Shown in pieces: positions 1 to 64,000 of a stretch of 64,000 nt of DNA. Position numbers and translations under genes: made by a program. The notes under the pieces were generated by a model. The model was not told the origin of the DNA, made no database searches, and saw only the letters and a list, made by a program, of their open reading frames with translations. Each line of letters begins with the position of its first letter. The stretch's first letter is position 1. Origin of the DNA: Chloroflexota bacterium (GTDB lineage: Bacteria > Chloroflexota > Dehalococcoidia > Lucifugimonadales > Australimonadaceae); contig VXQP01000084.1 in the NCBI GenBank assembly GCA_009838965.1, positions 15,819 through 79,818 of the forward strand, read 5' to 3'.

Positions 1-1631
1 CCGAGAACCTCGTGCGCGATTCCAAGTTCACGTCCATCCACATCGAGCGCTACGAGGTTGAGTCTCGTGACACGAAACTCGGCCCGGGCGAGATCACGCG
101 GGACATCCCCAGCGTAGGAGAGGACGCGCTCCACAATCTGGACGAGGAAGGCATCATCCGCATCGGCGCCGAGGTCGGCCCCGGCGACATCCTCGTCGGC
201 AAGGTGACGCCCAAGGGCGAAACCGAGCTGACGGCGGAGGAGAAGCTGCTCCGCGCCATCTTCGGTGAGAAGGCGCGCGACGTGAAGGATACCTCCCTCC
301 GCGTTCCTCATGGCGAACGCGGCAAGATCATCGACGTCCGGGTCATGTCCCGTGAGAACGGGGACGACCTCTCCCCCGGCGTGAACAAGCTCGTGCGCGT
401 CTGGGTCGCTCAGACCCGCACCCTCTCCGAGGGCGACAAGATGGCCGGGCGTCACGGCAACAAGGGCGTCGTCTCCCGCATCATGCCGGTGGAGGACATG
501 CCATACCTGCCGGATGGCACCTCCGTGGACATCATCCTCAACCCTATCGGCGTGCCCTCCCGCATGAACCTCGGGCAGGTACTGGAGACACACCTGGGGC
601 TGGCAGCCCACAAGCTGCGCTTCCGCGCGGCAACGCCCGTGTTCGACGGCGCGACCGATGCGGACATCCGCGACGCGCTCGCCCGTGCATGGCTGCTGGA
701 ACGCGCCGGAGCGCTCGGCAGCGACCTCGACACCTCAGACGGCTACGAGCCGGACTGGGCGAAGGCCCGGGGATGGGTCGCTGAGCGTGGCTACGACGCC
801 GACCGCGCGTTCGACGACAACGACCGGGACTCCAACTACGCCTCGTCGATAAGCCTCCGGCTCTGGCTGGACGACCTTGCGGAGACGTTCCGGGAGGTAA
901 CGGGCACGAAGGTGGACCTCGGCGATGAGTCGTTCGACGACCTTTACCGTGAGGCGCTGCGCGTGGGGCGCGCGCTCAACGCGGCCGCCCCAGTGCTCGG
1001 CAAGTCGGTTCTGTACGACGGTCGCACCGGCGAACCGTTCGACAACCCGGTAACGGTCGGTTACATCTACATGCTGAAGCTCATCCACCTGGTGGAGGAC
1101 AAGATCCACGCCCGGTCGACCGGCCCCTACTCGCTCATCACGCAGCAACCGCTGGGCGGCAAGGCACAGTTCGGCGGGCAGCGCTTCGGAGAGATGGAGG
1201 TCTGGGCGCTGGAAGCGTACAGCGCCGCCTACAACCTCCAGGAGATGCTCACGGTCAAGTCGGACGACGTTGTCGGACGCGTGAAGACCTATGAAGCCAT
1301 CGTGAAAGGGGAGGAGGTCGTGCAACCCGGTGTGCCGGAGTCCTTCAACGTATTGCTGAAGGAGCTGCAGAGCCTCGGCCTCGCCGTCGAACTTCGCTAC
1401 GAAGAAGACCAGGGCGTCGTCTCCTCACGGTTCACCTACACCGGCGAGGAGGAAGAAGAAGAACTGGAGGCCGTCGCGCCGATCGCGATCGAACCCGTCG
1501 CGCCATCGTGGGAAGCGGACTTCGCACCGCTGGAAGAGCAGGACGGAGACGTGACCACCACCGTGCGCATCGACCTGGGCGCCTACGCCCGCAAGGCCTC
1601 GGAAGAAGAGAGCGAGAGCAACGCGGACTAG
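1..1631 (+). CDS. rpoB: DNA-directed RNA polymerase subunit beta, C-terminal part (5-prime end lies outside the window)
   Basis: The frame is open from the window edge ([15 protein letters not shown]...). Conserved beta motifs are present: [41 protein letters not shown]. Stop at 1629-1631. Carries a lineage-specific insert (about 654-1001) and an acidic tail. Confidence 0.97.
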
Positions 1632-1711
1632 CAGCACACGCGGCCCCGGCCCCGTGAGCGCACCGCACCGATAACCAGCGGGAAAGCAACCCGCAGGGGA
1701 GAGCAGCGAAC

Positions 1712-6034
<4,323 letters not shown>

Positions 6035-6066
6035 CCTGCGCCGTTCGGAACGGACTCAGTTGTACG

Positions 6067-6091
6067 GAAGGGCGCCCGGATGGGCGCCCTT
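6067..6091. terminator. Hairpin between convergent rpoC and ctaB (candidate bidirectional terminator)
   Basis: Perfect 10-bp stem gaagggcgcc / ggcgcccttc with loop cggat. It sits 33 nt after the rpoC stop and 9 nt after the ctaB stop. There is no clear U-tract. Confidence 0.55.
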
Positions 6092-6099
6092 CTACATAA

Positions 6100-6972
6100 C
6101 TACGAGTACCAGGGCAGCATCGGCTCGACCGCCAGTGTGACGAACACGAGCGCGAGGTAGAGCAACGAATACTTGTACGCCGCGAGCGTGTTCCGGGAAT
6201 CTCCGCCGCCGAGCAACGGCCACGACATGCGCAGCCAGACCACGCTCAGCAGCGTCGTCACCAGCGCGAACGTCAGCCCGCCGTAGCCTGCGGCGAGTGG
6301 CAGCCAGGCCATCACGGCCAGCAACACCACGTACAGCAACACCTGCCGTGCGGTGTCGCGCTGCCTCGCCACCACGGCCAGCATCGGCACGTTCGCGGCG
6401 GCGTAGTCCTCCCGCAACAGCATGGAGAGCGTCCAGAAGTGGGGCGGCGTCCAGAAAAAGACGAAAGCGAACATGTAGAGGCCAAGCGCCGTGAACTCGC
6501 CGGAAACCGCTGCCGCTCCGATGAGCGGAGGGAACGCTCCCGCGGCGCCGCCGATGACGATGTTGTTCCACGAGCGCCGCTTGAGCAGCATCGTGTAGAC
6601 CAGCACGTAGACCGCCGCGGCCGCGAAGGTGAGAGCTGCCGCAAGCGGGTTCGCTCCCGCTGCCATGAGCGCCGTGGCTGCGGCCACCAGCGCCACCCCG
6701 ACGAGCGCGGCGTTCCGCGCACTGATCTGTTGCGCGGGCACCGGCCGCACCCTTGTACGGCGCATCACCGTGTCTATGTCTGCGTCCAGGCTCTGGTTGA
6801 TGGCGTTCGCACCGCCAGCGGCGAGCGCTCCCGCGACAACGACCGTCAGCAGCACCAGCGCGTCCGGCGAACCCGCCGCCGCCTTCCATGCCCCCGCCGC
6901 TCCCGTGACCACGAGCAACAGCACGATGCGCGGTTTGCATAGGGCCGTCACCTGGCGGAGGAATGACGCCAT
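6100..6972 (-). CDS. ctaB: Protoheme IX farnesyltransferase (heme O synthase), UbiA family
   Basis: Multi-TM UbiA-fold protein (NQSLDADIDTVMRRTRVRPVP, WTPPHFW). I trimmed the track ORF (6100-7368) to the ATG at 6972-6970 (MASFLRQVT...), because the upstream 132 codons overlap ctaA and look like shadow sequence. There is a TGATG stop/start overlap with ctaA. Confidence 0.9.
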   Translation of the reverse strand: MASFLRQVTALCKPRIVLLLVVTGAAGAWKAAAGSPDALVLLTVVVAGALAAGGANAINQSLDADIDTVMRRTRVRPVPAQQISARNAALVGVALVAAATALMAAGANPLAAALTFAAAAVYVLVYTMLLKRRSWNNIVIGGAAGAFPPLIGAAAVSGEFTALGLYMFAFVFFWTPPHFWTLSMLLREDYAAANVPMLAVVARQRDTARQVLLYVVLLAVMAWLPLAAGYGGLTFALVTTLLSVVWLRMSWPLLGGGDSRNTLAAYKYSLLYLALVFVTLAVEPMLPWYS

Positions 6973-7850
6973 CAGCGCGTCCGCCCCAGGAGCGCGAAGC
7001 TGAACTGCGCCACGATGATCCACCAGACCGTGGCGGCCAGCCCGAGGTGCATGATGCGTAGCTCCTGCGGCAGCCGAAGCCAGACCGCGCTCACGCCCAC
7101 CGTGAACTGCGCCGCCGCCAGCAGCGCAGCGATCACGCTCACCCAGAAGGCCCAGCCCCCCACTCGGCGCGCCTGCCACGCCGTCCATATCAGCGCCAGC
7201 AGCAACGCCGTTGCGGCCACGCGGTGTACGAGATGCACCCACGCGGCCTCCGTGCCGCTGCGCGCATCGCACAGCGGCAGGCCGGGGCATCCGGCGCTGT
7301 GCCCGGTGCCTACGATCGTTCCTCCGGCGAGCACCACGAACGCTGCCGCGATGACGAGCGCCCGCCACCGCCTGACATCCGGGGGCGGCGAGAAGCGCAC
7401 TTTGAGCGCTCGTGCCGCGCCTCCGGTGAGAAGCGCAAGAGTGAGCAGGGAGAACGTCAGATGCGCCAGCCGCACCATGCTGTGCAGTTCGGTGAGCACG
7501 GTGATGCCCCCGAGCACAGCCTGCACGAGGATCGCCACGAGCGCCCAGACCAGCAATCGCGAGGTGAGCCGGTCATGCGTGCGGGCGCGGAAAGCGAAAG
7601 CAGCGGAGGCTGCCACGAGCAGCATCGTGACGCCTGCGTAGACGCGATGGCCGAACTCGATGGCGGTCGCTCCTTCAATCTCGGGGACGAGCGCTCCCTC
7701 GCAGAGGGGCCAGTCGGGACACCCGAGGCCGGAGCCGGAAACGCGCACCCACGAGCCATACGCGATGAGGCCGAGCGTGAGCACAGACGCCACGAGAGCG
7801 AGCCACCCGGCGCGGCGGATGTCCACCGCGCGTACTCCCTGCACCGCCAT
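6972..7850 (-). CDS. ctaA: Heme A synthase (COX15/CtaA family)
   Basis: 292-aa polytopic protein with the paired-Cys motif GLGCPDWPLCEG and a second CPGLPLC. Conserved His residues lie in TM helices. Translationally coupled to ctaB. Confidence 0.88.
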   Translation of the reverse strand: MAVQGVRAVDIRRAGWLALVASVLTLGLIAYGSWVRVSGSGLGCPDWPLCEGALVPEIEGATAIEFGHRVYAGVTMLLVAASAAFAFRARTHDRLTSRLLVWALVAILVQAVLGGITVLTELHSMVRLAHLTFSLLTLALLTGGAARALKVRFSPPPDVRRWRALVIAAAFVVLAGGTIVGTGHSAGCPGLPLCDARSGTEAAWVHLVHRVAATALLLALIWTAWQARRVGGWAFWVSVIAALLAAAQFTVGVSAVWLRLPQELRIMHLGLAATVWWIIVAQFSFALLGRTR

Positions 7851-7854
7851 CTAC

Positions 7855-8058
7855 CTATGCCACCCCGTACGACATGACGGCCAGGACGGCGATGAGTCCC
7901 ACGGGCAACAACGTCCAGACGACCTCGGCGGCGCGTGTCCCCAGGATGCCGCGCGATGCGTCCTGCCGCACGTGCATGCGCAGCGCAGTGACGACGATGG
8001 CCGCTTCGGCCAGCGCCATCAGGCTGACGACTATCCAGAATCCTGCGTGGGGTGTCAT
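7855..8058 (-). CDS. Small two-TM protein resembling the transmembrane hairpin of cytochrome c oxidase subunit II
   Basis: ATG at 8058-8056 and TAG at 7857-7855, giving 67 aa (MTPHAGFWIVVSLMALAEAAIVVTALRMH...AEVVWTLLPVGLIAVLAVMSY). The E-x-x-W-T-x-x-P segment matches the start of Cox2 TM2. It ends 4 nt before the ctaA start. It is the 3-prime tail of the 1135-aa shadow ORF in the track. Confidence 0.5.
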   Translation of the reverse strand: MTPHAGFWIVVSLMALAEAAIVVTALRMHVRQDASRGILGTRAAEVVWTLLPVGLIAVLAVMSYGVA

Positions 8059-8184
8059 GTGCAGCGGTACGAGAGCACGCGGGCAATCCTCCCGCCCCGG
8101 CGCGCCTCCTCTATGGTAGCGTAAGCTGGCTGCCGCCGCCACGTTCGCCGAGTGACGAGCGGCGGTCCAATGAGGAGGTTGGAG

Positions 8185-8931
8185 ATGGCGATACGCGAGG
8201 AAGAGTTCGACCTGCCGGTGGACGAGGGGGAGATGGCCATCTTCCTCTACGAGCCGGAGGACGCGGGACCGCTGCCGTCCATCATCATGGTGCACGACGC
8301 CGTCGGCCTGACCGTGGAGGCGCGCGAGCAGGCCAGGTGGCTCGCCGGACACGGCTACACCGTCGCGGCGCCGGACGTCTTCCACCGCGCCGGGCGCCTG
8401 CTGACGCTGCCCGCACTCGGCGGCGGCCCCGACGCCACGCCCCGCATCCGCGCTGGGATGACCAACGACGGCCACTGCGCGGACATCACGCGCCTGGCCG
8501 AGTTCCTGCGCACACGTTCGGGCAGCGACGGCCGCGTCGGGCTCACCGGGTTCTGTCTCGGCGGGCGCATCTCGTTCCTCGGCGCGACGCTGGGCGGCGT
8601 CGTGGACGCGACGGTGGCGTTCTACCCGACGCGCCTGCTGGAGTCCGACCCCGCAGTGCCGGATTCGCCGTGGCCTGTGCACGGGGCGGGGAACGTGACG
8701 AACCCGCTGCTCATGTTCTTCCCCGCGCTGGACGGCTTCAACCCGTACTCGAACGTCGAGGCGATCAGGGCCGCGTTCCCGGATGCGGCAGACCACGTCC
8801 GCGCCGTGTGGGTTGAGGATGCCGACCACGCCTTCGCGCAGCCGGAGAGCGAGGCGTACCACCCGGAACGCGCAGCCGAGGTGTGGGAGGAGGCGCTCGC
8901 GTTCTTCGACCGGCACCTGCGCCCGGTATAA
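8185..8931 (+). CDS. Dienelactone hydrolase family protein
   Basis: Alpha/beta-hydrolase pattern: IIMVHDAVGL, nucleophile elbow GFCLGG, and C-terminal DADHAF. The start is moved to the ATG at 8185, which has an AGGAGG (8173-8178) 6 nt upstream. The track start 8152 is a GTG with no RBS. Confidence 0.8.
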   Translation: MAIREEEFDLPVDEGEMAIFLYEPEDAGPLPSIIMVHDAVGLTVEAREQARWLAGHGYTVAAPDVFHRAGRLLTLPALGGGPDATPRIRAGMTNDGHCADITRLAEFLRTRSGSDGRVGLTGFCLGGRISFLGATLGGVVDATVAFYPTRLLESDPAVPDSPWPVHGAGNVTNPLLMFFPALDGFNPYSNVEAIRAAFPDAADHVRAVWVEDADHAFAQPESEAYHPERAAEVWEEALAFFDRHLRPV

Positions 8932-8997
8932 TCGCGGCTTGCGCACAGGGAAGCGAACAGCGCTCATCAGCGCATACGAGCACGGAGGAGCACTCAC

Positions 8998-9732
8998 ATG
9001 GACACGATAGAGCAGGTTGTCGACATCGAAACGGCGGACGGAACGATGGCAACGCCGACGTCGCGCCCCGCGGACGGCGGCACGCACCCGGGGGTCGTCG
9101 TCATCATGGAGGCGTTCGGCGTGAACCCCAACATCGAGGGCATCGTGCAGCGGTTCGCGAGCGAGGGCTACGTCGCCGCAGCGCCGGACCTCTTCCACCG
9201 CTCCGGACGACTGCGCTACGCCCCTTACGACAAGCTGCAGGAGATGCGCGAGGACCTGCGCTCCGGCGGCTTCGGCGACGCCTCCATCGACATGGACGTG
9301 CAGGCCGCGATCGACTACCTGCGCAGCGACCCGAACGTCGGCGCGATAGGCATCGTGGGTTTCTGCCTCGGAGGCCGCGTCACGATGCAGTCGGCGATAC
9401 GTGCGCGCGGGCTGTCGGCGGGGGCCGTCTACTACGGCGGCTTCATGTTCCCCGGCGACGATCAGCCGGAGGCATTCCACGCGCTGCGCGAGGCCGAAGC
9501 GCTCTCCATCCCGGTGATGGGCTTCTTCGGCGAGGAGGACCAGAACCCCACGACGGAGCAGGTGGGCGCGCTGGACGAGCGGCTCACCGCCCTCGGCAAG
9601 GAGCACACGTTCCACGTCTATGCTGGCGCAGGGCACGGCTTCTTCTGTGACGACCGCGCCAGCCACAACGCGGAGGCTGCTGCCGACGCATGGGAGAAGA
9701 CGCTCGCGTTCTTCGGCGAACGCCTGCGCTGA
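8998..9732 (+). CDS. Dienelactone hydrolase family protein (paralog)
   Basis: Same family pattern (VVVIMEAFGVN, GFCLGG, GAGHGF). GGAGGAG RBS upstream of the ATG at 8998. Confidence 0.8.
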   Translation: MDTIEQVVDIETADGTMATPTSRPADGGTHPGVVVIMEAFGVNPNIEGIVQRFASEGYVAAAPDLFHRSGRLRYAPYDKLQEMREDLRSGGFGDASIDMDVQAAIDYLRSDPNVGAIGIVGFCLGGRVTMQSAIRARGLSAGAVYYGGFMFPGDDQPEAFHALREAEALSIPVMGFFGEEDQNPTTEQVGALDERLTALGKEHTFHVYAGAGHGFFCDDRASHNAEAAADAWEKTLAFFGERLR

Positions 9733-9808
9733 GCCGACGGACCTGCTTGTCATTCCGAGCGAAGCGCAGCGGAGCTCAACATGACAACGCCAGGAGAGGA
9801 GACACCAC

Positions 9809-11197
9809 ATGACCGACGCGTATGACGTCATCATCATCGGAGGCGGGTCCGCCGGCGAGAACGTCGCCGGACGCACGGCGCCCGCGGGACTGAGCACCGC
9901 CATCGTCGAAGCGGAACTGGTTGGCGGCGAGTGTTCGTACTGGGCGTGCATGCCGAGCAAAGCGCTGCTCCGTCCCGGCGAAGCGCTCGCCGCGGCGAAG
10001 CGCGTGCCCGCCGTGCGGGACGCCGTCACCGGCACCGTGGACGCGGCCCGCGCGCTGCGCGCTCGCGACGCGTTTGCGAGCCACTGGAGCGACGCCGGAC
10101 AGGAGCAATGGGTCGCTTCCGTAGGAGCGACGCTCGTCCGCGGTTGGGGACGGCTCGACGGTGAGAAGCGTGTCGTCGTGGACATGGCAGACGGGAGCGG
10201 CACTATCGAACTGGAGGCGAACAAGGCGGTCGTGCTCGCGACGGGGTCGGTTGGCTTCATCCCGCCCATCGAGGGGTTGGCGGAGGCCGAGCCATGGACG
10301 AGCCGGGAGGTCACATCGGCGAAGAGCGTGCCGGAGAGCTTCATCATCATCGGCTCGGGTGTCGTCGGGCTGGAGATGGCCCAGGCGTGGACGTCGCTTG
10401 GCACGGCGGAGGTGACCGTGCTGGAACGCATGGCGCTGGAGAACACGCCTTTCGAGCCGTTCGCGATGCAGGCCGTGGTCGATTCGCTGGAGGCGCAGGG
10501 CGTCACCTTCCGGTTCGGGTGCGTCGTAGCCTCGGCTGCCCGCACGAGCGACGGCGTGAGCGTGACGATGGACAACGGCGAGACGCTGTATGCCCAGGAA
10601 CTGCTCGTGGCAGCGGGGCGTATCGGCGTCGTGGAGGGCGTCGGGCTGGAGACCGTCGGCGTCGACGCGCAGCGGTACGTGAAGGTGAACGACCACCTGC
10701 AGGTGGAGGGCGTGGACGGCGGATGGCTGTACGGCGTGGGCGACGTAAACGGGCGGGCGTTGCTGACGCACCAGGGCAAGTACCAGGCGCGGCAGGCGGG
10801 CGACCACATCCGCGGGCTCGACGCCTCCGCGTGGGCGGACAACGGCATGGTGCCCGCGGTGGTGTTCACGGACCCGCAGATCGGGAGCGTGGGGCTGACG
10901 GAGCGCGCCGCCCGAGAGCGCGGCCTGAACATCCGCGCCATCGAGATGGGCTGGCCGGTCGCCGCCGCCCCGCTGCACGGCGAGCATTTCAGCGGCGGCG
11001 TGAAGTTCATCGTGGACGAGGACCGGCAGGTGCTGGTCGGCGCGACGTTCGCCGGGCCGGAGGTCGGGGAGCTGACGCACGCGGCGACCATCGCCATCGT
11101 GGGCGAGGTGACGCTCGACCGACTGTGGCACGCGACGCCGTCGTTCCCGACGCTGAGCGAGGTGTGGCTGCGCTTCCTGGAGACGTACGGCCTGTAG
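9809..11197 (+). CDS. Class I pyridine nucleotide-disulfide oxidoreductase (dihydrolipoyl dehydrogenase / mycothione reductase-like flavoprotein)
   Basis: N-terminal FAD fold DVIIIGGGSAG, redox-active CxxxxC (GGECSYWACMPSK), second Rossmann fold IIIGSGVVGLE, and a C-terminal dimerisation region with H-x-x-P-x-x-x-E. Confidence 0.8.
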   Translation: MTDAYDVIIIGGGSAGENVAGRTAPAGLSTAIVEAELVGGECSYWACMPSKALLRPGEALAAAKRVPAVRDAVTGTVDAARALRARDAFASHWSDAGQEQWVASVGATLVRGWGRLDGEKRVVVDMADGSGTIELEANKAVVLATGSVGFIPPIEGLAEAEPWTSREVTSAKSVPESFIIIGSGVVGLEMAQAWTSLGTAEVTVLERMALENTPFEPFAMQAVVDSLEAQGVTFRFGCVVASAARTSDGVSVTMDNGETLYAQELLVAAGRIGVVEGVGLETVGVDAQRYVKVNDHLQVEGVDGGWLYGVGDVNGRALLTHQGKYQARQAGDHIRGLDASAWADNGMVPAVVFTDPQIGSVGLTERAARERGLNIRAIEMGWPVAAAPLHGEHFSGGVKFIVDEDRQVLVGATFAGPEVGELTHAATIAIVGEVTLDRLWHATPSFPTLSEVWLRFLETYGL

Positions 11198-11245
11198 GCG
11201 TCGTCTCCCTGTTGCCGTGCGGGGCGGGGCGCGTAAACTGCCCGC

Positions 11246-12043
<798 letters not shown>

Positions 12044-12044
12044 C

Positions 12045-12953
12045 ATGACCGCCACCCCTGCCCCGCAATCGAAGATCGTCTCCTGGTTCTGGGCGGCACG
12101 CCCGTTCTCGCTGTCGGCGTCGGTGGCGCCGGTGCTGGTGGGAACTGCGCTCGCGGCGACCGTGGGCGCGCTGGACTGGCTGCTGTTCGCGCTCGCGCTG
12201 ACGGGGTCGGTCGCCATCCAGATCGGCACGAACCTCACGGACGAGTACTCGGACCACCGCAAGTCCGGTGGCGAGGGGAAATTCCTCGCGCCGCACAAGG
12301 TCATCCAGCGGGGGCTGCTCTCAGAGCGGGCGGTTGCGCTGGGGATGGGCGCGGCGTTCGGCTACGGCGTGGTCGCGGGGCTGATCATCGTCGCGCACGT
12401 GGGCTGGCCTATCCTCGCGGTGGGGGTGGCGAGCGTCGCTGCGGCGTACCTGTACGCGGGCGGGCCAAAGCCGCTGGGAACGCTGGGCCTCGGCGAGCCG
12501 GTGGTGTTCGTGTTCATGGGGCAGGTGATGGTGATGGCGTCGTACTACGTGCAGCAGGAGACGCTCACATGGGCGTCGTTCTACGTTTCGTTGCCGGTCG
12601 CGTTCATCGTCACGGCCATCCTCGTCGTGAACAACATCCGCGACGTGGAGGAGGACCGGGAGGCCGGGAAGCGGAGCCTCGCCACAGCCGCCGGAACGCG
12701 AGTGGCGACCCGGGCGTACGCGGCGCTGCTGGCAGGGGCGTACCTGAGCATCGCGGGTGCTGCGCTCGGCGGGGCGGTGAGTCTCTGGGCGCTGCTGGGG
12801 CTCGCGCCCCTGCCGTGGGCCGTGGGCGCAGCCCGGGCGCTGTTCGCGGCGGATGAGCGTCCCGCGATGAACCGCCTGCTCGTGCGGAGCGGGAAGCTGC
12901 ACGGGTGGACCGGCCTCGCGCTCGCGGCGGGGTTGTACGCGTCGAGCCTGTGA
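12045..12953 (+). CDS. menA: 1,4-dihydroxy-2-naphthoate polyprenyltransferase (UbiA family)
   Basis: Polytopic UbiA-type protein with Asp-rich motifs (NLTDEYSDHRK; NNIRDVEEDREAGKRSLA). Starts 1 nt after the menB stop. Confidence 0.85.
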   Translation: MTATPAPQSKIVSWFWAARPFSLSASVAPVLVGTALAATVGALDWLLFALALTGSVAIQIGTNLTDEYSDHRKSGGEGKFLAPHKVIQRGLLSERAVALGMGAAFGYGVVAGLIIVAHVGWPILAVGVASVAAAYLYAGGPKPLGTLGLGEPVVFVFMGQVMVMASYYVQQETLTWASFYVSLPVAFIVTAILVVNNIRDVEEDREAGKRSLATAAGTRVATRAYAALLAGAYLSIAGAALGGAVSLWALLGLAPLPWAVGAARALFAADERPAMNRLLVRSGKLHGWTGLALAAGLYASSL

Positions 12954-12975
12954 GGGATCCCGATCACACCCCGCG

Positions 12976-13004
12976 TTGACCGTGCGCACGCGCGCGCCTA
13001 GACT
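12976..13004 (+). promoter_or_regulatory. Candidate sigma-70-type promoter for the VWA gene (near-leaderless)
   Basis: TTGACC (12976-12981), a 17-nt spacer, then TAGACT (12999-13004). The ATG at 13014 lies only 9 nt after the -10 box and no Shine-Dalgarno sequence is visible. Confidence 0.4.
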
Positions 13005-13013
13005 CTCTCCGCC

Positions 13014-15092
13014 ATGTCCATCTACCGCTACTCCCGATGGGACGGTTCGCAGGACGTCGCGCTCCCCACGACCGACGATCTGTTCGACCGCCTCTCCGAG
13101 CAGATCCTGCAAGGAGACGATCTGCGCGGCGCGCTCAACCGCATGATGCGCTACGGCATGCGCGGCGAGGGCCAGCGCGGCCAGGGGCTTCAGGAATTGC
13201 TCGAACGGCTCCGCGACGCCCGCCAGCGCAACCTCGACCGCTACGACCTCTCGTCCATCTTCGACGACATCCAGGAACGGCTCGACGCCATCATCGACAA
13301 GGAGCGCCAGGGCATCGACCAGCGCCTGCAGGAGATCGCGCCGCCACCCGATGGCGGGCAGGGCGGAGACGGACAGGACGGCGAAAGCACAGAGAGCGGC
13401 GGTCAGCCCGGCGGGAGCGGCGCGCCGCCGGACGAGTTCACCGACATGCTGCGGCAGATGGCGAACCGCCACCTCAACCAACTCGATGCGCTGCCGCAAG
13501 GCGCGGGCGGGCGCATCAAGCAGCTGCGCGACTACGACTTCATGGACAGCGGGGCGCGCGAGGACTTCGACGCGCTCATGCAGGAGCTGCAGCAGCAGTT
13601 CCTGCAGCAGTACTTCCAGGGGCTGCAGCAGAGCCTCCAGAACCTGACGCAGGCCGACCTCGCGCAGATATCGGAGATGGTGCGCGACCTCAACGAGCTC
13701 GTGAAGCAGAAGCTGCAGGGCGACGATCCGGACATCAGCGACTTCATGAACAAGTGGGGGCACATGTTCCCGCCGGGCATCGAGACGTTCGACCAGTTGA
13801 TGGAGTACATGTCCAACCAGATGGCACAGATGCAGTCGCTCATGAACTCGATGACGCCGGAGATGCGCCGCCAGCTCGAGGAGATGATGGACGGCCTCCT
13901 GCAGGACAACCGCCTGGCGTGGGACCTGTTCGAACTCGGCATGAACCTCGAACGGATGAACCCCGACAACTTCCCGGACAACGACTTCCGCCTGTTCGGC
14001 GACGAGCCCGTCACGCTGCAGCAGGCGCTCGAACTCATGGGCGACCTGAACGACATGGAAGAGCTGGAGCAGCAACTGCGCCACGCGCTCCGCACCAACG
14101 ACGCCACCAACATCGACGCGGACGACCTCGGCAAGGTGCTCGGCGAGGAGGCGCGGCAGTACGCGCAGGAACTCCAGCGGCTCACGAAAGAGTTGGAGGA
14201 GGCGGGGCTCATCCGCAAGCGTGGTCAGAACGGCTGGGAGCTCACGCCGCAGGCGATGCGGAAGATCGGCGACAAGGCGCTCACCGACATCTTCAACCGC
14301 ATCCGCGGCGGCGACATCGGCGACCACAACCGCGAGAAGAGCGGGGTCGGCGTCGAGATCACGGACGAGACGAAGCGGTGGGAGTTCGGCGACCCGCTCC
14401 ACCTGAACACACTCAAGACCGTCAGCAACGCCGTGCTCCGCGAGGGGCCGGGCACGCCCGTCCGCATCAAACCGGACGACTTCGAGATCGACCGCACCAT
14501 CGCACAGACGCGCGCCTGCACCGTCATCGCCATCGACATGAGCTATTCGATGTTCTGGGACGGCGCGTTCCAGGCCGGGCAGCGCGTCGGGCTGGCGCTC
14601 GATACGCTCATCCGCTCGAAGTTCCCCAAGGACCAGGTGACGGTCGTCGCCTTCTCCTACTTCGTGTTGCCGCTGCAACCGCACATGCTGCTCGACACGT
14701 ACTGGGTCGAGTTCGGCGGAGGCACGAATTTCCAGGAGGTGCTGCGCCAGTCACGGCAGATACTCGGCAGGCAGGGCGGCACGAACAAGCAGATCATCCT
14801 CATCACCGACGGGGAGCCCACCACCTACAACTGGACGGAGAGCGACCTGCGCGCGAACTATGGGCGGCGGGGCGGCGGGCTCGTCGAGGCGACGATGCGC
14901 GAGGTGATGCGCTGCACGCGCGACAACATCACCATCAACACGTTCATGCTGGACCAGAGCCCGTCGCTGCTGCGCTTCGTGCAGCTGATGACGAAGATCA
15001 ACAAGGGCCGCGCGTTCATCTCCAGCCCGCACAGCCTCGGCTCCTACGTCGTCGCGGACTACGTCTCGAACCGGAACAAGGTCATCCGCTAG
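13014..15092 (+). CDS. von Willebrand factor type A (VWA) domain protein with a long Gln/Glu-rich helical N-terminal region
   Basis: 692-aa ORF. The C-terminal VWA domain has the MIDAS motif VIAIDMSYSM and later ILITDGEPT. The N-terminal 450 aa are low-complexity and coiled-coil-like. Confidence 0.75.
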   Translation: MSIYRYSRWDGSQDVALPTTDDLFDRLSEQILQGDDLRGALNRMMRYGMRGEGQRGQGLQELLERLRDARQRNLDRYDLSSIFDDIQERLDAIIDKERQGIDQRLQEIAPPPDGGQGGDGQDGESTESGGQPGGSGAPPDEFTDMLRQMANRHLNQLDALPQGAGGRIKQLRDYDFMDSGAREDFDALMQELQQQFLQQYFQGLQQSLQNLTQADLAQISEMVRDLNELVKQKLQGDDPDISDFMNKWGHMFPPGIETFDQLMEYMSNQMAQMQSLMNSMTPEMRRQLEEMMDGLLQDNRLAWDLFELGMNLERMNPDNFPDNDFRLFGDEPVTLQQALELMGDLNDMEELEQQLRHALRTNDATNIDADDLGKVLGEEARQYAQELQRLTKELEEAGLIRKRGQNGWELTPQAMRKIGDKALTDIFNRIRGGDIGDHNREKSGVGVEITDETKRWEFGDPLHLNTLKTVSNAVLREGPGTPVRIKPDDFEIDRTIAQTRACTVIAIDMSYSMFWDGAFQAGQRVGLALDTLIRSKFPKDQVTVVAFSYFVLPLQPHMLLDTYWVEFGGGTNFQEVLRQSRQILGRQGGTNKQIILITDGEPTTYNWTESDLRANYGRRGGGLVEATMREVMRCTRDNITINTFMLDQSPSLLRFVQLMTKINKGRAFISSPHSLGSYVVADYVSNRNKVIR

Positions 15093-15107
15093 GAGGCGCC
15101 TGGCAGG

Positions 15108-15281
15108 CTAGCGTCCATACCGGACGTACCAGTAGACGAACAGCGCCATGGCCGTCGCGATGACTCCCAGGCTTGCGACGGCGAACGCCGAGTCCACCAG
15201 CACTCCGAGGCTGTTGAGGACGACGGCGATGATGACGAAGATGAAGACGACCCCGACGACTCCCGCATCCTCACGCTTCAT
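15108..15281 (-). CDS. Small hydrophobic protein (57 aa, below the ORF-track length cutoff)
   Basis: Hand translation from ATG 15281-15279 to TAG 15110-15108: MKREDAGVVGVVFIFVIIAVVLNSLGVLVDSAFAVASLGVIATAMALFVYWYVRYGR. It has two predicted TM helices and starts 10 nt downstream of the enoyl-CoA hydratase stop on the same strand. Confidence 0.35.
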   Translation of the reverse strand: MKREDAGVVGVVFIFVIIAVVLNSLGVLVDSAFAVASLGVIATAMALFVYWYVRYGR

Positions 15282-15290
15282 CGCTTCCCT

Positions 15291-16079
15291 CTAACGGCCC
15301 GGGAAGTCCGGTGGACGCTTCTCTCTGAACGAGCGCACGCCCTCCATGAAGTCCTCGCTCGCCTCCGCGCCGTCCATGATGGACGCCTTCTCCGCCGGCA
15401 CCTGGTCCGCCGCGCCGAACTCCAGCAGGTCGCGTATCACCTGCTTGTGCGTGCGGTGCGACACCGGCGAGAGCGACGCGACCTCCTCGGCGAGCGCACG
15501 CGCTTCTTCCATGAGCGCATCGCCGTCCACGACCACGCTCACGATACCCGACGCCAGCGCGCGCTCCGCGGAGACGGAGCGTCCCGTCAGCATGAAATAG
15601 GCCGCTTCGCCGGGTCCGACGAGGCGCATCAGGCGGTCGATGTGCGCGTGCGACACAGCGATGCCGCGTTTCGCCGCAGGCAGCCCGAACTGCGCGTCCG
15701 CCGACGCGATGCGCAGGTCTGCGCACACCGCAAGCTCCAGCCCGCCGCCGAGGCAGTAGCCGCATATCGCGGCGATGGTCGGCTTGGAGAGCGCATTCAG
15801 CGCGTCACAGGCCTCATTCACCGCGTGGCGGTAGTTCCGCGCGCGCTCCGGCGTGCTGCGGGTCTCCTCGAAATCCTTGATGTCCGCACCTGCCGAGAAC
15901 GCCTTCTCGCCCGCGCCCGTCAACACGACCGCGCGCACTGCCTCGTCGGCGTCGAGCTCGGCGAGAAGCGCGGGGAAGCGCACCCACATGTCGTACGAGA
16001 TGGCGTTCCGCTGCTCCGGGCGGTTCAAAGTCAGCGTCGCGACTGCTCCGTCGCGTTCGACGACCAGATCATCGGTCAT
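15291..16079 (-). CDS. Enoyl-CoA hydratase/isomerase (crotonase) family protein
   Basis: Crotonase signature: LTLNRPEQRNAIS, VVLTGAGEKAFSAGADI, CGYCLGGGLELAVCADLRIA, FREKRPPDF. Confidence 0.85.
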   Translation of the reverse strand: MTDDLVVERDGAVATLTLNRPEQRNAISYDMWVRFPALLAELDADEAVRAVVLTGAGEKAFSAGADIKDFEETRSTPERARNYRHAVNEACDALNALSKPTIAAICGYCLGGGLELAVCADLRIASADAQFGLPAAKRGIAVSHAHIDRLMRLVGPGEAAYFMLTGRSVSAERALASGIVSVVVDGDALMEEARALAEEVASLSPVSHRTHKQVIRDLLEFGAADQVPAEKASIMDGAEASEDFMEGVRSFREKRPPDFPGR

Positions 16080-16083
16080 GGCG

Positions 16084-16524
16084 CTATCCCTCCGCCGCTT
16101 TCGCGCGCAGGCAGTCGAAGAAGCGGTCGATCTGCGACTTCGCGACGGTGCCCATGAGACGCTGGCCCACCCGCGCCAGCACGCCAGTCACCTGTACGTC
16201 GCCCTCAAAGCTCAGCTCCGTGCCTTCGTCGTCGTCCGCGAGCGCCAGCGACCCGCTGCCCCGGATCTCGGTGCGCGCGCCGGAGCCCTCGACCGTCATG
16301 CGGTACGACTCGGGTTCGACCGCGTCCGTGATGGCGAGCGTCCCCTTGTACGAGCCTGAGACGATGCCGACGCGCACCGAGAGCTCGATCTCGTAGCGGT
16401 CGCCGCCAAGGGGCGTGAACGCGCTAACGCCGGGGATGCATGAGCCGACGACGCTCGTGTCCATCAGCGTCTGCCACAGGCGCGCTCTGGGTACGTCGAA
16501 CCGGTACGCTCCACTCAGTTTCAT
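16084..16524 (-). CDS. coxG: SRPBCC-fold carbon monoxide dehydrogenase subunit G-like protein
   Basis: CoxG family pattern: MKLSGAYRFDVPRARLWQTLMD...IPG...GIVSGSYKGTL. The ATG at 16524 has an AGGAG 4 nt upstream; an alternative ATG lies at 16548. Divergent from coxS. Confidence 0.75.
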   Translation of the reverse strand: MKLSGAYRFDVPRARLWQTLMDTSVVGSCIPGVSAFTPLGGDRYEIELSVRVGIVSGSYKGTLAITDAVEPESYRMTVEGSGARTEIRGSGSLALADDDEGTELSFEGDVQVTGVLARVGQRLMGTVAKSQIDRFFDCLRAKAAEG

Positions 16525-16752
16525 GGGGCTCCTCGAAGCGTGCTGCATCCACTATAGCAGCGTCGGGCATCGCCATCGCCCGAGCCTCGTTCCGCCATTC
16601 AAACACGGAACGTTAACGCTTTCCTCCGATTGACAAACCCTGTGCGTTAGATACCCTTGCGCGCGCAAGGCGCACGCGTGTGCAGTGGCGCAACGGCGCA
16701 TGCGTGCGAATCCCATGGCGCGCGACCTGACGGTCGAGGGAGGAGGTCGACT

Positions 16753-17226
16753 GTGACAGTTCCTGTCGAGATAACCATCAACGGGAAGGCCTGCTCCGGA
16801 GAGGTGGAGGAGAGACAGTTGCTCGTCCACTTCATCCGGGAGAACGCGGGACTGACCGGGACGAAAGTGGGGTGCGACACCAGCCAGTGCGGCACGTGCA
16901 CGGTGCAGTTGGACGGCGTCTCGGCCAAGTCGTGCACGGTGCTCACCGTCCAGGCGTCGGGCTCCTCGGTCACGACGATCGAGGGCATCTCCGACGGCGT
17001 CGACCTGCACCCGCTGCAGGAGGCGTTCTGGAACAACCACGGGCTGCAGTGCGGCTTCTGCACGCCGGGCATGATCATGGCGGCGAACGAGCTGCTCAGC
17101 AAGAACCCGTCTCCCACGCGTGAGGAGATACGTCACGGGCTGGAGGGCAACATCTGCCGGTGCACCGGCTATCAGAACATCGTGAGCGCCGTCGAGGACG
17201 CCGCCAAGGCGATGGGAGGGAGGTAA
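16753..17226 (+). CDS. coxS: (2Fe-2S)-binding small subunit of a molybdenum hydroxylase (CoxS-like)
   Basis: Both cluster motifs are present: [11 protein letters not shown] and [10 protein letters not shown]...CRCTGY. I place the start at the GTG at 16753, which has a GGAGG (16742-16746) 6 nt upstream. The longer track ORF (16657) has no RBS. Confidence 0.88.
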
Positions 17227-17229
17227 GCC

Positions 17230-19584
17230 ATGACCACTCGGATATTCGGTTCCGGTATCCGCCGTCGTGAAGACCCACGGCTCATCACGGGTCGGGCGTC
17301 GTACACCGACGACATCAAGCTGCCGGGGACGCTCCACGCGGCGATCCTCCGCAGCCCCTACGCCCACGCGAACATCAAGTCGGTCGACGCCACCGGCGCG
17401 GCCGGCCAGCCCGGCGTCGTCGCCGTCTACACCGGTGAGGACACGGACGGCGTGCTGAACGGCCTCCCCTGTGCGTGGTTGATCCCCGGCTCAGACTTGA
17501 AGACTCCTGCGCACCCGGCCATCGCGAAGGACAAGGTCCGCTACGTCGGCGACGCGGTCGCGGTCGTGGTTGCGGAGACGCGGTACCAGGCCGAGGACGC
17601 GCTGGAGCACATCTCGGTCGACTACGAGCCGCTCGACGTCGTCGTCAGCCCGAAGGCGGCCGCGCAGGACGGCGCACCGCAACTCCACGAGGACGTGCCG
17701 AACAACATCGCGTTCACATGGGCACTCGCGGGAGGCGACACGGACGCGGCGTTCGCGGACGCGGCGGTCACCGTCAGCGACACGATCACGCTGCCTCGGC
17801 TCATCGCGAACCCGATGGAGCCCCGGTCGGCGCTCGCGCAGTGGAGCGCGGCGATGGGCGAGCTGACGCTGTGGAACACCACCCAGAACCCGCACATCGC
17901 CCGGTTCGTCACGTGTGTCGTTACCAGCGTGCCAGAGCACAAGATACGCGTGATCGCGCCGGAGGTCGGCGGCGGGTTCGGGAGCAAGATCCCGTACTAC
18001 GCGGACGAGGCCATCACGGCGTTCTGCTCGATGAAGCTGGGCGTGCCGGTGAAGTGGACGGAGACGCGCAGCGAGAACTACCTGATCACGACGCAGGGCC
18101 GCGACCACATCGAAGAGGTGGAGATGGCGGCCACGAGCGACGGCGTCATCACCGGCCTCCGCACCACCGTCTACGCAGGCATGGGCGGATACCTCTCGAC
18201 CGCCGCTCCGGGCGTCCCCACCATCCTGCACGGGCTGATGTACTCCGGCCCCTACAACATCCCCAACATCAGCGGCACGGTCTACGGCGTGTTCAACAAC
18301 GGCGCGCCGGTGGACGCCTACCGAGGCGCAGGGCGCCCCGAGGCTACGATGCTTCTCGAGCGCATGGTCGACCTGGTGGCAGCGGCGGTCGGACAGGACC
18401 CCGCGGAGGTGCGCCGCAAGAACCTCATACCGAAGTTCGAGAACGGCCACGACGTCGCCACCGGCATCACCTACGACAGCGGCGACTACGAGTCGGCGTT
18501 GGACTCCTGCCTGAGCGCGGCGGGCTACGAGGCGCTGCGGGCAGAGCAGGCCCAGGCACGAGCGGATGGCCGCTGCGTCGGCGTCGGCGTTTCCTCCTAT
18601 GTCGAGATATGCGGACTCGGCCCGTCACAGGTGGCGGGCGCGGTCGGCTTCCAGGGTGGACTGTGGGAGAGCGCCATCATCCGCTTCTACCCCACAGGCA
18701 AGGCGAACGTGATGGTCGGCTCCTCCCCGCACGGGCAGGGTGAGGAGACGACATTCGCCCAGATCGTCGCCGGCGAACTCGGCGTGGAGGTCGACGACGT
18801 GGAGGTCATCCACGGCGACACCGACAACACTCCGATGGGATGGGGCACGTACGGCAGCCGCACCACAGCGGTGTCCGGTGCTGCGATCGCGGTGGCCGCA
18901 CGCAAGATCAAGGAGAAGTCGCGGGCGCTGGCCGCGCACCTGCTCGAAGCCGCGCCTGAGGACATCGAGTACGAAGACGGGCGCTTCTACGTTCGCGGGT
19001 CGCCCGACCAGCACAAGACGATCCAGGACATCGCGCTCATGGCCAACGTCGCCTGGAACATGCCTGAGGGCATGGAGCCGGGGCTGGAGGCGAGCGCGTT
19101 CTACGACCCGCCCAACTTCACCTACCCGTTCGGCGCGCACATCGCCGTCGTGGAGGTGGACCCGGAGACAGGCCGCATCGACCTCCAGCGCTACGTCGCG
19201 GTGGACGACTGCGGTGTGCAGATCAACCCCATGATCGTGGAAGGCCAGGTGCATGGCGGCGTCGTACAGGGCGTCGGCCCGGCGCTCTGGGAAGGCGCGG
19301 TCTACGACGACGACGGGCAGCTCGTGACCGGCTCGATGCTGGACTACGCGCTCCCCCGCGCGGACCTGCTGCCGGACATCGAGGTCTCGTCCAACACGAC
19401 GCCGTCGCCGCACCACCCGCTGGGGGTGAAGGGCATCGGCGAGGCGGGCACCATCGCATCCACTCCCACCGTCTACAACGCGGTGATGGACGCGCTGCGC
19501 CCGTTGGGCGTCACCCGGGTAGACATGCCGTTGACGCCGGAGAAGGTCTGGCGCGCGATCAACGACGCACGGAACGGAGGCTAG
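17230..19584 (+). CDS. coxL: Molybdopterin-binding large subunit, form II CODH-like (xanthine dehydrogenase family)
   Basis: 784 aa, starts 3 nt after coxS. The active-site loop reads PVDAYRGAGRPEA (the AYRGAGR form II signature, not the AYxCSFR of bona fide form I CO dehydrogenases). Confidence 0.88.
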   Translation: MTTRIFGSGIRRREDPRLITGRASYTDDIKLPGTLHAAILRSPYAHANIKSVDATGAAGQPGVVAVYTGEDTDGVLNGLPCAWLIPGSDLKTPAHPAIAKDKVRYVGDAVAVVVAETRYQAEDALEHISVDYEPLDVVVSPKAAAQDGAPQLHEDVPNNIAFTWALAGGDTDAAFADAAVTVSDTITLPRLIANPMEPRSALAQWSAAMGELTLWNTTQNPHIARFVTCVVTSVPEHKIRVIAPEVGGGFGSKIPYYADEAITAFCSMKLGVPVKWTETRSENYLITTQGRDHIEEVEMAATSDGVITGLRTTVYAGMGGYLSTAAPGVPTILHGLMYSGPYNIPNISGTVYGVFNNGAPVDAYRGAGRPEATMLLERMVDLVAAAVGQDPAEVRRKNLIPKFENGHDVATGITYDSGDYESALDSCLSAAGYEALRAEQAQARADGRCVGVGVSSYVEICGLGPSQVAGAVGFQGGLWESAIIRFYPTGKANVMVGSSPHGQGEETTFAQIVAGELGVEVDDVEVIHGDTDNTPMGWGTYGSRTTAVSGAAIAVAARKIKEKSRALAAHLLEAAPEDIEYEDGRFYVRGSPDQHKTIQDIALMANVAWNMPEGMEPGLEASAFYDPPNFTYPFGAHIAVVEVDPETGRIDLQRYVAVDDCGVQINPMIVEGQVHGGVVQGVGPALWEGAVYDDDGQLVTGSMLDYALPRADLLPDIEVSSNTTPSPHHPLGVKGIGEAGTIASTPTVYNAVMDALRPLGVTRVDMPLTPEKVWRAINDARNGG

Positions 19585-19587
19585 GCC

Positions 19588-20454
19588 ATGTTTCCAGCAC
19601 AGATCACCTACCACCGCGCAGGCTCCGTAGCCGAGGCGGTGCAACTGCTCTCCGACAACGAGGGCGCGAAGCTCCTGGCGGGCGGACACAGCCTCCTCCC
19701 GCTGATGAAACTGCGGCTCGCGGCGCCCGCCGTGCTCGTGGACATCGGGCGCATCGAGGCGCTCAAGGGCGTCTCGGCCAGCGGCGGCGGCATCACCATC
19801 GGCGCGCTGACGACGCACGCGGAGATCGCCTCGTCCGACCTCGTGCAGCAGCACGCCCCGGTGCTCGCTGAGGCTGCTGCGCTCGTCGGCGACCCGGCGG
19901 TGCGGAACCGCGGCACCATCGGCGGCAGCGTCTCACACGCCGACCCCGCGTCCGACCAGCCGACCGTGCTTGCGGCGCTAGACGCGACGTTCAACGTGAC
20001 GGGGCCGGGAGGCGACCGCAGCATCGCCGCGGCCGACTTCGCGACCGGCCTGCTGGAGAACGCGCTGGCGGAGAACGAGGTGCTCACCAGCATCTCGGTG
20101 CCGTCGGTCCCGTCCGGCGCGGGCTCGGCGTACGTCAAGTTCCCGCACCCGGCGTCGCGCTACGCCGTGGTCGGCGCCGCCGCGGTGCTCGCGGTGAGCG
20201 GCGGCGCGTGCTCGTCGGCGAGCGTCGCGGTCGGGGGCGTCGAGACGACGCCGGTGCGGGCGTCGTCCGTCGAGGCGGCGCTGGCAGGTTCGGACCTGAG
20301 CGACGCCGCGCTGGACGCTGCCGCGGCGGCGGTCGCGGGCGACCTGAACGGCGACGCCATGGGCGACGTGTTCGCCTCCGCCGAGTACCGCAGGGCGATG
20401 GCGGCGGTCTACGTGCGCCGGGCGCTCGGCGCGGCAGCGTCGCGCGCGGGCTGA
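19588..20454 (+). CDS. coxM: FAD-binding medium subunit of a molybdenum hydroxylase (CoxM-like)
   Basis: FAD_binding_5-type pattern (KLLAGGHSLLPLMKLRL, RNRGTIGGS), plus a C-terminal CO-dehydrogenase flavoprotein domain (SAEYRRAMAAVYVRRAL). Confidence 0.87.
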   Translation: MFPAQITYHRAGSVAEAVQLLSDNEGAKLLAGGHSLLPLMKLRLAAPAVLVDIGRIEALKGVSASGGGITIGALTTHAEIASSDLVQQHAPVLAEAAALVGDPAVRNRGTIGGSVSHADPASDQPTVLAALDATFNVTGPGGDRSIAAADFATGLLENALAENEVLTSISVPSVPSGAGSAYVKFPHPASRYAVVGAAAVLAVSGGACSSASVAVGGVETTPVRASSVEAALAGSDLSDAALDAAAAAVAGDLNGDAMGDVFASAEYRRAMAAVYVRRALGAAASRAG

Positions 20455-20546
20455 CCGCTCCGCCGCAACGTGGGATAATCGCAGGGGGCGGCTTCGGCTC
20501 GCCCCCTGCGCATCTGCGAGAGCACGCTATCCCGGAGGAGACCCAC

Positions 20547-21485
20547 TTGGACGAAACGCGCACCGGTTCCGCGCCCGCGTCCGTCGACGAACTGCAGCAG
20601 GCGCTGCGCGGCGAACTGTACGTCGCAGACCGCGCGCTGGCGATGTCGGTCTACCTCGCACTGACGCTCAAGCGCCCGCTCTTCCTTGAGGGCGAGGCGG
20701 GTGTCGGCAAGACGGAGGTCGCCAAGGTGCTGGCGTCGGCGCTGGGCGCGCGCCTCATCCGGCTCCAGTGCTACGAGGGGCTGGACGTGAGCCAGGCGGT
20801 CTACGAGTGGAACTACTCGCGGCAACTGCTGCATATCCGGCTGCTCGAGGCGTCCGGCAACGTCGACAAGGCAGCGGCGGAGCGTGAGCTGTTCAGCGAG
20901 GAGTTCCTCATCAAGCGGCCGCTCCTGCAGGCGCTCGATGGGAGCGAAGGCCCAGTCGTGCTTCTGATCGACGAATTGGATCGCGCCGACGAGGAGTTCG
21001 AGGGCTACCTGCTGGAGATGCTCTCCGACTTCCAGATCACGATACCGGAGGTCGGCACGTACACGGCTGACGAGCCGCCCGTCGTCGTCATCACGTCGAA
21101 CCGGACGCGCGAGATACACGACGCGCTCAAGCGCCGCTGCCTCTACTACTGGATCGACTACCCCGACCTCGACAAAGAGACGCAGATCGTGCGGAGCAAG
21201 GTGCCGCAGGCGTCGCAGAAGCTCGCGGGGCAGGTCGCCGCGTTCGTGCAGGAGCTGCGCGGCACGGAGCTGTACAAGGTGCCGGGCGTCGCAGAGACGC
21301 TCGACTGGACGGCGGCGCTCGTGAGTCTGAACGAGACCGAACTGAGCCCCGACGTCATCGACGACACGCTCGGCATCATGCTGAAGTACCGCGAGGACGT
21401 GCAGGCGGTGCGCGGCGAGCAGATGCGCGCACTGCTGAACCGCGCGATGCACCGCGGCACGCAGCGCGGGGGCAGGCGTGGCTGA
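20547..21485 (+). CDS. coxD: MoxR-type AAA+ ATPase (CoxD-like maturation factor)
   Basis: Walker A GEAGVGKT and Walker B VLLIDELDRA. Between the coxM stop and the conserved core the only usable start is the TTG at 20547, which has GGAGGAG 6 nt upstream. The track ORF start (20208) lies inside coxM. Confidence 0.82.
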   Translation: MDETRTGSAPASVDELQQALRGELYVADRALAMSVYLALTLKRPLFLEGEAGVGKTEVAKVLASALGARLIRLQCYEGLDVSQAVYEWNYSRQLLHIRLLEASGNVDKAAAERELFSEEFLIKRPLLQALDGSEGPVVLLIDELDRADEEFEGYLLEMLSDFQITIPEVGTYTADEPPVVVITSNRTREIHDALKRRCLYYWIDYPDLDKETQIVRSKVPQASQKLAGQVAAFVQELRGTELYKVPGVAETLDWTAALVSLNETELSPDVIDDTLGIMLKYREDVQAVRGEQMRALLNRAMHRGTQRGGRRG

Positions 21486-22797
21486 CGCGCCGGACGGCTA
21501 CATCCTCGGCAACCTCCTCCTCTTCGGACGGCTGCTCCGGCGGCTCGGCCTCGACGTGCACGTCGGGCGGATGCTGGATGCCATCCGCGTGCTGGAGGAC
21601 ATCGGCCTCGAACGGCGGGGCGACGTGCGCGCCGCGCTGCGGACGCTGCTCGTGCACCGCAGGGACGACCTCCCGTTGTTCGACGAGGCGTTCGACGTCT
21701 TCTGGCGCCAGCGCAAGGACAGCACCTCGACGATGGATCTGCGCTCGATGGGTGAGCAGCGCCGCTACCGCAGGCCGTCCGCCGGGCCGCCGTCGCCGGG
21801 CCGCGAGCCGGACGACTCCGCCGAACCCGCCGACCCGGACGAGGGCTTCGACCGCGTCGACCTCACCCGCACGTTCAGCGCGCGGGAGGTGCTGCGCACG
21901 CGGGACTTCGCGGAGTTCACGCCGGAGGAGATGCTGGAGGCGCGGCAACTGATGGCGTCGCTGCAGTGGGACCCCGGCCTCAGACGCACGCGGCGCAAGG
22001 AGCCAGGCAGAGGCCATGGGCTGGACGTGCGCAGGACGCTGCGGCACAACGCACGATTCGGCGGCGAGCTCGTGCGACTGGAGACGCGACGCCGCAAGGA
22101 GAAGCCGCGCAGGCTGGTGGTGGTCTGCGACGTGAGCGGCTCCATGGAGCGGTACACGCGGATGCTGCTCCACTTCATCCACAGCCTCTACGCGGGCCTG
22201 GACAACCGGATCGAGGCATTCCTCTTCGCCACGCGGCTCACGCGCATCACGAAGCACCTGGGGCAGCGCGACATCGACCGCGCCGTTTCAGAGGTCGCAA
22301 AGGCAGTGCCGGACTGGTCGGGCGGGACGCGCATCGGCGACGTGCTCAAGGAGTTCAACTTCCGCTGGGCGCGGCGCACGCTCGGCTGGGGCTCCATCGT
22401 CCTCATCGTGTCGGACGGGTGGGACCACGGCGAGCCAGAGTTGCTGAGCCGGGAGATGGCGCGGCTGCAGCGCAGCTGCAACCGGCTGATATGGCTGAAT
22501 CCTCTGGCGGGCAACGAGGACTACGAGCCGCTGACCGTAGGGATGCAGGCTGCCGCGCCGTACATCGACGACCTGCTGCCGGTGAACAACCTCGCCGCGC
22601 TGTTCGACCTCGCCGACCACTTGAACAGCCTGTCGCAGAGCCGTCCGGTGCGCCGGCAGCAGACGTTGCAAACCACGGAGGAGGAAGCACCAATCGTCGC
22701 GGCGTCCGCCCCGCAGCAGCGCTCATGGCACGCGGGCGCGAACCCGACGTTCCGCCACCCGTTGTGGGGTCGCGGGGAGCCGCGGAACGGCGCGTAA
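21478..22797 (+). CDS. coxE: VWA domain protein (CoxE-like)
   Basis: GTG start overlapping coxD by 8 nt. CoxE-type N-terminus (LLFGRLLRRLGLDV...LPLFDEAFDVFW) and a C-terminal VWA domain with MIDAS VVVCDVSGSM. Confidence 0.82.
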   Translation: MADAPDGYILGNLLLFGRLLRRLGLDVHVGRMLDAIRVLEDIGLERRGDVRAALRTLLVHRRDDLPLFDEAFDVFWRQRKDSTSTMDLRSMGEQRRYRRPSAGPPSPGREPDDSAEPADPDEGFDRVDLTRTFSAREVLRTRDFAEFTPEEMLEARQLMASLQWDPGLRRTRRKEPGRGHGLDVRRTLRHNARFGGELVRLETRRRKEKPRRLVVVCDVSGSMERYTRMLLHFIHSLYAGLDNRIEAFLFATRLTRITKHLGQRDIDRAVSEVAKAVPDWSGGTRIGDVLKEFNFRWARRTLGWGSIVLIVSDGWDHGEPELLSREMARLQRSCNRLIWLNPLAGNEDYEPLTVGMQAAAPYIDDLLPVNNLAALFDLADHLNSLSQSRPVRRQQTLQTTEEEAPIVAASAPQQRSWHAGANPTFRHPLWGRGEPRNGA

Positions 22798-22800
22798 GCC

Positions 22801-23898
22801 CTACGCCGAAGGATAAAACCCCTTGTCGTACCAGTAGGTGAGGTCGCTGCCGAACCACTCCGTCGGGATCTCGTGGCCGACCCCGGCCTCGACTGCCTTG
22901 CGGTAGATGAGCGCGCCCGCTGCGGCCATCTGTATCCCCATGCCGGTGCTGTTCTTGTAGTAGACGATGTCGCCGGGCTGCGCCTCCAGCGCGGTCGTTC
23001 CGGCCACCACCTCGCCCAGCGTGCATATCCTGTCCCACGAGACCAGTCCCTGCTCGATGGGGTCGAGCAGCTCGATCTGGTTGTTCGAGTAGACGCTGTC
23101 GCGATCGTTGATGCAGATGAACGCGCTGCGGGCGAACGTCGTGTCGTCCACCTCGGACTTCTTGAAGTTGGCGTCGCTGTTCTGCAGCGAGATGACGAAC
23201 TGCCCCGGCTCCAGCCAGTCGCCGTCGAAGACCGGCTTGCCGCTCACGTAGCCCGCGTTCGTCGCGCAGCAGACGATCTCCGTGCCCTCCATCGCCTCGC
23301 GCGGGTTGTCTACGGGCGTGACCTCGACCTCCAGCTGCTGCGACATCTCGCTGGCGAACTCCTCGCGGTGCTCCTTCGTGGGGCTGTAGACCTTCACGCT
23401 GCGCACCGTGCGCACCTGCACGAGCGCCTCCAGGTCCGTTCGCGCCAGCTTGCCGCTGCCGAACATCCCAACCGTCTGCGCACCCGGCGGTGCGAGGTAC
23501 TTGGCGGCAACGCCTGACGTCGCCCCGACCCGTATCCCCGACAGGTAGAACTCGTGGATGAAGGCGAGCGGCCTCCCCGTCTGCATGTCGATCAGGACGA
23601 TGAATCCCCAGTTGCGATTGTCGAACTTGGGTGAGCGCTCGCCCTGGGCGTTCGGCTTCGTGCTGCGCGCGCTCCCGCCGATGCGTATCGCCGCGGCGTC
23701 ATACGAGGGCGTCGTGCCGATGTGGATGTTCGAGCCGTATACCTTGTCAGCATCCGTCGTGGGGCTGATGTAGCGGATGCGGGGGATGTTCACGGCCCCG
23801 CTGAGTGCGTGGTCGCGGTAAGCCGTCTCCATCGCCTCGATGCAATCGGCCATCGGGTGCACACGTGCGACGTCTTCGTCGCTCAGTACCAGCGTCAT
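22801..23898 (-). CDS. Ornithine cyclodeaminase / mu-crystallin family protein
   Basis: OCD family pattern with an NAD fold (VGMFGSGKLA). The ATG at 23898 has AGGAGG 5 nt upstream. The alternative upstream start at 23952 would overlap the VOC gene. Confidence 0.75.
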   Translation of the reverse strand: MTLVLSDEDVARVHPMADCIEAMETAYRDHALSGAVNIPRIRYISPTTDADKVYGSNIHIGTTPSYDAAAIRIGGSARSTKPNAQGERSPKFDNRNWGFIVLIDMQTGRPLAFIHEFYLSGIRVGATSGVAAKYLAPPGAQTVGMFGSGKLARTDLEALVQVRTVRSVKVYSPTKEHREEFASEMSQQLEVEVTPVDNPREAMEGTEIVCCATNAGYVSGKPVFDGDWLEPGQFVISLQNSDANFKKSEVDDTTFARSAFICINDRDSVYSNNQIELLDPIEQGLVSWDRICTLGEVVAGTTALEAQPGDIVYYKNSTGMGIQMAAAGALIYRKAVEAGVGHEIPTEWFGSDLTYWYDKGFYPSA

Positions 23899-23944
23899 GC
23901 GTTCCTCCTGTCTACGCCTGCCAACGATAATCGCGTTCTTGGGG

Positions 23945-24316
23945 TCAGACATGCTGGTCCACCAGGATCGGGTTGCCGTCCGGGTCGATCGCCACGAAAC
24001 TAGCCGGCCCCGTGCCGTTCTCGTCCGCTTCGCTCACCAGTTGCACGCCCTTCGCCTTCAGTTGCCGCTGCAGCTCACGCACGTCCGTAAAGGCTTCCAG
24101 CGGACGCGCCCGGCTGTCCCAACCCGGATTGAACGTGAGGATGTTCTTCTCGAACACCCCCTGGAAGAGGCCGACCGTGTGGTCGCCGTTCCTGAGTATC
24201 TGCCAGCCCTCGGAGGGGTCGCCCCCGACGACCTCGAACCCGAACTGCTCGTAGAAGTCCCTCGAGGCCGCGATATCCGCCACGGCCAGGCTGATGGAGA
24301 ACGCGCCCAGTTCCAT
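23945..24316 (-). CDS. VOC (glyoxalase / bleomycin-resistance) family protein
   Basis: 123 aa from the ATG at 24316 (AGGAGAG RBS upstream): [30 protein letters not shown]...[15 protein letters not shown]. It is the 3-prime end of a 487-aa shadow ORF in the track. Confidence 0.75.
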
Positions 24317-24330
24317 GTATCGCTTCTCTC

Positions 24331-25416
24331 CTAGTTGCTGTGGGGCAGGATGACCGTCTTCACCTCCCGGAAGTCGGCCATGGCGTGCAGCGCGTCGGAC
24401 GTCTCGTTGAGCGAGTAGGGACGCGACAGCATCCGCGCGAACGGCACCGAGCCACCCCGTGTCCGCAGGAACTCCAGCGCCTGGTGGTAGTGCCGACCCT
24501 CGCCGGAGCGCACGCTCACGATCGTCACCTGCTGCCCGAAGCCGTTGATCGATACCGGCCCGCCTCCTCCTCCGATGGAGAGGTAGCGTCCACCGGGGCG
24601 CAGGAAACCCAGCCCCTCCGGGATGACCGCGAAGGAGACGCACTGGATGGCGACGTCCGCGCCGCGACCCCCGGTACGCTCCATCACCCACTCGTGCCGG
24701 TCCTTCGCATCGGGCATGTCGCCGATGTCCAGCGTCTCGTCCGCGCCCCACGCCTCGGCGACGTCCAGTCGCACGCGCGGCGCGCCGATCACGAGCACGC
24801 GGCCAGCGCCACGATCGCGTGCGACCGCCGACGCGTACAGGCCGACGGGCCCCGACCCCTGCACGACGACCGTGTCGTGGGGGTAGATCGGCCCGAGCCG
24901 CTCGAAGCCGTGCATCACCGTACGGAGCGCGCACGCGGCGGAGGCTGCCTGCGGCGACGTCACCTCGTCCGGTATGGGGATGATGGCAGTGCCGGGCGGG
25001 ATGTAGTGGTACTCCGCACAGCCGCCCAGCAGGTACGGCGGTTGGTCGGCGCGCCCGCGCCCGAAGCGGATGCTGTCGTCGCAGAGCGAGGGCTGGTTCG
25101 ACACGGAGCAGTAGAAGCAGTGCCCGCAGAAGCGGTACGCGGAGATGATGCGGTCGCCCTCCTTGAGCTCTTCGCCGTGCACGTCGTACCGCTCGCCGTT
25201 GATCGCCACGATGCGACCCGCGGTCTCGTGGCCGGGAATGTAGGGCAGCATCTTCGGGTTCGCGGCGTTGTGCCAGATGTGCACGTCCGTTCCGCAGAGC
25301 GTCGCGGCCTCGACCTCCACCAGCATCCCCGTCGGTTCCAGGTCCGGCATCTGGACGTCCCGCATCTCGGTCGGGTCGTTGAACCCCGTGATTACGGCAG
25401 CCTTGCACGTCTCCAT
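24331..25416 (-). CDS. Zinc-dependent alcohol dehydrogenase family (MDR) oxidoreductase
   Basis: Catalytic Zn ligands CGTDVH and GHETAG, structural Zn motif CGHCFYC, and NAD fold VVQGSGPVG. Confidence 0.85.
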
Positions 25417-25512
25417 GGCATCTCCTCCGCTCTAATGATTTTCGATCCCCCTCAGCGGTACTCTATCGCAGCCGGACCGGGTCCGTGCACGGACCCTCTA
25501 TGCGTGTCCCGC

Positions 25513-26730
25513 CTATCCTGCTGTGAACTTCTCCGCTTCCTCCGAACCGCCCGTAGCGTCGCCTTCGCTGTAGGAATGCGCCCCCGTCCCGGCAAGCCCG
25601 CCCCCCTGCACGATGAGGTACTCGTCCCGGATCGGCCGTCCCTCGAACCAGCACTCCAGGATCTCCCGGACACCCGCCGCATAGCGGGCCTGCGCCGAAA
25701 GGGAAGTGCCCGAGGTGTGCGGCGTCATCGCGTGGCTGGGCATCGTCCGCCAGGGATGGTCGTTGGGAGGCGGCTGCGGGAACCAGACGTCGCCCGCGTA
25801 CCCTGCCAGCTGGCCGCTCTCCAGCGCCCTGACGATGGCGTCGCGGTCGCAGATCTTGCCGCGGGCAGTATTGACGATGTACGACCCACGCTTCATCCTG
25901 CCGATCAGGGCGTCATTGAACATGTGCTCGGTCTCCGGGTGCAGAGGGCAGTGGATGCTGACCACGTCGCAGACGCTGACCAGTGATCCGACGGTCTCGT
26001 GGAACATCAGGCCGAGCTCCTGCTCCACGTCGGCGGAGAGCCGGTGCCTGTCCGTGTAGTGGAGGTTCACGTCGAAGGGCTTCATCCGCTTCAGCACGCC
26101 GAGCCCTATCCTCCCGGCTGCCACGACGCCCACGTCCATCCCCTCGATATCGTACGAGCGGGAGACCGCGTCGGCGATGTTCCAGCCGCCTCTGACCACC
26201 CAGCCGTACTGGGGGATGTAGTCCCTGACCAGGGCCAGCATCTGCATCACGGCGTGCTCCGCGACGCTGACGCTGTTGCACCACGTCACCTCGCACACCG
26301 TGATGCCCCGGTCGATGGCGGACTGCAGGTCGACGTGGTCCGACCCGATGCCCGCGGTGACGGCCAGCTTGAGGTTGGGCGCCTTCGCTATGCGCTCGGC
26401 GGTCAGGTACCCGGGCCAGAAGGGTTGGGAGATGACGATGTCCGCGTCGGGCAGCTCCCGCTCGAAAACGGAGTCGGGGCCGTCCTTGTCCGAGGTGACG
26501 ACGAACCGATGCCCCCGCTCGGTCAGGAACTTCTCCAGCCCAAGCCCGCCCGAAACGGACCCCAGGAGATGACCGGGGGTGAAGTCTCGGGCGGTTGGCG
26601 AGGGCAGCGTCTGACCGTCGGGGTAGTGCGTGAGCGTGGGGATTCTGTCCCGGGCGTAGGCGGGAGGGAACCCGCTTACTGGATCGTCGTAGAGAACGCA
26701 CAGCACTTTCTGGGAAGAATCGGTGCTCAT
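25513..26730 (-). CDS. fdh: NAD-dependent formate dehydrogenase (D-2-hydroxyacid dehydrogenase superfamily)
   Basis: Closely resembles metal-independent FDHs: KVLCVLYDDP, FVVTSDKDGPDSVFE, PFWPGYLTAERIAKAPNLKLAVTAGIGSDHVDL, VAAGRIGL, and TPHTSGTSLSAQARYA. Confidence 0.85.
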   Translation of the reverse strand: MSTDSSQKVLCVLYDDPVSGFPPAYARDRIPTLTHYPDGQTLPSPTARDFTPGHLLGSVSGGLGLEKFLTERGHRFVVTSDKDGPDSVFERELPDADIVISQPFWPGYLTAERIAKAPNLKLAVTAGIGSDHVDLQSAIDRGITVCEVTWCNSVSVAEHAVMQMLALVRDYIPQYGWVVRGGWNIADAVSRSYDIEGMDVGVVAAGRIGLGVLKRMKPFDVNLHYTDRHRLSADVEQELGLMFHETVGSLVSVCDVVSIHCPLHPETEHMFNDALIGRMKRGSYIVNTARGKICDRDAIVRALESGQLAGYAGDVWFPQPPPNDHPWRTMPSHAMTPHTSGTSLSAQARYAAGVREILECWFEGRPIRDEYLIVQGGGLAGTGAHSYSEGDATGGSEEAEKFTAG

Positions 26731-26811
26731 GCCACACCTCCGCAGGTCCGTTCACGCACAGTTTATGCGGGGCTGCCTGCGCGGGAAACCGCGTTGCCGA
26801 CGGAGTCCCGG

Positions 26812-28563
26812 CTACCGCGTTCCCGGTGGGCCGACGCGGACCGTGATGATGTCCATGCCGTGGAACTGCTGGTGCCGCACCGACGAGGCGTAGCGCCGCA
26901 GCAGCCGCAGTGATATCTCGTTCTCTGACACAGTCTCCTCGTCGTGTTGCTGCAGTTGCCGGATGCGGTCCTCCATGTTCTCTTCGTCTCCGCCGCCGAT
27001 GAACTCTAGGTCCGCTATCGGTCCCTCGCTCGACGCCAGCACCACCAGCCGGCGCGTCTCCTGGTCGTCGTCGTCAGCGTCCAGGTCGAGCGTCAGGTCG
27101 AGCGGCGCGAGCGTCAGCAGCGTCTCCTCCGCAACCGCGCTCAGCCGCTCTTTCATCGGTTCGTCCCATCCCCTGCTCTCGGCGAACCGCTCCGTGAACG
27201 CGAAGAGGTCCGGCAGCACCTCGGCGTCGAGCTTGGACTCGAAGCGCATCCGCCGCTTCTTGGTGAACTCCAGGAACAGGATCATTACGATCGCGGCGAC
27301 TCCTCCGGTGGTGATGGCGCTCTTCACCAGCGCCCCGAACACCGGACCGAGCTGCGGAAGCGTGAACAGGTCGAACTGGAACGACGCGCCTATCCAGAAG
27401 GAGATGCCCGCAACGATGAGCTTCTGCGTGTTCTGCTCGGACTGGATCACCGTCCGCGCGCCGTCCACGAACAACATGCCGGTGACGAGGATGAGGTAGC
27501 CCGCCATCACGGGCCCCGGCAGGCTGCTCAACAGCCCGGACAGCTTCGGGAGGAACGCCACGAGGATGAAGATAGCGCCGATGGAGTAGCCCATCCTGCG
27601 CGAAGCGACGCCGGTGACCTGGATGAAGGAGACGATGGCCGGGTTCGCCGCATTGGGCACAGCTCCGGTCACGCCCGCCAGTGCATTGCTCACGCCTGCG
27701 CCCGTCAACGCCCCTTGCACCTGCCGGAAATCGACGGCCTTCACCTCACGCTGGGAGACGCGCTGGTGCGTTATCGCCTGTCCGTTCACCTGGATCGCGA
27801 TGATGACGCCGAGGAACAAGAACGCCGGCAGCAGCGTCCAGAAATCGACCCCGAGGTCCAGCGCCAGCCCCGGCGCCTCGGAGGGAAGCCCAACCCAGGC
27901 GGACTGCGTGATCCGGCTGGTGTCGTAGATACCGAACGCTGCAGCGACAAGGACGCCCACCACGATGCCGATCATCGGCGCCCACAGGCGCAACCGCACG
28001 CTGCCCCGCATCGTGAGCGCGGTGACGACCGTCAGCGTCGCCAGCGCAGTCAGCGGCGCGGCCACCGGCTCCTCTATCGACGCGTCGTCCAGGAGCCCGA
28101 AGACGACCGACGCCAGCGTGATGGAGAGGATCATCATCACCGTGCCGCTCACGACGGGCGTGACGAGCCGCCGCAGGATGAACAGCCACCTGGCGACGAC
28201 GAACTGGAACGCCGCCGAGGCGAGCACTAATGTCGTCAGCGTCGCCGGACCGCCGTCCACCACCGCCGTGATGCAGAACGGGATGGCGAAGGCCGCCGTG
28301 AAGAACGGCATCACCGCGCCCGCGCCCAATGGGCCCAGGCGGCGCACCTGAACCAGCGTGGAGAGGCCAACCGCCAGCAGCGAGGCGAAGACCATCCACG
28401 TCACGTACGGCTCGCCTCTGTCCGACGCATTCGCCACGATGACCGGCGTCACCAGCAACGTGGCGGACGCGATCATGCTGAACTGCAGGCCGTAACCGAA
28501 CGAGGTCCGCCAGGGCGGGTTCTCGTGCGCCTCATACCGGGGATTCTGCGTTGCCGTGGCCAG
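26812..28563 (-). CDS. NCS2 (nucleobase:cation symporter-2 / xanthine-uracil permease) family transporter with a C-terminal cytoplasmic extension of about 150 aa
   Basis: Polytopic NCS2-like core. The track start (ATG 28476) falls inside the conserved TM1 motif (FGYGLQFS-M-IASATLLVTPVIV). The frame stays open upstream to the TGA at 28578-28576 and contains no ATG, GTG or TTG. A CTG at 28563 follows GGAGG by 7 nt, so I extend the gene to it, tentatively. Confidence 0.7.
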   Translation of the reverse strand: MATATQNPRYEAHENPPWRTSFGYGLQFSMIASATLLVTPVIVANASDRGEPYVTWMVFASLLAVGLSTLVQVRRLGPLGAGAVMPFFTAAFAIPFCITAVVDGGPATLTTLVLASAAFQFVVARWLFILRRLVTPVVSGTVMMILSITLASVVFGLLDDASIEEPVAAPLTALATLTVVTALTMRGSVRLRLWAPMIGIVVGVLVAAAFGIYDTSRITQSAWVGLPSEAPGLALDLGVDFWTLLPAFLFLGVIIAIQVNGQAITHQRVSQREVKAVDFRQVQGALTGAGVSNALAGVTGAVPNAANPAIVSFIQVTGVASRRMGYSIGAIFILVAFLPKLSGLLSSLPGPVMAGYLILVTGMLFVDGARTVIQSEQNTQKLIVAGISFWIGASFQFDLFTLPQLGPVFGALVKSAITTGGVAAIVMILFLEFTKKRRMRFESKLDAEVLPDLFAFTERFAESRGWDEPMKERLSAVAEETLLTLAPLDLTLDLDADDDDQETRRLVVLASSEGPIADLEFIGGGDEENMEDRIRQLQQHDEETVSENEISLRLLRRYASSVRHQQFHGMDIITVRVGPPGTR

Positions 28564-28687
28564 TGCTCCCCCTCCTCAGGCAGAGGTCATATCGCTATCG
28601 ACGCAACTTTACTACGGCCACGCCCGTCCCGTAGCGCCTCCCCCCTGCCTGTCACCTGCCATGGTTGCGGTAGCGCTCTTGTCTGTC

Positions 28688-28707
28688 GTTCCTGCGAAGG
28701 CAGGAAC
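28688..28707. repeat. REP-like hairpin gttcctgc-gaag-gcaggaac abutting the YihY stop codon
   Basis: Perfect 8-bp stem with a 4-nt loop, directly after the stop at 28710-28708 on the minus strand. A member of a dispersed family (see 56840-56857). Confidence 0.6.
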
Positions 28708-29616
28708 CTACTGCCGCCGTGTCGGAGTCTCCGGTGGTCGCAACTCGCCCGCAGCCCTCGTCAGCGCCGCGCCGTACAAGAAGATCATGCCCGCGACGTA
28801 CCCCCACATCAGCAGCAGGACGAATGAAGAGATAGGCCCGTAGACCGCGTTCCGCTGGGCAGCAAGGCCCGTGAACCAGAAGAACAGGTGCTTGCCCGCC
28901 TCGAACAGCACGATGGCCGTCACCGCGCCGAACATCGCGTCCCTCCATTCCAGGCGGACGTTCGGCATGAGGTAATACACCAGCGCGAAGAGCGCCATGG
29001 TGAAGAACGCGGGCAACAGCGCCGAGACGGCGCCCAGCGCAAGGACGACGATGCCGGAGAGCGCTCCGGTCGACTCGGTTATTCCCTCGCTGAAGCGCAC
29101 CGCCAGCTGGAGCGACGCCGAGACTCCGATCGACAGCAGCAACAGGAGCACGATGGTCGTCGTAAGCGTCACTTGCAGAACGGTTATGCGGAGGACTTTC
29201 TGCGTCTCAACGCCAAAGACCCTGTTCAGGGCCCTGGTCGCAGCCATGAACAGCCCGTTGGCCCCCATGACCAGGCTCGCAAACGCCACCAGCCCGATGG
29301 CCAGCGAACCCCGGAGCAGGTTCTCCACGGCGTCATGTATCAGGCTCTGCGACGTCGGGAAGTAGTAGAGGAGCACCTCTGTCAGCCTCTCCCTGAGGAC
29401 TTCCGGGTCTCCGAGAAAGGCTATCGCCATGATGGCCAGCGCCACCGCCGGGAGGAGCGACAGGATCGTGAAATAGGCGAGCGAGCCCGCGAGGTCGATG
29501 CCGCCCGCCTGGAGCAGGATGCGCACCGCCCTCGCCATGGCCGCGCCGCGCCACGCCCCTCTCTTCCTGGGCAACTCGCGCGATAGCCGTCGGATCCTTG
29601 CCTGTCTGCGCTTCAA
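28708..29616 (-). CDS. YihY/BrkB family inner-membrane protein
   Basis: The family signature DLAGSLAYFTILSLLPAV is followed by six TM segments. The start is uncertain: TTG 29616, ATG 29538, or the track start 29730. The track start would overlap the divergent gene. Confidence 0.75.
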   Translation of the reverse strand: MKRRQARIRRLSRELPRKRGAWRGAAMARAVRILLQAGGIDLAGSLAYFTILSLLPAVALAIMAIAFLGDPEVLRERLTEVLLYYFPTSQSLIHDAVENLLRGSLAIGLVAFASLVMGANGLFMAATRALNRVFGVETQKVLRITVLQVTLTTTIVLLLLLSIGVSASLQLAVRFSEGITESTGALSGIVVLALGAVSALLPAFFTMALFALVYYLMPNVRLEWRDAMFGAVTAIVLFEAGKHLFFWFTGLAAQRNAVYGPISSFVLLLMWGYVAGMIFLYGAALTRAAGELRPPETPTRRQ

Positions 29617-29720
29617 CCGTGGTTCCTGCTCAACTGCCTGGCTGACTCTCGATTCTACGTCCCTGCACCTGCGAAGCGTGCTGCATTGCGTTGCCTGATG
29701 TGCCCGGCTATCTTCCCGGC

Positions 29721-30605
29721 ATGAACACACCGCTTCCCTGTGGATACGCCAGCGAGGGCCAGGGAGTAACGCCCCTGGCTGCCGCGCTGGAATCGGGCGC
29801 GATGCGCGAACAGGGCTTCGACGTCACCCTCGCCAAGATGGGCGATGCGCACGCGGTCGTGGCCGGGCTGGCGGCGGGCGCCATCGTCTTCGGCAACCTC
29901 GCGGCACCCGCGCTCGTGCTCGCGGGAGCGGAGGGCAGGGCGGACCTCGTCTTCCTCGCGGGCGGCGTCAACCAGCAGTTCCTCGTGGGCGCTCCCGGCA
30001 TGACGCTCGGCGCCCTGCGAGGCCGGCCCCTCGGCATGAGTCATCCCGGCGACCTCACCGACTTCCTCGGCCAGCTCACCATCGACCGCGTACTCGGCGG
30101 CTCGGGCGAGCTTCGCTCAGTCGGCGGCAGCCAGTCCCGCCTCCAAGCGGTCCTGAACGGCGAGGTGGCAGCAACGCCGCTCTCTCCGCCCACTGCGGTG
30201 CAGGCCAAGCACGCCGGGTGCCCGTGGCTGTACGACTACGCGGAGATGGGTCTGAACTTCGCCATCGGCGGCATCGCGGCCCCGCGCTCGCTCACCGAGT
30301 CCGAGCCGGATCTTGTGCATCGCTTCCTGCGCGGCTACCTGGAGGGGCAGCGCCGCTACAAGCAGGACCGTGACTTCGGCATAGCGGTCCACGAGAAGTA
30401 CGGCGAGACTACGCGCTCCATTGCAGAGGAGACCTACGACGTCACCCACGCCGGCTTCCGCGACTTCCCCGACCCGGCCACCGAGGGCATGCGGATGCTC
30501 GTCGACTTCTGGAAGAGTGCCGGCATCATCCCCGAAGCGTTCGACGTCGAAAGCGTCGTCGACTCAGGCCCCATCGCCGTGGTCTGCGGTCACAAGGCAC
30601 GATGA
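29721..30605 (+). CDS. NMT1/THI5-like (NitT/TauT-type) substrate-binding-fold protein, no obvious signal peptide
   Basis: Periplasmic-binding-protein type 2 pattern (GLAAGAIVFGNLAAPALVLA...). ATG at 29721. Its last 15 codons are duplicated at 31654-31697. Confidence 0.55.
   Translation: MNTPLPCGYASEGQGVTPLAAALESGAMREQGFDVTLAKMGDAHAVVAGLAAGAIVFGNLAAPALVLAGAEGRADLVFLAGGVNQQFLVGAPGMTLGALRGRPLGMSHPGDLTDFLGQLTIDRVLGGSGELRSVGGSQSRLQAVLNGEVAATPLSPPTAVQAKHAGCPWLYDYAEMGLNFAIGGIAAPRSLTESEPDLVHRFLRGYLEGQRRYKQDRDFGIAVHEKYGETTRSIAEETYDVTHAGFRDFPDPATEGMRMLVDFWKSAGIIPEAFDVESVVDSGPIAVVCGHKAR
30544..30589 (+). repeat. Direct repeat, left copy (46 bp), inside the 3-prime end of the SBP-like gene
   Basis: acgtcgaaagcgtcgtcgactcaggccccatcgccgtggtctgcgg matches 31652-31697 at 43 of 46 positions by hand alignment. 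Confidence 0.85.
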
Positions 30606-31651
30606 GCGCCTCCTAACTGCCGACCCCTGCTCAGGGTTTCACCCCTTGTAGATGTTCTCGTTGTGCCAAGCAAGCGCACTAGGGTCAGGGCGCAGGTTGG
30701 GCCGATCTGGGACTCGTATCCGCGTTCCGTGCAAGGCGTAGTAGTCGCGACCATTCTCGAATTCTTCCCGAATGGCTCGACTCACCTCGAATTCCCACGA
30801 CGGTGTGACGGTCACGTATCCAGCGTCAAACAGACTATGGATGTCTCGCCGCAGCAAGAGCCCGTTGCTCACTTCATGGTCACCACCCAGATGATATGGG
30901 AAAATGTGCGCTGCATCTAATGCAGGTAGCGTCCGTTCTTGTGTGACAGCGCAGCGACGGTGGTATGTATCTGTAACCACGAAACGGAACGCTCCTTGGC
31001 CAAGTCGAGGCAAGACCAGAGTGGGTTCTCCGTAGGGTACTCTTGTTTCGGCTAACTGTTGGCTCAGTCGCTTGCTCGTATGAGCATGGGCTGCCTGCCA
31101 CAGATAGAGCCCTTCTTCGTCATTAGTATTGTAGGTCTTGAAAGTAACGATGTTCTTGGCCCAGCTCTCGGGAGGGCGAATCCAGTCAGATTCGTCAAGA
31201 AAGAATGTTTGCGTTAGGATCCGGCAACCAATGTTGAAGTCGTTCTGGTAGTTCGTATCCGCTCTGCGGTATTTGATGATGCGTTCACGCATCTGCCCTA
31301 GAGAATGAGCTCCATTAGCCTCTCCGAATATCTCCCATGCAAGAGAACACGGAAATTGGTTAGCGTAGGCAAAGATTCCTCCACCTACAATCATGTCATA
31401 TGGGGCATGTAACTTGAACAAGAACAGCTCTCCCGGTTGTAAGGCCCGGAAGTTCTTGGGCGATGGTGCCCAGAAATTTACCTCGCTTAGGTCAGGAAGC
31501 TGCTTGAGCGTCACGAACCAGTCATAATCCGTAACGGCGACGACTACATTAATCGCCATCACTCGCCTCCTCATGTAGGCGCGACGCCTTGTAGCGGTGC
31601 CTAAACGCAGGCATCTGGTTTGCGTGGGTTATCCTACCAGAGACGCCGTGC
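30590..31651. mobile_element. Putative inserted low-G+C cassette of about 1.1 kb carrying only an HNH endonuclease gene
   Basis: Bracketed by the 46-bp direct repeats. Hand counts of two 60-nt lines inside (31141-31260) give 45-52% G+C, against 68% for a line of the flanking gene (30421-30480). No integrase or transposase is present. Confidence 0.5.
30639..31559 (-). CDS. HNH endonuclease (HNH_2-type C-terminal nuclease with an N-terminal reader-like domain of about 170 aa); type IV-restriction-like
   Basis: The C-terminal motif RLGQGAFRFVVTDTYHRRCAVT...LDAAHIFPYHLGGDHEVSNGLLLRRDIHSLFDAGYV fits the HNH_2 pattern. The ATG at 31559 is preceded by a perfect AGGAGG with a 6-nt spacer; the track start 31574 lies inside that RBS. 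Confidence 0.8.
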   Translation of the reverse strand: MAINVVVAVTDYDWFVTLKQLPDLSEVNFWAPSPKNFRALQPGELFLFKLHAPYDMIVGGGIFAYANQFPCSLAWEIFGEANGAHSLGQMRERIIKYRRADTNYQNDFNIGCRILTQTFFLDESDWIRPPESWAKNIVTFKTYNTNDEEGLYLWQAAHAHTSKRLSQQLAETRVPYGEPTLVLPRLGQGAFRFVVTDTYHRRCAVTQERTLPALDAAHIFPYHLGGDHEVSNGLLLRRDIHSLFDAGYVTVTPSWEFEVSRAIREEFENGRDYYALHGTRIRVPDRPNLRPDPSALAWHNENIYKG

Positions 31652-31704
31652 ACGTCGAGAGCATCGTCGACTCAGGCCCCATCGCCGCGGTCTGCGGCGG
31701 ATAA
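31651..31704 (+). pseudogene. Displaced remnant of the 3-prime end of the SBP-like gene (right direct repeat plus its own stop)
   Basis: Reads HVESIVDSGPIAAVCGG-TAA. The intact gene has VESVVDSGPIAVVCGHKAR-TGA in the same relative frame. There is no upstream coding continuity. Confidence 0.6.
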
Positions 31705-31753
31705 GCGTAGGGTCCTGCGTTGCACGCGCGATGGGGATGAACCAGGGGAACCG

Positions 31754-31830
31754 TGGTGGGCGGTAGAGGACTCGAACCTCTGGCCTCCGCGATGTCAACG
31801 CGACGCTCTAACCAACTGAGCTAACCGCCC
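31754..31830 (-). tRNA. tRNA-Val (anticodon GAC)
   Basis: Hand-folded cloverleaf: acceptor GGGCGGT/ACCGCCC, D arm GCTC-AGTTGGTTA-GAGC, anticodon stem TCGCG/CGCGG with loop TTGACAT, variable AGGCC, T arm AGAGG-TTCGAGT-CCTCT, discriminator A and an encoded CCA. A TGCTATACT (extended -10-like) sequence lies about 18 nt upstream. Confidence 0.93.
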
Positions 31831-31969
31831 CCGTCCACCGTCCACCGAGTATAGCATCCCCCTGCCGCGCCACGGGGCCGCCAACGGGCATCGTGCGGGT
31901 GTGCTACCATCGTCCGCGTTGTACGCCCCCCGGTACACCGCGGGTCGGCCATACGAACGGAGGAGGTGG

Positions 31970-32179
31970 ATGATGGTGGAAACAGCACTGCCCGCATGCC
32001 AGGCATGCAATGAAGGAGACCTCGTTCCGCTCTCGGACTTCGGTAGCCAGGGCGCGCCGATCCATTACAAGGCATGGGTCTGCACCAACCCCGACTGCGG
32101 CTTCAACCTCAAGATTCGCAACGGCGACGTCTACATCAACGAGCCCATCAACAACGGCGCCACAGCAGGCAGGCGCTAG
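31970..32179 (+). CDS. Small zinc-ribbon protein (69 aa)
   Basis: The ATG at 31970 has GGAGGAGG upstream. Two Cys pairs: CQAC...CTNPDC (MMVETALPACQACNEGDLVPLSDF...KAWVCTNPDCGFNLKI). Confidence 0.5.
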   Translation: MMVETALPACQACNEGDLVPLSDFGSQGAPIHYKAWVCTNPDCGFNLKIRNGDVYINEPINNGATAGRR

Positions 32180-32187
32180 CCCCTGCG

Positions 32188-32235
32188 CCGTCGTTCCTGC
32201 AAAGGCCCGCGCTTTAGCGCGCAACCTCGCAGCCC
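32188..32235 (+). repeat. 48-nt structured repeat, copy 1 (just after the zinc-ribbon ORF stop)
   Basis: ccgtcgttcctgcaaaggcccgcgctttagcgcgcaacctcgcagccc matches 34077-34124 at 45 of 48 positions. It contains the hairpin cgcgc-ttta-gcgcg flanked by ctgc...gcag. Confidence 0.8.
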
Positions 32236-32252
32236 GGTGTGCGTAGTGGTTG

Positions 32253-33098
32253 ATGATGAGTCCCTCTAAAGCCACGACTTCTCACGTCCCGCGCCCACGA
32301 CGCGTGTCCGCGACCGGCGTGGCGCTGCTCGTTGTGGGCGCGCTCCTGCTCGCCGCTGCCGCCGCCTATTACGCCTACGGTTTCTTCGCGGGACGCGATC
32401 TGGACCGCCTCGACGTCACCGTCACCGGGCCTGTCAGTGAGACTCTGCCGCGCGCTGCCGGCACGACGCATGAGGGGCCGTCCCCGGCCGCGCAGGAGCT
32501 CTATCCGGGCTCGCTCATGCCCGCCCGCCAGTGGGCCGACCCGCGGGGCGCGATCAATCTCGGCGTGCCCGATCTGGAAGGCTTCATCCCCCTCAGCAAC
32601 GAGGGGCAGCCCCACATCGCCGGGGTCGTCGGGAGGGCGGAGCGCATCGTCATCCCCCAACTCAACGTCGACGCGGAGGTGGAGGAGCTCAGCATCATCA
32701 ACCTCGCGTCGAGCGCAGCGTACGAGACTCCCGCGTTCACGGTCGGCCACATCCCCACGACACCGAACCCGGGCTCGGCGGGGAACGGTTGGTACTTCGG
32801 CCACCTGGAGAACCCGATACAGGGCGAGGGCAACGTCTTCCTGCGCCTGCCCGAGATCGCCGACCTGCTGCGCGATGGCGACGATGTGCATGTCATCCTC
32901 ATGTCGGGCGGGCGCGAGTACCTCTACCTCGTGAACGGCACGAGCACCACGCACGCCGACGACCTCGCGCTCTACCCGTCAGACGACGCCCGGATCTCGC
33001 TCGTCACCTGCTTCCCGCGCCTCAAGTACGACCAGCGCCTCATCGTCACCGCGCAGCTTGTCGCCTTCAGGGATGTCCCCGCGCCCGAAAGTACGTGA
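32253..33098 (+). CDS. Sortase family transpeptidase (membrane-anchored)
   Basis: N-terminal TM anchor (VALLVVGALLLAAAAAYYAY). The sortase core has IVIPQLNVDAEV, a His in TVGHIP, the catalytic-Cys motif ISLVTCFP and a downstream Arg (DQRLIV). Confidence 0.72.
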   Translation: MMSPSKATTSHVPRPRRVSATGVALLVVGALLLAAAAAYYAYGFFAGRDLDRLDVTVTGPVSETLPRAAGTTHEGPSPAAQELYPGSLMPARQWADPRGAINLGVPDLEGFIPLSNEGQPHIAGVVGRAERIVIPQLNVDAEVEELSIINLASSAAYETPAFTVGHIPTTPNPGSAGNGWYFGHLENPIQGEGNVFLRLPEIADLLRDGDDVHVILMSGGREYLYLVNGTSTTHADDLALYPSDDARISLVTCFPRLKYDQRLIVTAQLVAFRDVPAPEST

Positions 33099-33197
33099 AT
33101 CCGCCGCGCCCGAAAGCGCGTAGAATAGAAGTGATGGATTGCCCTGTCTGATCCCTTCCCTCTTGACGGGGGAAGGTTAGGATGGGGGTGAATTGGC

Positions 33198-34073
33198 ATG
33201 ACCACCCGCGCCACATCCGTATGGACACCCCTGCGAGCGGCTGCCGTTGCGCTGCTCGTGCTTGCGTTCGCCGCCTGCGAGAGCGCGACGCCCACCCCGG
33301 TGTCGGTGCCCACGAACACGCCGGTTCCAGCTCCGACCGACACCCCTGCCCCGGTTCCCGCCGACACGCCGACGCCGGCCCCCACCAACACCCCGACGCC
33401 CGTTCCGGAGCCGACCGACACCCCCGACCTGCTGGCTGGGGCAGGCACGGTCGAGGGTGTGCTTGCACAGCCGACTCCGACGCCGGAGCCGCAGCCGACC
33501 GACACGCCCACGCCGACACCAAGGCCGCGCCCAACGAACACCCCGACACCGAGGCCGCAACCTACCGACACGCCCACGCCCGTTCCCACAAACACCCCTA
33601 CTCCCGAACCTGCGCCTGCAAGCAGCTGGCGCACCGACATCGCCACCGGCTCTGGCATAGGCGACCGCGCAACCGACGCCCCGTTGACCCTCCCGGACGG
33701 CTCGACGGCCACCATCGAATCCACAGCCGGAGGCAAGACCGTCCTCCTCTACTTCTTCGCCACCTGGTGACCGAACTGCCGCGGCGAGGCTCGCACGCTG
33801 AACACCCTCTACGACAACTACAAGGACAATATTGAGTTCATCCACGTCGCCTTCAACGAGAACGCTTCCAGGCTGGACTCGTACGCCAAGGGAGAGGGCT
33901 ACGACTGGATCTTCGCCGAGGGCCCCGCGTCGCTCGTCCGCGACTACAACGTCCGCTCGCAGTCGTCGTGGGTCTCCATCGGGCGCGACGGCATCATCCT
34001 CAACAGGCGCGGCTACGGCTCGGACGGCGCGTCCTACTGGCGCGGCGTCCTGGACGCTCTCCGCGCCTCGTAA
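33198..34073 (+). CDS. TlpA/ResA-like thioredoxin-fold lipoprotein with in-frame TGA (33768-33770) at the first active-site position: predicted selenoprotein (W-U-P-N-C)
   Basis: Lipoprotein signal LLVLAFAAC, then a Pro/Thr-rich linker of about 120 aa, then KTVLLYFFATW-TGA-PNCRGEARTLNTLYDNYKDNIEFIHVAFNEN...GRDGIILN...LDALRAS-TAA. The frame stays open for 100 codons after the TGA. Only the joined product completes the thioredoxin fold. Confidence 0.7.
33781..33798 (+). promoter_or_regulatory. Candidate bacterial SECIS hairpin downstream of the TGA at 33768
   Basis: GCG-GCGA-[GGC]-UCGC-(A bulge)-CGC: 7 bp with one bulged A. The apical GG lies 21-22 nt from the U of UGA. The 23 nt at 33777-33799 are identical to 34579-34601 in the paralog. 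Confidence 0.5.
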
Positions 34074-34076
34074 TCC

Positions 34077-34124
34077 CCGTCGTTCCTGCGCAGGCCCGCG
34101 TTTTAGCGCGCAACCTCGCAGCCC
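34077..34124 (+). repeat. 48-nt structured repeat, copy 2 (just after the first selenoprotein-candidate stop)
   Basis: ccgtcgttcctgcgcaggcccgcgttttagcgcgcaacctcgcagccc begins 4 nt after the TAA at 34071-34073. It may act as a terminator or REP element. Confidence 0.8.
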
Positions 34125-34188
34125 ACCTATCCCTTGAGGGAGAGGTCACCGCGCAACAGTGCAGCGGGTGAGGGTGACCCCTCCCACA

Positions 34189-34217
34189 TTGACACCCCAC
34201 CCGCCCGCGCCTAGCCT
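34189..34217 (+). promoter_or_regulatory. Candidate promoter for the second thioredoxin-fold gene
   Basis: TTGACA (34189-34194), a 17-nt spacer, then TAGCCT (34212-34217), 20 nt upstream of the ATG at 34237. The -10 box is weak. Confidence 0.35.
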
Positions 34218-34236
34218 TACTCCGAGCAGTGAACGC

Positions 34237-34869
34237 ATGACCACACGCAGCGCATCCATATCGCGCCTCGTCAGGGCGGGGGCAGCCCTGCTCCTGCTGC
34301 TGGCGACGCTCGCTGCCTGCGGCGCCGACCCCACCGCGACACCGGTACCGCAACCGACCCCGACCCCCGAGCCTGAACCGACCGCCACGCCGAAGCCCGC
34401 CGCCTCGGATGGCATGGCCCCCGGAGGCTGGCGCACCGACGTCGCCGTCGGCTCCAACCACGGCGACCGTGCTTTCGATTCATCGATAGCCCTCCCGGAC
34501 GGCTCCACTGCCACCCTCGAATCGGCTGCCGGAGGCCGCGCCGTCCTCCTCTACTTCTTTGCCACGTGGTGACCGACCTGCCGCGGCGAGGCTCGCACGC
34601 TCGACCCCCTCTACGACGACTATAAGGACGATGTCGAGTTCGTCTTCGTCGCCTTCAACGAGAACGCTGCCCAACTGGACTCGTTCGCCAGGGGCGAGGG
34701 CTACGACTGGATCTTCGCTGAGGCTGAGCAGGGCACGCAGCAGGCATACAACATCCGCTCGCAGGCCAGATACGTCGGCATCGGGCGCGACGGCACCATC
34801 GTCGCCAGCAGCGGCGGCGGCTCCGGCAAGGACTGGTCCAGCATCCTCGACCAGCTCAGCGCCACGTAA
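34237..34869 (+). CDS. TlpA/ResA-like thioredoxin-fold lipoprotein, paralog 2, with in-frame TGA (34570-34572): predicted selenoprotein (W-U-P-T-C)
   Basis: MTTRSASISRLVRAGAALLLLLATLAAC (lipobox), a short Pro/Thr linker, then RAVLLYFFATW-TGA-PTCRGEARTLDPLYDDYKDDVEFVFVAFNEN...GRDGTIV...LDQLSAT-TAA (34867-34869). I place the start at the ATG at 34237 by homology with paralog 1. Confidence 0.7.
34583..34600 (+). promoter_or_regulatory. Candidate bacterial SECIS hairpin downstream of the TGA at 34570
   Basis: Same sequence, and the same offset from the UGA, as 33781-33798. Confidence 0.5.
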
Positions 34870-34922
34870 CCCCTTCGTTCCTGCCCCTTCTCGTCATTCC
34901 CGCGAAGGCCGTGGGCCACTCA

Positions 34923-36245
34923 TCACTGCACCAAACCCGGTAGCCACAGGATGATCTCGGGGAAGATGACGACGATCACCATTGCCAGGATGTTGATCAG
35001 TACGTAAGGAACGGCCGCCCAGTACATGTCTATCATGGTCGGCTCATCCTTGGTCGTTCCGGCGACGACACTCTTCAGCACGAAGAGCGTGAGGCCGAAG
35101 GGCGGAGTAAGTCCTCCGTTGTTCAGCCCCATCATGAACAACACCCAGAACCATATGGGGTCGAATCCCAGTGCGGTGGCGATCGGCCCGAAGATCGGAA
35201 TAGCGACTACCATGATCGACACCGAGTCGATGAAGAAGCCGAGAATGAAGATAACCAGGTGCATCACCAACAGGATGACGAGCGGTGATACGTCCAACTC
35301 CGACACGAGCCGCAATAGACCTGTGGTAGCGCCGCTGAGTGCGAGTACCTGACTGAGCGCAACCGCGGCAGCGATGATGAGAAATATCATCCCCGAAACC
35401 TTCGTGGCACCCATCACGGACTCTCGGATCACCTCGAATGTAAGCCGCCGGTAGAGAGCGACCACCGCAACCGCGGCAAGGGCGCCGGTCGCCGCAGCCT
35501 CACTCGGCGTCGTGATCCCAAGAAGGATGAACCCCATGACCATGAAGACGATCAGGAACATCGGCGAGAGTTTTGCCGCACCGGAGATCTTCTCGCTCCA
35601 TGGGGCGGTAGCAGCGCTGTAGGTTGGAGCCAGCGCCGGGTTGAGCTTGACCCGCACCAGGATGTAGATGGCGTAGAGGGCCGCCATCAGCAGGCCCGGC
35701 ATAAGCCCCCCGATCAACAATCGACTGATCGATACCTGGGCGAAGCTTCCCGCGAGCACCATGAGCGCACTGGGGGGAATAACTGATGCCAGCGTGCCGA
35801 TCGAGGCGATAGTGCCCAGGCCCAACCGCTTGTCATAGCCACGGTTGGCCATCTCCGGGTAGAGCGTCGTCCCAAGCAGCGCGGTGTCAGCGAGCCCTGC
35901 GCCGCTCAGGGTGGCCAATCCTGTCCCTGCGGCTATCGAGACGAACAAGAGACGGGCACGGAGTTGCCCGATCCACTTGTCGATGACGTCGATGATCATC
36001 GCGATTACCCGGGACTGGAACAGGACTTCGCCAAGCAGGAAGAACATGGGGATGGCGACAAGCGTGAAGGACGAGACCGAAGAGAAGATGCTGCCGGGAA
36101 TGACCACGAGCCCCTTCGTTCCTGCCGCGACCATTAGCAGTCCAAGGATGTTGGCGCCGGCGAAGGCAAAGGCGACCGGAAGGCCCATCACCATGAAGAG
36201 GACCAACAGGGCGAGAATGACGCCGAGGAAGCCCCACCATTCCAT
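34923..36245 (-). CDS. dctM: TRAP transporter large permease subunit
   Basis: 440-aa polytopic DctM-family protein (MGLPVAFAFAGANILGL...VAIPMFFLLGEVL...). Confidence 0.88.
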   Translation of the reverse strand: MEWWGFLGVILALLVLFMVMGLPVAFAFAGANILGLLMVAAGTKGLVVIPGSIFSSVSSFTLVAIPMFFLLGEVLFQSRVIAMIIDVIDKWIGQLRARLLFVSIAAGTGLATLSGAGLADTALLGTTLYPEMANRGYDKRLGLGTIASIGTLASVIPPSALMVLAGSFAQVSISRLLIGGLMPGLLMAALYAIYILVRVKLNPALAPTYSAATAPWSEKISGAAKLSPMFLIVFMVMGFILLGITTPSEAAATGALAAVAVVALYRRLTFEVIRESVMGATKVSGMIFLIIAAAVALSQVLALSGATTGLLRLVSELDVSPLVILLVMHLVIFILGFFIDSVSIMVVAIPIFGPIATALGFDPIWFWVLFMMGLNNGGLTPPFGLTLFVLKSVVAGTTKDEPTMIDMYWAAVPYVLINILAMVIVVIFPEIILWLPGLVQ

Positions 36246-36295
36246 TCAGTCCCCCTTCAACGCACATTGAGCGCGGGTTGGAGCAGGTGCAGGCT

Positions 36296-36832
36296 TCATC
36301 CCGGCGCCTTCGCGTGTGCCAGGTGGGCGGCGAGGTCCCTGATGCTCCCGCTCAGCATCCGCAGGAATTGGATGGTCATGAGCAGCATCCCGAAGGGCAT
36401 GACCCACCATATCCAGAATTCAGGGAACTTGATCGTGCGGAACAGTATGGTGCCTTCCTGGTAGAGGTCCCACGTGGCGACACCGGTGCGGTGGAAGATG
36501 ACCGCGCTGATAACCGCGCCCATCAGCATGACCACCGGGCGAAGCAGCAACGCCTTCGTCTGGCTCAACCGTTCGGTAACGACCGTCATGCTCACGTGGC
36601 CGCCCTCACGCAGCAGCCACGGCGCGCTCAGGAACGTGATGAACAGCAGGGCGTACTCACTGAAGTCCGTTACCCAGGACGTCGGGTTGTTGAGCACGCG
36701 CCGCATGAATACTTCGTAGCCGATACCGGCTGCCATGAGGCCAACGAGGACGCCACTGAGGTAAGCGCAGCCCTCGAGCAGGCGGTCGAACCACCTGCTC
36801 GAGACTCCGCCAGCCGTTCTCAGCGCTAACAC
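36296..36832 (-). CDS. dctQ: TRAP transporter small permease subunit
   Basis: 178 aa with 4 TM segments. It sits between dctP and dctM and shows the DctQ-like pattern (GYEVFMRRVLNNPTSWVTDFSEY). Confidence 0.8.
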   Translation of the reverse strand: MLALRTAGGVSSRWFDRLLEGCAYLSGVLVGLMAAGIGYEVFMRRVLNNPTSWVTDFSEYALLFITFLSAPWLLREGGHVSMTVVTERLSQTKALLLRPVVMLMGAVISAVIFHRTGVATWDLYQEGTILFRTIKFPEFWIWWVMPFGMLLMTIQFLRMLSGSIRDLAAHLAHAKAPG

Positions 36833-36868
36833 CGTAGGTGCACCTCGCAGTGGGCCATGGCGTGTGCA

Positions 36869-37918
36869 TCAACTACCGGTCAGGCAGGTCAGCGCTTCCT
36901 CGATGCGCGACGCGTACGCCGGGTCGCCGGTGCGGATGTTGTTCTCAAGGTTGGCTTCGTAGAACGTGCTGTTCCACAGCTCCAGGTCTGCTCCGGTGAA
37001 GACGACCTCCTCGAGGCCGGCGGCAAGCAGCGCCTCCCGCTCCCTGTCGGAACTCGCGAACCCCGCCTCGCGGCCGGACACCTGCACCTCGCTGACGGCC
37101 TGGTTGATAATATCCTTCACGTCATCGGGAAGCGCGTTCCAACTGTCCTCATTCGCGAACAGTGCCGACGTCACCTCCGTGAGATCGGGTTTGATCATGT
37201 ACTTCAGCACTTCACCCAGCCCCAGGGCGTCGGCTCCAACTCCGCCGAACATGATGCCGTCGATGACACCCTTCTCGAGGCCGGAGTAGATCTCCGGAAC
37301 GGCGATTGTCACCGTCTCGCCGCCCAGGGTTTCGACGAACGCCTCATAGGTGCCCCCTGAGGCACGCAGCTTCAGCCCGCTGAAGTCGGGAGACGTCATC
37401 GGCTTGGTCGTGTAGACCTTGTTCCCGAACCCCATCGGGAACTCTCCCAGCATCTTGACCCCGATCTGCTCGGAGTAGAGGTCTTCCAACGCGCCCGACA
37501 GGCCGCACGTGCGCCTCTCCTCCGCGGAACCCCTCGCGAGCGACGACGAGATGACCAGGCTGGACTGCCCGGCATGATAACCGGCAGTTGAGAAGTTCAG
37601 ATCGAAGAGGCCGTCCTTCAGAGGCTGGATCTGCTGGAAGGAGGGCACCGCCTCCGGGCCGACCTTGTTGATCACGACCCGGTCTCCGCCGATCCGCGCT
37701 ATGGCGTCGATGACGGGGTCGCCGGATACGACGGTCGCTTCCACTCTCCTGTCCCACGCCATGATGACGTTCAGCTCCACCGGCTCGGGAGGAGGCGTCG
37801 GTGTAGCGGTGGCCACGGGCGCCGGGGTTGGCGTAGGTTCGTCCCCCCCTCCGCATGCGGCGAGCAGCCCCAACAGCAGAACGAACACCGTTGTCAGGAA
37901 GAGAACCCTTCTCAGCAT
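36869..37918 (-). CDS. dctP: TRAP transporter substrate-binding protein (lipoprotein)
   Basis: The ATG at 37918 has GAGGAGG upstream. Signal peptide with lipobox LLGLLAAC, then a Pro/Thr linker and a DctP-family domain. The track start 38014 adds 32 implausible residues. Confidence 0.82.
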   Translation of the reverse strand: MLRRVLFLTTVFVLLLGLLAACGGGDEPTPTPAPVATATPTPPPEPVELNVIMAWDRRVEATVVSGDPVIDAIARIGGDRVVINKVGPEAVPSFQQIQPLKDGLFDLNFSTAGYHAGQSSLVISSSLARGSAEERRTCGLSGALEDLYSEQIGVKMLGEFPMGFGNKVYTTKPMTSPDFSGLKLRASGGTYEAFVETLGGETVTIAVPEIYSGLEKGVIDGIMFGGVGADALGLGEVLKYMIKPDLTEVTSALFANEDSWNALPDDVKDIINQAVSEVQVSGREAGFASSDREREALLAAGLEEVVFTGADLELWNSTFYEANLENNIRTGDPAYASRIEEALTCLTGS

Positions 37919-37955
37919 GATCGCCTCCTCATCCCTGCGGTCACCGCAGGGCAGG

Positions 37956-38912
37956 TCACATCCGCTTGGCACCGAACCAATCGACGTAGTCGCGTACACA
38001 GGCAGGGACATCAAAATGGGGTTCGTACCCCAGGACAGTGCGGGAGCGGTCCAGATTCAAGGCAACCGCATTGAACATGGCGGCGGCATTCGGGTCCGGC
38101 GGCGCGATGCTTGTCTTCGTCTCCGGTACAGCCGCCGCTATGGCCTCGGCCAACTCCTCAGCACTCGTAATCCGCCCCATGCCGATGTTGAACACGCGGT
38201 CGGTGAGGTTGTCCGCCCTCAGGGCGAGGACGGTGCCACGGGCTGCGTCCTTCGAGTAGACCCACTCCAGCGGGCGCGAGGGCACTTCAATCTCACCCTT
38301 CAGCAGAGCGCCCTCGACGAGGTCGCGGAACATGTTGCTGGGCCCTCCGCCTCCACGGCCACTCCACGGACCCGCGATGGCCGCATACCGAACGGCACGA
38401 ACGTCTACTCCGCACCAGGCGGTGTAGTTGGCCGCAAGGCTCTCGACGGCCTGTTTGGTCGCCGCGTAGAAGGTGGAAGGCCGGGGGAATGCTTCTTCGA
38501 AGGCGGGGTCGCCGGAGTCTCCTCCTCCCGTCAGGCTCTGGGCCAGGACTCCCGAGCTCACCACCACTACTCTTTCGACACCCATCGTCCGGGCGGACTC
38601 GAGAACGTTGACGGTGCCCATGATGTTTATCTGGATCGCCCCGTAGGGATTCTGCTGGGCGCCGATCGTGAGCATCGGATACGCCGCGGTGTGCACGACC
38701 CGGTCCGCCTTGCTGTCGCGAAGCGCGCTGACGATGCTGAGTGGGTTGAGGATGTCGCCCTGGATCACCCTGAGCCGGCTGACATCCACGTTCTCGGCGA
38801 GGGACTCCGGCTGGGGCGCGTAGTCGAAGACGGTAACATCCTCGCCGTTGTTGACCAGGATATCAGCGATCTGAGAGCCTACGAGGCCTCCTCCAATCAG
38901 CAGAACCGGCAT
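37956..38912 (-). CDS. NAD-dependent epimerase/dehydratase (extended SDR) family protein
   Basis: MPVLLIGGGLVGSQIA (Rossmann GxxGxxG) and the catalytic YxxxK in YAATKQA. The ATG at 38912 has GGAGGG upstream. The longer track ORF (to 39308) overlaps the amidohydrolase gene. Confidence 0.82.
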   Translation of the reverse strand: MPVLLIGGGLVGSQIADILVNNGEDVTVFDYAPQPESLAENVDVSRLRVIQGDILNPLSIVSALRDSKADRVVHTAAYPMLTIGAQQNPYGAIQINIMGTVNVLESARTMGVERVVVVSSGVLAQSLTGGGDSGDPAFEEAFPRPSTFYAATKQAVESLAANYTAWCGVDVRAVRYAAIAGPWSGRGGGGPSNMFRDLVEGALLKGEIEVPSRPLEWVYSKDAARGTVLALRADNLTDRVFNIGMGRITSAEELAEAIAAAVPETKTSIAPPDPNAAAMFNAVALNLDRSRTVLGYEPHFDVPACVRDYVDWFGAKRM

Positions 38913-38937
38913 CGAACCCTCCGTACTGAGCGGTGCG

Positions 38938-40032
38938 CTAGAGCCTGTAGAACCGCTTCGCGTTCCCCCCCAGGACTGCGGCTTTCTGGTCGTCTGAAAG
39001 CCCGTCGTCGTTAACGGTCTCCTCGATCTCGTCCATGGCGGACTTGAAATCGACCTCGTGGGGGTAGTCGGACGAGTAGGCGAAGGGCTCGATTCCGACC
39101 CTGCCCGCCAGGTACGGCAGCGTAGGGTCAACACCCTCACAGCCGATGAGGATGTTGCCGCCGGCGAGGTACTCTTCCGCCGGGCGAGGTGGCGCCCCCG
39201 AGAATTCGGCTGCTCGTTGTATCCGGTCCAGGGCCAGCGCCACCCATGCGCAGCCGCCCTCGAGGAACGCGACGCGCATGTCCGGGAAGCGTTCGAAGAC
39301 GCCGTCATAGATGAAGGATACGAATGCGTACAAGAGCGGGACGGGGTGGTGGACGATCCCCGAGGTGGTGAGGCTGGTGAACGAGTCGATGCCGATCCCG
39401 ACGTTCGAGCCTCCGTGGACGGCGAGGATGCAGCCCAAGTCTGAGGCTTCCTGGTAGACGGGCCAGTAGTACTCGTGCCCCAGGTGGAGGTCCAGGCCTG
39501 TCGAAGGAAGCATCGCGCCCAGCAACCCCAACTCTTTGACGGCTCGCCTGAGCTCGAGGGCCGCGCGCACGGGATCCTGCATCGGAATCAGCGCGATGGG
39601 ATGGATCCGGCTGTCATACCTCTGGTAGCAGTCCGCCACGTAGTCGTTGTACCCGCGGCACAGGCCGACGACGTAGTCCCTGTTTCTCAGTTTGCCGACC
39701 TGCAGTCCCTCGGTCGTATAGACGACGGTCTCCGCCATGCCTGACTTGTCGAGCAGCGCCTGCCAGTCCTGGGCGGAGCCCATCCGGTGACCGCTGGCGT
39801 TGATCCGCTCTCGGCGGGCGGTTGCATTGTCGCTGGGGACGACGTTCGTGAAATGCAGGCCGTCGAGCGTCCCGAAGAGGCTTGTTTTGCTCAGTTCGAT
39901 GATTGTGCCGATGCCGCCTGTTCCGAGCGCCGTATCCCGGATCGGCGGGTCGAGGAACTCCGCCATCTCCTCGATCGATTCGATGATGTGTCCGTCAGAG
40001 TCCACTATCGTAGGCGTGCTATCGGTTGTCAT
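38938..40032 (-). CDS. Amidohydrolase-2 family protein (ACMSD / metal-dependent decarboxylase-hydrolase like)
   Basis: N-terminal IVDSDGHIIE (metal-binding H-x-H-like), HGG and SDYPH motifs. The ATG at 40032 has GGAGGG 7 nt upstream; an alternative ATG lies at 40056. Confidence 0.78.
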   Translation of the reverse strand: MTTDSTPTIVDSDGHIIESIEEMAEFLDPPIRDTALGTGGIGTIIELSKTSLFGTLDGLHFTNVVPSDNATARRERINASGHRMGSAQDWQALLDKSGMAETVVYTTEGLQVGKLRNRDYVVGLCRGYNDYVADCYQRYDSRIHPIALIPMQDPVRAALELRRAVKELGLLGAMLPSTGLDLHLGHEYYWPVYQEASDLGCILAVHGGSNVGIGIDSFTSLTTSGIVHHPVPLLYAFVSFIYDGVFERFPDMRVAFLEGGCAWVALALDRIQRAAEFSGAPPRPAEEYLAGGNILIGCEGVDPTLPYLAGRVGIEPFAYSSDYPHEVDFKSAMDEIEETVNDDGLSDDQKAAVLGGNAKRFYRL

Positions 40033-40452
40033 CGGAACACCCTCCAGTCCTGTCATCTGAGGGCTACAGGTGCAGCCTTATCCCCTACGGGGTTCACTCT
40101 CGGCCACGTTGTGGCGACGGACTGGTTCCGGCACGGTAGCACCGCGACGTGTTTGCGTCAAATTCAAAAACTGGATGCAGGTGAATCGATATTATCGGTC
40201 TTCAGATATTCGGATATACTGCATCCTCAGTCGAAAGATAGACGAATCACCTGTGTTCCCATTCTGCTGACACCCGCCCCTTTCGTGGTCGCGCCCCAGC
40301 CGCGTACGCTGGTTGCATGAACGTCCTACCCGCAGCACCCACAGACCCCGTCTATGGCTCACAGCAACCCGCCTGCCCCCTATCCCTCTGGGAGAGGGTT
40401 GGAGTGAGGGTGGCTCCGGGGAGAAAAGTGTTTTCGATGGCCCTCTTGGACG

Positions 40453-40564
40453 CCTTGGTCGCGTGAAGCAGGCCACGGCCTTGGAAACACCCCCGACCAA
40501 GGAGACCAAGGGGGCCAGATTGAGTATGCGATTTACTCGCACAGCGACGACCAAGGGGGCCAGA
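40453..40564. repeat. Cluster of GACCAAGG / CCTTGGTC motifs, including a perfect 16-nt direct repeat
   Basis: ccttggtc at 40453-40460, ccttgg at 40479-40484, and gaccaagg at 40495-40502. gaccaagggggccaga occurs at 40504-40519 and again at 40549-40564. The cluster lies 100-210 nt upstream of the second coxS-like gene. Confidence 0.7.
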
Positions 40565-40662
40565 ATTCCGGCAGGTTGGCCCGCTTGGTTGGCGAACGAG
40601 GCGTATCTGCGATAGCATCCGCCGAGCAGGACGCGGCCGGCGCGGGCCGCGAGGGAGGCTCT

Positions 40663-41142
40663 ATGACCACGACTCCAGTCAGGCAGACCGTCACGGTCAC
40701 CGTCAACGGCCAGGAATACACCCGCGAGGTGCCTACCTACCGCACCCTCGTCGACTTCATCCGCTACGACCTCGGCCTCACCGGCACCAAGGAGGCGTGC
40801 AGCGTCGGCGTCTGCGGCGCGTGCACCATCGAACTGGACGGCAGGATCGCCGCCTCGTGCATCACGCTCGCCGTGCGGGCCGACGGCGCGAACATCACCA
40901 CCATCGAGGGCGTCGCCGACGGCGACACGCTCCACCCCGTGCAGGAGGCATTCATCAACTACGGCGGCTTCCAGTGCGGCGCGTGCACTCCCGGCCAGAT
41001 CATGGCCGCCAAGGCGCTGCTGGAGCACAACTCCAGCCCCTCCGAGGCAGAAATCAAGGAGTGGATGATGGGGAACCTCTGCCGCTGCACCGGCTACTAC
41101 CAGATCATCGAGTCCATCCAGGCCGCTGCGGAGGCGAAGTAG
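40663..41142 (+). CDS. (2Fe-2S)-binding small subunit of a molybdenum hydroxylase (second CoxS-like copy)
   Basis: The ATG at 40663 has GAGGGAGG upstream. Cluster motifs: CSVGVCGACTI and CGACTPGQIM...CRCTGY. Confidence 0.87.
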   Translation: MTTTPVRQTVTVTVNGQEYTREVPTYRTLVDFIRYDLGLTGTKEACSVGVCGACTIELDGRIAASCITLAVRADGANITTIEGVADGDTLHPVQEAFINYGGFQCGACTPGQIMAAKALLEHNSSPSEAEIKEWMMGNLCRCTGYYQIIESIQAAAEAK

Positions 41143-41144
41143 CC

Positions 41145-42002
41145 ATGCACGACTTCACCTTCCACGCACCCGATTCCCTCTCTGCCGTGCTCGATCTGCT
41201 CGCCGAGCACGACGGAGACGCCAAGCTGCTCGCGGGCGGCACGTCGCTCACCACGCTCCTGAAGCAGTCGCTCATCGCGCCCGACCACATCGTCAGCCTG
41301 CACCGCGTGCCCGGCCTCGACTCCATCGAGGTGTCCAACGGCGAGCTCCGCATCGGCGGGCTCACCACGCAGCGCGATATGGAGAGGTCCTCTGTCGTGA
41401 AGGAGCATGCGCCCCTGCTGGCAGAAGCCTACCGCCGCGTCGCCACCGTCCGCATCCGCAACGTCGCCACCGTCGGCGGCGGCATCGCCCAGGCCGACCC
41501 CGCGATGGACCCCCCGCCATCACTGCTCATCCTCGGCGCGAGCGTCGTTGCCACATCCACGCGCGGCGAGCGCGTCATCCCCATCAGCGAGGTATACGCT
41601 GATTACTACGAGACAACGCTGGAGTCGGACGAGATCGTGACCGAGCTGCGCGTCCCCGCTCAGCCCTCTGGCGCGGGGTGGACGTACATCAAGTACCTCC
41701 CCCGCACCGAGGACGACTACGCGACCGTCTCCGTCGCCGCGATCGGCAGCGTCGAGGGCGGCAGCATCGCCGATATACGCGTCGCGCTCGGAGCGGTTGC
41801 GCCTACCGCGGTGCGCGCCTCGGTCGTCGAGGAGGCGCTGGCAGGACAGGCCCCGACGCTCGACGCGCTGCGCGAGGCGTCGCAGGCGGTCGCGGACATC
41901 GTCGACCCGACCGACGACCCGCGCGGCTCCGCGTGGTACAAGCGCGACATGTCCGTCGTCTTCACCCGCCGCGCGCTGGAGCAGGTGCTCGGCGTTTCGT
42001 AA
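41145..42002 (+). CDS. FAD-binding medium subunit of a molybdenum hydroxylase (second CoxM-like copy)
   Basis: The ATG at 41145 is 2 nt after the small-subunit stop. Motifs: KLLAGGTSLTTLLKQSL, IRNVATVGGG, and the C-terminal GSAWYKRDMSVVFTRRAL. The track ORF (40797) is an off-frame upstream extension. Confidence 0.85.
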   Translation: MHDFTFHAPDSLSAVLDLLAEHDGDAKLLAGGTSLTTLLKQSLIAPDHIVSLHRVPGLDSIEVSNGELRIGGLTTQRDMERSSVVKEHAPLLAEAYRRVATVRIRNVATVGGGIAQADPAMDPPPSLLILGASVVATSTRGERVIPISEVYADYYETTLESDEIVTELRVPAQPSGAGWTYIKYLPRTEDDYATVSVAAIGSVEGGSIADIRVALGAVAPTAVRASVVEEALAGQAPTLDALREASQAVADIVDPTDDPRGSAWYKRDMSVVFTRRALEQVLGVS

Positions 42003-42006
42003 ATCC

Positions 42007-42026
42007 CTTCCCCTCGATGGGGGAAG
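42007..42026. terminator. Hairpin between the convergent coxM-like gene and cysK
   Basis: cttcccc-tcgatg-ggggaag (7-bp stem), 4 nt after each stop codon. A related copy (ccttccc-tcttgacg-gggaagg) occurs at about 33155-33176. Confidence 0.5.
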
Positions 42027-42030
42027 TTGC

Positions 42031-42969
42031 CTACCACCAGTGCACCTCGTCGAGCGCCTCGGCGTCCGCGCCGGTGGCGTCCCACGGACGCGACGGCAGG
42101 TATTTCCACGCCCCGTCCGAGAACATCATGACGATGTTCCCGCTCTCCATCCCTTCCGCGACGCGGAAGGCCGTGTGCAGCGCCGCGCCGGACGATATCC
42201 CGGCGAAGACGCCCTCCGCCCGCATCACGTCCCGCGCCGCAGCGATGGCGCTCGCGCTATCGACGAGGAAGCGCCGGTTCAGCATCCCGAGGTCCAGTAG
42301 CGGAGGGATGTAGCCCTCCGACAGGCTGCGCAGCCCCTGCAGCCGTTCGCCCAGCCTCGGCTCGACGCCTACTACCTGCACGTCCGGCCACTGCTCCCGC
42401 AGGCGTCGCCCGACCCCGGTGATCGTGCCGCCCGTGCCGATGCCGGCGATGAACACGTCCACGCGCTCCATCGCCCGAGCAATCTCTTCGCCCGTCGTGG
42501 CGTAGTGGCAGCGTACGTTCGCCGGGTCGCTGAACTGGCCGACCGCATAGTAGCCGGGCTGCTCCGCCAGCTCCTGCACCCGCCTGATGGCGCCACGCAT
42601 CCCCGCCTCCGGCTCGCACCACTCGATCTCAGCGCCGTAGAGGTCCAGGATGTCCGCGATGCTGGGGACGATGCCCTTCGGCAGGACGACCCTGACGCGG
42701 TAGCCTCTGCGGGGCGCGAGCGCTGCCAGCGCGATGGCAGTGTTCCCGGTGCTCGCCTCCACCAGCGTCGCATCAGGCCGGAGTGCGCCGCTTTCCTCTG
42801 CCGCGTCCAGCATCGCCACCGCTATCCGGTCCTTCACGCTGCCGCTGGGGTTCTGTCCCTCCAGCTTGGCGAAGAGCCGCACGCCGGTGCGGGGGCTGAG
42901 GTTGCGCAGCTCGATGAGCGGCGTTCTCCCCACGAGTCCGGCCAGCGTTCCCTGTCCATCCTGCGCCAT
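42031..42969 (-). CDS. cysK: Cysteine synthase (PLP-dependent, CysK/CysM family)
   Basis: PLP-lysine region NPSGSVKDR, a TGNT loop (EASTGNTAIALA) and GIGTGGTITG. I cannot distinguish CysK from CysM by eye. Confidence 0.85.
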   Translation of the reverse strand: MAQDGQGTLAGLVGRTPLIELRNLSPRTGVRLFAKLEGQNPSGSVKDRIAVAMLDAAEESGALRPDATLVEASTGNTAIALAALAPRRGYRVRVVLPKGIVPSIADILDLYGAEIEWCEPEAGMRGAIRRVQELAEQPGYYAVGQFSDPANVRCHYATTGEEIARAMERVDVFIAGIGTGGTITGVGRRLREQWPDVQVVGVEPRLGERLQGLRSLSEGYIPPLLDLGMLNRRFLVDSASAIAAARDVMRAEGVFAGISSGAALHTAFRVAEGMESGNIVMMFSDGAWKYLPSRPWDATGADAEALDEVHWW

Positions 42970-43029
42970 GCGCCGATTCTATCGCGGCGTATGGGAGGAC
43001 GATGCGCGCTACCCCGCAGCCGGGAGCCG

Positions 43030-43057
43030 TTGACTCGCCCCCTACGCCTGCTAGAAT
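43030..43057 (+). promoter_or_regulatory. Candidate sigma-70-type promoter for the trkH cluster
   Basis: TTGACT (43030-43035), a 16-nt spacer, then TGC-TAGAAT (extended -10; TAGAAT at 43052-43057). In the leader, the hairpin ccctcg-gcgctcat-cgaggg overlaps the SD-like GAGGG just before the ATG at 43141. Confidence 0.4.
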
Positions 43058-43140
43058 TTCCTGTGCCGTTCTGCCAAGCGGCTGGAGTTCGCTACGAACA
43101 CCTCCAACCCAGTCCCCTCGGCGCTCATCGAGGGCTTGAG

Positions 43141-44601
43141 ATGAGACGCAACAACTGGCGTCTCCGTCCGGGTGACCGTGTCGTCAGGCGCCCCCGCCAG
43201 AGAGAGACCGCGCCCGTGCGCATCCGCACGCAGGACCGGCGCCGCCGCTTCGCCCTGCCCTCATCGTCCTCGGCGCTGCTGACGCTCGCCGGAGGATTCG
43301 CAGTCCTCATCCTGGCAGGCACTGCACTCCTCATGCTGCCGTTCGCGGCAGCCGGGCCGGAGAGCGCCGGCTTCGTTACCGCACTCTTCACCGCCACTTC
43401 CGCCGTCTGCGTCACCGGTCTGGTCGTCGTCTCGAGCGGCGACTACTGGAGTGTGTTCGGGCAGGTCATCATCGCCGCCCTCATGCTCATGGGCGGGCTG
43501 GGCATCATGAGCGCGGGAATCGTCGTCCTGGCGGTGCTGGGGAAGCGCGTGACCCTCAACCAGCGGCTCCTCGTACGAGAGACGCTGGGAGGCGAGGCGC
43601 TGGGCAGCGCGGTGCGGCTCGTGCGCTACATCATCTGCTTCGCACTGGGAGCGCAGCTCGTAACGTTCCTGCTGCTGTTCGTCCGGCTCGTGTTCAAGTA
43701 CCCGGCCATCGAGGCGTTCTGGCAGAGCCTCTTCCACAGCGTCTCCGCGTTCAACAACGCAGGGTTCACCATCTTCCCGGACTCCCACAGCCTGTCTGCT
43801 TTCCGGTCCGATCCCGCCGTGCTCTGGACCATCGGCCTGAGCATCCTTCTCGGCGCGATGAGCTATCCCGTGATGAACGAGTTGGCGCGGCGCAAGGGCT
43901 TCACCCGCTGGACGCTGGACACGCGCCTGGTCGTGCTCGGAACGCTTGGCCTGTGGGCCACGGGCGCCGTTACGGTGCTCCTCTTCGAGGTCACGAATCC
44001 TCTGACGCTCGGCGGTATGAGCGTGGGAGACAAGATCAGTAACGGAGCGTTCCAGGCGTTCACGTCGCGCACGGCAGGTTTCAGTTCCATCGACTTCAGC
44101 CATGTGGAGGCCGGTACGAGCTACCTCTACATGATGATGATGTTCGTCGGCGGGGCGTCCGGGTCGGTGGCGGGAGGCATCAAGGTCAACACGGCGATGG
44201 TCATCATCGTGGCGACCATTGCAGCGGTGCGAGGGCGGCCCAACGTCGAGTTTGCAAGACGTGAGATCGCATACTCCCAGGTGAGCCGCGCGCTCGGCGT
44301 GCTCGTGCTGGGAGTGATCGGCGTGTCGCTGTTCATCATCGCGCTCATGGTCTCCGAGCGGTCGAACCTCGAAGCAGGAACCTTCGAGTTCGGTGACACG
44401 ATGTTCGAGACGATGTCGGCCTTCGGCACCGTGGGGTTGTCGCACGGGATAACGCCCGACCTCTCCACGCCCGGAAAGCTCATCATCACGCTGGCGATGT
44501 ACGTGGGGCGGCTGGGTCCGCTGACGATCGCGCTCGGACTGGCGCTTCGCCAACGCCGGGCGCTGTACCGATACGCAGAGGAACGCGTTAGAATCGGTTG
44601 A
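43141..44601 (+). CDS. trkH: TrkH/KtrB family potassium transporter membrane subunit
   Basis: Polytopic protein with the family motifs FTATSAVCVTGL, FHSVSAFNNAGF, TSRTAGF and FETMSAFGTVGLS. The upstream part of the track ORF (42505-) is antisense to cysK. The start at ATG 43141 is tentative. Confidence 0.85.
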   Translation: MRRNNWRLRPGDRVVRRPRQRETAPVRIRTQDRRRRFALPSSSSALLTLAGGFAVLILAGTALLMLPFAAAGPESAGFVTALFTATSAVCVTGLVVVSSGDYWSVFGQVIIAALMLMGGLGIMSAGIVVLAVLGKRVTLNQRLLVRETLGGEALGSAVRLVRYIICFALGAQLVTFLLLFVRLVFKYPAIEAFWQSLFHSVSAFNNAGFTIFPDSHSLSAFRSDPAVLWTIGLSILLGAMSYPVMNELARRKGFTRWTLDTRLVVLGTLGLWATGAVTVLLFEVTNPLTLGGMSVGDKISNGAFQAFTSRTAGFSSIDFSHVEAGTSYLYMMMMFVGGASGSVAGGIKVNTAMVIIVATIAAVRGRPNVEFARREIAYSQVSRALGVLVLGVIGVSLFIIALMVSERSNLEAGTFEFGDTMFETMSAFGTVGLSHGITPDLSTPGKLIITLAMYVGRLGPLTIALGLALRQRRALYRYAEERVRIG

Positions 44602-44611
44602 GAGGTACGCT

Positions 44612-45274
44612 ATGGCTCACCAGGTAGCCGTCATCGGCATGGGCAGGTTCGGTATGAGCCTGGCACATGAACTGTACCGCATCGGTCACGACGTGCTTGC
44701 CGTTGACCGCGATGAGTCGCTCACCCAGATGATGATGGGACAGGTGACCTATTCCGTCACGGGCGACTCCACCTCCATGGAGTTCCTCGAGGAAGTAGGC
44801 ATCCGCAACTTCGACACCGCCGCCGTCGCAATCGGTACGGACATCCAGTCGAGCGTCCTCACCACCGTTCTCCTGAAGCAGACCTTCGAAGTACCCCAGG
44901 TGATGGCGCGCGCCATCAGCGACATCCACGGCAAGACGCTCTCGGCAGTGGGAGCAGACCGCGTCGTGTACCCCGAGCAGGAAACAGGCGTGCGTTCGGC
45001 GCACAGCCTCTTCCAGCGCGACGTGCTGGAGTACATGGAACTCGCCGGCGGCTTCGGGTTCAGCAAGGTGAACGTGCCCCAGGAGATGACCGGCCTGTCG
45101 CTGGAGCGGGCGGGCCTGAGCACCGCGCGCGACAAGTACGGCGCGGCGGTCGTCGCCATACGCAGAGGGCGCGAACCCATCCTCTCACCATCCAAGGACG
45201 AGGTGCTGCAGGAAGGCGACCTGCTCATCCTCGCGGGCAGGGAAGACACGCTCGAACGTTTCGGGCTTCAGTAG
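44612..45274 (+). CDS. trkA: TrkA/KtrA-type RCK protein (N- and C-terminal domains)
   Basis: Rossmann VAVIGMGRFG plus a TrkA-C region (LSLERAGL...GDLLILAG). Confidence 0.82.
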   Translation: MAHQVAVIGMGRFGMSLAHELYRIGHDVLAVDRDESLTQMMMGQVTYSVTGDSTSMEFLEEVGIRNFDTAAVAIGTDIQSSVLTTVLLKQTFEVPQVMARAISDIHGKTLSAVGADRVVYPEQETGVRSAHSLFQRDVLEYMELAGGFGFSKVNVPQEMTGLSLERAGLSTARDKYGAAVVAIRRGREPILSPSKDEVLQEGDLLILAGREDTLERFGLQ

Positions 45275-45276
45275 GC

Positions 45277-45729
45277 ATGGCAAAGATCGAACGCGCCCTC
45301 GCTCTCGTCACCGGCACTCCGATGGACAAGGCCGTCGTCTCCATCGCTTGCGACCTCGTGCGTCCTTACAAGGGGCAGGTCTGGGCGCTCTACGTCATCG
45401 AGGTCGGGCGGAAACTGCCGCTGGACGCGGAGTTGCCGAACGAGACCGCGCGCGGCGAGCATCTACTGCAGCGCATGGAGGCGTTCGGCAAGACGCTCAA
45501 GTGCAAGGTAGAGGGCGACATCCTGCAGGCCAGGGACACGGGGACAGCCATCGTGCGGGAGGCAGCCGACCGCCAGACCGACGTCATCGTTGCGGGCATG
45601 CCCTACACCGAGCACTACGGCAGCCCATCGCTCGGGGACATAGTGCCTTACGTGCTGCGCCACAGCCACTGCCGCGTCGTCGTCTACCGGGAGCAGCAGC
45701 CTGAGCCCATACCGGAAGGCTCCTCATGA
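45277..45729 (+). CDS. Universal stress protein (UspA family)
   Basis: USP fold with the C-terminal nucleotide-binding-like segment DVIVAGMPYTEHYGSPSLGDIVPYVLRHSHCRVVV. Embedded between RCK genes, with an ATGA overlap to the next gene. Confidence 0.72.
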   Translation: MAKIERALALVTGTPMDKAVVSIACDLVRPYKGQVWALYVIEVGRKLPLDAELPNETARGEHLLQRMEAFGKTLKCKVEGDILQARDTGTAIVREAADRQTDVIVAGMPYTEHYGSPSLGDIVPYVLRHSHCRVVVYREQQPEPIPEGSS

Positions 45730-46130
45730 CGCGCCATGTGATGATCGTCGGCTGCGGCAGGCTTGGGGCGACGGCAGCGAACGCGCTGCTCGACCGCGGC
45801 GACCGCGTCACGATACTCGATACGGACGCCGAGAACTTCCGGCGCCTGCGTCCGCGGGTCCGGCTCAGCATGTACGTCGGCGACGGCACTTCTCACGAGG
45901 TGCTGCGGCGCACAGGCATCGAGTCGGTGGAGGCGTTCATCGCCGCCACGGGACGGGACACGACCAACGCGCTCGCGGCGCAGTCGGCACGCACCACGTT
46001 CGGCATCGAGCACGTCGTGTGCCGCATCAACGATCCGACCAGGAGTGAGATGTACGAGCGGCTGGGGCTCACCACTGTGAACCCGAACCAGTTGCTCATC
46101 GAACTCGTATTGGATGCGATGGAGCAGTAG
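45726..46130 (+). CDS. TrkA-N (RCK NAD-binding) domain-only protein
   Basis: VMIVGCGRLGATAA Rossmann motif. 134 aa with no TrkA-C domain. Confidence 0.75.
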   Translation: MTRHVMIVGCGRLGATAANALLDRGDRVTILDTDAENFRRLRPRVRLSMYVGDGTSHEVLRRTGIESVEAFIAATGRDTTNALAAQSARTTFGIEHVVCRINDPTRSEMYERLGLTTVNPNQLLIELVLDAMEQ

Positions 46131-46133
46131 CAG

Positions 46134-46805
46134 GTGTACGTCATCGTCGTCGGCGCAGGCAAGATAGGCTTCTACCTCACCCGCGAGCTTCTCGCCGCGA
46201 GCCATGAGGTGGCGCTCATCGAACGCGATGCCTACGTGAGCGCCAACGCAGCGGAGGAGTTCGGCTCCATCCTCATCACCAGCGACGGCACCGAGCCCAC
46301 CGTGTTGAGCGATGCCGGAGCAGAACGGTGCGACATCCTCATCTCGACGACCGGCCAGGACGCGACGAACCTCACCGCCTGCCAGGTCGCCAAGTACTCA
46401 TTCAACGTGCCGAAGACGATGGCCGTGGTCACCGACCCCGATCACGTACCGCTCTTCCGCGCGCTGGGCGTCGACGTCACAATCAGTACCACGGAACTCA
46501 TCCTCTCGCACGTTGAGGAGGAGCTCACCGGCGGTCCGTTCGTACACGTGCTCCCGCTCCGCGGCGCATCGAGCGGCATCGTTTCCATGCGCGTCCCGAG
46601 CGGGTCTCCGGTAGTGGGACAGCCTGTATCCCGCATCAAGCTGCCCCAGGGCACGTTGCTGACCGCCGTTATCCACAAGAACGGCGAACTCAAGCCTGTC
46701 GTCAACGATCCTGAACTGGCGGCTGACGATGCCATCGTCGCCATCACCCCGCCAGAGAAGGAAGACGAACTGTGGCACGCACTCACGGGAGAGGCGTGGC
46801 GATGA
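46134..46805 (+). CDS. trkA: TrkA/KtrA-type RCK protein (N- and C-terminal domains), second copy
   Basis: GTG start. VIVVGAGKIG Rossmann motif and a TrkA-C region (VSRIKLPQGTLLTAVIHKNGE...DDAIVAI). Confidence 0.8.
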   Translation: MYVIVVGAGKIGFYLTRELLAASHEVALIERDAYVSANAAEEFGSILITSDGTEPTVLSDAGAERCDILISTTGQDATNLTACQVAKYSFNVPKTMAVVTDPDHVPLFRALGVDVTISTTELILSHVEEELTGGPFVHVLPLRGASSGIVSMRVPSGSPVVGQPVSRIKLPQGTLLTAVIHKNGELKPVVNDPELAADDAIVAITPPEKEDELWHALTGEAWR

Positions 46806-47950
46806 AAATCGCATACCTGGGGCCGCAGGGCACGTTCTCCGAACAGGCGGCGCTCGACTACGCTCGAGGTGCCGACGTCATCCCTTATCGCTCGATCACC
46901 GCGTCGGCGATGTCCGTCCTGTGGGGCGAAGCGGATGAGGCCGTCTGCCCCATCGAGAACAGCCTCCAAGGCGCGGTTACCGACACGCTCGACGTGTTGC
47001 TGCACGAGGAAGGGCTGCACATCCGCCAGGAGATGACCCTGGACATCGTGCACAACCTGATGGTGAAGCCCGGCGTGGTGCTGGCCGCGGTTAAGCGCGT
47101 CTATTCCCACCCCCAAGCCCTCGGCCAGTGCCGCGGGTACTTGGAGCAGCACCTACCGAACGCCGAGCTCGCAGCGTCGCTCAGCACCGCGGAAGCAGTG
47201 GAGCAGGCGATGGCCTCGGACGTGCCCGCCGCCGCCATCGCGCCGAGCCGGTCCGCCGAGCTCTACGGCGCGCAGATAGTCGCTCACGGCATCCAGGACG
47301 ACGACAACAACGTCACCCGGTTCGTGGTGCTGGGCAAGAGCGATCACCCCCGCACCGGCAACGACCTCACTTCAGTGGCGATGGAGTTCTCAGAGGACAA
47401 ACCTGGCCAGTTGTTCGGCGTGCTCAAGGAGTTCGCGGAGCGCAACCTCAATCTCACCAAGATCGAGTCACGCCCAACCCGGCTGGGGCTGGGCAAGTAC
47501 TACTTCCTTGTGGACATCGAGGGCCACGAGGACGACCCTACGCTGGCGGAAGCGCTCATCCTGGTGGAACAGCGGACGTCACAACTCATCAAGTTTGGCT
47601 CCTATCCCCGCGCGGACACTGAGTCCTTCCTCACAGAACGAGTCAGAGAAACCGCCACCTTTCATCACTACCGCTGCCAAAGAGAGGCTGAGCTATCTGG
47701 TATCCGCATTGACCTGCTCCTGGAAGCCGGGGAAAAGAGAATCGGCGTCGAAGTACGGGCAACGTCCTCTTCAGAGGGCATCCTCAAGCTTGCACAATCA
47801 TTCCGGAGGGCAGGGCTGACGCAGGCGATCTTCGTGTTCGCCGACCCAACGGTGGCAGAGAGAGCACGCGCCACAGCCGCCGAATGGCCGGAGGAACTCG
47901 CCGCGACGGCCGTATTCACGACCGCCGAGCACATCAGCGAACTGTTATAG
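46802..47950 (+). CDS. pheA: Prephenate dehydratase (PDT + ACT) fused to a C-terminal extension of about 109 aa
   Basis: The ATG at 46802 (ATGA overlap with the upstream gene) gives MKIAYLGPQGTFSEQAA. Also present: the TRF motif (NNVTRFVVLG), the ESRP motif (LTKIESRPTR) and the canonical end GSYP, followed by an extra domain (47621-47947). Confidence 0.85.
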   Translation: MKIAYLGPQGTFSEQAALDYARGADVIPYRSITASAMSVLWGEADEAVCPIENSLQGAVTDTLDVLLHEEGLHIRQEMTLDIVHNLMVKPGVVLAAVKRVYSHPQALGQCRGYLEQHLPNAELAASLSTAEAVEQAMASDVPAAAIAPSRSAELYGAQIVAHGIQDDDNNVTRFVVLGKSDHPRTGNDLTSVAMEFSEDKPGQLFGVLKEFAERNLNLTKIESRPTRLGLGKYYFLVDIEGHEDDPTLAEALILVEQRTSQLIKFGSYPRADTESFLTERVRETATFHHYRCQREAELSGIRIDLLLEAGEKRIGVEVRATSSSEGILKLAQSFRRAGLTQAIFVFADPTVAERARATAAEWPEELAATAVFTTAEHISELL

Positions 47951-47959
47951 CCGCCGGCG

Positions 47960-48271
47960 CTACTTCGTCTTACCCCGCAACCCGCCTACGAAGTTGATCA
48001 GTATGCCCAGCCCGTTTGCGAGCGATGCGGTACTCCCCTCGGCAGCCGGGGAAGACACGTAGTTCAACACGGCCCCGGACGCCCTGTTTACGTTGTCCAA
48101 CGTATCGTTGACAGTGTCGACCGTCTTCGTCATGGAGCCGAGCAGGCGCCGGACTGCCTTGACCAGCAGGAAGGCCGCTACCAGCAGAACGATCAGGACA
48201 AGTATCCCCACCACGAGGTAGGCGCTGACGAGGATGTCGCGTATCAGCGTTACCGTCTCTTGGTCAAACAA
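47960..48271 (-). CDS. Small membrane-anchored protein (DUF948-like)
   Basis: 103 aa with one N-terminal TM helix (AYLVVGILVLIVLLVAAFLLV), followed by a helical T/D/N/V-rich region. Confidence 0.5.
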   Translation of the reverse strand: MFDQETVTLIRDILVSAYLVVGILVLIVLLVAAFLLVKAVRRLLGSMTKTVDTVNDTLDNVNRASGAVLNYVSSPAAEGSTASLANGLGILINFVGGLRGKTK

Positions 48272-48370
48272 GGTTCTTCTCCCTGCCTCTGCGGGCTGTT
48301 CTGTCGCTGCGCGTCTTCGCGCACGGATACGCCATTCTACCGTTGCCTGCCGCGCCTCCGCACCGCCACG

Positions 48371-51300
48371 TCACGTCCCGGTCTCCAGCACACGATAGAC
48401 CGTAACCTCCTGGTTGGCAAAGAAGACCTTGAGTGACGACCCCACCATCGCGTCGAATTTCTCCAGTCCCGGCCTGGGGAAGTAAACGCGCTCCGTAGGC
48501 CCGACGTAGACGTACTCGACGCCATATTCCGACGCGAGGTCGAGGAAGAGCCGTTCACTCTCGGTCTCGTACATCAGGCTGACGTCGTAGATGCGTCCGT
48601 GCACGGCGGCGGGTTCATCTCCGCCCGCGCCACGCTGCTGTATCTGGTGCCACTGCCAGCCGACCACCACGGGCAGGCCGGTGTACTTGGCCACACGCGG
48701 AGGCCAGCGGTACGCATGCGCGGTAACGCCTTCCAGGAACACGGGCGACCCTTCGACGTTTGCACGGATGAAGTCTATGGCCTCGGCGTCGTAGCTCAAC
48801 GCGTATCTCGCCTCGGGCAGCCCTCTGTTCGGCTCGGCGGGATCGCCGTAGACCGTTGTCCACTGGTACGCGCGCCCGTCCAGCGTCACACCGACAGACG
48901 TATCGAATCTGTCCGCGAGGCGGGCCCGCGTGCCGAGCACAGGGAAGACAGCGCTCGCCAGCACGAGGACTGCCAGCGCGCCCAGCCAGATCTTCCCACC
49001 CTTGCTGCGGAAGCGGACCGCCCCTGAAGCCCACAAGTGCCACAGTCCAACGCCGCCAACGATGCCGAACAAGACCCACGCGTTCAGGTACAGCTTGAAC
49101 ACGGTGTTCATCCGGTCTATGTCGTTCTCAACGGTCACGAAGTCCACGCCGACGCCGATACCCAGCGCAAGGACGAGCATCACCAGCAGGAGCAGATGCA
49201 CCGGAGCAGCGCGCTCGTTGCTCCGGAAGAGCCAGACCAATGCGACCATCGACGCCCACAGGATGGCCAGCGACAGCAGCGCCGCCGTCAGCCACTCCCG
49301 CAACGTGTCCGACCACACGAAGGCGCCCCCCGCGAGCGCCAGCAGCAGCAAACCGATCGCCGGCACGGTCCGTCCACGCCATCCCGTGCCGTCCGCGTCC
49401 TCGTTCTCCAGCGCGGTACGTTTGAACACTTGCCGGCTCTCGAGCACGAGCCAGGAGAGCGCGGCGAACAGCAGCAATGCGTGTATGGCGAGGTACTGCC
49501 AGAGCACGGTGCGCCACTCGCTCAGCTTCACGCCCGAGGCGGGGACCTCGTAGTGCTGGTGGAACGGCAGCCACGTCGCGTAGAGCACTCCCCAGAACAA
49601 CACGGCCAGCAGCAACCCTTTCGCGATCGTCATCGGCTCCGGCGGGCCGCCGCGTACGAACAGCGCGATGGCGATCGCGGCGAGGCCCAGCAGGCCGTAC
49701 GCAGGCACCTCCCACGTGTTGATCGCGGCGAACGACCCCACGACGAACGCGAACGCTACGAGCGCGGGCAGCAGCCTTCGCAGCGGTAGCACCCTTCGCG
49801 CTCCCAGCACGAGGTTCGCTGCCAGCCCGACCGCCAGCACCTGGAATGGGAGCGATATGAGGTGGGCGTGAAGGTCGCCGAAGAGGAACGTCCAGAACGG
49901 GAACTCGTTGATGGCGATCTGGTCCGGCATCAGGCGGCTGCTGCGCCAGAAGTCGAAGCGTCCGAACGATTCATCCGTGATGCTGCGCCACGCGCCCTGC
50001 AGCAGCTGCGCTGCGCCATCCACGTTCGCCAGCACCGTTACGAGGAGGGCAGCGCCCACCCCGGCCCAGACCGGGCTGCATCGGCGTACGAGTTGCGTGC
50101 TCCGTTGCCGCAGCGCCTCCGCCAGGTTGTGGCCCACGCTGAACGCGCCGGTCAGCGTGAACGCGAACAGCATCGGCAAAGCCAAGTTGTAGGCGACCTC
50201 CGGCACGATACCGGTGAGCCGTATCAGCGCCGCTACCGGCACGAACCCGTAGTAGTAGTAGTTGATGAAGCCTCCAGCGTACCACGGGTCGTAGGGCGGG
50301 AACGTGGACGACTTCACGACGGCGATGAGGTACGCCATGTCCATCGGCTTCTCGCCGCCGCGCCAGGCGTGCCAGAGGTCCGGGTTCGCGGCCCGCACCA
50401 GCACAAATGCCAGGTACGCGGCGATGAACAACCCCTCCACGCTCGCGATGTACTTCCAGTGGCGTTTCGCCAGCGCGATGAGCCAGCGGTTGCGGTAGAG
50501 CAGCACGCCGGAGACCGCCGCCAGCAGCAGTATCGAGAGCCCCACGGTGGCGCGGGAGAACGTCCACACCCCGAGACTCGCTCCCATCCACACCAGCCAC
50601 GACACCAGCAGCAGCGCCAGCGGTTTCGCGAGCACGACGCCTCTGTCGGGCAGCCAGCGCATCAGCCGCACGGCGAGCGGGAGACCGGCGAGGAAGATGA
50701 CTTCGATAGCGACCAGCCAGACGAGCCAGGGCGCCCAGTCGTTCAGTCCACCCTCGTCGAAGATGTCCGTCCACGTGCCACCCGCCTGCTGCACGGCGCG
50801 GTCTTTGTCGCTCAGCAACGCTCGCTCGGGCGGCGGGTCGAGATCACCCAGGAACATGATTTCGCTGATCTCGTGCTCACCGAGGCGTTCCACGTTCTGC
50901 CACACGAGCACGAGGGGATGGTCGTAGTTCGTGACGTTCTCGTCCGCGTAGCCCAGGTTGAGCGCAAGCGCACCGGTCTCCACGCCCGGCACACTCTCCG
51001 GGCGCTCCATACCCGCCACGGTGAACGGGTCGTGCACGAACGACACACCCGTGAGGGTGGGATAGCGGGCGAAGCCGCGCACGAGTTCGAAGCCAAGCTC
51101 GCCGGAGAAGAGCGCCCGGTAGTACGCCGCACTGTAGGGGTAGCGCTCCGGCACCCGGGAGATGCTCCCCCAGGGCCGGTTGCTGTACGACATGATGTAG
51201 TCCGCATCGGCAACCTGGGCGGCCACCTCCGACGCCTTGCTGAACGTATCGCCCTCGTACATGCGCAGTTGGTCGACGTTGAACCGTCCGAGGTTGGGGA

Positions 51301-52798
51301 AGCCCTCGTCCCAGTGGTTGTCGGTCACGACGTTTGAACGCGCCGGAACGTTCTCGTTCATCCAGGCAGACGCCTGTATGCCCGGGTGGTCCGTGAAGTA
51401 GATCAAGGCGAACGCGAGCGCGTAGAAGGCGGTCGAAGCCACGACGAACGCCATCACCGCTTTGACGACACGCTCCCACGCGATCCCTCGCGCCCGCGCG
51501 AACCGGTACGCCTCCATGAGCCAGTGGCTTCCGAGCAGGACGAGCACGAGCAACGTGGGGGCCACGTAGCGTAGGAACTTCACCTCGAAGAGCGGCACGA
51601 TGCCCGCGAGGAGGACGACGACCCAGGAGATGAGGAGCCACTCGCCGATGCGCGGACGCCGCAGTCCCGCTATCAGGGACGCAGCCAGTCCTCCCCACGC
51701 AACGACGCCAAGCGGCAGGCCCAAAGCCCAGAGCGCCGTCTGCCGCAGTTCGTAAAGGCCGTTGCGCGGTATGCCGACGTACTGGAGCGTGTACGGCACG
51801 AGCCCGGCGGTGCGCGCGACCATTCCTTCCCAACCGAGGTCCGCCACGTACTTCCGGTAGTCGATCAGCGCGTACGGCTGCAGCACGATGAAGGTGAGGA
51901 GAGCAGCGCCGAACGCGAGCGCAGCAGGCCGCACCAGCGGCTGTACGAGCAGCCGGCCCCGTTCGCCGGTCTCCCACTGTCGCCACAGGAGCGCAGCGTA
52001 GGTGAGGGCGACCGGCGCGAGTATCGGCAGGCTGCTGCCTCTGAACGCGAAGGTCATCCCGATGACCAGGCCGAGAACGGCGTGGTCGCGGAGGTGTCCA
52101 CGCTCCAGCACGTTCCGCATCCACCAGAAGGCGATCAGCGCCAGCAGCACCACGAACGACTCCGGGCGGTAGAAATGCGTGACCTGGATGTTGAAGACCG
52201 TGAAGGCTCCGAGCGCTGCGGCGAGCAGACCCGCGCCGTGCCCGAAGAGCCGCCGTCCCAGGAAGAACAACAGCACTACGGAGGCAGTATCCGCGAACGC
52301 CGCCAGCGCCCGCCCCGCCGACGCCAGGTCCTCCAGCCGCACCTGGTCCATGAACGGTTCCAAGACGAAACGGATGCCGACCAGCAGGTAGATGATGATA
52401 GTGCCGAGTGGGAACCAGTGTGGATTGAGCGGGCTCGCGTCCTTGTCCAGGAACGTGCCGATGCCGGGGAAGCCCGGCCTGTCCTCCGGGAAATCGCGGT
52501 TCTGGCACGAGTCCCACCCCGGGGCCTCGGTCAGCACCCGGTACATGCAGTCCGCGCGGAGGTAGATGGAGCGTTCGTCCGGGTGGTAGAGGCTGCCGCC
52601 GTCCCAGTCGAGGCCGTTCATCCGCAGCCCGAGCGCGGCGGCAGCGATCAGTACGAGGATGAAGACCCACGCGGGCATGGCCCTGAGCCATCCGCGCACC
52701 AGCGCGAGCTCGGCGGCCACGCTCGACGGTCGCTCCTGCGGCTCAGTCTCCGTGGCGCTGGGCGGGGAAGGCAGCGCGTCGGTTGACATATCGCTCAC
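48371..52798 (-). CDS. Giant polytopic membrane protein with a YYY motif (chlor_Arch_YYY / DUF2298-like, GT-C glycosyltransferase-like)
   Basis: 1475 aa with more than 20 predicted TM helices. It has an N-terminal ArnT/PMT-like region and the hallmark GGFINYYYYGF, which I recognise from the Chloroflexi/Archaea YYY family. Confidence 0.75.
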   Translation of the reverse strand: MSDMSTDALPSPPSATETEPQERPSSVAAELALVRGWLRAMPAWVFILVLIAAAALGLRMNGLDWDGGSLYHPDERSIYLRADCMYRVLTEAPGWDSCQNRDFPEDRPGFPGIGTFLDKDASPLNPHWFPLGTIIIYLLVGIRFVLEPFMDQVRLEDLASAGRALAAFADTASVVLLFFLGRRLFGHGAGLLAAALGAFTVFNIQVTHFYRPESFVVLLALIAFWWMRNVLERGHLRDHAVLGLVIGMTFAFRGSSLPILAPVALTYAALLWRQWETGERGRLLVQPLVRPAALAFGAALLTFIVLQPYALIDYRKYVADLGWEGMVARTAGLVPYTLQYVGIPRNGLYELRQTALWALGLPLGVVAWGGLAASLIAGLRRPRIGEWLLISWVVVLLAGIVPLFEVKFLRYVAPTLLVLVLLGSHWLMEAYRFARARGIAWERVVKAVMAFVVASTAFYALAFALIYFTDHPGIQASAWMNENVPARSNVVTDNHWDEGFPNLGRFNVDQLRMYEGDTFSKASEVAAQVADADYIMSYSNRPWGSISRVPERYPYSAAYYRALFSGELGFELVRGFARYPTLTGVSFVHDPFTVAGMERPESVPGVETGALALNLGYADENVTNYDHPLVLVWQNVERLGEHEISEIMFLGDLDPPPERALLSDKDRAVQQAGGTWTDIFDEGGLNDWAPWLVWLVAIEVIFLAGLPLAVRLMRWLPDRGVVLAKPLALLLVSWLVWMGASLGVWTFSRATVGLSILLLAAVSGVLLYRNRWLIALAKRHWKYIASVEGLFIAAYLAFVLVRAANPDLWHAWRGGEKPMDMAYLIAVVKSSTFPPYDPWYAGGFINYYYYGFVPVAALIRLTGIVPEVAYNLALPMLFAFTLTGAFSVGHNLAEALRQRSTQLVRRCSPVWAGVGAALLVTVLANVDGAAQLLQGAWRSITDESFGRFDFWRSSRLMPDQIAINEFPFWTFLFGDLHAHLISLPFQVLAVGLAANLVLGARRVLPLRRLLPALVAFAFVVGSFAAINTWEVPAYGLLGLAAIAIALFVRGGPPEPMTIAKGLLLAVLFWGVLYATWLPFHQHYEVPASGVKLSEWRTVLWQYLAIHALLLFAALSWLVLESRQVFKRTALENEDADGTGWRGRTVPAIGLLLLALAGGAFVWSDTLREWLTAALLSLAILWASMVALVWLFRSNERAAPVHLLLLVMLVLALGIGVGVDFVTVENDIDRMNTVFKLYLNAWVLFGIVGGVGLWHLWASGAVRFRSKGGKIWLGALAVLVLASAVFPVLGTRARLADRFDTSVGVTLDGRAYQWTTVYGDPAEPNRGLPEARYALSYDAEAIDFIRANVEGSPVFLEGVTAHAYRWPPRVAKYTGLPVVVGWQWHQIQQRGAGGDEPAAVHGRIYDVSLMYETESERLFLDLASEYGVEYVYVGPTERVYFPRPGLEKFDAMVGSSLKVFFANQEVTVYRVLETGT

Positions 52799-52829
52799 GA
52801 ACGGCAGGCCGCGAACCTACGGCGTGGGC

Positions 52830-52862
52830 GCGGGCCTGCACACATGCGATGCGCAGGCCCGC
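52830..52862. terminator. Hairpin downstream of gap
   Basis: 10-bp perfect stem gcgggcctgc / gcaggcccgc with a 13-nt loop, 17 nt after the gap stop on the minus strand. Confidence 0.45.
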
Positions 52863-52878
52863 AGCGAAGTGCCGTGCC

Positions 52879-53892
52879 TTAGAGGCCTTTCTCCGCAATC
52901 ATCGCCGTAAGGTCGGATGTGCGGCAGGAGTAACCCCATTCGTTGTCGTACCAGCCGAGCACCTTCACCATGTTGCCCTCCATCACCATGGTGGAGTCGG
53001 CATCGAAGATGCAGCTGGCCGGGTTCATCTTGATGTCGCTGCTGACGATGGGGTCTTCGGTGTATTCGAGGATGCCATTCAGCGCGCCCTCGGCGGCCTT
53101 CCGGAACGCCTCGTTGACCTCTTCCTTCGTCACGTCGCGCCCGACGTCCGCGACGAAGTCGGTGATGGAGCCCGTGGGCACGGGCACTCGCAGCGCCATG
53201 CCATGCAGTTTGCCGTTCAGCTCCGGGATCACCACGCCGACGACCTTCGCGGCGCCGGTGCTGGTGGGGATGATGTTGGACGCGGCGGCGCGGGCGCGGC
53301 GCATGTCCGAGTGCACCTGGTCGAGGATCTGCTGGTCGTTCGTGTAGGCGTGGACGGTGGTCATCAACCCGTGCTGGATGCCGAACTCGTCGTTGAGGAC
53401 CTTGATGAGCTGCGCCACGCAGTTGGTCGTGCAGGACGCGTTGGAGAGGACGTGGTGCGCGTCGGGGTCGTACTCGTCCGCGTTCACGCCCAGCACGAGC
53501 GTCTTGTCCTCGCCGGTGGCGGGCGCGGAGATGATGACCTTCTTCGCTCCGGCTTCGATGTGGCCCGCGGCTTTCTCGCGCTGCGTGAAGATACCGGTCG
53601 ACTCGATGACGATGTCCACGCCCAGGTCTCCCCACGGCAGGTCGGCCGGGTTGCGCTCCGAGAGCGACTGGATGAGGCGCCCGTCCACCTCGATGCCGCC
53701 GTCCACGGCCTGCACCGTGCCGGGGTAGCGCCCATAGTTCGAATCGTACTTGAAGAGGTGCGCGTTCGCCTGCGGCGCCGCGAGGTCGTTCACCGCGACC
53801 ACTTCCAACTCGTCAGGGTGCCGTTCCAGCGTCGCCCGGAGCACCTGCCTGCCGATGCGCCCAAAGCCGTTGATGCCAACTCTCGTGCTCAT
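52879..53892 (-). CDS. gap: Type I glyceraldehyde-3-phosphate dehydrogenase
   Basis: [11 protein letters not shown], the active site SNASCTTNC, and WYDNEWGYS. Confidence 0.96.
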
Positions 53893-53971
53893 ACGCCTCT
53901 TTCTCCTCCTTGCATCGCCTCGTCCGAGGCCTCCATGCTATAGACCGTTCGCCTGCACAACAAGGCGCGGG

Positions 53972-54433
53972 TCAGGCCGTCCTGCTGACCGCGTCGCTCG
54001 CCGGTTGCCATGCTTCGTTGTGGATGCTGTCGTCGATCCACTCCCGCAGCTCGATGCCGATGCCGTTCGGGTCGAGGATCTCCGCGCGCCAGCCGTTGAA
54101 CGACGACCCCGACTTCGGCTCCTGCACGAACGTCACGCCGCGCTCGCGCAGTGCAGCGGCGGTCGCCTCCATGTCCTCCACCGTGAGCGCGATCGCCTTG
54201 ACCCCCATGCGCCCCACGTCCACCTCCTCGGACGCTCGCTCCGCGGGCGCGGCGATGAGCTCGATCATCATGCCGCCGAGCGTGATGCACGCCTGCTCGT
54301 GCGCCGTGCCGTCCGGCCGGTGCGCCACCGTGGTACGCAGGTGCTGGAAGCCGAGCACGTCCGTGTAGAACGCGAGCGACTCCTGCATGTCCTTCGCCCA
54401 GACCTCCACGTGGTCCATGCCCGTGATACCCAT
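53972..54433 (-). CDS. VOC (glyoxalase) family protein
   Basis: The ATG at 54433 has GGAGG upstream and lies 4 nt after the eno stop: MGITGMDHVEVWAKDMQESLAFYTDVLGF...AEILDPNGIGIEL. The track ORF start (54661) lies inside eno. Confidence 0.75.
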   Translation of the reverse strand: MGITGMDHVEVWAKDMQESLAFYTDVLGFQHLRTTVAHRPDGTAHEQACITLGGMMIELIAAPAERASEEVDVGRMGVKAIALTVEDMEATAAALRERGVTFVQEPKSGSSFNGWRAEILDPNGIGIELREWIDDSIHNEAWQPASDAVSRTA

Positions 54434-54437
54434 CTCG

Positions 54438-55733
<1,296 letters not shown>

Positions 55734-56285
55734 TCAGTGTGCCGCGGCGCGCTCCCTTGCGTCGCGCTCATGCGCAGCGGCGATCGCCTTCTCCACTGCG
55801 TCTGTGGGCGAGTCCGCCCGCGTGATCTCCAGGGGGTAGCCGTCGCCGCTCGCCAGTTCCCACGTTTCGAGCCCGATGACCGGCGTTCCGTCGCCCAGCG
55901 CGTGGGCTATCTCGGAGAGCGTGCCGTATGCGCCGTCCACGGCGATAGCCGCGCGCCCCGTCTTGACCACGATGACGTTCCGCGCGTAGCCCATCCCGGT
56001 CATCACCGGGTAGTCTACCCACGGGTTCGCGGCGCGCGGGTCGCTCCCGGGCATCATCCCTATCGTGACGCCGCCCGCGGACTTGGCCCCCTTGCACGCG
56101 GCCTCCATCACGCCGCCGAGCCCTCCGCACACCACGACCGCGCCGCGTTGCGCGAGCTCCCGCCCCACGGCCTCCGCCAGCTCGTAGGCGCGGGCAGACG
56201 GCGCGCCGCCTCCTATCACCGAGATCAGCAGGGGGCGTTCCGAAGCGTCCGATGGGTGCGAAGTGTTGGTCGGCGGGTTCGTCAT
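55734..56285 (-). CDS. TIGR00725 / LOG-like Rossmann-fold protein
   Basis: VIGGG...A..LA..VG..LA..G..VVCGGLGGVMEAA.KGA...GG.TIG..P pattern, followed by GAYGTLSEIA. Confidence 0.65.
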   Translation of the reverse strand: MTNPPTNTSHPSDASERPLLISVIGGGAPSARAYELAEAVGRELAQRGAVVVCGGLGGVMEAACKGAKSAGGVTIGMMPGSDPRAANPWVDYPVMTGMGYARNVIVVKTGRAAIAVDGAYGTLSEIAHALGDGTPVIGLETWELASGDGYPLEITRADSPTDAVEKAIAAAHERDARERAAAH

Positions 56286-56377
56286 ACTCTGGCCCGTGCG
56301 GCACGTTCGATTCTATCAGGCAAGCGCTTCCCATGGCCCGCCGACGCGGACTGCTCCCGTGGAGCCCGGCCTCTCCT

Positions 56378-56514
56378 GAACAAGAATGTCAACGGGGGGC
56401 GCCTTGAGATCCTTGTTCGCGATTTCCAGGAGTAAACGGGGATGCCGTTTTGACATTCTTGTTCCGTCCGTGACAGGCATTTTCATGGCCGTGGCCTGCT
56501 CCCCGCGAACAAGG
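56378..56514. promoter_or_regulatory. Four copies of a GAACAAG core arranged as two interleaved perfect inverted repeats (candidate operator array)
   Basis: gaacaagaatgtcaa (56378-56392) pairs with ttgacattcttgttc (56450-56464). ccttgttcgcg (56411-56421) pairs with cgcgaacaagg (56504-56514). The array lies in a locally G+C-poor intergenic region, 93-230 nt upstream of the TIGR00725-like/eno/VOC gene set. Confidence 0.45.
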
Positions 56515-56670
56515 GAACAACAATCTCATACGTTTACAAGTTTGGGCGACGACGAGGGTGTCTCATCCTGTTTCTTTCTGTTGCACGAGGCAGTCCGCCA
56601 GCGAGCTGGGTAGTCATGGGAACATGGTAGGGAGGTGTGCATCGTTCACGCAACGGGCGGATGTCACGGG

Positions 56671-56857
56671 GACAACCCTCACCCACGCGCTGAAGCGCGT
56701 TGCCCTCTCCCAGCGGGCGAGGGGAGCAGAACCCCCTGCCGCCCCACCGTGTGACCTGCCCGGTCACTCTGGATTCCCGCCTGTGCGGGAATGACGGAGA
56801 CAAGGGCGCCCACAAGGGACGCCCCTACACCGGGCAAGGTTCCTGCCTTCGCAGGAA
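56671..56857. repeat. Composite of at least four REP-like hairpin modules downstream of nuoN
   Basis: Modules: acgcgc-tgaa-gcgcgt within ccctcaccc...gagggg; attcccgc-ctgt-gcgggaat (56773-56792); gggcg-cccacaaggga-cgccc; and ttcctgc-cttc-gcaggaa (56840-56857). Related modules occur near 9749, 28688, 34871 and 40372. Confidence 0.7.
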
Positions 56858-56867
56858 TGACGTGCGC

Positions 56868-58316
56868 CTACAGGAACGGGGCGAGGGCGCCCACCGCGGC
56901 TCCGGCGGCGTCCATGAGCGGGGCGGGGTAGACGCCCACGAAGACAGTGCCGGCGAAGAGGAACCAGACAGGCACGGACGCCGCGACGTGCAGGCGCAGA
57001 CGTCCCGTCTCGGCTGCCTCCCCCACGTACATCTCCCGCACGATGCGCAGGTAGTAGTAGAGCGAGACGAGGCTGTTCACGACCGCGATCACCATGAGCC
57101 AGAAGAGCCCGCCCTCGACGGCGGAGGTGAAGAGCAGGAACTTCGTGACGAAGCCCGCGAAGATGGGCAGTCCCGCGAGCGAAAACATCGCCGCCGACAT
57201 CACCATCGCGAGGAACGGCGAACGCGACGCCAGCCCGGCGTAGTCGGCGATGCGCTCCTTGCCGGTCTTCGCCTCAACGGCGATCACCACCGCGAACGCG
57301 GCAAGGTTCGTGAACGAGTAGCCCGCGATGTGCAGCAGCGCGGCCCGTGCGCCGGACTCGTTGAGCGCGATGATGCCGATCAGCACGAACCCCACCTGGG
57401 CCACGCTGCTGTAGGCGAGCAGCCGCTTGATGTTCTCCTGCACCAGCGCAGTGAACGTCCCCACCGTCATCGTCAGCGCCGCAAGGATCGCAAGCGCCAG
57501 CTGCCACTCTCCCAGCGTCGCATTCCCCGCTTCGGCGAGGAAACGCAGCGTCAGCGCGAACGCAGCCGCTTTGGAGAGGACGGACACCAGCGCTGTGACC
57601 GGCGTGGGCGCGCCCTCGTAGACGTCCGGCGCCCAGAGGTGGAACGGCGCCATGGAAAGTTTGAAACCGAGTCCGGCGACGAACATGCCCAGTCCCAGCG
57701 CCACCGTCGGCCCGAACACCGCCTCCAGGAGCAGCTCCGAACGCCGGAAGCCCGTCTCCCCGATCGCGCCGTATATCAGCGCGATGCCGAACAGCATGAC
57801 CGCGGACGAGATCGCGCCCAGCAGGATGTATTTCACCGCGGCCTCGCCCGACCGGGAGTCGCCCCGGCTCAGCGCGACCAGCACGTAGAGGCAGAACGCC
57901 AGCAGCTCGATGGCGATATAGGCCGTCAGCAGCTCCGCCGCGCCCGCCATGAGGACGGCGCCCAGCACCGCGAACACGATGAGCGCGTAGAACTCCCCGG
58001 CATGGCGGATGCGGGTGTGAACGTACTCCATGGAGATGAGCACGACCGCGGCCCCGATGGCCATAGCCAGCGCCTTGAACAGCAACGCGTAGCGGTCCAC
58101 GTAGATCAGGTGCTCGTACAGGATCTCGTGCGTGTCCCACTGCATCCAGAGCGTGACGGCGAATGTCATCGCCAGGCCCAGGACCGTGAGCGCGGCGAGC
58201 ACGCCGTTCTTCGCGCCGCGCGATGCCCACGGGACCGAGAAGTCCACGACGAGCACCAGCACGCCAAGTCCGGCGAGCATGAACTCCGGTATCAGGAGTG
58301 TGAAGTCCACCTGCAT
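56868..58316 (-). CDS. nuoN: NADH-quinone oxidoreductase subunit N
   Basis: 482-aa antiporter-like subunit, last gene of the nuo series (FHLWAPDVYEGAPTPVTA). Confidence 0.92.
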   Translation of the reverse strand: MQVDFTLLIPEFMLAGLGVLVLVVDFSVPWASRGAKNGVLAALTVLGLAMTFAVTLWMQWDTHEILYEHLIYVDRYALLFKALAMAIGAAVVLISMEYVHTRIRHAGEFYALIVFAVLGAVLMAGAAELLTAYIAIELLAFCLYVLVALSRGDSRSGEAAVKYILLGAISSAVMLFGIALIYGAIGETGFRRSELLLEAVFGPTVALGLGMFVAGLGFKLSMAPFHLWAPDVYEGAPTPVTALVSVLSKAAAFALTLRFLAEAGNATLGEWQLALAILAALTMTVGTFTALVQENIKRLLAYSSVAQVGFVLIGIIALNESGARAALLHIAGYSFTNLAAFAVVIAVEAKTGKERIADYAGLASRSPFLAMVMSAAMFSLAGLPIFAGFVTKFLLFTSAVEGGLFWLMVIAVVNSLVSLYYYLRIVREMYVGEAAETGRLRLHVAASVPVWFLFAGTVFVGVYPAPLMDAAGAAVGALAPFL

Positions 58317-58318
58317 CG

Positions 58319-59830
58319 CTAGGACAGACCTCCGAGCACGGCGTCAACGCCGGGCCTGATCACGTCGAGGAAAGGAGCGGGCCATATGCCCACGAGCACC
58401 AGCGGCACCACGAGCGCGCCGGAGGCCACGATCTCACGCGGTGTGAGGTCGGGCAGGGCATCCCATTGCGGGTCACGCTGGCCGAAGAAGACGCGCGCAA
58501 CGAGTCGCAGGATGTAGACCGCCGTGATCGCCGCGCCGAGGATACCGAGCGCCCCGAGTATCGGTTGCGTACGGAACGCGCCGATGAACACCAGCACCTC
58601 CGCGATGAAGCCGCTCAGCCCCGGCAGGCCGAGCGACGTGAGGCCCGCTATGACGAAGAACGCGGTCGTCCAGCCCATCTTCGACGCGAGTCCGTTGAGG
58701 ATGAGCGTGTCGCGCGTGTGTGCGCGCTCGTATATCGCGCCGACGACGGCGAAGAAGAGGGCGGTCATGATGCCGTGGGAGAACATCTGGAGCGTCGCGC
58801 CCGTGAGCCCGATGCTGTCCAGCGTCGCTATCCCCATGATGACGTAGCCCATGTGGCTCACGCTGGAGTAGCCGACGACGTACTTCAGGTCCGTCTGCGC
58901 CATCGCCGATATCGCGCCGTAGACCACGTTCACGGTGCCCAGGATGAAGAGCACGAGCGCCCACGCCTCCATGCCTTCCGGCAGCAGCGTCATGCCGACG
59001 CGGATGATGCCGAACGCGCCCAGCTTCATCAGCACGCCGGCGTGCAGCATGCTCACCGAGGTCGGGGCGGCGACGTGGCCATCCGGCGACCACGTATGGA
59101 ACGGCCAAAGGCCCGCCAGCAGGCCGAACCCCACCATCACGAGCGGGAACAACGTCTTCTGCGCACCGGAAGACAGTCCGCCATCCTGTACCGCGTCGCG
59201 GAGCCGGAGGATGTCGAAGGTGCCTATGTCGACCCATACGTAGATGGCGATGATGCCTATCCAGACCAGCACGCTCGCCGCGACGATCATGAGCACGAGC
59301 TTCAGCGCGCCGTACTCCTTGGTCCGCACGAAGTCGGCGAACGTGGAGCTGGAGCCCCATACCGCGATGAGGAGGAACATCGGCACGATGGCCAGCTCGT
59401 AGAAGAAGAAGAGGAAGAAGAGGTCGATGGACACGAACGTCCCATACACGCCCGCGATGAGGACGAACAGCAGGATGTAGTAGCTCTTCGCGTCCCTGTC
59501 CACATTCGCGGCGATCACGGAACCGGTGAGCGCCACGATACCCGTGAGCAGGACCATCGGGGCGGCGATGCCGTCCACGCCCAGCCGGAAATCTATCCCC
59601 ACGGACTCGAGCCACGTGTAGACCTTGATCATCTGGAAGGTGTCCGCGCCTGCCGAGTAGTCGAAGGCGATGAACACCCAGGCCGAGCCGATCATGAGCA
59701 GCGCACCCGAGCCCACGCCGACCCAGCGCGCCGTCGTCCGCCATGCGGCCGGAAGCACCATGAGCACAGCCGCCGTGAGCATCGGCAGGTAGATGAGCCA
59801 CTCGAGCAGATAGGGTTCCGCGCGACTCAT
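58319..59830 (-). CDS. nuoM: NADH-quinone oxidoreductase subunit M
   Basis: The ATG at 59830 forms an ATGA overlap with the nuoL stop. MSRAEPYLLEWLIYLP... and FHTWSPDGHVAAPTSVSMLHAGVLMKLG. The upstream 127 codons of the track ORF overlap nuoL. Confidence 0.92.
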   Translation of the reverse strand: MSRAEPYLLEWLIYLPMLTAAVLMVLPAAWRTTARWVGVGSGALLMIGSAWVFIAFDYSAGADTFQMIKVYTWLESVGIDFRLGVDGIAAPMVLLTGIVALTGSVIAANVDRDAKSYYILLFVLIAGVYGTFVSIDLFFLFFFYELAIVPMFLLIAVWGSSSTFADFVRTKEYGALKLVLMIVAASVLVWIGIIAIYVWVDIGTFDILRLRDAVQDGGLSSGAQKTLFPLVMVGFGLLAGLWPFHTWSPDGHVAAPTSVSMLHAGVLMKLGAFGIIRVGMTLLPEGMEAWALVLFILGTVNVVYGAISAMAQTDLKYVVGYSSVSHMGYVIMGIATLDSIGLTGATLQMFSHGIMTALFFAVVGAIYERAHTRDTLILNGLASKMGWTTAFFVIAGLTSLGLPGLSGFIAEVLVFIGAFRTQPILGALGILGAAITAVYILRLVARVFFGQRDPQWDALPDLTPREIVASGALVVPLVLVGIWPAPFLDVIRPGVDAVLGGLS

Positions 59831-61710
59831 CCTGTCATGCCCCCAACCCACAGCAATGCCCCGAGCGCCACGACACCCACGACTATGCCAAGACCGTAGT
59901 CCGCGAAGAGGCCCGTCACGTGATACCGCAGGCGTCGGCCCGTTTCCACGGCGCTCCAACCGGGGCCGTTCACGCCGACGTCGTTGACCACCTTGCGGTC
60001 GAACCAGGCCAGCTTCCCGCTCGCCCACAGCACGACCCTGTCGATCGTCCACTGGTAGGCGTGGTCCATGTAGAAACGGTTCGCGACGATGCCGTGCACG
60101 CTGGCGAACCGCTCGCGGAGCGCGTCGACGCGCGAGGTGTCCTCGTCTCCGTAGAGCGCGTACGCGAGCCCAAGGCCGCCCAGCGCGAGCACGATGCTCG
60201 CCACGAGCCACACGGGGACCACCTCGAAGGCGTGGGGTTTGTCACCCGGAGCGACGAGGAACGTGCCGATGCCCTCGTAGCCGATGGGCAGGGCGATGAA
60301 CCCCGTCACGACGGCAAGCACCGCGAGGAGCGCGAGCGGCCACGCCATGACGCGCGGCGATTCGTGGATATCCTGGTTCTCCGGCTTCAACCTGCCGAAG
60401 AAGACGACGAGCACGGCGCGCCCCATGTAGAGCGCGCTCAGCACGATGGCGACGAGGAAGAGCACGACGAACACCGGGTTCAGGCCGTCGGCGACTGCCA
60501 GCAGGATCTCGTCCTTGCTCCAGAACGCGTTGAGCGGCGGGATACCGGCCAGCGCCAGCGCGCCGACGGTGAACGCGGCGGACGTGATGGGCATCCGCTG
60601 CCGCAGGCCGCCCATCTTGCGGATGTCCGTCTCCTCGTGGGCGGCGTGCATGATGGAGCCGGCGGAGAGGAAGAGCATCGCCTTCGCCACGCCGTGCATG
60701 AGTAGGTGGAAGATGGCCGCCGTGTAGCCGCCCGCGCCGAGCGCGAGCATCATGAACCCGAGGTGGCTCATCGTGGAGTAGGCCAGGACGCGCTTCAGGT
60801 CCGTCATCACCAGGGCCATCGCCGCGCCCATGAGCGCGGTCACGAGGCCGACAGCCGCGACCGCCATCTGCGCGCTCTCCACGGCGTCGAACAACGGGAA
60901 GAGCCGCGCCACGAGGAACACGCCCGCCGTCACCATTGTGGCCGCGTGGATCAGCGCGCTCACGGGCGTCGGGCCTTCCATCGCGTCGGGCAGCCAGACG
61001 TGCAGCGGGAACTGCGCCGACTTGCCCATCGCGCCGAAGAAGACGAGGAATGCGCTTGCGGTCACCACCGCCTGGTTCACGCCTGGGTCGCCAAGCGAGC
61101 TCATGATCTGCACGATGTCGACCGTGTCGAACTCGACGATGAGCAGGACGACGCCGATGAGGAGGCCGACGTCGCCTATCCGCGTGGTGACGAACGCCTT
61201 CTTCGCAGCCTCGGCCGCCGAGCGCCGCTCGAACCAGAAGCCGATGAGCAGATAGGAGCAGAGTCCCACCAACTCCCACGCCACGTAGAGCAGCAGCAGG
61301 TTGTCCGCCAGCACGAGCATCAGCATGCTCGCGCTGAACAGGGAGTGCACGGCGAAGTACCAGCCGATGCGGGAGTCGTCCGTGCCGCCGTGGCGCATGT
61401 AGCCGAGCGAGTAGACCTGCACGATGACCGACACGAATGTGATGAGCGCGAGCATCGCAACCGTCAGCGGGTCGACGATGATGCCCCAACCCACCTCGAG
61501 CGGCCCTGCGCTGAACCAGTCCCTGGGGAAGTGGTGCTCGCCCACGCCTTTGTCCAGCATGTCGAACAGCACCGGCCAGACCGCGACGAACGCGGCGATG
61601 ATGGCCAGCACCGAAAGGTGCTTACCCTGACCGGGGAGGTACTTCCGGAAGAGCGCAAGGAACGCGAACGCTCCGAATCCGAACACCGGGATGAGCCAAG
61701 CCTGTTCCAC
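59827..61710 (-). CDS. nuoL: NADH-quinone oxidoreductase subunit L
   Basis: 627 aa with the motif HVWLPDAMEGPTPVSALIHAATMVTAGV and a long C-terminal amphipathic-helix region. Confidence 0.93.
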   Translation of the reverse strand: MEQAWLIPVFGFGAFAFLALFRKYLPGQGKHLSVLAIIAAFVAVWPVLFDMLDKGVGEHHFPRDWFSAGPLEVGWGIIVDPLTVAMLALITFVSVIVQVYSLGYMRHGGTDDSRIGWYFAVHSLFSASMLMLVLADNLLLLYVAWELVGLCSYLLIGFWFERRSAAEAAKKAFVTTRIGDVGLLIGVVLLIVEFDTVDIVQIMSSLGDPGVNQAVVTASAFLVFFGAMGKSAQFPLHVWLPDAMEGPTPVSALIHAATMVTAGVFLVARLFPLFDAVESAQMAVAAVGLVTALMGAAMALVMTDLKRVLAYSTMSHLGFMMLALGAGGYTAAIFHLLMHGVAKAMLFLSAGSIMHAAHEETDIRKMGGLRQRMPITSAAFTVGALALAGIPPLNAFWSKDEILLAVADGLNPVFVVLFLVAIVLSALYMGRAVLVVFFGRLKPENQDIHESPRVMAWPLALLAVLAVVTGFIALPIGYEGIGTFLVAPGDKPHAFEVVPVWLVASIVLALGGLGLAYALYGDEDTSRVDALRERFASVHGIVANRFYMDHAYQWTIDRVVLWASGKLAWFDRKVVNDVGVNGPGWSAVETGRRLRYHVTGLFADYGLGIVVGVVALGALLWVGGMTG

Positions 61711-61712
61711 GC

Positions 61713-62018
61713 CTAGCCCCTCATCACATCGATCTCGTCCAGATTCACGCCGCCCCTGCTCCTGAACAACCGCATCACGATGGCCAGCGCGAGGCCGACC
61801 TCCGCCGCAGCGATGGTGATGACGAACACGGCTATCACCTGTCCCGTGGACGTGCCGAAGCCGCTGAACGCGCCGAAGGCGACCAACTGGAGGTTCACCG
61901 CGTTGAGCATCAGTTCGATGGACATGAGCACGAGCACCGCGCTGCGCCTCGCCAAGACGCCGTACAAGCCGATGCAGAAGATGGCCGCGCTCAGCAGCTG
62001 GAAGTGGAGCAGCGTCAT
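61713..62018 (-). CDS. nuoK: NADH-quinone oxidoreductase subunit K
   Basis: 101 aa with 3 TM segments (LMSIELMLNAVNL). Confidence 0.92.
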   Translation of the reverse strand: MTLLHFQLLSAAIFCIGLYGVLARRSAVLVLMSIELMLNAVNLQLVAFGAFSGFGTSTGQVIAVFVITIAAAEVGLALAIVMRLFRSRGGVNLDEIDVMRG

Positions 62019-62602
62019 ACGCCCCTCCGGCGGCGTTCCGCCCGCCTGCGGCTTCCCCGGCGCACGGGCTCCTGCGCGTCGTCAGGTCCGTCGTCTTCCG
62101 GCAGCGTCTCGTCCTCCTCGCGTCCCGCGCGGCCTATCACGACCGCCCCGATGAGCGCGACAAGCAGCACCAGCGACGCTATCTCGAACGGCACGGCCCA
62201 CGCTGCGAACAGGTCCTCCGCAAGCGTCCGGAACGGGATCGCCTGGCGCGTGTTGGTATTGAACTGCTCCGCGTCGGCCACGAAGACCGCCGTCATGAGG
62301 CCGAACAGGAGAGCGGCTGCTACTGCGGCGAACGGGCGTCTGCGTGTCTCGGTCTCGCCCTCGTACTCGCCCGACCGCGTGAGCATCAGCGCGAACAGGA
62401 TGACGATGATGATGGCACCGCCGTAGATCAGCAGCTGCACGAGCGCCAGGAACTCGGCGTAGAGCAGCACGAACAGTCCCGCGACTCCGGCCAATGCCGC
62501 AAGCAGGAACAGCGCCGCGTGGACGATGTTGCGCGTGGCGACAACGCCGAATGAGGCGAAGAGCGTGAGCGTGGCGGCGGCGTAGAAGAGGATGAGTCCC
62601 AC
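62015..62602 (-). CDS. nuoJ: NADH-quinone oxidoreductase subunit J
   Basis: NuoJ N-terminal pattern (VATRNIVHAALFLLAALAGVAGLFVLLYAEFLALVQLLIYGGAI), plus a charged C-terminal tail. Overlaps nuoK by 4 nt. Confidence 0.9.
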   Translation of the reverse strand: MGLILFYAAATLTLFASFGVVATRNIVHAALFLLAALAGVAGLFVLLYAEFLALVQLLIYGGAIIIVILFALMLTRSGEYEGETETRRRPFAAVAAALLFGLMTAVFVADAEQFNTNTRQAIPFRTLAEDLFAAWAVPFEIASLVLLVALIGAVVIGRAGREEDETLPEDDGPDDAQEPVRRGSRRRAERRRRGV

Positions 62603-62604
62603 GC

Positions 62605-63180
62605 CTACTCCCCGTCCTCGGTTGGGTCGTCAGTGGCAGCGGCGTCGCCCGCGGAAGCCGCCTTGGCCGCAGCAGCGGCAGCCCTCTTCGCGAGTGCGAC
62701 CTCCGCTACGTTCTTCTCAGGGTTCTCCGGGCTCCACCCGCTCATATCCATGTACCGCCGCCCCAGGTCCAGCAACAGCGTCAGGTCGGCGCGCGAGCCG
62801 GTGCGTGCGTAGCTCGCCAGTTCGTGTTCGTACGACATCTCGATCGCGTCGAACGCACAGACGTCCACACAGATCCCGCAGAGGATGCAGCGGTTCAGGT
62901 TGATCTCGAACTCGTTGATGATCTTGCGGCGGTGGCTCGAGCCGTCGGCGAACTTCGGGTTGTCGTGCATCTGCGCCGACATGCACTGCGTCGGGCATTC
63001 GCGCACGCACACCATGCAACCCGTGCAGAACGGTTCGTCCGCCGTGTCGTCCATCAGGAGGGCAGGGAAGCCCATGTAGCGTTGCTGCACGGGCAGGTGC
63101 TGCTCCGGGTAGTGCGCGGTGACGGGCCGTTTCAGCAGCCAGCGCGCCGTCGTCAGTAGTCCTTTGATCGTTCCTATCAT
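62605..63180 (-). CDS. nuoI: NADH-quinone oxidoreductase subunit I (2x[4Fe-4S] ferredoxin-type)
   Basis: The ATG at 63180 forms an ATGA overlap with the nuoH stop. Two CxxCxxCxxxCP motifs (CTGCMVCVRECP, CILCGICVDVCA). Ala-rich acidic C-terminal tail. Confidence 0.92.
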   Translation of the reverse strand: MIGTIKGLLTTARWLLKRPVTAHYPEQHLPVQQRYMGFPALLMDDTADEPFCTGCMVCVRECPTQCMSAQMHDNPKFADGSSHRRKIINEFEINLNRCILCGICVDVCAFDAIEMSYEHELASYARTGSRADLTLLLDLGRRYMDMSGWSPENPEKNVAEVALAKRAAAAAAKAASAGDAAATDDPTEDGE

Positions 63181-64000
63181 GCCTGCTGACTCTCCGGTGT
63201 CGGCCTGCGTCTGCTCGGTTGCACCGTCACGGCCCGCTGTGCGTAACGCTGCGCCGTAGCGACCGCGTCCCTGCGCTGCAGGCGCAGTTGCACCCACGCG
63301 GCAAGAACCAGCGCCGCCAGCGACATCACCGTCAGCGTCCAGGTCGGCCAGCCATAGAAGCGCTGCACCGCGATCAGGATGACGCTGGCGAACCCGAGCG
63401 GTATGAGCAGTCTCCAGCCCACGTTCATCAGCTGGTCTATCCGCAGACGCGGCAGCGTCGCGCGCACCCAGAAGATGACGACGGCGAGGAAGTACGTCTT
63501 GCCGAGGAAGACCGCCACCGCGGGCACCTGGCCCACCTCGCCGAACGGCCATACCCAGCCGCCCAGGAAGAGCAGCGCGCCCAGTGCGGCCACTACGAAC
63601 GTGTTGACGTACTCCGCAAGGAAGAATATCGCCCAGTGCGCGCCGCTGTACTCGACGAACGGCCCGCCGACGACCTCCGACTCCGCGAAATAGATGTCGA
63701 ACGGAGTTCTGCCGACCTCGGCGAGGCCCGATATGAAGAACACGGCGAAAGCCAGCGGCAGCAGCGCGATGTACGGCACCGTCGCCTGAGCAGCCACCAC
63801 GTCCGTGAACCGCATCGAGTCCGCGACCATCACGACGCTCAGCACGCCAAGGATGAGGGGGATCTCGTAGCTGACCAGCTGCGCGGCGGAGCGGAAGCCG
63901 CCGAGGATGGCGTACTTGCTGTTGGAGCTCCACCCGGCCAGTATCAGCCCCACGATGCTGAGCACCGAGACCGCGATGAAGAAGAAAACGCCGAGGTCCA
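63177..64000 (-). CDS. nuoH: NADH-quinone oxidoreductase subunit H, C-terminal part (5-prime end outside the window)
   Basis: The frame is open to the window edge. NuoH motifs are present (SNSKYAILGGFRSAAQLVSYEIPL, RTPFDIYFAESEVVGGPFVEYSG). Confidence 0.92.
   Translation of the reverse strand, partial: DLGVFFFIAVSVLSIVGLILAGWSSNSKYAILGGFRSAAQLVSYEIPLILGVLSVVMVADSMRFTDVVAAQATVPYIALLPLAFAVFFISGLAEVGRTPFDIYFAESEVVGGPFVEYSGAHWAIFFLAEYVNTFVVAALGALLFLGGWVWPFGEVGQVPAVAVFLGKTYFLAVVIFWVRATLPRLRIDQLMNVGWRLLIPLGFASVILIAVQRFYGWPTWTLTVMSLAALVLAAWVQLRLQRRDAVATAQRYAQRAVTVQPSRRRPTPESQQA

Follow-up and report, generated by a model that had tools for sequence, protein, structure and literature searches.

The stretch of DNA analysed here (64 kb, referred to below as the window) comes from the genome of a marine, SAR202-like member of Dehalococcoidia. 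Its content is that of an ordinary chromosome and includes rpoB/rpoC, a cox-type dehydrogenase, TRAP and Trk transporters, glycolysis genes and nuo genes. Two paralogous genes, designated A and B, are arranged in tandem downstream of a sortase gene, and each of them contains an in-frame TGA:

32250..33098, plus strand: sortase gene, directly upstream of gene A (Pfam Sortase)
33198..34073, plus strand: gene A, coding for a probable lipoprotein with a Redoxin/AhpC-TSA thioredoxin-fold domain (translation and Pfam)
33768..33770, plus strand: in-frame TGA of gene A, read as a selenocysteine codon (aligned to the TGA of orthologues and to TGC/TGT of remoter homologues)
34237..34869, plus strand: gene B, coding for a paralogous probable lipoprotein of the same fold as gene A (translation and Pfam)
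34570..34572, plus strand: in-frame TGA of gene B, read as a selenocysteine codon (alignment across related loci)

Both predicted products start with a signal peptide, which ends in LAFAAC in gene A and in LAAC in gene B (the lipobox was recognized by eye only). It is followed by a Pro/Thr-rich linker and then by the thioredoxin-fold domain. Redoxin (PF08534) is matched by residues 155-268 of gene A (42.8 bits) and by residues 76-196 of gene B (48.7 bits; cut-off 26.6); the AhpC-TSA family (PF00578) is matched with 39.6 and 38.6 bits, respectively (cut-off 26). In both genes the matches to these two Pfam families cross the TGA uninterrupted, and conservation of the protein runs on past the TGA to the C-terminus. 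The TGA takes the first position of a CxxC redox motif, giving U-x-x-C in both genes. In translation, selenocysteine (Sec) would be residue 191 of the gene A product, within the motif FFATW-U-P-N-C, and residue 112 of the gene B product, within FFATW-U-P-T-C. TGA serves as the ordinary stop of 17 of the 41 confident window genes, so a global codon reassignment is not indicated. A GC3-based scan of the window for further genes with in-frame TGA missed even the two known sites and is thus uninformative. The inverted repeats located upstream of genes A and B are not copies of a repeat dispersed over the window, and a search for promoter or terminator patterns gave nothing convincing.

The best named relatives of genes A and B are ResA, TlpA, DsbE and tryparedoxins (NCBIfam and PDB sequence matches). 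The NCBIfam scores (40.9 and 42.5 bits for ResA at a cut-off of 170, 28.9 bits for TlpA at a cut-off of 230) are far below the cut-offs, so genes A and B are not orthologues of any named member. A CxxC-type active site following a beta-strand that ends in W, as well as extracytoplasmic anchoring, are features common with ResA, TlpA and DsbE, whereas the first Cys would be replaced by Sec in the window genes. Among selenoproteins, "Prx-like thiol:disulfide oxidoreductase" is a recognised family (PMC13188914), and Prx-like/Trx-like UxxC proteins (pfam00578, pfam08534) are among the commonest in marine samples (PMC2398784). Genes A and B resemble the marine Prx-like 1 (pfam00578) and Prx-like 3 (pfam08534) proteins in their Pfam families, UxxC motif, marine origin and abundant Cys homologues. 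They differ from these in being tandem genes for probable lipoproteins with long Pro/Thr-rich linkers, situated after a sortase gene in Dehalococcoidia.

A protein search returned seven homologues, six of which are fragments stopping exactly at ...LLYFFATW; the gene callers halted at the same TGA. Domain-profile scans of genome and metagenome collections provided 143 further loci, which brought the total to 150 loci plus the window. In this set, 105 sites carry TGA as the aligned codon, with amino-acid identity falling to about 32%. Nearly all of these sites belong to Dehalococcoidia/SAR202 assemblies; outside Dehalococcoidia, single TGA sites are present in loci of Rokubacteria (L067), Acidobacteriota (L064) and Krumholzibacteriia (L063). 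At 89 sites, which represent remoter homologues, the codon is TGC or TGT and encodes the first Cys of CxxC. This distribution is the Sec/Cys signature that is classically associated with selenoprotein families.

Two further features of these loci deserve mention. The gene order, a sortase gene followed by one or more Sec-redoxin genes, is conserved across loci, with a sortase homologue present in 39 of 65 TGA-type loci versus none of 86 Cys-only loci. One homologue with TGT at the aligned position (L078) still retains the hairpin described below and illustrates the Sec-to-Cys transition. It resembles the remnant SECIS (selenocysteine insertion sequence) elements that have been described before (PMC1794560, Fig. 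4).

Two hairpins of identical sequence follow the TGA codons:

33781..33798, plus strand: probable SECIS hairpin A (RNAfold, covariation, covariance model, bacterial SECIS criteria)
34583..34600, plus strand: probable SECIS hairpin B, same sequence as hairpin A (RNAfold, covariance model)

Each hairpin is 18 nt long and begins 10 nt past the UGA, the loop beginning 17 nt past it. Hairpin A consists of the 5' arm GCGGCGA (33781-33787), the loop GGC (33788-33790) and the 3' arm UCGC-A-CGC (33791-33798) with A33795 bulged; in hairpin B the loop is at 34590-34592 and the bulged base is A34597. The bulged A separates a 4-bp upper part of the stem from a 3-bp lower part. This fold had been proposed in the initial annotation, which placed it right after two TGA codons; these codons are indeed located at 33768-33770 and 34570-34572, and RNAfold reproduces the fold with the same bulged A and an energy of -9.0 kcal/mol at both sites in a 43-nt context. 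Folding with longer flanks, as recommended there, supported the structure throughout at site A and in part at site B. Hairpin A is the minimum-energy fold in the 43-, 63- and 121-nt contexts, whereas hairpin B is the minimum-energy fold in the 43-nt context only. At 63 and 121 nt other folds are preferred at site B, the alternative at 63 nt having an energy of -13.2 kcal/mol. Neither hairpin exceeds its dinucleotide shuffles in stability (z-scores of +0.5 to +0.9). In a sequence of 66-79% GC and with positive z-scores, stability alone is uninformative. The significance of the hairpin emerges only once orthologues are compared.

The identity of the two paralogs around the hairpin is better explained in another way than first suggested. 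The initial annotation described a nucleotide-identical block of 23 nt flanked by codons that differ between the paralogs, and pointed out that this identity extends to synonymous positions. The identity and the differing flanking codons were confirmed in the sequence; the length was not, as the block comprises 24 nt (33776-33799 = 34578-34601), which is also the number of letters in the string originally typed. An alignment of 464 columns gives 76% identity between the paralogs, which share two further runs without a mismatch, one of 23 nt (33894-33916) and one of 22 nt (33845-33866). When mismatches are placed at random, a run of at least 23 nt is obtained in 16% of trials. A comparison of gene A with the A-type and B-type groups of orthologues delimited the following tract:

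33768..33920, plus strand: B-type tract in gene A, approximate, about 150 nt (sliding identity to A-type and B-type orthologue groups, run lengths)

Within this tract (approximately codon 0 to +50) gene A has an identity of 0.78-0.98 to B-type and of 0.50-0.81 to A-type genes. At codons -45 to -2 and from +47 to the end it is nearest to A-type genes (nucleotide identity 0.74-0.97), and beyond codon +47 it is clearly less similar to B-type genes. Gene A is a mosaic, in which the tract was apparently acquired by gene conversion. All three long identical runs fall inside the tract, which carries the Sec codon, the SECIS element with both arms and the active-site region. The use of paralog identity as proof of synonymous constraint was therefore rejected, in view of the other runs of 22-23 nt, the probability of 0.16 and the mosaic structure of gene A; the conversion-like tract is the better explanation. 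Conversion extending beyond the block had been named at the outset as a finding that would speak against the SECIS reading. Such an extension was found, and it concerns the argument from identity only. The evidence from orthologues is left untouched by gene conversion.

This evidence comes from 61 distinct sequences located downstream of TGA, in which positions are counted from the U of UGA as 0. The pairs 16-26, 17-25 and 18-24 are formed in all 61 sequences. Pair 16-26 is CG in 46, GC in 14 and GU in one; pair 17-25 is CG in 53, GC in six and UA in two; pair 18-24 is GC in 58 and UA, UG and GU in one each. Position 26, the free third base of an Arg codon, complements position 16 in every sequence, the latter being the middle base of either a Gly codon (GGC) or an Ala codon (GCC). 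In addition to these three core pairs, at least two of the three lower pairs are formed in each of the 61 sequences in one of two registers: the window type with A27 bulged, or the register without a bulge, found in the N-A-E-V-P-H and N-A-E-F-R-H types. The stem occurs in at least 13 different sequences, all placed at one fixed distance from the UGA, for example, GCGGCGA/UCGC.CGC, GCGCCGA/UCGG.CGC, AUGCGGA/UCCGCAU, GUGCCUC/GAGGCA, GGUCUG/CAGACC, CGAGGG/CCCUCG and GGUCCG/CGGACC. Double-sided changes are observed in six of the seven pairs, synonymous positions included.

In the alignment of these 61 sequences, 89.5% of the cells are paired, versus 29-46% when the partners are slid by one to three columns, and the covariation score is 0.272 versus 0.04-0.07. 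None of 500 shuffles matches the observed pairing or covariation, a figure that overstates independence, as many of the 61 sequences are closely related. RNAalifold on its own retains just the three core pairs. Among 76 Cys homologues the hairpin is kept by only three, and the Cys homologues as a group are paired at only 21-50% per position. The median z-score of the local fold is -1.32 in the Sec forms and +0.33 in the Cys forms (p = 1e-16).

Codon usage provides another line of evidence. Synonymous recodings drawn from the window's own codon usage were applied to both window sequences, and all seven pairs were kept in 61 and 43 of 5000 trials (1.2% and 0.9%, respectively). Synonymous diversity of the stem codons is reduced: GAG is used in 82 of 82 cases, ACG in 74 of 77 and CGC in 59 of 64, while in other Glu columns the ratio GAG:GAA is 33:18 and 29:14. 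Rare codons are placed exactly where the pairing base is needed. The window hairpin uses the Ala codon GCU, which makes up 6% of the Ala codons in the window genes, and the P-S-C-N-A-E-L-R-T-L type uses the Leu codon UUA twice, although TTA accounts for one of 1370 Leu codons in the window genes. On this codon-level evidence, the hairpin is not a by-product of the peptide.

A covariance model was built from 48 sequences with all R-G-E-A/S-R (window-type) sequences excluded. It scores site A at 60.1 bits and site B at 58.0 bits, versus 41.6 and 39.7 bits for a sequence-only model of the same alignment; the structure thus adds about 18 bits at both sites. Only these two sites are found in the 64-kb window, the next-best match having 13.8 bits. 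Covariance-model scoring and a search for compensatory changes in orthologues were among the checks originally proposed for the hairpins, and both came out in their favour. The initial reading of the hairpins as candidate bacterial SECIS elements is therefore supported by orthologue evidence that is independent of paralog identity.

The bacterial SECIS consensus (Zhang & Gladyshev 2005, bSECISearch; summarised in PMC13188914, Fig. 2) includes a loop of 3-9 nt, a stem of 4-16 bp, a G at loop position 1 or 2, with G or U usually coming next, a distance of 16-37 nt from UGA to the loop and a minimum free energy of at most -7.5 kcal/mol. These criteria were applied in a re-implementation based on the publication rather than with the original program. 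Both window sites fit the consensus: each is a stem-loop in the coding region whose loop, GGC, starts at a spacing of 17 nt and whose energy is -9.0 kcal/mol. Among the distinct orthologue sequences the loops are GUU (26), GGC (13), GGU (5), AGUUG (3), GUC (2), GUA (1) and AGUUA (1). Under the strict re-implementation 51 of the 65 Sec sequences pass, each at a spacing of 16-17 nt, whereas the 11 of 76 Cys sequences that pass have scattered spacings of 19-33 nt and do so by chance. The remaining 14 Sec sequences fail for want of four contiguous pairs below the loop, mostly owing to an A.A closing mismatch followed by a bulge, yet they still hold the three core pairs and two or three of the lower pairs. 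Rfam gave no match over the window at the gathering score, and at E <= 10 only chance matches, e.g., mir-2188 and sR44, were obtained over 33700-34700. Bacterial SECIS elements are too diverse for one curated model (PMC12013277), so the lack of an Rfam match carries little weight.

The E. coli fdhF SECIS element contains a minimal upper stem-loop of 17 nt, located 11 nt past the UGA, in which G23 and U24 of the loop and a bulged U on the 5' side are contacted by SelB. The window mini-hairpin is similar to it in size (18 nt), spacing (10 nt) and the start of the loop (G, then G or U). It differs in having another stem sequence with no sequence similarity and a triloop instead of a larger loop. 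The bulged base, presented in the initial annotation as a SECIS feature, fares less well: the base concerned is an A and lies on the 3' side in the window hairpins, in contrast to the U of fdhF, and it is not conserved among orthologues. The bulged A is therefore unlikely to be a SelB determinant in this family.

The window hairpins resemble the consensus bacterial SECIS element in following the UGA directly within the coding region, in their 3-nt loop with G followed by G or U, and in the stem of 4 + 3 bp. In contrast to the consensus, the bulge in this family, where present, is on the 3' side, and many orthologues are without it. In the SelD SECIS element shown as an example in PMC13326102, the loop is GGC and occupies positions 20-22, and the bulge is on the 3' side; the window hairpins share all three of these features. 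The stem sequence of the window family is also unusually constant for such elements, CGCGCCGAGUUUCGGACGC or compensated variants of it being found even at 35-45% protein identity.

Both TGA codons are very likely selenocysteine codons, and the two 18-nt hairpins canonical bacterial SECIS elements. By the established bacterial pathway, the hairpin in the coding mRNA would bind SelB carrying Sec-tRNA(Sec) as the ribosome nears the UGA. In this hairpin the triloop, G-G/U-N, lies some 20 nt away from the U of UGA. Binding of SelB would bring the tRNA to the A site, and UGA could then be decoded as Sec instead of stop. The predicted product is a thiol-disulfide oxidoreductase of the ResA/TlpA-like type, probably anchored outside the membrane, in which a U-x-x-C redox centre would replace CxxC.

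Sec use in Chloroflexi is already known (PMC1794560). BSepDB includes assemblies of Dehalococcoidia for which 49 and 46 selenoproteins are recorded (PMC13326102), and sponge-symbiont bins from various phyla contain SelA together with SelB (PMC5649159). From the class-level literature we infer that selA, selB, selC and selD are present in the source genome. Searches of the 64-kb window and of the flanks of 56 loci (ARAGORN; Pfam over 40 window genes) yielded neither selA, selB or selD nor tRNA-Sec. Two ARAGORN predictions were considered as tRNA-Sec-like candidates and rejected as false positives, both being GC-rich and without Rfam support: a 94-nt "tRNA-Arg" (window 21606-21699) and a 93-nt "tRNA-Cys(GCA)" (4164-4256 of locus L054).

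The hairpins could alternatively have arisen without any role of the RNA, as a by-product of a conserved peptide motif (C-R-G/A-E-x-R-T-L) combined with GC-rich codon bias and with conversion between the paralogs. The conservation of the motif agrees with such an origin, as do the absence of stability beyond shuffles, the conversion-like tract of about 150 nt that explains paralog identity and the equally long identical runs elsewhere. However, only about 1% of synonymous recodings keep seven pairs, and covariation proceeds through synonymous third positions together with amino-acid changes, as in Gly GGC/Arg CGC versus Ala GCC/Arg CGG, with GCG/CCG, UCG/AGG and GCU/CAG as further covarying pairs. 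Rare codons appear where pairing requires them, the helix has been lost in all but 3 of the 76 Cys homologues despite similar motifs, and the unrelated stems of L067, L064 and L063 form a hairpin at the same distance. An origin as a by-product is, on this evidence, extremely unlikely. The TGA codons are almost certainly not genuine stops either, in genes that would then be split, decaying or coding for an N-terminal linker fragment only. Termination of the automatic gene calls at the TGA and the normal use of TGA as a stop in the source genome could be explained in this way, but the recurrence of this TGA within the same motif at 105 sites of related loci, with as little as about 32% amino-acid identity, could not. 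The codon is also located at the position of the catalytic Cys of homologues and is followed by an intact, conserved thioredoxin-fold domain in frame, whereas pseudogenes would keep neither the downstream frame nor a covarying hairpin.

It is very unlikely that the UGA is recoded without SelB and Sec, e.g., by hairpin-stimulated near-cognate read-through inserting Trp or Cys. Downstream hairpins can in general stimulate stop-codon read-through, and the Sec machinery was not seen in the 64-kb window, both of which are compatible with such recoding. Against it stand the position of the codon at the redox-active Cys of CxxC, a classic Sec site, and the geometry and G-[G/U]-N loop, which fit the SECIS consensus of the SelB type. 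Retention of the hairpin by the TGT homologue would be expected after a recent Sec-to-Cys change, and the class is documented as rich in selenoproteins (PMC13326102).

Within the selenocysteine reading, a more specific proposal could be made, tentative and rather unlikely to hold as a whole. The family would represent a lineage-specific SECIS class, whose stem (CGCGCCGAGUUUCGGACGC or compensated variants) is read by the SelB of this clade in addition to the loop; the Sec codon, SECIS element and active site would be passed between tandem paralogs by conversion as a single module of about 150 nt; and the two extracytoplasmic selenoproteins would aid the conserved upstream sortase, e.g., by keeping its catalytic Cys reduced. 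Reading of the stem by SelB is proposed on account of the near-invariant CGCGCCGAGUUUCGGACGC and its fully compensated variants at 35-45% protein identity.

The window genes are very likely Prx-like/Trx-like UxxC selenoproteins with a canonical SECIS element, which is a known type, and they may already be included in selenoprotein catalogues. The known mechanism of Sec insertion is unchanged by these findings. The tract in gene A illustrates how an RNA signal in a coding region can be kept whole when both of its arms are copied jointly. As regards annotation, two truncated hypothetical proteins and about 100 relatives in public assemblies of Dehalococcoidia would become full-length U-x-x-C selenoproteins. 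The family also constitutes a well-covarying SECIS alignment with at least 13 versions of the stem, which could help to train or test models of bacterial SECIS elements, described in the literature as difficult to define.

Gene A, the upstream member of the tandem pair of Sec-redoxin genes, is a mosaic. Its flanks are nearest to the A-type orthologues (those of gene A), while codons 0 to +50 (positions 33768–33920 of the window, compared with 34570–34722 of gene B) are B-type. This arrangement suggests gene conversion, in which a tract of ~150 nt could have carried the Sec codon along with the SECIS and the active site.

The CGCGCCGAGUUCCGG hairpin is kept in a TGT (Cys) homologue encoding C-T-T-C-R-A-E-F-R-V-L (locus L078, codon at 1627), where it looks as if Cys has recently replaced Sec and the SECIS persists as a fossil. 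The SECIS variant of the P-S-C-N-A-E-L-R-T-L type (named after the encoded peptide; loci L008, L009, L014, L016 and others) contains the Leu codon UUA twice. TTA represents 1 of the 1370 Leu codons among the window genes. The U and A bases of UUA build the pairs A13-U30, A12-U31 and U11-A32 of this variant (U of UGA counted as 0).

Single TGA homologues were found outside Chloroflexota:
L064, 2648: Acidobacteriota
L067, 2609: Rokubacteria
L063, 1103: Krumholzibacteriia
Their stem sequences are unrelated, yet the hairpin is located at the same distance from UGA. L064 may be a member of a different subfamily, since its motif is U-P-P-F instead of U-x-x-C.

GC-rich inverted repeats, such as GGGAGAGGTCACC ... 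GGTGACCCCTCCC, are located immediately 5' of both Sec-redoxin genes (window 33150–33195 and 34125–34190). These elements do not recur as a dispersed repeat within the window, nor are they terminator-like.

Two unusually long tRNAs were called by ARAGORN:
window 21606–21699: 94-nt tRNA-Arg(gcg)
L054, 4164–4256: 93-nt tRNA-Cys(gca)
Both are probably false positives, since their surroundings are GC-rich and neither has an Rfam tRNA match.

A conserved gene order runs from tRNA-Val(GAC) through a small ORF and a sortase to one or two Sec-redoxin genes (window 31754–34869; loci L001–L040):
31901–32179: small ORF, between tRNA-Val(GAC) and sortase
32250–33098: sortase, directly before the Sec-redoxin gene(s)
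Of the 65 loci with a TGA-type gene, 39 have a sortase homologue; of the 86 Cys-only loci, none does. The sortase and the selenoproteins may be functionally linked.
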